Positions 1 to 64,000 of a stretch of 64,000 bases of DNA are shown here, piece by piece. The notes beneath the pieces are model-generated. The model did no database searches. It saw only the letters and a list, made by a program, of their open reading frames with translations, and had not been told where the DNA came from. This DNA is from a plasmid, in sequence record NZ_CP022071.1; one strand, written 5' to 3'. The position numbers and the translations under genes were made by a program. Positions within the stretch are counted from its first letter, which is position 1. Each line of letters starts with the position of its first letter.

Positions 1-797
1 GGCGGAGCTATCAATGCCTGAGAGGCCTGAGAAATCAATTTCAGTATACTGGATTTCTGTTCGTCGTCTGGTCGCTCGTAGTCACTCAAAATTGCATCAT
101 GCTGATCTGAGACAGACTGAATGAGCCCTTCAGACGTTAAACCCTTTTCACTGAGTTTTTCATTAACCTCTAACAGAATTTTATAGTCACTAAACGACAG
201 CTCAGACTGAACCGGGAACAGAGAAATCAATTCTTGCGGTACTGCTGCCGCCTGCAGTGCCCTGGTGACCTTAGCCTGGGATAACCCCTCCAGTTCAGCA
301 ATTTCCTTTTGATTGAATCCAGACTCTTTCAGAGCCATCAATCTTAAGCCGATCTCCCGAAGGTTATGCTCTTTAGCTGTCTGGATATCTTTAGCCAGAT
401 GGCGAGCTTCATCAGCTGATAAAAGTTCATTGGTAACCATTACATCAAGGCCTGTACGGATATAAATCGCTGAGGCTCGCCGTCTTGAACCATCCAGTAT
501 CTCAATCCTTTCACCTTGCTGAATGCCAATACAGGGGAAGAACTGCTGAAACTTAATCGTCTGGATAATAGATTTCAGGGACTCCCTGGTCAGAGCAAGT
601 TGATCTCTTCCGTTGGTTTCCTGGTTTACGAATGTCTTACTTTCAACGTCCGATGCAGGTACCTGAACAAACCTGAACGTTATCTTCCTGCCGGTTTTTA
701 GGGTAAATACCTGACTTCTTTGGGTGTCAGTCATCTCAACCATTGACGCCTGGGTATTTAACTGTCTGCCAATAGTTTTTCTTCTCTCATTCGACAT
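1..797 (-). CDS. parB: ParB partition (centromere-binding) protein, P1 type; C-terminal part lies beyond the window start
   Basis: Minus-strand frame is open from the ATG at 795-797 (ATGA overlap with the parA stop) down to base 1. Translation MSNERRKTIGRQLNT...ILDGSRRRAS...GLSQAKVTRALQ resembles P1 ParB. Absent from the ORF track because it runs off the window. Confidence 0.8.
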   Translation of the reverse strand, partial: MSNERRKTIGRQLNTQASMVEMTDTQRSQVFTLKTGRKITFRFVQVPASDVESKTFVNQETNGRDQLALTRESLKSIIQTIKFQQFFPCIGIQQGERIEILDGSRRRASAIYIRTGLDVMVTNELLSADEARHLAKDIQTAKEHNLREIGLRLMALKESGFNQKEIAELEGLSQAKVTRALQAAAVPQELISLFPVQSELSFSDYKILLEVNEKLSEKGLTSEGLIQSVSDQHDAILSDYERPDDEQKSSILKLISQASQALIAP

Positions 798-2002
798 CAC
801 ATACCTCCATTAGTACGAATGAACTCAATGCGATCAAATACGGCCTTCGCAAAGTCTTCCGCTGCTGATTTTGCGCTTTTAAGCGCCTCGGTGCTTCCAT
901 CATAGGTTGCTGGATTTGCGGAAATAACTGTGTCAAAAGTCTCCCCGCATCGCTCGAAGCCATCCAGCCTCGGCAGAACCATGTCGAGCATATCGGCACC
1001 GAATACTTCTTTGGCCTGACTATGGCAAATTTTGTGATCAGACTTGTTCAGGATTTTGGACATAAAACCTACATTCCCGATGAGATTGCAGGTGTGTCCA
1101 TCCTGTTCGATCGAATCAATAAGCGCAGGAAGGCTGGCTACAAACTTCAGGGAAGAATGAAAATCAACCGTTGCCGGAGGAAGTGGAGTCAACATCAGGT
1201 CTGCCGCTCCGATGCAGTTTTTCAGGAACGCATCGAGGTGAGGACCACTATCAAGGAAGATAAAGTCGTAGTCATACCGGAGCTTGTCGATAATGTTCTC
1301 TTTAAGCACTGCATGAATATTTTGCCCTGGCAGATGTTCCTCACACAATCCCTTCCAGCCTTCAGCAAGGAATGCATCGTCAATGGAAGCGGGAATAACA
1401 TCAACGCCCGGGATAATTGACGACACGATGAAATCGGAAAGTAATTCTTCACGAGACACGTTCTGGAGCATGGCCTGAGCAGCCGTATTTTCAACCAGGC
1501 CCACTGAATTCTCATGGCTCAGGAACATTGTCAGAGATGCCTGCGGATCGAAATCGATGGCCAGGATACGCAGGTCTTCGAACAGAAGCTGAGGATGAGC
1601 CCGAAATGCATGGGATAATGAAGCGGTAGAAACTGTCTTGGAACCGCCACCTTTAAGGTTACATACAAATATAGTGAAAGCTTTATCGAAGCGATCTCTG
1701 TACTTGGGCACTTTACGATGGAAATACAGATCGATAACGTTCTGAATCGTCATCGCGTACTTCATGGTATTGCCAGAAGGTTTCTTTTTAAAAATGTAGC
1801 CACTGGCTTCCATTTCGGCCACAGCATACTCAACACTCCCTTTGCTGAGCTTAGGCAGCTTATATAGGGCGGCTTTGCTGTATTCCTGATAGAACTCGGT
1901 AAGCTTCAATTCCTCTTTTTGCTGGCGGATACTTTCGCTCAAGGATGTCAGAAGTTTACCTGCACGTGTGGCGACTTTCCGTAACTGCTCAATATTTTCC
2001 AT
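797..2002 (-). CDS. parA: ParA partition ATPase (P1 ParA / SopA family)
   Basis: 401-aa ORF with a deviant Walker A motif (NLKGGGSKT) and N-terminal HTH extension typical of type Ia ParA. Sits directly upstream of parB. Confidence 0.9.
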   Translation of the reverse strand: MENIEQLRKVATRAGKLLTSLSESIRQQKEELKLTEFYQEYSKAALYKLPKLSKGSVEYAVAEMEASGYIFKKKPSGNTMKYAMTIQNVIDLYFHRKVPKYRDRFDKAFTIFVCNLKGGGSKTVSTASLSHAFRAHPQLLFEDLRILAIDFDPQASLTMFLSHENSVGLVENTAAQAMLQNVSREELLSDFIVSSIIPGVDVIPASIDDAFLAEGWKGLCEEHLPGQNIHAVLKENIIDKLRYDYDFIFLDSGPHLDAFLKNCIGAADLMLTPLPPATVDFHSSLKFVASLPALIDSIEQDGHTCNLIGNVGFMSKILNKSDHKICHSQAKEVFGADMLDMVLPRLDGFERCGETFDTVISANPATYDGSTEALKSAKSAAEDFAKAVFDRIEFIRTNGGM

Positions 2003-2416
2003 TTATCACCTCATGATGTTTTTTGTCATTTTGAACAAAAAGAATCATGTTGCAAGAAATAAATCATAATATTTTGATTTTGCTCTCACAGGAGGCACCG
2101 AAGATTAAATGGAGAAGAGGGCACTACATCCACAATCATTTTGTTAACCCACAGCGCAAACCGTGAGTCTGTTCAGAGCTTGCATCTGAGCAGGCGAAGG
2201 GTTGGACAAGCCCAAGGGGCGCGTCAGCCAGGCACATTAGGGTATAGTTCAGCAGTACCAGTTTCTGCCAGGACATGGATATCTCCGGGCAAGCAAGCTG
2301 ATGATTAAAAAAGAAAGAGGGGACTGCCCCTGAAGGAATTGCAATTCCGTTCCTCGCAATGTCAACATTTTTTGCCTGTGATACTATGACCGGGTCATTT
2401 TTCAGAGCATGGACTG

Positions 2417-3358
2417 ATGAAAAAGAAAAACACTACGCCGACTCCCCACGACGCGACATTCCGGCAGTTTCTGACACAACCTGACATTGCCCGGGATTTT
2501 ATGGAGCTGCATCTGCCGGCAGAGCTGCGTGCCATCTGCGATCTCAGTACACTGAAACTGGAATCCGGCTCGTTTGTTGAGGATGATCTCCGCCAGTATT
2601 TCAGCGACGTCCTCTACAGCCTGAAAACCACAGCCGGCGACGGATATATTCATGTCCTGGTTGAACACCAGTCAACACCTGACAAACATATGGCTTTCCG
2701 CCTGATACGCTATGCGGTGGCCGCCATGCAGCGCCACCTGGAGGCAGGGCATAAAAAACTGCCACTGGTGATACCAGTGTTGTTCTATACGGGGAAACGC
2801 AGCCCGTATCCATACTCCACCCGCTGGCTGGACGAATTTGACGATACGGCTCTGGCAGACAAACTCTACAGCAGTGCTTTCCCGCTGGTAGACGTTACGG
2901 TCATTCCGGATGATGAAATCGCCGGCCACCGTAGCATGGCCGCCCTGACTTTATTGCAGAAACATATTCATCAGCGGGACCTGGCAGAATTGGTTGACCG
3001 GCTGGCGCCCATTTTGCTGGCCGGATATCTGTCTTCATCGCAGGTAATATCGCTGGTACACTATATAGTGCAGGCAGGCGAAACATCGGACGCCGAAGCC
3101 TTTGTACGCGAACTGGCACAGCGTGTGCCGCAACACGGAGACGCACTTATGACCATCGCACAACAGCTCGAACAGAAGGGCATCGAGAAGGGGATTCAGC
3201 TCGGTGAACAACGTGGTATCGAAAAAGGCCGTTCAGAAGGGGAGCGCGAAGCGACTCTGAAAATAGCCCGTACCATGCTCCAGAACTGCATTGACCGCAA
3301 TACCGTCATGAAAATGACCGGTCTGACTGAAGACGACCTAGCGCAGATCCGCCACTAA
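2417..3358 (+). CDS. Rpn family recombination-promoting nuclease (YhgA-like, PD-(D/E)XK transposase_31)
   Basis: 313-aa ORF; N-terminal ...HDATFRQFL...DFMELHLP... and overall layout match E. coli RpnA-E/YhgA-like proteins from memory. Confidence 0.65.
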   Translation: MKKKNTTPTPHDATFRQFLTQPDIARDFMELHLPAELRAICDLSTLKLESGSFVEDDLRQYFSDVLYSLKTTAGDGYIHVLVEHQSTPDKHMAFRLIRYAVAAMQRHLEAGHKKLPLVIPVLFYTGKRSPYPYSTRWLDEFDDTALADKLYSSAFPLVDVTVIPDDEIAGHRSMAALTLLQKHIHQRDLAELVDRLAPILLAGYLSSSQVISLVHYIVQAGETSDAEAFVRELAQRVPQHGDALMTIAQQLEQKGIEKGIQLGEQRGIEKGRSEGEREATLKIARTMLQNCIDRNTVMKMTGLTEDDLAQIRH

Positions 3359-3389
3359 TCCCCCTTTTCTGGCACTCCCTGCCCGGCCA

Positions 3390-3956
3390 TCAGCGAATAC
3401 TGGTGGGGCAGGGAGGCATCAGGCTCTGCCAGCCACAGCGATCAAACAGCTTCATTACCCCCGCTACGTTCCCTGTCAAACGTGCTGTCAGCGAATTTAT
3501 CTGTCGGCCGCTGTCGTTAAAACCGACATCGAGTTTGGCCCGTGAGAGATAAATGCCGTTCACGCCTGCACTGAGCGCCACAGCATTCCGGCCGGACCAT
3601 TCCCGATCGCTCAGCAGACGGTAGTTCCAGTGCATATCTTTCGCTGTTTCCAGAGCATACGTCAGCCGGAACAGGTCGTTCTGCTCGGACAACTCACCGG
3701 TGCATGAACGCCAGAGGTAATTCAGCTTGCTGGCCAGCTTGGCGCTGACGCCCATCTGACGTCCCTGTTTCAAAAGCCACTCGATATCGGGCGTCACATC
3801 ACGAGAAAAACGCCGTTGCTTCAGCGCAGTCGCCAGCCAGCGGGTGAGAAAGAGGTTTTCCTGTGCCGGCGAGAGAACGCCACCATCCTGCCTGGCCAGC
3901 GCAAGCGCCACCAGGGCACACCACGCCAGATGACCTGATTTTTCTGTCAATGTCAC
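3390..3956 (-). CDS. hypothetical protein
   Basis: 188-aa ORF with ordinary coding composition; no family recognised. Confidence 0.4.
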   Translation of the reverse strand: MTLTEKSGHLAWCALVALALARQDGGVLSPAQENLFLTRWLATALKQRRFSRDVTPDIEWLLKQGRQMGVSAKLASKLNYLWRSCTGELSEQNDLFRLTYALETAKDMHWNYRLLSDREWSGRNAVALSAGVNGIYLSRAKLDVGFNDSGRQINSLTARLTGNVAGVMKLFDRCGWQSLMPPCPTSIR

Positions 3957-4012
3957 GGCTTCTCCCGCAAGTCAGAAAAATGATGTAATTCATCAGGCAT
4001 AATCAGCACACG

Positions 4013-4429
4013 TCAGCCCGTCTTACGGAGAAACATTCGCCGCATCTCACGCGTCAGCTGCTTCTTCTCCCATCCGTAAGGGAAAATAATGCTGTAGTCC
4101 CTCCTCTCAGGGAGGATATCAGGGCCCGCGACGATTCGCGCCACCTCCTTATTCAGGCGTTCTCCTCGCCAGCCATAAGCCGCCAGTCGCTTACGGATAC
4201 GTGCAACGGGAAAACGTTTATCGGAGTGACGGGGGAAGAGTAACGTCCCGTCCTCATTTCGTTTGACACCAAACATATCCAGAGACTGTTCGATCACCAC
4301 TGTTCGAACGGGGAAATGCTCACGCATAGTTTTCAACATATTCTCCATTTCAGACTCCTGAATTAATCCCTGCAACTGTCTGACCAGCCAGAGAGCAGCG
4401 TTATGCTGGCTCACTCCCTGCGTCATCAT
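4013..4429 (-). CDS. hypothetical protein, possibly the 3' remnant of the adjacent disrupted exonuclease gene
   Basis: 138-aa ORF in the same frame as ORF 4532..5050 but separated from it by stop codons. Confidence 0.3.
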   Translation of the reverse strand: MMTQGVSQHNAALWLVRQLQGLIQESEMENMLKTMREHFPVRTVVIEQSLDMFGVKRNEDGTLLFPRHSDKRFPVARIRKRLAAYGWRGERLNKEVARIVAGPDILPERRDYSIIFPYGWEKKQLTREMRRMFLRKTG

Positions 4430-5050
4430 TCATTTCACACTGGAGTTCATGCCAGTATCCGGCAATATTGTTTACCACCTGTGCTGTCATAACGGCGTCA
4501 GTGACGGCGGAATGAGCCACCCCGATCCAGCTCAGGCCAGCCTGACTGACAGCACCGGAAAGCGATATGGTTCCGTAACGATTTGTACTGCAGCTGCTGC
4601 CGGATCGATGCCGACTGTGGGTTTCAGGCGGGTCTCAAATATCCTCTCACCGCGGGCATTCACCAGACCGATTTCCAGCGCCTGCGCGCCGGCATCAAGT
4701 CCGGTCGTTTCGGTATCGAGGAAGACGGGGCCCAGTGCTAACCAGGTATGTGCCAGCATGGCGAACCTGCCACGCTCACTCTTCATCCGGGCCTGCAGGC
4801 CCAGACGTGTGCTGGCCAGCCGCTGTTTTTCTGTCTGAGGGCGTTTCGCCCGCATCGGGACGCAGTCAGCCAGCCGCCATACGCCGTATTTCCCGCCGTA
4901 AGGACTTTTGTACATTCTGACCGGTTCCGCACCAGGGGCTGGCTTCATCCTGAACTCATCCCGAAGCCGCCCTTTGGTGTAGCATTTATCCTCCGCCCGG
5001 GGCGCTTCATCACAGGCGTCTGAATTGTCATCATCACGCATTCTGGCCAC
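4401..5050 (-). pseudogene. DEDD (DnaQ-like) 3'-5' exonuclease domain gene with ~110-aa N-terminal extension, disrupted by frameshift(s)
   Basis: ORF 4532..5050 contains the Exo I motif VFLDTETTGLD. Hand translation of another minus frame (about 4512-4480) gives the Exo II motif GVAHSAVTDAVM, then a stop at 4401-4403. No Exo III motif was found. Confidence 0.5.
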
Positions 5051-6149
5051 CGGTCTGTTTATTGCCTGAAAGCGCCGCCATCAGTGACTGGTTCTGACGC
5101 TTCAGGGCTTCAGCCTCACCACGCAGTGCCGCGACCGTTTCTTTCTCCCCCATCGTCTCCAGACGGGCATCATCACGCTGGTTTTCCAGCTGTGTGCAAC
5201 GCTCTGTCAGACTGGCTATTTCACTGCCCATACGCACCAGTTGCTCCGAGGAGGCCTTTTCCTGCGATTCCAGCCTTGCGGTGAGGCTGCTGACTCTGTC
5301 ACGTTCAAGTGCAATCTCACCGGCGCGCGCCTGCGTGTCAGCGATGGCCTGCTCGAGGCGTTGCTGCAGCGTTTCGCGGGTGGCCAGATGCTGCTGACGT
5401 TCTGAGGCCAGCGCATTTTCCTGCGATTCAAGGCGGGTAAGGAGAGTATTGACTTTATCGCGTTCAGACTTCAGTTCTTCTGTACGCGCATTAGCTTCGG
5501 CAGAAATTTGCTCCAGTCGTTTCTGCAGGTCTTCCCGCGTGTTTTTGTGCTGTGCCTGCTCCGCATTAAGCGCATCCTGCAGCACTGTCTTCTGCTCCTG
5601 ATACCGTTCCTCTCGCTGACGGGTATTCTCTTCAGCGGCCGCAAGACGCTCTTTCAGCTGGGCCATCTCCACATCATGCTGCTGACGCAGTGAACGTTCT
5701 GACTCCAGCGCCAGCGTCAAACTGTCATATCTGTCCTGCAGTTCATCCAGTTTTTCTTCCAGGTCGTCGACTGTCTGCGCGGCGTCGGCCAGCTCCCGCT
5801 CTGCCTGTGCGGTCTGTTCACCGGCAGCACGCGTGACTTCCGCAACCCGGCGTTCTGCAGCCCGGACCGCCTTGTCATTCAGTTCTGTCGCCAGCTGGGT
5901 GATGCGTTCGGACAGCGCGGCGGAGACGGCCTTCACTTCTTCAGCCACTTCCACTGGCAGCTCGGCAACGGGTTCAGTGACGACCGTGCTCTGTGAAGCC
6001 TGGTATTCGTCCCATATCTGGCGGAGACGTGTCGGATTGCCGCCACCCACCTGGTTACGTAGTGCGAACCCGGTGATATTCCGTCCTTCAGCCTGCAGGG
6101 CCAGCCCTGCTTCAATAATCTGTTCTGGTTCGTATGTCGCCGGACGCAT
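5034..6149 (-). CDS. tlpA: TlpA-like coiled-coil DNA-binding autoregulator (KfrA N-terminal domain plus long heptad-repeat region)
   Basis: 371 aa; N-terminus MRPATYEPEQIIEAGLALQAEG...NPTRLRQIWDEYQ is KfrA_N-like, followed by ~300 aa rich in E/R/Q/L/A. Length and layout match pSLT TlpA as I remember it. Confidence 0.8.
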   Translation of the reverse strand: MRPATYEPEQIIEAGLALQAEGRNITGFALRNQVGGGNPTRLRQIWDEYQASQSTVVTEPVAELPVEVAEEVKAVSAALSERITQLATELNDKAVRAAERRVAEVTRAAGEQTAQAERELADAAQTVDDLEEKLDELQDRYDSLTLALESERSLRQQHDVEMAQLKERLAAAEENTRQREERYQEQKTVLQDALNAEQAQHKNTREDLQKRLEQISAEANARTEELKSERDKVNTLLTRLESQENALASERQQHLATRETLQQRLEQAIADTQARAGEIALERDRVSSLTARLESQEKASSEQLVRMGSEIASLTERCTQLENQRDDARLETMGEKETVAALRGEAEALKRQNQSLMAALSGNKQTGGQNA

Positions 6150-6179
6150 CTGTCAGTCTCCGCATAAAGGGGTATGCTT

Positions 6180-6235
6180 ATATTATACACAAACAAACCA
6201 ACAAATAAACTAACTAACAAACAAATTAAAGACGT
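6180..6235. repeat. A/C-rich low-complexity tract (ACAAA/CAAAC units) immediately upstream of the tlpA start
   Basis: cacaaacaaaccaacaaataaactaactaacaaacaaa read directly from the sequence. Confidence 0.5.
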
Positions 6236-6362
6236 GACAGGGTAGCGAAAAAGGGCACCAGGACAGCGCACCGCCGGTCGAATTGCTGGCACAGCATGTC
6301 CGGAGCCCGGGCGGGATGCACCACAGGTACGATGCACGCCACTCTCCTTGCCAGGTACTGGT

Positions 6363-6396
6363 GTTAATGCTAATGTACGCATACGTTAGCATTAAC
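6363..6396. promoter_or_regulatory. 32-34 bp near-palindrome GTTAATGCTAA-N12-TTAGCATTAAC, candidate operator (copy 1)
   Basis: Perfect 11-bp inverted arms around a 12-bp spacer, ~215 bp upstream of tlpA. An inverted twin lies at 6903-6936. Confidence 0.4.
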
Positions 6397-6407
6397 CAGA
6401 GACAGAC

Positions 6408-6896
6408 ATGCCGCAGGATGAATCAGTCGTCAAACGGGCCAGGGAATACTTTTTCCGCCACCACCGGTATACAGAGGAAGACCTGGAATCCGACTACCAG
6501 GCAGAACTGTGTAACTACAGGGATGACACCTGGGAAGCACCACAACGGGCAGCCAGACTCAGTGCGGCCGTCAAGCGCTACAAAACGTATGAGATGCTGT
6601 ACTTCTTCTTCCAGATCGCTGATGAGGCCGGGCTGGACTATACTCCGCTGGTTGTAAAGCGCCTGTGCGCTCATCTTTTCGACAGGCAGGGCAGCCAGAA
6701 TATTATTGTTGATATCTTTGGCCAGAAGGGACGCATGCACCGCAGCCATGACAGTGATCCTGACATTATTGCTGCCGTTGCCGAACGCTACCGGCAGCAG
6801 GCAGAGGACCACTGGCAGACAGTTCTGAAGAATATCGGGAGAGTGAAGCAGGACTACCAGAAAAATCAGAACAGACAGAAAGGCGCAGGGGATTAA
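6408..6896 (+). CDS. hypothetical protein (162 aa) bracketed by the two 32-bp palindromes
   Basis: ORF with ordinary codon usage. The ATG lies 12 bp after palindrome 1 and the stop 7 bp before palindrome 2. Confidence 0.45.
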   Translation: MPQDESVVKRAREYFFRHHRYTEEDLESDYQAELCNYRDDTWEAPQRAARLSAAVKRYKTYEMLYFFFQIADEAGLDYTPLVVKRLCAHLFDRQGSQNIIVDIFGQKGRMHRSHDSDPDIIAAVAERYRQQAEDHWQTVLKNIGRVKQDYQKNQNRQKGAGD

Positions 6897-6902
6897 ATGC
6901 AT

Positions 6903-6936
6903 GATTAATGCTAATGTATGCGTACATTAGCATTAA
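6903..6936. promoter_or_regulatory. 32-bp near-palindrome TTAATGCTAATGTATGCGTACATTAGCATTAA (copy 2)
   Basis: Equals the reverse complement of copy 1 with one mismatch; flanking sequence is unrelated. Confidence 0.4.
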
Positions 6937-7220
6937 TCACATAAGTCAGTGAAAATAAATCAGGCTTATTCAACGTTGCGAAGGTTCTTTGGCCAGTTGC
7001 TGGAGCTACTTCCCGAAATCAGGAAAGCCTGCGGCTGAAAGTACATCAGCAACAGCACTGGCTCTGGGATGGCCACGTTCAAGCCAGACCAGACTGAGAG
7101 CCACACCTGATTTCTCCGTATCATAACTGTGACGCGACAACCGGAATTACCAAACGGACACTCAAAGAATGAGATGAACGCTCCAGACTTATGAAGTTCG
7201 GAACACACAGAGTTCCTAGT

Positions 7221-7441
7221 TGTAGCGGCTCGCAATCGAAATCCCCCCGACTCGCAATCAGCGCAAATTTCGGCTCACATTAACTGCAAATGAAAAATGC
7301 CACCGGCTCACATTAAGTGACAATGGGCTCGCATTTATCCTGCCCGGCTCGCAATCCATTCCACCGGGCTCACAATAACTGCAAGTCAACTTCGTCATAT
7401 CGGCAAACCGACTGCCAGCATTCTATTTTCCAGTTCGACTG
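7221..7441. repeat. Left terminal inverted repeat of the transposon with multiple 19-22 bp subrepeats
   Basis: Aligned against the reverse complement of 11621-11838; near-identical over ~170 bp and ~85% over the inner 50 bp. Confidence 0.7.
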
Positions 7442-7550
7442 GTCTCAGATATTTATTCATACTGGTTAAAAATTGTCGTTTTGGTTTGATTAACGTTTAC
7501 CTACGTATAATCGCAGCAATTGGAGTTAACTCAGTAAATAGGAGCAAATA

Positions 7551-8291
7551 ATGGAACAAAACCAACCAGCACAACCTTCACGACGTGCAATACTGAAACA
7601 AACTCTTGCAGTATCTGCTTTGTCTGTCACCGGGCTGGCGGCCTTATCGGTACCAACTATCTCTTTCGCCGCATCACTGAGCAAAGAGGAACGTGACGGT
7701 ATGACTCCAGATGCAGTCATTGAACATTTTAAACAGGGTAACCTGCGCTTCCGGGAAAATCGCCCGGCTAAACATGATTACCTGGCACAGAAGCGCAACA
7801 GTATTGCGGGTCAGTATCCTGCTGCGGTGATCCTTAGCTGCATTGACTCACGTGCGCCGGCGGAAATTGTGCTGGATGCGGGGATCGGTGAGACGTTTAA
7901 TTCCCGCGTAGCGGGTAATATCAGTAATCGCGATATGCTGGGCAGCATGGAGTTTGCCTGTGCAGTTGCCGGCGCGAAAGTAGTGCTGGTTATAGGACAC
8001 ACCCGCTGTGGCGCAGTACGCTGTGCTATTGATAATGCTGAACTGGGTAACCTGACGGGGCTGCTGGATGAAATTAAACCCGCGATTGCAAAAACGGAGT
8101 ATAGCGGTGAGCGTAAAGGTAGCAATTATGATTTTGTCGATGCGGTGGCACGAAAAAATGTCGAGCTGACTATCGAAAACATCCGCAAAAACAGCCCGGT
8201 GCTGAAACAACTGGAAGATGAGAAGAAAATTAAAATCGTTGGCAGTATGTATCACCTTACTGGCGGTAAGGTTGAGTTTTTCGAAGTATAA
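7551..8291 (+). CDS. mig-5: beta-class carbonic anhydrase with Tat-type signal peptide
   Basis: 246 aa; twin-arginine SRRAILK at the N-terminus; beta-CA motifs CIDSR and HTRCGA. The mig-5 name (pSLT macrophage-induced gene) is from memory and not verified. Confidence 0.85.
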   Translation: MEQNQPAQPSRRAILKQTLAVSALSVTGLAALSVPTISFAASLSKEERDGMTPDAVIEHFKQGNLRFRENRPAKHDYLAQKRNSIAGQYPAAVILSCIDSRAPAEIVLDAGIGETFNSRVAGNISNRDMLGSMEFACAVAGAKVVLVIGHTRCGAVRCAIDNAELGNLTGLLDEIKPAIAKTEYSGERKGSNYDFVDAVARKNVELTIENIRKNSPVLKQLEDEKKIKIVGSMYHLTGGKVEFFEV

Positions 8292-8403
8292 CTGAAGCAG
8301 TCCGAGTCCGAATACAGTCAGCCTCGCATTACATTAAGAGCTCATTAAATTTTCTCTGGAATGAAAATGTATTTTTTGAGTACACCCAAAACGCACAGTC
8401 TGG

Positions 8404-8424
8404 TGAGACAGTTTTTCTGTCTCA
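8404..8424. promoter_or_regulatory. candidate res subsite (TGAGACAG-N5-CTGTCTCA), with a related half-site near 8477-8488
   Basis: Perfect 8-bp inverted repeat ~75 bp upstream of the resolvase start; typical serine-resolvase binding-site architecture. Confidence 0.4.
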
Positions 8425-8497
8425 TTTGGGTTGTTTTTATCCCATTCCGGTGTTACGTTTTCATCATCTAGAGTTAAACGAGACAGTTTTCACCATT

Positions 8498-9058
8498 ATG
8501 GCACTTTACGGCTATGCCCGCGTTTCAACCAGCGATCAGGATCTTACTCTGCAGACACAAATTCTCCGCGCTGCTGGTTGTGAAATTATTCGTGCAGAAA
8601 AAGCCAGCGGAAGCGGCCGGACCGGAAGGAGCGAGTTGCAGCTGCTGCTGGAGTTCCTGCGCCCTGGTGATACGTTGATGGTGACACGCGTGGATCGCCT
8701 GGCCCGCAGCATTAAGGACCTGCAGGACATTGTGTATGCCCTGAATCAACAGGGCGTAACGCTCAGGGCAACAGAACAGCCAGTGGACACGCGTTCAGCT
8801 GCAGGCAAAGCCTTCCTCGATATGCTGGGTGTTTTCGCTGAGTTTGAAACCAATCTGAGACGTGAACGCCAGATGGAAGGCATTGCCGCGGCGAAAGCCA
8901 GGGGCGTATACCGGGGAAGGAAACCGTCCATAGATCCTGCTGTGGTATATCGTCTGTATACCATTGAGAAGATGGGAGCCACAGCCATCGCCCGCCAGCT
9001 CGGGATTGGGAGGGCGTCAGTCTACCGGGCGCTGGAAAATTATGAGCAGCCGGCGTAG
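8498..9058 (+). CDS. rlgA: serine recombinase / resolvase
   Basis: The ORF-track entry starts at 8426; the likely true start is MALYGYARVSTSDQ at 8498 (catalytic Ser motif). A C-terminal HTH follows. The rlgA name (resolvase-like gene next to mig-5 on pSLT) is from memory. Confidence 0.8.
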   Translation: MALYGYARVSTSDQDLTLQTQILRAAGCEIIRAEKASGSGRTGRSELQLLLEFLRPGDTLMVTRVDRLARSIKDLQDIVYALNQQGVTLRATEQPVDTRSAAGKAFLDMLGVFAEFETNLRRERQMEGIAAAKARGVYRGRKPSIDPAVVYRLYTIEKMGATAIARQLGIGRASVYRALENYEQPA

Positions 9059-29700: not shown

Positions 29701-30048
29701 TTAGTCAGTTATGCATGGTTTCATCGGTGGCGGTCCACAAGGGTTCGCGCCAGTGGAACGGGTGGTGATCATCCAGCCTTCCATCTGCCTGACATAGCTT
29801 ATATCTGTTAGCGGGACCAGACGGACCTCATCTTTTGGCAGGTGCCCGCGTCGTGCCTGTATTTTTTCAGACAGCGCCCGGGTGATCGGCAACAACGAAA
29901 CGCGTTCTGGTGAAATTTGCAGGGGAAGGAAATGATGTTGTTTATCGGCTATTTTTCACGTAGCGTACGCACTGGTTATGGATACAGTTAGTCTGGCCTT
30001 AATTGCCCGGCGCAGCCCGCATATACAACTTGTTCTTAAACTCCGGTA

Positions 30049-30431
30049 TCACTTCATCACTTGGATGTTTTTTACATCTATCTTTATACCATCCCAGCCT
30101 CGATCCACTTCTCCTTTAATATGAATCTTATCCGCAGGCGAGGCTGTTTGCCCCATCCAGTATTTGTTATCGATGTCCACATAAACAGTACCGCTGCTGT
30201 CACGGAATTCATAAAGCTCGTGACCGACTTGCCTGATAATGTTGCCTTCCAGTACCACCCACGCATCATCCCACTGTTTTTTAGCCTGTGAAACCGATGT
30301 CTGGGTGGGGGCCGGGCCTGTAAATCCTCCCTGAACATACCTGCTCTACGGAAGAAATAATGTCCGTTTGCCGGGCAAGCAAACTGAAAGAAAGAGTGGT
30401 AATGATAAGAGTGATTAAAGTTTTTTCCATT
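30049..30431 (-). pseudogene. YgiW/YdeI (BOF, OB-fold) family periplasmic protein gene with a single frameshift
   Basis: Signal peptide MEKTLITLIITTLSFSLLA from the ATG at 30429. After ...SSVEQVCSG the frame shifts at the short C-run near 30333-30337. The +2 frame continues ...QAKKQWDDAWVVLEGNIIRQVGHELYEFRDSSGTVYVDIDNKYW... to 30049. Confidence 0.5.
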
Positions 30432-30929
30432 TCTGTTTTCCCTGAAAAAAATTCCTGGAAAACTTAATGAACAAATCTTAACTAAATCTTAAGCGAAAGT
30501 AAGCGACAGGATATTTGCTCCTTTTTCCTGATTGCATCCGGTTTTGCTAGTATGGATAACCTTTATCCAGTGAGCGCTTTCATGGGGAGGCTCTTAACCC
30601 CGGAGAGCATAAACATTACAGAGCAATACACGAGATCTGGTCATTACTTCTCTGTTTTGGCGTGAAGGTCGCCGTGATTTTTTCATCTTCTTACGGAGTG
30701 TCCTGCCCAAAGCCTCTGAAGGCAAAGATACACTCGGATAATCTCACAGCCCGAAGCATTACATAATAATTTCACGGATGTTAAGAACTTATTTTTATTA
30801 TGTTTTTTCTGGTGCTTATTTGTCTGTTTTTTATATTTTTGAAAGTTTATATTTATTTTTTCTTTTTTGATATATGTCTTTTCATGTACAAAAAGATTTG
30901 CATTGCAGATATTTTGATTTTTTGTGCTA

Positions 30930-31055
30930 TAGCGATCTTTTATTCTGCATTATGTATGATAAATAGACGTTTAACCTGTTTTCTTGTGATTTTGTGGTGA
31001 AACATTCTGATTTATTTTGTTTGCATGGTAGAAAAGATCGCAAAAATGATCTTTT
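30930..31055. promoter_or_regulatory. pef phase-variation switch region: GATC sites 102 bp apart (30934-30937 and 31036-31039, plus 31048-31051) upstream of pefB
   Basis: GATC spacing equals the pap GATC-I/GATC-II spacing. PapB-like (pefB) and PapI-like (pefI) genes are present in the window. Confidence 0.5.
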
Positions 31056-31148
31056 TCAAAACAAACATCTGTATATAATTCCCGGCATAAAGTTTGTTTC
31101 CTTTGGAAATTTTCTGTCACAACACCAGATTGAGCCGGAGATAATCCA

Positions 31149-31451
31149 ATGATGCTGAACAGAAAAGATGCTGATTATTATTTGGGCAAAGAAATCATGC
31201 TGGCCAGAATAAGAAGAGGGGCGCTGATACCTGCAAAAGTAAATGAGGAACATTTCTGGTTACTCATCGGTATATCATCCATTCACAGTGAGAAGATTAT
31301 TCAGGCACTCAGGGACTACCTTGTTTTTGGTGTGTCCAGAAAGGATGTCTGTGAACGCTATGAAGTGAACAACGGGTATTTCAGTACCAGCCTGAACCGC
31401 CTGTCACGCATCAGTCAGGCCGCTGCGCAGATGGTTGTTTATTATTCATAA
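31149..31451 (+). CDS. pefB: PefB, PapB-family fimbrial regulator
   Basis: 100-aa ORF immediately upstream of pefA. Confidence 0.8.
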   Translation: MMLNRKDADYYLGKEIMLARIRRGALIPAKVNEEHFWLLIGISSIHSEKIIQALRDYLVFGVSRKDVCERYEVNNGYFSTSLNRLSRISQAAAQMVVYYS

Positions 31452-31725
31452 GTCTGTGTTGTTCACGGACTGAGGGGCAGCTTCCGCCTGGCATTAAAAA
31501 CAGATAACAGACACTGAATTTAATTCGGATGCGTATTTGCGCGCCTGTTTTACAGGGTGGTTATTAAATATATCGGATGGTAACTCAGGATTTTTACGAT
31601 GTCACGTCATAGCTGACTTTATTTCTGCCCTGTCCGGGAAGGAATAACGCCAGCCATGCTGGAAAATGTGAATGTGTATTTTCATTTTGTGAAAGACAAA
31701 AAATTAAATTCAAGAGGTTATATAC

Positions 31726-32244
31726 ATGAAAAAGAGCATTATTGCTTCCATTATTGCACTGGGTGTTCTGGGCGGGACTGCACACGCTGCCAATGAAGTA
31801 ACTTTCCTGGGTTCAGTAAGCGCAACAACCTGTGACCTGACCACTTCTGTCAACGGCGCCGCTCAGCCGAACCAGGTTGTTCAGCTGGGTACCGTTCAGG
31901 CTAACCAGCCGGGTAATTTTGTTGACTTCGCCATGAAACCGGTTGACCCGAATGCACAGGGTTGTGCAAATCTGGCTCAGAAAACGGCCACTGTTTCCTG
32001 GGCTTCTGCTGCCCTGGATGGCGAAGGCTTTGGGGCAACCAGCGGTACAGCTACTGATGCCAAAGTACTGGTTGAAAGCGTGAACTCCAAAAACCCGGGG
32101 GCTGTAAACGCTAACGCCAGCACGGTTGACTTTGAAGGTGCCAAGCTGACCACCGACGGCCTGCAGTTCAAAGCCAAGCTGAAAGGTGGTGCGACCGAAG
32201 GTGACTTCAAGTCTGTGGCATCTTTCGCAGTGGCTTACAAATAA
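31726..32244 (+). CDS. pefA: PefA major fimbrial subunit
   Basis: 172 aa with signal peptide MKKSIIASIIALGVLGGTAHA. A GCGGCGCAC-N4-GTGCGCCGC hairpin (32285-32306) follows, like the papA attenuator. Confidence 0.95.
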   Translation: MKKSIIASIIALGVLGGTAHAANEVTFLGSVSATTCDLTTSVNGAAQPNQVVQLGTVQANQPGNFVDFAMKPVDPNAQGCANLAQKTATVSWASAALDGEGFGATSGTATDAKVLVESVNSKNPGAVNANASTVDFEGAKLTTDGLQFKAKLKGGATEGDFKSVASFAVAYK

Positions 32245-32425
32245 TCCCCCGTAAGCAGAACCTTACATATTTTATTTAAATGACGCGGCGCACCGCCGTG
32301 CGCCGCATTTAATTACCTTGTTCGTTATTTTTATATCGCTGATTGCAGGCCGGGACAGCACCTGTATATTCATCCCGCCATCCTGCATTCCGTTATTACC
32401 TGTTTAACAGGAAATTGTATTTTCC

Positions 32426-34879
32426 GTGCAATTTCCTCCGGAGAGGGACTGCCTGAGTCAGGGGGGTGTTGTGTCATTTCATCACCGGGTATTTAAACTG
32501 TCGGCGCTGAGTCTCGCCTTATTTTCTCACCTATCTTTTGCCAGCACTGACTCAGAGCTGAACCTGGATTTCCTGCAGGGAATGAGCGCCATTCCCTCCG
32601 TATTAAAATCCGGCTCGGATTTTCCGGCCGGACAGTATTATGTCGACGTCATTGTTAACCAGGAAAACGTGGGTAAAGCCCGTTTGTCCATTACGCCACA
32701 GGAAGAATCAGCAAATGCCCTGTGCCTGTCGCCGGAGTGGCTGAAAGCTGCCGGGGTTCCTGTCCGCCTGGAGGGATATGCCTCCACGCTGAATGCTGCC
32801 GGGCAGTGCTATGTCCTCAGCCGCAACCCCTATACCAGGGTGGACTTCAGCTATGGCTCCCAGAGCTTGGTGTTCAGTATTCCCCAGTCGTTCCTGGTCG
32901 GTAAAACGGACCCCAGCCGCTGGGACTACGGCGTGCCGGCGGCACGCCTGAAGTACTCCGCCAACGCCTCGCAGACGTCCGGGCAAAGCACCAGTGCCTA
33001 TGCAAATGCCGACCTGATGGTCAACCTCGGACGCTGGGTGCTGGCCAGTAACATGAGCGCATCCCGGTACGCTGACGGCTCCGGTGAGTTCACCGCCCGG
33101 GATATCACGCTGTCCACCGCCATCAGCCAAGTGCAGGGGGACCTGCTGCTCGGTAAATCCCAGACCCGCAGCGCCCTGTTCTCTGATTTCGGCTTTTACG
33201 GGGCGGCACTGCGCTCCAACAGTAACATGCTGCCGTGGGAGGCCCGCGGGTATGCCCCGCTTATCACCGGGGTGGCGAACTCCACCTCCCGCGTCACCAT
33301 CAGCCAGAACGGGTACGCCGTGTACTCAAAAGTGGTGCCGCCCGGTCCGTACCAGCTGGATGATGTCCGCTCCGTGGGGAACGGTGACCTGGTGGTGACC
33401 GTGGAGGATGCGTCCGGCCACAAAACCACCACCGTCTATCCGGTCACCACCCTGCCGACGCTGCTGCGTCCCGGGGAGGTTGAATACAATGTGGCGGTCG
33501 GTCGCAAGTCCAGTAACTATAAGCTGAAAAAACCGTTCGCTGACGGTGAAAACGGCATGTTCTGGATGGGAAGCGTGGGGTACGGCTTTGATTCCACCAC
33601 GCTGAATGCCGCTTCTATCCTGCACGGTAAATACCAGGCCGGCGGGGTGAGCGTGACGCAGGCCCTGGGCGGCTTCGGCGCCGTGTCCGCCGGGATGAAC
33701 CTGTCACAGGCGAAATACGACAACGGAGACAACAAACGCGGGCACAGCGTCAGCGCCAAGTATGCCAAAAGCTTCTCTGACAGCTCGGACCTGCAGTTGC
33801 TGGCCTACCGTTACCAGAGTAAGGGGTATGTGGAGTTCGCAGACTTCTACAGTACAGACCGGTATACCCGCTACAACACAAAATCACGCTATGAGATGCG
33901 CTTCTCGCAACGCTTGGGGAACAGTAACCTGAATCTGGCCGGCTGGCAGGAGGACTACTGGTGGATGAAAGGAAAGGCCATCGGAGGCGATGTTTCCCTC
34001 AGTACCACCATTCTGGACGGTGTGTCGGTCTTCCTGAACGGCAGCTACAGTAAACGCCCGTACCTGGACAAACCGGACTACAGCACGTCGCTCTCCTTTA
34101 GCATTCCGTTCACCCTGGGTGGGGTTCGCCATTACAGCAGTACCGGACTGAGCTACAGCAGCAGCGGCAGGATGGGGATGAACAGCGGGGTGTCGGCAAG
34201 TCCGACGGACCGCCTGAGCTACGGCCTGAACACCAACCTGAGTGATAAGGGCGACCGCAGCCTGAGCGGCAACCTCTCGTATGGCTTTGATGCCATCCAG
34301 ACCAACATGATGCTGTCGCAGGGACGTGATAACACCACCGTGTCAGGCAGCGTGAGCGGCACAATTCTGGGCACGGCAGACAGCGGCCTGATGATGACGA
34401 AGGAAACCGGTAACACGCTGGGCGTGGCGCGCATTCCGGGGGTGAAGGGCGTGAGGATTAACGGCTCAGCCCCCACCAACAGCAAGGGATACACCGTGGT
34501 GAACCTGTCGGATTACTCCCTGAACCGGGTCAGCGTGGACATGGAAAACGTGCCGGATGACCTGGAGCTGCAGACCACCTCCTTTAACGTGGTGCCGACG
34601 GAAAAAGCTGTCGTGTACCGGGAGTTTGGCGCCGAGCATGTGCTGCGCTACATCCTGCGGGTGAAGGAGCGTGACGGACGGATATTGAACGGGGGCAGCG
34701 CGCAGACGGAGCAGGGACTGGATGCCGGGTTCATTGCCGGTAACGGCGTCCTGCTGATGAATATGCTGAGCGCGCCGTCACGGGTCAGCGTCGAGCGGGG
34801 GGACGGCAGTGTCTGCCATTTTTCAGTGAAAGGTATTGTGCCTAATACCGGCAAAGTTCAGGAGGTTTATTGTGAATAA
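32426..34879 (+). CDS. pefC: PefC outer-membrane fimbrial usher
   Basis: ~800-aa usher-family ORF; start uncertain (possibly GTG/TTG near 32470). Confidence 0.9.
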   Translation: MQFPPERDCLSQGGVVSFHHRVFKLSALSLALFSHLSFASTDSELNLDFLQGMSAIPSVLKSGSDFPAGQYYVDVIVNQENVGKARLSITPQEESANALCLSPEWLKAAGVPVRLEGYASTLNAAGQCYVLSRNPYTRVDFSYGSQSLVFSIPQSFLVGKTDPSRWDYGVPAARLKYSANASQTSGQSTSAYANADLMVNLGRWVLASNMSASRYADGSGEFTARDITLSTAISQVQGDLLLGKSQTRSALFSDFGFYGAALRSNSNMLPWEARGYAPLITGVANSTSRVTISQNGYAVYSKVVPPGPYQLDDVRSVGNGDLVVTVEDASGHKTTTVYPVTTLPTLLRPGEVEYNVAVGRKSSNYKLKKPFADGENGMFWMGSVGYGFDSTTLNAASILHGKYQAGGVSVTQALGGFGAVSAGMNLSQAKYDNGDNKRGHSVSAKYAKSFSDSSDLQLLAYRYQSKGYVEFADFYSTDRYTRYNTKSRYEMRFSQRLGNSNLNLAGWQEDYWWMKGKAIGGDVSLSTTILDGVSVFLNGSYSKRPYLDKPDYSTSLSFSIPFTLGGVRHYSSTGLSYSSSGRMGMNSGVSASPTDRLSYGLNTNLSDKGDRSLSGNLSYGFDAIQTNMMLSQGRDNTTVSGSVSGTILGTADSGLMMTKETGNTLGVARIPGVKGVRINGSAPTNSKGYTVVNLSDYSLNRVSVDMENVPDDLELQTTSFNVVPTEKAVVYREFGAEHVLRYILRVKERDGRILNGGSAQTEQGLDAGFIAGNGVLLMNMLSAPSRVSVERGDGSVCHFSVKGIVPNTGKVQEVYCE

Positions 34880-34880
34880 G

Positions 34881-35564
34881 ATGATGAAGTGGGGACTGGT
34901 GTCCCTGCTGTCCCTGGCCGTCAGCGGGCAGGCCATGGCAGCCTTTGTGCTGAACGGCACGCGTTTTATCTATGAGGAAGGGAGAAAGAACACCTCATTT
35001 GAGGTGACCAACCAGGCGGATGAGACCTTTGGCGGCCAGGTGTGGATAGACAACACCACCCAGGGCAGCAGTACGGTGTATATGGTACCGGCGCCGCCGT
35101 TCTTTAAGGTCAGGCCCAAGGAAAAGCAGATTATCCGCATCATGAAGACGGACAGCACGCTGCCGTCAGACCGTGAGTCGCTGTTCTGGCTGAACGTTCA
35201 GGAGATTCCGCCGAAGCCAAAGGCGTCGGAAGGGAATGTCCTGGCGGTGGCCGTGAACACGAAGGTGAAGCTGATTTACCGGCCGAAAGCGCTTGTTGAG
35301 GGACGCCGTAATGCCGAGAAAAACCTGCAGATTGCGCACCGCGGCGGTGAGGCTTACCTGAAGAACCCGACGCCGTACTACTTTGCGGTCACCGGGGTGA
35401 AACTGAACGGGCAGCCGGTCAGGCTGAACGACAGGGTGATGAATGAGATTGCGCAGCTGGCGCCGAAGAGTGAGGTGGCGCTGGGGAAACTGTCGCTGAA
35501 CGGAACGGTGACGGTGCAGGCTGTTAACGACTGGGGCGGCACCCAGGACTACACGCTGAAGTGA
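34881..35564 (+). CDS. pefD: PefD periplasmic fimbrial chaperone
   Basis: PapD-like. Start MMKWGLVSLLSLAVSGQAMA right after the pefC stop; the ORF track begins 15 codons upstream. Confidence 0.9.
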   Translation: MMKWGLVSLLSLAVSGQAMAAFVLNGTRFIYEEGRKNTSFEVTNQADETFGGQVWIDNTTQGSSTVYMVPAPPFFKVRPKEKQIIRIMKTDSTLPSDRESLFWLNVQEIPPKPKASEGNVLAVAVNTKVKLIYRPKALVEGRRNAEKNLQIAHRGGEAYLKNPTPYYFAVTGVKLNGQPVRLNDRVMNEIAQLAPKSEVALGKLSLNGTVTVQAVNDWGGTQDYTLK

Positions 35565-36136
35565 GCCGGGAGAGCAGGATGATGAGACGAAGTGAAATCA
35601 GGTGGATGAAACGTCATGTGTGTGCAGGAGCGCTGGTTACTGGGCTGCTGTTCCCTTTGGCGACAGAAGCGGCTTCGAAGGAAAATATAACCATTCCATT
35701 CACGTTAACCAACCCGCAACAGACCTGCAAACTGACCTTTGATAACGGCGGTAATACGATGAACTATCAACTGGGAGTAATGAATAAAGGAGTCCGGATG
35801 CAACACAGACCGTTTACCGTGAAAGTGGATTGTGGGCAGAGTACTGTGGTGAAGACAGCACTGACAGCAAGAAACACCACTGGAACCCTGCAGGGGGGCG
35901 GTGACAGCAGCGTAGTCATTATGCGGATGAACGGTCAGCCGTCAAATAATGGCCCGCTGTTCTGGCTGGAAAATGGTAGTAAGCGGGTGAAACTGACTGG
36001 GAAGGACGATGATGCTTTCTGCATATCCCCCTCCCCGAACAACTGTGAGCTCCGCCCTGTGACTGATATTCCGGCAAATTCACCGGAGGGGAATATTGAT
36101 GTGACGGTGGTTTTTGATGTGGTTTACCCACAGTAA
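35561..36136 (+). CDS. pef-associated secreted protein (pSLT orf5-like)
   Basis: Signal peptide MKRHVCAGALVTGLLFPLATEA; the likely true start is near 35606. Confidence 0.65.
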   Translation: MSRESRMMRRSEIRWMKRHVCAGALVTGLLFPLATEAASKENITIPFTLTNPQQTCKLTFDNGGNTMNYQLGVMNKGVRMQHRPFTVKVDCGQSTVVKTALTARNTTGTLQGGGDSSVVIMRMNGQPSNNGPLFWLENGSKRVKLTGKDDDAFCISPSPNNCELRPVTDIPANSPEGNIDVTVVFDVVYPQ

Positions 36137-36376
36137 AAACGGCTGGGCTACTGTTTGATGAAGAGAACCCCGTTTATGCAATACCACGGTCAACAGAAAA
36201 TCATCGTACCCCAATCTGAAACCAGAGGAACTATGGGGGATATGCTGCCGGAATCAACTGAATGCCGAGTGGCTAAGACTGACACCGGCTCTGTAAATGA
36301 TTATGTAGGTTAACTCACTATGGGTCTGACTAAACATCGGACGAAAGAACTATGTAGTGAATAACAACGTAAAAAT

Positions 36377-37264
36377 ATGGGCTATAAAATGTTAAAATTA
36401 CTAATTGCTTCAGTCATCATCATGGGGGGAACGGTCATCACTTACCCTGCTCATGCAAAAACCACAACTGTATCCACATATAGTCAAGGAATCTACCAAT
36501 ACCAAATGCAGGCAAGTAACTTTATGATTAAGTCAGACCAAGCAGCCCTTTCTATGGTAACAATGACTTCATTCAGTCAGTGCAACGTACAAATTATATC
36601 GCGTACCTGTAATGGAACAGCTATGGTTATAGCACCCGATGGAACACGATATCCCGCAGAAGTTGAGTGCAAGGTTGCAGATAAGGGTTTCGGCGTAATG
36701 TTTCGGGCCCCGGGCCTGGTTCAGAATGGCATTGTTGCGGGTGAAGGGTATATACTCCCCGCTGGCTATACGTTGATGTTTAGTCTCAGCCGAACAGGAG
36801 AAGTCCGTACGACTAGAACCCTATATGATGAATGTGAGGCCAGTTCGCTGGGATCGTGGCTTCACCAATATCACTTACCATCACCGAGCGTCACACTCAC
36901 TTCTTCATCTGGAGCACGTTATACCCTCGGTAATGGTGTAATGTCGACAAGCTTTCCTGCAGGAGGTACGACAAAAAGTATTACCGTTGAGCATCCAGAT
37001 TCGATAAACAGCAAGGCTGGGGTAAATGGTGCGTTCGAGCAAGTGATACTAAAGGCTAGTGGGACTCCTGGTGCTTCTATTCGTGTAACACAGTCGATAA
37101 CTCCCAGCGAAGTGGCCAGAAATGCACAATTGTTAAAAACTACTGGAGGTCAGTGCACGACAATGCGTGCTGGAGATGAATGTAAACTTGTTCTTGCGCC
37201 AGGAACAATACGACCAGGACAGACAAGTTCGGGCACAGTGTTAATAAGTGTGCAACTGCAATAA
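36377..37264 (+). CDS. pef-associated secreted protein (pSLT orf6-like)
   Basis: Signal peptide MLKLLIASVIIMGGTVITYPAHA, 295 aa. Confidence 0.65.
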   Translation: MGYKMLKLLIASVIIMGGTVITYPAHAKTTTVSTYSQGIYQYQMQASNFMIKSDQAALSMVTMTSFSQCNVQIISRTCNGTAMVIAPDGTRYPAEVECKVADKGFGVMFRAPGLVQNGIVAGEGYILPAGYTLMFSLSRTGEVRTTRTLYDECEASSLGSWLHQYHLPSPSVTLTSSSGARYTLGNGVMSTSFPAGGTTKSITVEHPDSINSKAGVNGAFEQVILKASGTPGASIRVTQSITPSEVARNAQLLKTTGGQCTTMRAGDECKLVLAPGTIRPGQTSSGTVLISVQLQ

Positions 37265-37695
37265 AGCGTAATCTTCACGCCACATAAGCAAGGCAGGCGA
37301 TATAGCCATAATTGACAGGTGACAAAAAATATCCATGCGTGGTGTACTGAGGCCAAAGCATCTGCGTTATACCCGGCGCTAATAACATTACATTTTCCTC
37401 AACGTATCTATAGGCGACCAAGAGGAATTTCGTAAATAACTATGAGGTAACAGTTGTGTCTCGACTCTAATGGGGTGAGAACAAAAAGTAACACGAATTA
37501 CCAGACGTAAATTAGTTAACGATGTACAAAATACGTGGTTTAGTTAGCTCAGATGCAACGATAAATTAAGCAACAAACAGACTGGTACATATTTATATCA
37601 TATGTCTCTTAAGGCTGAGAGGGTGGCTTAGAATCCTTGTGTTATGAATATTAATGAGACTGTTTTTATTTACATAAAAAGAGCAATTCCGGTTT

Positions 37696-37908
37696 ATGAG
37701 TGAATCCATTGTTACAAAAATTATTTCCATCGTCCAGGAACGTCAGAACATGGATGACGGCACGCCAGTTAAAACCCGCGATATTGCCGATGCTGCCGGA
37801 CTCAGTATCTACCAGGTCCGCTTGTATCTTGAGCAACTCCACGATGTCGGGGTGCTTGAGAAAGTGAATGCCGGAAAGGGAGTTCCCGGATTATGGCGTC
37901 TGCTCTGA
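37696..37908 (+). CDS. pefI: PefI, PapI-family regulator
   Basis: 70 aa, MSESIVTKIISIVQERQNMDDGTPVKTRDIADAAGLSIYQVRLYLEQL. Confidence 0.85.
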   Translation: MSESIVTKIISIVQERQNMDDGTPVKTRDIADAAGLSIYQVRLYLEQLHDVGVLEKVNAGKGVPGLWRLL

Positions 37909-38243
37909 CCGCTTTCCCGGAAGACGGGGATTTCAGCCGGATATGGTACGACCGGCTTTGTATCGAATTTAACAGCGACGGCGGACTGAGTCCGGCTGAG
38001 CTGCGGGTTATCCGGCTGCTGCTGCGGGGCTATAACAGCGGGCAGATTGCTGCCCTCTGTTTTCGCAGCGTCAAAACCATTTCTGCCCAGAAAGGCCAGG
38101 CTTTCAGGCGCCTCGGCGTCCGGAATGATGCAACCCTGTTGCCGACCCTGATGCTTCTGGGGATGGTGACACTGTACACCGACCTGAACCGGGTTCATTC
38201 ACTGGAAGAAGCCGGCCTGGAATGCGGACCGGAGGCCGGATAA
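37893..38243 (+). CDS. srgD: LuxR/GerE-type HTH regulator
   Basis: LSPAELRVIRLLLRGYNSGQIAALCFRSVKTISAQKGQAFRRLGV is a GerE HTH. Position matches srgD in the pefI-srgC operon (from memory). Confidence 0.7.
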   Translation: MASALTAFPEDGDFSRIWYDRLCIEFNSDGGLSPAELRVIRLLLRGYNSGQIAALCFRSVKTISAQKGQAFRRLGVRNDATLLPTLMLLGMVTLYTDLNRVHSLEEAGLECGPEAG

Positions 38244-38487
38244 GTATCACTGAAAGTTATTTTATGATGTTCATGAAATTTATTTATTACGCCTGTCTGG
38301 CCGTAGTTATATTAATGGCAATGGTCTTTTGTGTGTCAGTATTTTTTATTCTGGAAAACGCATAACCGGAATATTCCGGCTGCCGCCTTAATGACCATAC
38401 CTGATGAATTAATATTTACTGCTGCTGTCAGGCGGTGCCGTTAAGCGGCCTTTCGTTCTGTATATCTGTTATCCATGGAGTGTTTCC

Positions 38488-39141
38488 GTGACGATGAATT
38501 ATGCCCGGGATCTGTTTTCCCTGAAGGGAATATTATTTTCTTTTTTGTTAGCTGGCTGCGTCTGTCCTGTGGTTGCGCAGGAGTGGGAGTCCATAACTCC
38601 CCCGGTGGTTGATGCCCCCGCTGTGGTGGAGTTCTTTTCCTTTTACTGCCCGCCCTGCTATGCGTTCTCACAGACAATGGGCGTGGACCAGGCCATCCGG
38701 CACGTACTGCCGCAAGGTAGCCGGATGGTCAAATACCATGTCAGCCTGCTGGGCCCCCTCGGCCATGAGCTGACACGGGCCTGGGCGCTGGCCATGGTGA
38801 TGAAGGAAACTGACGTGATCGAGAAGGCCTTCTTCACGGCCGGCATGGTGGAGAAACGCCTGCATTCCCCGGACGATGTCCGCCGGGTGTTTATGTCTGC
38901 CACCGGTATCAGTCGTGGGGAGTATGACAGAAGTATAAAAAGTCCCGCCGTGAATGACATGGTGGCATTACAGGAACGGCTGTTTAAGGAATATGGCGTG
39001 AGGGGGACGCCTTCCGTGTATGTCCGTGGCCGTTACCATATCAACAATGCCGCCTTCGGTGCATTCTCCGTCGAAAACTTCAGGAGCCGTTATGCTGCGG
39101 TGGTCCGGAAACTGCTGGCCGGTAACCCTGATGCAGACTGA
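38488..39141 (+). CDS. srgA: SrgA DsbA-like disulfide oxidoreductase
   Basis: CPPC active site (FYCPPCYAF) in a thioredoxin fold, 217 aa. Confidence 0.9.
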   Translation: MTMNYARDLFSLKGILFSFLLAGCVCPVVAQEWESITPPVVDAPAVVEFFSFYCPPCYAFSQTMGVDQAIRHVLPQGSRMVKYHVSLLGPLGHELTRAWALAMVMKETDVIEKAFFTAGMVEKRLHSPDDVRRVFMSATGISRGEYDRSIKSPAVNDMVALQERLFKEYGVRGTPSVYVRGRYHINNAAFGAFSVENFRSRYAAVVRKLLAGNPDAD

Positions 39142-39273
39142 TGATAAAGGCACCATACAGGCCGGAGATATCCTCCCGCTCCGTGCACTGATTCTCCTGC
39201 TGCTGACCAGCGTCTTTATCTCCGGCTTTCTGACCGGCGTCCTGGTCGTGATCTGGCTTATCAGCCGTGGGAC

Positions 39274-40173
39274 ATGATGTGGAGTCCGGTCTCCCCTGTA
39301 ACAGAAAACATAACCTTCACCACCACGATGTTCAGATATTTATGTAATCAGAAAGCAGCACTGCTGACCGCCATTCTCCTGATGGCGGCCGGCGTGCTCA
39401 CCCTGTGTTTCCCGGAGTCCTGGTACCCGCAGGAAACAGAATGGCATCTCACGGCAGAAAAAGAAATTACCGGGATACACGGCGGCCTCTCCGGCCTGAC
39501 ATGGAACCCGGACAGCAGAACGCTGTTTGCCGTGACCGACCCCCCCTCCTCGGTGGTGGAGCTGGACACGGAAGGGAACGTGCTGCGGGTGATACCGTCA
39601 GACGGCGACCACGATTTTGAGGCCATCGAATACCTCGGCGGGAACCGCTATGCCCTGTCCCGGGAGCGGGAGCGGACGCTCACCACCCACTGCATTGACA
39701 GCAGCACGACCGTCCTCCCGCCGGCAACATACAGCCTGACGCTGGATGTGAACAGGCACAGCGACAATGCCGGTTTTGAAGGCCTTGCCCGGGGACGGGG
39801 AGAGCATGCCCTGATGGTGGCGCAGGAGAAAAAACCGCTGCGGCTTTACGTGACGGACCGGAGCCCTGATGCGCTGTCGGTGAGTGACTCGCTGACACAC
39901 CGGGCGTCCCTGCCATGGTTCCTGAAGGATATCTCCGGTCTGCATTATGACCGGAACAACGGGCTCCTGTATGTACTTTCCCATGAGTCTGCCGTGGTCG
40001 TGGTGTCGGGCCTGGACGGCGGGAGGAAAGTGATGTCGCTGCACCGGGGACTCTGCGGCCTGCGAAGCGATATCCCGCAGGCGGAGGGGATAACCTCAGA
40101 TGACCGGGACACGCTGTGGATAGTCAGTGAACCGAATCTGTTTTACCGCTTCACCCGCACGGCAGCGTCCTGA
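39274..40173 (+). CDS. srgB: SrgB SdiA-regulated / YjiK-like beta-propeller lipoprotein
   Basis: 299 aa with signal/lipobox region ...LTAILLMAAGVLTLC, placed between srgA and rck. Confidence 0.8.
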   Translation: MMWSPVSPVTENITFTTTMFRYLCNQKAALLTAILLMAAGVLTLCFPESWYPQETEWHLTAEKEITGIHGGLSGLTWNPDSRTLFAVTDPPSSVVELDTEGNVLRVIPSDGDHDFEAIEYLGGNRYALSRERERTLTTHCIDSSTTVLPPATYSLTLDVNRHSDNAGFEGLARGRGEHALMVAQEKKPLRLYVTDRSPDALSVSDSLTHRASLPWFLKDISGLHYDRNNGLLYVLSHESAVVVVSGLDGGRKVMSLHRGLCGLRSDIPQAEGITSDDRDTLWIVSEPNLFYRFTRTAAS

Positions 40174-40187
40174 GGATGAAGCGGCGT
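39978..40187. repeat. inverted repeat copy 1 (3' end of srgB), partner at 41929-42139
   Basis: ~210 bp; the reverse complement matches 41929-42139 with one internal mismatch. Confidence 0.8.
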
Positions 40188-40262
40188 TACGGGTGTGCAG
40201 GAGCAGAAAGCACACCTTCTGTCATAACACAATGAACTTAACTGTGTTCAGGGAGTTTTATC

Positions 40263-40820
40263 ATGAAAAAAATCGTTCTGTCCTCACTGCTGCTGTCCGC
40301 AGCCGGGCTGGCTGCCGTACCGGTGGCACAGGCTGACACCCATTCCGTGTCGGTGGGATATGCCCAGAGCCGGATAGAGCATTTTAAGGATATCCGTGGG
40401 GTGAACCTGAAATACCGCTATGAGGCTCAGACGCCGCTGGGACTGATGGCGTCGTTCAGTTGGCAGTCAGGTAAGCGCGGAGAGTCCGGTGGCATTCCTG
40501 GCGGAATGAGCTGGCGTGATGATGTGAAGGCGACGTACTGGTCGCTGATGGCGGGTCCGGCTGTCCGTGTGAACGAGCTGGTATCTCTGTATGCACTGGC
40601 CGGTGCCGGTACCGGCAGGGCTGAAGTGAAAGAGCGTATCAGCATGCCGGGATACAACGGGCGGTTCACGGGTTCGGAGCGCAGAACGGGGTTTGCCTGG
40701 GGAGCCGGCGTACAGTTTAATCCGGTGGAAAATGTGGTCATCGATCTGGGCTATGAGGGAAGTAAAGTTGGCGCAGCGAAACTGAACGGCGTTAACGTTG
40801 GTGTCGGTTACCGGTTCTGA
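40263..40820 (+). CDS. rck: Rck complement-resistance outer membrane protein (Ail/Lom/OmpX family)
   Basis: 185 aa, MKKIVLSSLLLSAAGLAAVPVAQA...VGVGYRF beta-barrel. Confidence 0.95.
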   Translation: MKKIVLSSLLLSAAGLAAVPVAQADTHSVSVGYAQSRIEHFKDIRGVNLKYRYEAQTPLGLMASFSWQSGKRGESGGIPGGMSWRDDVKATYWSLMAGPAVRVNELVSLYALAGAGTGRAEVKERISMPGYNGRFTGSERRTGFAWGAGVQFNPVENVVIDLGYEGSKVGAAKLNGVNVGVGYRF

Positions 40821-41086
40821 TAACGGAGAGCAGGAAAGGGAGCGGAGCCGCAGGCTTCCGCTCCCGGTCAGATATGATGAAAAACATAACATTCAGCGCA
40901 TCTTTTTTCAGGGAATTATTCTGGTTTGTGGTGATGGCAGGAAGCTGGTTTGTGGTGTGGTACATGCCCGGGCTGCTGCAGCACTACTACTGACAACCAC
41001 AGGCCCCGGCATCACCCGGCCGGGGCTTCAGGGGGGGAGAGCAGTACAAACACCGGCCCCGTCATGGGAGGGAATGGCAGGTAATA

Positions 41087-41845
41087 ATGGAGCTGGATAA
41101 ATATCTTCTTTTTTTCCTGGCAGGAGGATCAACCTTCAATCAGGGAAAGGCATTTTCATTTCGTTGCGCTCAGGACAGTATTGTCCTGACGAAAGTGCAT
41201 CAGACAGAGATGCATTTTTACCGGTGGTACCATCATGTGGTGATAACAAGGGAAACGCTGTGCCGGTTTGCCCGGCAGCTGGATGTGGATGTTCTTAAAT
41301 TTTATATCCCGAAAGACATCCCCCGGTACCTTGTGCAGCCTTGCCCAGAGGACTCTGTGTTCCGTCCGTTGATGGTGAGACTCTGTGCCGGAACGGATAA
41401 CAGTTACGGAGAGACCGGACCAGAGAATCCGTTCCTGACGTTTGCACTGGTATCGGCCTTTTGTGAGCAGGATATTTTTTTCCCTTTCCTGAAGACATGC
41501 CTGAAACAAAGTATGGCAGACCAGGTGGCTACGGTGATAAACCGGAATGTGAGTGAAAACTGGACCATACACCGGGTTGCCGGCGAGCTGTATGTCAGTG
41601 TCAGCCTGTTAAAGAAAAAACTGAAAGAGGAGAATACATCCTACACACGTATTCTGCTGGAATGCAGGATGAAAAAAGCATCGGAGTTAATTGTTATGCA
41701 GGAGGGGGCGGTCAAGAAAGTGGCATATCAGTGCGGGTACAGTAGTGTGCCGTATTTTATCAGCCAGTTCAGGAAATATTACGGATACACGCCTTCAAGA
41801 TGCAAGCCTGACGGAAATTTATTTTATAGTTTTATTGCAAAATAA
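41087..41845 (+). CDS. srgC: SrgC AraC-family regulator
   Basis: C-terminal AraC HTH (...YQCGYSSVPYFISQFRKYYGYTPS); start uncertain. Confidence 0.8.
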   Translation: MELDKYLLFFLAGGSTFNQGKAFSFRCAQDSIVLTKVHQTEMHFYRWYHHVVITRETLCRFARQLDVDVLKFYIPKDIPRYLVQPCPEDSVFRPLMVRLCAGTDNSYGETGPENPFLTFALVSAFCEQDIFFPFLKTCLKQSMADQVATVINRNVSENWTIHRVAGELYVSVSLLKKKLKEENTSYTRILLECRMKKASELIVMQEGAVKKVAYQCGYSSVPYFISQFRKYYGYTPSRCKPDGNLFYSFIAK

Positions 41846-41928
41846 CAGTAAAACCGTCGTATAACATCCGGCTGCAATCCGGGGTTGTAACTTCTGGCAT
41901 AAAGGCTCCAATCCTCAAGCCATGGAGA

Positions 41929-42139
41929 CGCCGCTTCATCCTCAGGACGCTGCCGTGCGGGTGAAGCGGTAAAACAGATTCGGTTCACTGACTATCCACA
42001 GCGTGTCCCGGTCATCTGAGGTTATCCCCTCCGCCTGCGGGATATCGCTTCGCAGGCCGCAGAGTCCCCGGTGCAGCGACATCACTTTCCTCCCGCCGTC
42101 CAGGTCCGACACCACGACCACGGCAGACTCATGAGAATT
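41929..42139. repeat. inverted repeat copy 2 (duplicated srgB 3' end, minus orientation; includes ORF 41942..42238)
   Basis: Encodes ...SHESAVVVVSDLDGGRKVMSLHRGLCGLRSDIPQAEGITSDDRDTLWIVSEPNLFYRFTRTAAS, identical to the SrgB C-terminus apart from a G to D change. Confidence 0.8.
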
Positions 42140-42267
42140 GAGTTTGTAGTGCGTTCTGAGCAATTTTTTCTGCTTTGCTGGTACTTTCTGTTTAAAACGG
42201 TTCTGAGTGGCTCCTGTTACGTTCAGGGGATGGAGCAAAAGGAACGTATGACGTCACGGTAGCTAAA

Positions 42268-42331
42268 ATTGTCAACTGCTGAATCGCGGGGTCCCGCGCC
42301 TTTGGCGTGGGTTCCGATTCAGTGGTTGACA
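42268..42331. other. large imperfect hairpin (18-bp arms TTGTCAACTGCTGAATCG / CGATTCAGTGGTTGACAA) with a nested CGCGGG-GT-CCCGCG palindrome
   Basis: Read directly from the sequence, just beyond the oriR-distal side of the RepFIIA replicon. Candidate single-strand initiation or structural site. Confidence 0.35.
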
Positions 42332-42699
42332 ACTGCATATAAAATACCCTGCTGGCGGGGTGATGGTTCACGTAGTGGGCCATCGCCCTGCAAAGCCAGA
42401 CGGGACATAACGCCACTCAGTAATTTAGTTACATCATTCATTATTAAAAGCGACTCCATTCCGGCCCTTTGGGCCGGGGCGGCGGCGCTTTTCAGTGGTG
42501 GGAATGGGCTGGATATCAGGTTTTTGCTCCGGTTTCGTTGGTCAGGATTTTGGATGTTGTAACTATTTGCATGACCGGGGCCTGGCGCGTCGCGACGGGA
42601 GGTACTAATGTTGTTTCCGAACCGGCGCGGACGTGAGTCCGCTGCAAGGGCGGGCATTCTCTGGAACCTGTCCACAGGGCAGGTGATGAATAGGTTATT

Positions 42700-43000
42700 T
42701 ATTTATAAGAGAGAAAGATTATGTATTTAAAAGAAGTACAGATCTGGGGTTTAAAGGAAACCACGCACTTTGAAATCAGGTCGCCTGGCGCTTTGTCAGT
42801 ATATCGGTTGTAACTTTATGGAAAGGTCCCTTGCAGTTATCTGTGAGTAACTGAATATTGCGACCGGAAATGGCTCAGGCGGGAACATTTCTGGCCATTC
42901 TGGCAGCAGAATGAGAGATATTTTGGCAGGAAGAACGAGCGTTCCGCGCAGAAAACAGGCGGCACCCGGCGACAGACGTACAAAATCCTCCGACGTCAGC
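42700..43000 (-). other. RepFIIA oriR region (approximate)
   Basis: Non-coding stretch immediately downstream of repA1, as in R1/R100. Exact oriR signals not identified. Confidence 0.3.
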
Positions 43001-43022
43001 CGGATTTTCATAATCTGGTGGG

Positions 43023-43892
43023 TTATATGGGGACGGTGGCCATGGTCAGTCGCGTGTAGTTTTTGCCCCGCGACATCATCATGCGCTCTTTCACGCGCCG
43101 CTGCAGCTCCCGCTTCATGGCATCAAGCCCGCCGGTAAAGCGTCCGCTGGCGTATTCCCGCGTCAGCTGCTGTTTCACCAGTGTTTCGATGTCCTTACGG
43201 CTTCTGTCCGCGTCACGCCGCGCCCGGGCGCGTTTCAGTCCGTGCAGTTTACGTTCAGACTGGTAGCTGCGGAACCGTTCGCGCACAAATCGCCAGGCTT
43301 TCGCTATCAGTTCATCCATCTCCAGCGGCTCCAGATTCTGCTTTTTGCGCTGCTGATTTTCCCATTCGACACGACTGCGGCGGGCGGCCATAACAGCCAC
43401 GTCAGAAACGTCGAGCGCGGAGAACAGTGCCGGCGTGAAGGTGATATCGGTCGGGATGTTGCAGCCAATCTGCGGATCGTACTCGGTCTGGTAGGTAATC
43501 AGCCCCAGCTCTGCCATAAACTTCAGCGCCCGTGTGGCGCGGGTGATGGACAGATTACCACTTTTTGACTCAGTGGCCAGACCGCACTCTATAGCCAGAT
43601 TGGTGATGGATCTCTGTACACGGTTGGCCAGTGGATCATAATGGAAGCACAACCCCTGAAGCAGCGCATCGATGGCACGACGGCGCAGCAAAGGCGGCAT
43701 CCGGTGACGCTTTCCCAGCGAACGAACGAACGCCACATGGACGGAAAAATCAAAACGGGACGTGAACCCTTCGGCTTTCGCCATCAGCTTACGACAGAAC
43801 GGCAGGGTCTTTTTCCCTTCTCTCGGCGTGAATTCCGGATTCGGATTTTTGACCTGTCGGTAATGAGTGAACAGTGTTCGGGTGTCAGTCAC
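43023..43892 (-). CDS. repA1: RepA1 replication initiator (IncFIIA)
   Basis: ...[39 protein letters not shown]...[24 protein letters not shown] is near-identical to R100/R1 RepA1. The probable start is the second GTG (VTD...), overlapping the tap stop. Confidence 0.9.
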
Positions 43893-43963
43893 TTCTGCCT
43901 GCACTTACAATGCACGGAAGGAGTAAATGCCACAGAAACAAGTATTGAAATTTTCTGAGCATA
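43886..43963 (-). CDS. tap: tap (repA6) leader peptide
   Basis: Hand-translated 25-codon [28 protein letters not shown] whose stop overlaps the repA1 start. Confidence 0.45.
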
Positions 43964-43964
43964 A

Positions 43965-44070
43965 AACTATACTCCCTGCATAGCCTGATTGGTGGCTATA
44001 CAGTTTAAGTAGGCCCCGTTAATCTTTCGTTCCCGCCAAGAAATGAGAAGATTATCGGGGTTTTTGCTTT
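43965..44070 (+). ncRNA. copA: CopA-like antisense RNA controlling repA1
   Basis: Lies opposite the repA leader. Stem-loop AATCTT...CGCCAA...AAGATT at 44021-44053 (loop CGCCAA as in CopA/CopT), followed by GGGGTTTTTGCTTTTCT. The 5' end was not mapped. Confidence 0.5.
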
Positions 44071-44211
44071 TCTGGTCCCGGGTAGACACCTCATCAGAAC
44101 CAGTTCCCTGCCACCTTACGGCGTGGCCAGCCATCAAAATTCTTTAGACGATCAGCAATCTAACACTCACTGACGAGACGATCAAGAAAGTTACTCATTC
44201 ACCTTCTTATC

Positions 44212-44457
44212 TCAGGCTCTTTTAGCCATTTCCCGTTCAATTAGTAGCTCAATCATTTGAGCCTGAGTAGTTCCAGTCTCTTCACAAAGCTGCTGCAAGC
44301 TTTCTTTATGTATGTTTTGTATGAAAACATTGAGCTCTTTATGCGTCGTCTTTTTTCGTGAAATAGATAATCTCTTCTTCTCAGCGGAAGATAAGGGATT
44401 ACCCTTTCTGTAAATGCGTTTCGATGAGGAAGTTACTGCATTTTCAATCTGCGACAT
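44212..44457 (-). CDS. repA2: RepA2 / CopB transcriptional repressor of repA
   Basis: MSQIENAVTSSSKRIYRKGNPLSSAEKKRLSISRKKTTHKELNVF... is CopB-like; the ORF track starts 7 codons upstream. Confidence 0.85.
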   Translation of the reverse strand: MSQIENAVTSSSKRIYRKGNPLSSAEKKRLSISRKKTTHKELNVFIQNIHKESLQQLCEETGTTQAQMIELLIEREMAKRA

Positions 44458-44656
44458 CTCTGCCTCCTCAAGGATCAAACCTGGATCGTTTGCAGAGAAT
44501 ACTACAGATTTCTAAAATCAGCGACTTACTTTATGAACGTAACCTGTGTTGGCGCACGGTTTACGTTTCAGGATCGTTTCCTGGGATGTCAGTACGTCTG
44601 TTTCCAGTCCGTTCCCTGCGCCCAGCGGGATGTCCAGTGGTTCAGGTAGCTGCGGG

Positions 44657-45155
44657 CTAGGACTGAGTCATCCCAGACGACAGCACGTTCTCCGAATTCG
44701 AACGGTCTGCTGCACGGGAATAATTAAACGATCCCACTTCGGTGTGGCGACCGTCGCTGACGATCACTTTGTCATGAAGAATTTTGTACACACTGACGGT
44801 ACGAACCGGAATGCCGGCACTGGTCAGCAGGTTCATTGTCACCCTGCTGGCGTTATTGTTTTTCCCGGTATTGGCTTTCCAGTCCAGTCCCCCCCCCTGA
44901 CATCCACTCCCCGACGTTTTGCACTAATAAGAGCGCCAGCCACCTCCGGAGAGGTGAAGGAATACTCCATCAGCCGGATATTATGTTGCGCAGCCTCAAT
45001 AGTCTTAAGAACCAGCTGCTTGCGCTGCCCTCCGGTGAAAAACCGGCCTGAACGGACGGTGCCGCAATAGCTGGCAGGGAGCCCAGCAGGGATAAACACG
45101 CAAGTGTGACCAACGTCAATCCATGACCTTTCCTGAGTCTCATTATGTACCTCAT
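44657..45155 (-). pseudogene. nuc: PLD-family periplasmic endonuclease (Nuc-like, HKD motif) gene broken by frameshifts, one at a 9-nt C/G homopolymer
   Basis: ORF 44970..45155 = signal peptide plus PSVQAGFSPEGSAS; ORF 44839..45099 = ...IEAAQHNIRLMEYSFTSPEVAGALISAKRRGVDVR; ORF 44657..44842 = ...YKILHDKVIVSDGRHTEVGSFNYS (HxK...D...GSxN). Three different frames. A C9 run lies at about 44890-44898 (my indexing there may be off by 1). Confidence 0.6.
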
Positions 45156-45432
45156 ATAAACTTGATTAGAGTAGTGATTTTATTACTTCAGAAACGCCGG
45201 AATCGGGGGAAACTCGTTTTTCCCGGATTGCCGGGGCTGGACAACGACGCGAGCGGCGGAGGCGTCAGGATAAATTGTTATTGCCTTCCCTAGTGGTGGC
45301 ACGATCATTACGCTCCATCCCGGCCAGAATCAGCACGGCCGCGTTTTCCAGAGTTTCCTGTCCCGCGCCGCCCGGTATCATTGTCACGTTCTTCTCCGTG
45401 GCCTCCTTAACCGGCATCATTATCATCACCGG

Positions 45433-45717
45433 CTAGCCCTGCAGCGCAAGCGTATGTGCCAGTCGGTTACTGCCATCCAGTATGCTTTTCGTGTTCACGT
45501 TTCCACCCCTGATTTTATGCCCTTTCAGGGCGGCGGCCGCCGCACTACTGATATCTTCACTGGTGAGCGCGCCTTCATAATGACTGGTGGCAAAAATACC
45601 GTTGTGATACGCAAGCCAGGCATCCGCCCTCGCTGATTTCCAGATTTCCAGCCCCTTCTGTGCGGCTTTCAGCGAGTTTTCCCACTGCTGTACAAATGTG
45701 GGCCAGTACTTAAACAC
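45433..45717 (-). CDS. hypothetical protein (possibly a fragment)
   Basis: 94-aa ORF. The minus-strand frame downstream (45240-45430) also looks coding, so a frameshift is possible. Confidence 0.25.
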   Translation of the reverse strand: MFKYWPTFVQQWENSLKAAQKGLEIWKSARADAWLAYHNGIFATSHYEGALTSEDISSAAAAALKGHKIRGGNVNTKSILDGSNRLAHTLALQG

Positions 45718-45831
45718 ATAGCGGACCTGCGGCCTAGCTTCACAGCCTGCAATCGGGGTAAGGCCGGTGCCACGCCGTACAGACGGTCTTTCTGTTTCAT
45801 CCGTTCACTCATTATACTGGGCTTCTCCGGT

Positions 45832-46395
45832 TCAGACCGTCTGCGCCAGCACCGCGCGGAGTTCCGCTTTTCTGGCGTTCTGCGCCCGGACCTTTGCCAG
45901 TCGCGCCAGCGCGTACTGTTCTTCCTCCACGGTAATATGCTCCGTCACATACCCTTCCGTGTCATATCGGCAGGCCCCGGCTTTCATCGCGCTGAGATAT
46001 GCTTCAGAACGGGCAATCGCTTTCAGCGCACGGATTATCTTTTTGTGTGACAGCGGGATACCACGCCTGGAGGCGTCCTCAAACAGCGCCTCACGCACGC
46101 CACAGGCGAAAAGACGGGGCGTGTCGCCGTCAAACAGCCCCGGCCACCAGGGTTTCAGCGTGCTGACCGCTTCCTCCACTGACTGAAATCGCAGGTAGAT
46201 GGACAGATCTTTTCTTGCCCGGGCTTTTTTTTCTGCCAGTGACGCTTCCCGGACAGCCCTGTCAGCCAGCTGCTGTTTCTTCACCTTCCACTTCGGGGGC
46301 GTGGTGACGTTAATAATGGTTTTGCGGCTGCGGGCCGGCGCTTCCCCATCCGTTTTCCGTTTCAGTGTCAGTACCGGTCGTTTCTGCTCAGTCAT
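45832..46395 (-). CDS. finO: FinO fertility-inhibition RNA chaperone
   Basis: [43 protein letters not shown]... is near-identical to F/R100 FinO; start taken at MTEQ (the ORF track starts 17 codons upstream). Confidence 0.9.
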
Positions 46396-46449
46396 GCTGT
46401 ATGCTGCCCCTGCCAAATCCTGCTCATACCGCCAAAGATACCACACCCG

Positions 46450-47190
46450 TCACATCGCCAGAACGCCCAGGGCAGCCAGATGGCAGGTGTAGAATACCGG
46501 GAAAAAATCAGCCGGCCAGAACCGGGGCCGTGATTTGCCTGTCAGCGAAACAAGCCATACCGTCAGCCCGGTCACCAGAAGTCCTGCCACCGCCGCGGCA
46601 TCACTGGTGACCAGATTCAGCGCGGGGACGGCCACCACTAGGCAGGCCGCAAGCGCCAGATGTTCTTCAGTATCTGTGGTCCGGTACAGCCGGTAACAGA
46701 TGACCAGCACCAGCACGCCGGCAACGCCGTAGCTGGTTCCGGACAGGGGTATCCACGCCGTCAGCAGTAACAGCGCGGCCGCAGAGTGAAACAGGCAGCG
46801 CTGCTCACACCACTTCAGCGCCTGCGCGGTCACCGCAAAGGCAAACAGAATATTCCCTTCATACCACGGAAATCCCGCCAGAAAATATCCGGACTGCGCG
46901 ATAACCGCCCATCCCCACAGCCGGTTAATCGCAGACTGGCGGATATGCGTATGCTGGGACAGGTTCAGCCCCCACACCAGGGCAAACAGCGGAAACGCCC
47001 CGCGCCCGGCCAGAAACAGCCACTCTTGGTTCAGGTGCAGGATACGGTTAATATGGTCAGCCACCATCAGCAGCAGCGCCACGGTTTTGATGAGATCTCT
47101 CTGTCCCGGCGACCAGGCCAGCAGTCGCTGCAGCCGGGTATCCACCCGGACTGCCCGCGAATCGTTACGTGTGGCGTTATCCATCGTCAT
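46450..47190 (-). CDS. traX: TraX F-pilin acetylase
   Basis: 246-aa polytopic membrane protein placed between traI and finO, as in F. Confidence 0.85.
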   Translation of the reverse strand: MTMDNATRNDSRAVRVDTRLQRLLAWSPGQRDLIKTVALLLMVADHINRILHLNQEWLFLAGRGAFPLFALVWGLNLSQHTHIRQSAINRLWGWAVIAQSGYFLAGFPWYEGNILFAFAVTAQALKWCEQRCLFHSAAALLLLTAWIPLSGTSYGVAGVLVLVICYRLYRTTDTEEHLALAACLVVAVPALNLVTSDAAAVAGLLVTGLTVWLVSLTGKSRPRFWPADFFPVFYTCHLAALGVLAM

Positions 47191-47209
47191 CGTGGTTTAT
47201 CTTCCCGTA

Positions 47210-50200
47210 TCAGTCCCCGCCAGGGGTTTTCTCTTTCTGCAGGTCACGCACCATCTCCTGCTCCATCTGCTGCAGCCGCTCCCGGCCCCGGTTTTCCCGC
47301 GCCACTTCCCGGATGGTCTCCCGCTCCCTTTGTGGTTCGCGCAGCACACTCTCCGGCAGCGGGGGTTCCCGTTCAGGCGGGGTCATTCTGTCCTGCTCCT
47401 GGCCGGCAATCTCCCTGACCGCCTGCGCGGTTTTCTCCTCCGGCAGGTCAGATTTGTCCTCAGCCATTTTACGGACAATCTCATCCGCACGGCGTTCTGT
47501 TTCACGGCGGACTGCCTCTTCTGCCTGCCGCTGTGCCAGAATCTCTGCCGTGACCGGCTCCCCGTTCCCCGCGCCGGGCTGCACGTTACTGTCAGGAATA
47601 TCGCCCCACACCCTGCCGCCGGTAATGGCGACGGGATTCCATGGACGCCCGTCACCGACAATTCGCACCACCACGCCGCTGTCGGGGTTCTCCCGGGCAA
47701 TCCGGACGCCATCCTGCATGCTACCAGCCAGCAGGCTTTCGCCGTTACGACTGCCCTGCAGGGCCACAAACTGCGCCTCTTCACTGCCTTTCACCCGACC
47801 TTCCCCGGTGAATCCCCGCAGCCCGGCACCGTCATCCGTTGTCAGCGGGTTCAGCCAGATACCGGCGGATTTACCGTTACGGTCAAACGCCGGCAGCGCC
47901 ACATACGGCTGCGGATACTTGCGCCCCGGTGCAATAAAACGCGCCCGGCTGTCTCCCTGCGCCAGTCCGGCGTTGCGCAGCACGGCACGGCCGGCGGCCA
48001 CGTCCCGCAGTTCCCGGGCGGTGCTGAACAGGCGCTCTGCGTTCATCATCTCACGCTCTGATTTAGGCTCCAGCACGTCATGGGCCGTGCCCTTTTGCTC
48101 CGCACTGTTGATGGCCTTAACCCAACCCTGACGGTCGTCGGTGTACACCTGCACATGCTGCTTCATACGCGACAGCGCCACATACGCCGACTCAAAACCG
48201 GCCATCTGTTTCCGGCCCCCTTCGGTTCCCTCCAGCGCAATGGCAAACGTCTCACTGGCCCCCTGCGCACTGTGGGCGGTGATGGCATACGCCAGGTCAA
48301 TATGTTGCTCTGCCCTGTCCTGCCCGGGACGCACCACGCGGGTCTGTTTCCCGTCTGACAGCGTGACGCTGTCACCGGAAACCGCCGTCACCGTCCAGAC
48401 GCTGTTGGCCACATACCCGCGTTCCCTGTCACTCTTCGTGAAACGCATCCGGTCACCGGCCCCCACCCGGATAGTTTCCGGATTGTATAGTGTGACGCCC
48501 TCTGCCGCTGCTTCCCGGGGGGAAATAAGGCGGGTGTTACCCGCCTTATCTTCCAGGGTAATCAGCCCGTCCTCCTTACTGATACCGGCAATCCGGTGAT
48601 ACACATTATCCACCAGGGCCAGCGCCCCCGGATGCGCCTCCCAGGTGGACAGACGGCGCAGTTCCCCGTCACGGATATTCGCGGTGGTCAGTACAGGGAC
48701 AGTGACCTGCTGCTCACCCGGTTTCGCCAGCGCATCCTGAATCATGCTGTTCAGCACCCGACGGTCCTCATTCAGATGCGTGACAATCAGCGTCTGCTCC
48801 CGGGCTTCCGGCGTTCTGCCGGTATAGTCGCGGACAATGGCCTCATACAGCGTCACGGGCACATCCGGAAAGGCTTCGCCCTTTTTCTCCGCCTCCTGTG
48901 CGGCTTTCGCCAGTTCCCGCTCCTGCAGACGGCTGAACTCCGTCACCGAGTTTTCCGGCGCCCATGCCCCCTTCAGGCGGGGAACCTGAACCGGCTTCAC
49001 GTTTTCAAGCCCGGACAGTGCCTTATTCACATCCCGGTTAATCAGGCTGTACACGGCGTCCCGCAGTTCCGGTGTCTGGCGTACAATCTCCTTCATGATG
49101 GCCACATCAGCCGCGCTGCGCGTCTGCTGCAGGCGGAAAGGCTGGCCGGGTGCGATGGCCTGCAGCTGGTCCGTGTCACCGCTCGCCACGGCACGACCAC
49201 CACCGGCCGCAATCAGGGCGTATGCCCGCGCCATATCGGTGTTGCCCACCATCGAACTCTCATCAAGGAGGAACAGCGTGTTGCTGAAATCCGGCGTTTC
49301 ACCGCTGCGCTGCTGCAGTTGCGTGTCGTGCAGAAAGGACGCCAGCGTCTGTGCTTCCACGCCGGCACTGCGCATCTCCCCGACCGCCCTGTGGGTCGGT
49401 CCCAGCCCCACGACGCGGGGACGCTCACTCTCCGGCAGCAGGTTCACCGCTGACATCACCGCCCGGAACTGGGTGGTCTTGCCCACCCCGGCATAACCCT
49501 GTACCACGGTGAAACGGTCTTTCGTTTCGAGTATCATACGGGTGGCGGCACGCTGTCCGGATGTCAGAGTCTCCATGAGTTCGCCGGGTACCCTCTCCAT
49601 CAGTGGCGTGACCGCCTCCTTGCCCTCAAGGATATGATGCAGAATACTCTTTTCAGCGTCATACGACGCACGGGAAATCAGCAGGTCTGTGCCATAACCT
49701 TTTGCCACATCCACATACAGTAAATCGCCCCGTTTTATCTGCGCATCAATTTCCCGTCCCAGGTCAGCAAAACCGGTTCCCTCTGCAGCAAACGACTTCG
49801 CCTCCGTCAGCAGGTCCACCTGACTGAATGCCAGGTTTTTACTTTCCACCACCGGAAGGGCAAGGTGAATGGCCTGCTGTGCCGGCGTGTGAAGCCCGGC
49901 TTTCTGGCGGCTGATGGCGGTTTCCAGCGATACCTCACCGGCACGCGCCTTTATCTGCTCAGAAACGACCGTAAAAGACGGGTGACGGGAGAGTTTTTCA
50001 GCAGTGCGGGTCTCATCCAGTGAGGAATACAGCCGGACATCCCGGCCGCTGCGGGCCAGACTGTTCAGGGTGGCGTTGTCCATCGCCATCTGTGTGACGG
50101 AAGCAAAAACTTTCGCACTGTCACTGACGGAATGCCCGGGTGTTTCCACCCAGCCGTTTTCCAGCTTCAGCGCCGTGAACGGGGAATCCCCCACCGGCAG

Positions 50201-64000: not shown

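Follow-up and report, generated by a model that had tools for sequence, protein, structure and literature searches.

The region described here lies on a Salmonella virulence plasmid (sequence record NZ_CP022071.1) within a window of 64,000 nucleotides, and it contains two genes, rck and srgC, enclosed by a pair of inverted arms next to an IncFII replicon. Rck is an invasin and complement-resistance factor, and the arrangement around its gene bears on the questions of how Rck was acquired and how it is regulated (PMC8549739; PMC5727353). The features are as follows.

39274-40173, plus strand: srgB, intact, SdiA-regulated / YjiK family (open reading frame; Pfam PF06977, E=2e-83, profile positions 2-249 of 249)
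39713-39723, plus strand: 11-bp microhomology TCCTCCCGCCG, a direct repeat, at the left endpoint of the deletion in the Paratyphi C plasmid pSPCV
39978-40187, plus strand: left arm, comprising srgB codons ~235-299, the stop codon and 14 bp downstream (repeat search and base comparison)
40263-40820, plus strand: rck, Ail/Lom-family outer membrane protein (open reading frame; Pfam PF06316, E=4e-32)
41087-41845, plus strand: srgC, AraC-family regulator (open reading frame; Pfam)
41892-41929, plus strand: 38-bp ISNCY-family IS relic, from the region just upstream of the IS transposase start (95% match to Klebsiella plasmids)
41928-42137, minus strand: right arm, an inverted, truncated srgB 3' end and pseudogene fragment (repeat search and base comparison)
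41942-42238, minus strand: 98-codon open reading frame, 33 unrelated codons followed by a 65-codon SrgB C-terminal fragment
42088-42098, plus strand: the other 11-bp microhomology copy, within the right arm, at the right endpoint of the pSPCV deletion
42145-43904, minus strand: IncFII replicon backbone (alignment to cassette-less IncFII plasmids, including a Weltevreden plasmid)
43023-43904, minus strand: repA (annotation in identical plasmid records)
43980-44069: CopA RNA (Rfam)

Identical plasmid records label srgB as 'YjiK family protein' and rck as 'complement resistance protein Rck', and the G+C content of srgC is 46%, compared with 58% for rck and 60% for srgB. A consensus scan of 39800-42800 returned no promoter-like sites and, for terminators, for which such a scan is crude, a single site inside srgC. 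Rfam families matched nothing over 37-46 kb except the replicon CopA.

A repeat search of the window paired 39978-40187 with 41928-42137 as arms of 210 nt that are 99% complementary and spaced by 1740 nt. Only one other inverted repeat in the entire 64 kb reaches 60 nt. Identity over ~200 nt is far above chance expectation, and comparison of the arm flanks found no similarity past either boundary. The last 196 bp of srgB make up most of the left arm, and the right arm carries the last 65 srgB codons, the stop codon and 14 bp in inverted orientation. The inverted duplicate of the srgB 3' end reported by the first-pass annotation is thus real, the repeats do align at near-identity, and the open reading frames and Pfam matches between them bear out its statement that they bracket exactly rck and srgC, the only genes in the interval. 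Several of its details needed adjustment. The right arm had been placed at 41929-42139, which is off by 1-2 bases; it was said to follow srgC immediately, and it starts 82 bp past the stop codon; and the single mismatch it described holds over the 206 nt from 39982, whereas base-by-base comparison over the full 210 nt gives two (39981 C/T and 40010 G/A). Likewise, the 98-codon pseudo-open reading frame exists and its C-terminal ~65 codons derive from srgB, but it is not identical to the SrgB C-terminus, as it contains one G-to-D change and its first 33 codons are unrelated flank, leaving two-thirds of it as SrgB. Its Pfam match is confined to positions 183-249 of the 249-position SdiA-regulated profile, and its labels in the records vary among 'outer membrane protein', 'hypothetical', 'YjiK family' and 'SdiA-regulated domain-containing protein'. 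In the searchable rck, srgB and srgC literature, including the two main Rck papers, we found no published description of the arm repeat.

The right arm is wedged between an IS relic and the replicon backbone. Its inner end overlaps the IS relic by 2 bp ('AC'), and the relic matches about 690 Klebsiella plasmids at 95% identity over 38 bp; in one of these, NZ_CP079147, a CDS labelled 'ISNCY family transposase' follows 19 bp downstream of the match, which itself lies ~50 bp inside the inferred left boundary of the IS. When the whole IS from the Klebsiella plasmid was compared with the window, the 38-bp piece was all that was present, and a plain IS insertion keeping both ends was rejected on that account, the second end being missing. 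On the outer side, homology to cassette-less IncFII plasmids begins at ~42145-42151, 7-13 bp from the end of the right arm. The right arm reads as scar tissue at the boundary between cargo and backbone. It resembles the mosaic scars that IS-mediated deletion and rearrangement leave at the cargo/backbone edges of IncF plasmids: short pieces from different sources (38 bp of an IS, 210 bp of a gene and 7-13 bp of filler) are stacked there, with 2-11 bp of microhomology at the junctions. It differs from them in that the intact gene to which the fragment corresponds lies close by in the opposite orientation, and the result is a recombinogenic repeat around two virulence-associated genes.

The same arm boundaries occur in every lineage examined, namely Typhimurium-type plasmids, Enteritidis-type plasmids and two others, and both right-hand junctions are alike in Enteritidis-type plasmids (97% identical overall) and two further lineages. 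In a distant DNA search the rck-srgC segment matched 165 PLSDB records, 163 of them Salmonella plasmids, with at least 80% coverage in 154 of the 165; of the two non-Salmonella matches, the one inspected has only 36 bp of the IS relic. At least 80% of the right-hand junction (41846-42300) is likewise covered in 154 PLSDB records. An exact 28-mer of rck had no match in metagenome contigs and none in genome contigs. A tblastn search of plasmids with SrgC gave nothing at ~45%-80% identity outside Salmonella virulence plasmids, the only match among GTDB species representatives was an AraC protein of 29% identity from a Bacillota MAG, and neither search yielded a donor locus for rck-srgC. Inverted terminal repeats that enclose exactly two cargo genes, with an IS relic adjoining, could suggest that the arms are the ends of a transposable unit carrying rck-srgC. 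This idea is already close to refuted, and we regard it as very improbable indeed: the arms are a gene fragment that matches only the C-terminal part of the SdiA-regulated domain rather than any IS or transposon end, the left arm is a continuous part of intact srgB, and no transposase accompanies them, the adjoining IS relic being 38 bp long. Moreover, a mobile unit should appear in varied genomic contexts, and all complete cassettes in PLSDB join the IncFII backbone through one shared right-hand junction (154 records), while SrgC lacks close relatives elsewhere among the plasmids and GTDB representatives searched.

The repeats had also been taken to mark how rck may have been acquired, and this stands in part. 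The right arm does bear on the history of the region, abutting as it does both the IS relic and the replicon backbone, and other Salmonella plasmids carry fimbrial clusters closed by a srgB-like gene without rck-srgC. Koczerka et al. 2021 (PMC8549739) describe a chromosomal pefI-srgD-srgA-srgB arrangement that lacks rck-srgC, and chromosomal contexts for rck as well. The rck-srgC pair sits distal to an ancestral fimbrial-regulator-srgB module, closed off by the IS relic and the inverted srgB fragment at the replicon boundary. No specific mechanism of acquisition follows from this. Inverted flanks are the footprint of neither Campbell-type integration nor transposition, and thus the repeat alone does not show how rck arrived; Campbell-type integration was rejected as the origin of the arms, as it would yield direct rather than inverted repeats.

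The reading we consider likely is that the right arm is an old rearrangement scar, kept homogeneous by gene conversion, and not a regular on/off switch. We infer that either a second copy of srgB or an inverted duplication was once present, and that the right arm is the truncated, inverted piece of it that stayed behind between the IS relic and the IncFII backbone, where the pef-srg-rck cargo island has its right-hand edge. The structure would have a single origin in a common ancestor of the rck-bearing virulence plasmids (Typhimurium-type, Enteritidis-type and others), and would then have been inherited with its boundaries fixed. Producing an inverted copy of 210 bp takes two or three illegitimate junctions at the least, and the plasmids searched included no intermediate form.

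The Paratyphi C plasmid pSPCV provides a derived form of this structure. Relative to the window it has a 2375-bp deletion whose endpoints fall on the two copies of the 11-bp microhomology, and in BLAST the matches on the two sides overlap by 11 nt. The 'truncated srgB' of pSPCV is the 5' half of srgB, which this microhomology joins to the outermost 50 nt of the right arm. Since it retains the end of the right arm, the Paratyphi C plasmid descends from a repeat-bearing form, and the deletion form thus derives from the arm architecture, which itself is probably older than the split between Typhimurium-type and Enteritidis-type virulence plasmids.

Comparison of the arms across plasmids indicates that they have not evolved independently. 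Arm positions 66, 75, 79, 91, 97, 100, 116 and 203 vary between lineages, yet the two arms of a plasmid agree at each of them, and all eight were concordant in all six plasmids compared. Left and right arms differ at 2-3 sites within a plasmid (7 in CP075020), the same arm differs at 5-11 sites between lineages, and lineage-specific substitutions appear in both arms. This co-variation argues that the arms exchange sequence by gene conversion, an exchange for which 210-bp arms would be long enough by homologous recombination and which, on general knowledge, is presumably RecA-dependent. Repeated conversion would explain why the arms are ~99% identical within most plasmids and 3-5% different between lineages, and the 7 differences in CP075020 suggest that homogenisation is episodic. 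Concerted evolution between the arms of inverted repeats is familiar from plastid inverted repeats and Y-chromosome palindromes, and Abdulkarim and Hughes reportedly showed in 1996 that tufA and tufB, an inverted gene pair of Salmonella Typhimurium, undergo both gene conversion and inversion. As with tufA and tufB, the inverted copies here are more alike within a genome than orthologues are between lineages, substitutions occur in both copies, and recombination could in principle also invert the interval. Unlike in that pair, the second srgB copy is a non-functional fragment of 210 bp, and the interval is just 1.74 kb and lies on a plasmid. Because the arms recombine, changes such as the Gly/Asp polymorphism at 40010 can pass from the pseudogene arm into functional srgB.

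Co-variation that keeps complementarity would also be expected from selection on a functional DNA or RNA stem. If transcripts of the pefI-srgC operon read through the right arm, a perfect long-range duplex of ~210 bp would form around an rck-srgC loop, and its cleavage by RNase III might govern how stable the srgB, rck and srgC messages are or how they are processed. In the predicted fold of 39900-42200, 209 of the 210 arm positions pair with their mirror partner, with a predicted duplex energy of -486 kcal/mol, and on the plus strand no terminator-like site was found from the srgC stop codon to the right arm or through 42800, in what was a crude consensus search. Paired changes do keep complementarity across lineages, but gene conversion accounts for them without selection, one lineage (CP075020) tolerates 7 mismatches, derivatives that have lost one arm exist, and no Rfam family matches at the arms. 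We therefore hold an RNA function for the arms to be improbable.

Arms that exchange sequence could also cross over. A reciprocal crossover would turn round the 1.74 kb that hold rck and srgC and cut these genes off from the operon promoters, which lie upstream of pefI (Mambu et al. 2017, PMC5727353). The first-pass annotation had proposed RecA-dependent inversion of this kind, and the part of the proposal that stands is that the arms recombine, as the eight sites co-varying across plasmid lineages suggest. An operating switch is another matter. The native order is covered to at least 80% in 145 PLSDB records, while a synthetic inverted isomer reached that coverage in 0 of 1142 matching records (maximum 62%), counts that describe consensus assemblies and hence the majority form, in which low-frequency isomers are invisible. 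No sequenced plasmid has the inverted isomer as its majority form, so the repeat does not serve as a regular on/off switch; the rck-srgC segment is not a commonly flipped one. A stronger version, in which crossovers flip the cassette at a meaningful rate, on in the native and off in the inverted orientation relative to SdiA-dependent promoters upstream of pefI, gains some plausibility from arms of 206-210 nt at 99% identity that demonstrably recombine, from the position of the operon promoters, and from the fact that srgB would stay intact on inversion, the arms containing its stop codon. The polymorphism at arm position 33, which occupies opposite arms in Typhimurium-type and Enteritidis-type plasmids, could be a trace of such a flip, but it is a single site that conversion in either direction fits equally well. 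Repeats of ~200 bp recombine rarely, so that inverted molecules should be a very small minority, and the inverted orientation was seen in none of ~150 complete plasmids from many serovars and sources; together with the absence of a recombinase in or beside the cassette, this leaves an invertible cassette decidedly unlikely. The hin H-segment, fimS and the shufflons are similar in that a short segment with surface-protein genes or promoters lies between inverted repeats and its inversion would alter expression. Those systems have repeats of 9-30 bp, an adjacent dedicated recombinase and both orientations common in populations, whereas the arms here are 210 bp of gene sequence, the encoded proteins are Ail/Lom- and AraC-family inside with srgB and IncFII repA outside rather than a serine or tyrosine recombinase, and about 150 plasmids show one orientation.

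A further class of rearrangement was found in 9 of the 163 records, in which the cassette is tandemly duplicated and the copies meet at a mirror-symmetric arm-arm junction centred on a short palindrome. In NZ_CP075142 the junction is GGCAGA|TCTGCC at arm position 10/10, with perfect symmetry over 2x200; in eight Enteritidis-type plasmids it lies at position 33/33 and reads CCAGG|CCTGG around a central GGCC, with symmetry over 2x177 and one mismatch. The additional copy amounts to 2.08-2.14 kb. These records could reflect a real amplification process, in which strand switching at tiny arm palindromes gives head-to-tail duplications and a higher rck-srgC dosage in some strains. The existence of two independent junctions favours this, as does the high quality of the flanking sequence, which differs from a standard Enteritidis plasmid by 1 mismatch and 1 gap over 5.9 kb. 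However, all nine are CFSAN assemblies whose accessions fall in a single block (CP0742xx-CP0751xx), for which reason the duplications are probably an assembly artefact. None of the other ~154 records has a duplication, and the two cassette copies are identical. Palindromes show SbcCD-dependent instability, so wild-type enterobacteria would not be expected to maintain stably a perfect palindrome of 2x177-200 bp that has no spacer. Real amplification thus seems unlikely to us. Tandem inversion duplications with palindromic junctions have reportedly been described in Salmonella by Kugelberg, Roth and colleagues in 2010, and the mirror-symmetric junctions on 2-4-bp palindromes seen here are what strand switching predicts. 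They differ from those duplications in that the inverted middle copy would hide inside an arm, the junctions are un-remodelled perfect palindromes, and their restriction to one assembly batch means that they may not exist in DNA.

The current view of Rck function is unchanged by an old, converted scar unless inversion, duplication or RNA pairing is physiologically used. In the most active scenario the repeat would be a working recombination module that homogenises its arms, throws off rare inverted and silent isomers, and produces strand-switch tandem duplications with a double dose of the genes. We give this scenario little credence. Were it true, the duplications in the nine CFSAN assemblies would be real, Rck expression would vary within a Salmonella population without a recombinase, and a long-range RNA duplex formed on read-through could add a further layer. 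A more practical consequence concerns assembly: around rck, short-read assemblies will be broken at the 210-bp repeat and long-read assemblers may be led astray by it, which touches typing schemes that score srgB, rck and srgC.

The inverted repeat around rck and srgC is real, old and recombinationally active. Judged from sequence, its best interpretation is a scar, in which a truncated inverted copy of srgB would have come to lie next to an IS relic at the edge between island and backbone, with gene conversion then keeping its two arms near-identical. The window belongs to a Salmonella virulence plasmid of the pSLT type. Its ORFs, together with gene annotation taken from a S. Typhimurium plasmid 99.9% identical to it, give the order pefI, srgD, srgA (DsbA family), srgB, rck and srgC, followed on the opposite strand by IncFII repA, with an uneven G+C content across the locus (srgB 60%, rck 58%, srgC 46%). 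The features needed here are as follows.

Features of the rck-srgC locus
srgB product, SdiA-regulated domain (Pfam, E=2e-83)
rck product, Ail/Lom family (Pfam)
srgC product, AraC-type helix-turn-helix (Pfam)
39978-40187, left arm: final 65 codons of intact srgB, its stop codon and 14 bp
41892-41929, IS piece of 38 bp
41928-42137, right arm: reverse complement of the left-arm sequence, beginning 82 bp 3' of the srgC stop
41942-42238, minus strand, ORF of 98 codons
43980-44069, CopA RNA, a replicon RNA

A repeat search returned the arms as 210 nt each, 99% complementary and separated by 1740 nt, with similarity that ends sharply on either side. The first-pass annotation had recognized this repeat with slightly different coordinates and a single mismatch; direct comparison places two mismatches in 210 nt, at 39981 and 40010, or one in 206 nt when counted from 39982. 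The 98-codon ORF that it had described as identical to the SrgB C-terminus does exist, but only its last ~65 codons derive from SrgB, with one Gly-to-Asp change, and its Pfam match covers no more than the final 67 positions of the domain profile.

The junctions of the right arm place the repeat within a broader rearrangement. The 38-bp piece is 95% identical to sequence in ~690 Klebsiella plasmids, in one of which it sits 19 bp upstream of a gene annotated as an ISNCY-family transposase and ~50 bp inside the left boundary of the IS; that boundary was placed by the limits of BLAST matches to the IS alone and to the flank alone. IS homology stops at 41929, sharing 2 bases with the start of the right arm, and nothing further of this IS is present in the window. 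IncFII plasmids without any of the pef-srg region begin to match at 42145-42151, 7-13 bp past the right arm. The resulting order of srgC, 46 bp of unassigned sequence, the IS piece, the inverted srgB piece of 210 bp, a few bases and the replicon backbone leads us to read the cargo/backbone boundary as a pile of small fragments, as left by successive illegitimate or IS-associated rearrangements. The earlier suggestion that the repeat marks how rck may have been acquired holds in part: the repeat marks a rearranged distal island edge but does not reveal the mechanism.

This arrangement is shared across lineages. In Enteritidis-type plasmids, 97% identical overall, both arms are present and their boundaries and right-hand junctions match those of the window; the same is true of CP075020 and NZ_CP075142, which represent two further lineages. 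The rck-srgC segment matched 165 records of the plasmid collection PLSDB, comprising 163 Salmonella plasmids, one from Citrobacter and one from Enterobacter, the last limited to a 36-bp IS relic; at least 80% of the segment was covered in 154 records, and the right junction was likewise found in 154. Koczerka et al. 2021 (PMC8549739) describe a 'truncated srgB' on the Paratyphi C plasmid pSPCV. In pSPCV (NC_012124, 23954-25617) the srgB 5' half (to 39723) runs straight into the right arm's outer 50 nt (from 42088) at an 11-bp direct microhomology, TCCTCCCGCCG (39713-39723 / 42088-42098), with 2375 bp deleted, including rck and srgC. This fusion of srgB to a right-arm end indicates that the repeat-bearing arrangement is ancestral to pSPCV. 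The same plasmid also lacks srgA (window ~38224-39164). Two further derivatives keep a single arm. A Typhimurium plasmid (NZ_OM048934, 4001-5398) is left with window 41803-43200 only, which runs from the final 43 bp of srgC through the IS relic and right arm into the backbone; in an Enteritidis-type plasmid (NZ_CP023437, 7011-7764) IS26 interrupts srgC at window 41199 and the right arm is lost.

Dublin-type and Infantis pESI-like plasmids carry a K88-like fimbrial cluster closed by a PapI-like regulator, a small ORF and a srgB-like gene, after which rck and srgC are absent. These clusters suggest an older module made up of fimbrial operon, PapI-like regulator and srgB. Chromosomal pefI-srgD-srgA-srgB without rck-srgC is reported by Koczerka et al. 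2021 (PMC8549739), and on the plasmid and chromosomal clusters together rck-srgC looks like a distal addition, for which our searches found no donor locus. The srgB-like genes closing K88/fae-like clusters in pOU1113 (Dublin), S. Infantis pS19 and the related plasmid locus L016 are ~78-83% identical, are preceded by a FaeA/PapI-type regulator and a conserved 162-nt ORF, and have vapBC and ccdAB downstream.

Comparison of both arms in 6 plasmids from four or five lineages revealed that arm positions 66, 75, 79, 91, 97, 100, 116 and 203 vary between lineages yet are always identical between the two arms of one plasmid. Left and right arms within a plasmid differ at 2-3 sites (7 in CP075020), against 5-11 sites for the same arm between lineages. 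For a structure that arose once and has kept its boundaries, it is not credible that parallel substitutions struck eight sites independently, and the co-variation points to homogenization of the arms through gene conversion after the lineages split. The remaining left-right differences lie mostly in the outermost ~35 nt, as expected if conversion tracts often halt before the arm ends. The G/A polymorphism at 40010 (arm position 33; mirror 42105) encodes Gly or Asp in SrgB; the left arm has G in Typhimurium-type and A in Enteritidis-type plasmids, with the other base in the right arm, and this one site is explained equally well by a double exchange and by conversion, whichever way it ran. The pseudogene arm can evidently pass changes into functional srgB in this way. 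The seven differences in CP075020, a 100-kb plasmid labelled Enteritidis (arms at locus 4001-4210 / 5951-6160), show that homogenization is not universal. Most of them are unique changes on the srgB copy, and another allele may have supplied the 3' end of srgB there.

The first-pass annotation also raised RecA-dependent inversion of rck-srgC between the arms. An inverted isomer would leave srgB intact but turn rck-srgC against the direction of the promoters that lie upstream of pefI; these depend on SdiA and AHL at 37 degrees C (Mambu et al. 2017, PMC5727353). Although mechanistically reasonable, a functioning switch is not borne out: an in-silico inverted isomer matched no PLSDB record at 80% coverage or more (maximum 62%, the middle piece on the opposite strand), whereas a 3.5-kb native-order query was at least 80% covered in 145, and ORFs, annotation and Pfam placed no recombinase gene inside or adjoining the cassette. 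Thus none of ~150 plasmids, drawn from many serovars, hosts and decades, has the inverted orientation as its consensus, in contrast to the situation in hin, fimS and shufflon segments. Rare crossovers almost certainly accompany conversions between the arms, at a frequency expected to be very low for ~200-bp repeats.

A head-to-tail duplication of the whole cassette occurs in 9 of 163 records (NZ_CP075142, NZ_CP074662, CP074239, the related loci L017 and L018, and four more). Where the two copies meet, the first one's right arm joins the second one's left arm, and the joined positions mirror each other exactly (window 39988/40011-42104/42127); such symmetry is the signature of strand switching. 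In NZ_CP075142 the junction is GGCAGA/TCTGCC, 10 nt inside the arm ends, creating a perfect 2x200-bp palindrome; in eight Enteritidis-type plasmids (61,451-61,453 bp, except NZ_CP074662 at 58,711 bp) it is CCAGG/CCTGG on a native GGCC, 33 nt inside, creating a near-perfect 2x177-bp palindrome. The copies are identical, and the sequence around them is of high quality. This could reflect either genuine strand-switch amplification or an assembly artefact. All 9 records are CFSAN assemblies from one accession block, the other ~154 records show no duplication, and long spacer-less palindromes are badly tolerated by sbcCD+ enterobacteria, so the duplications are probably assembly- or library-related. 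CP075020, whose arms diverge most, is the sole rck-positive record seen from the CFSAN batch without the duplication.

A legitimate, though unlikely, rival reading is a role at the RNA level: an operon transcript extending through the right arm would form an arm-arm duplex that RNase III could readily be expected to cut. Terminator-like sites are not predicted between srgC and that arm, and 209 of the 210 arm positions are paired in the predicted fold, whose duplex comes to -486 kcal/mol; however, conversion accounts for the preserved complementarity, one lineage tolerates 7 arm mismatches, and derivatives without one arm exist. The searchable Rck literature does not mention the repeat. We regard it as a fresh example of well-known phenomena, gene-fragment scars and the concerted evolution of inverted repeats, of modest importance unless inversion, duplication or RNA pairing proves to be used.

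The arm pair is one of just two long inverted repeats within the 64-kb window. The other (7216-7437 / 11622-11843; 222 nt, 92% complementary, 4184 nt between) encloses genes annotated elsewhere as a carbonic anhydrase, a recombinase-family protein, an IS481-family transposase and an ExeA-family protein, and on this content the module looks like a transposon.
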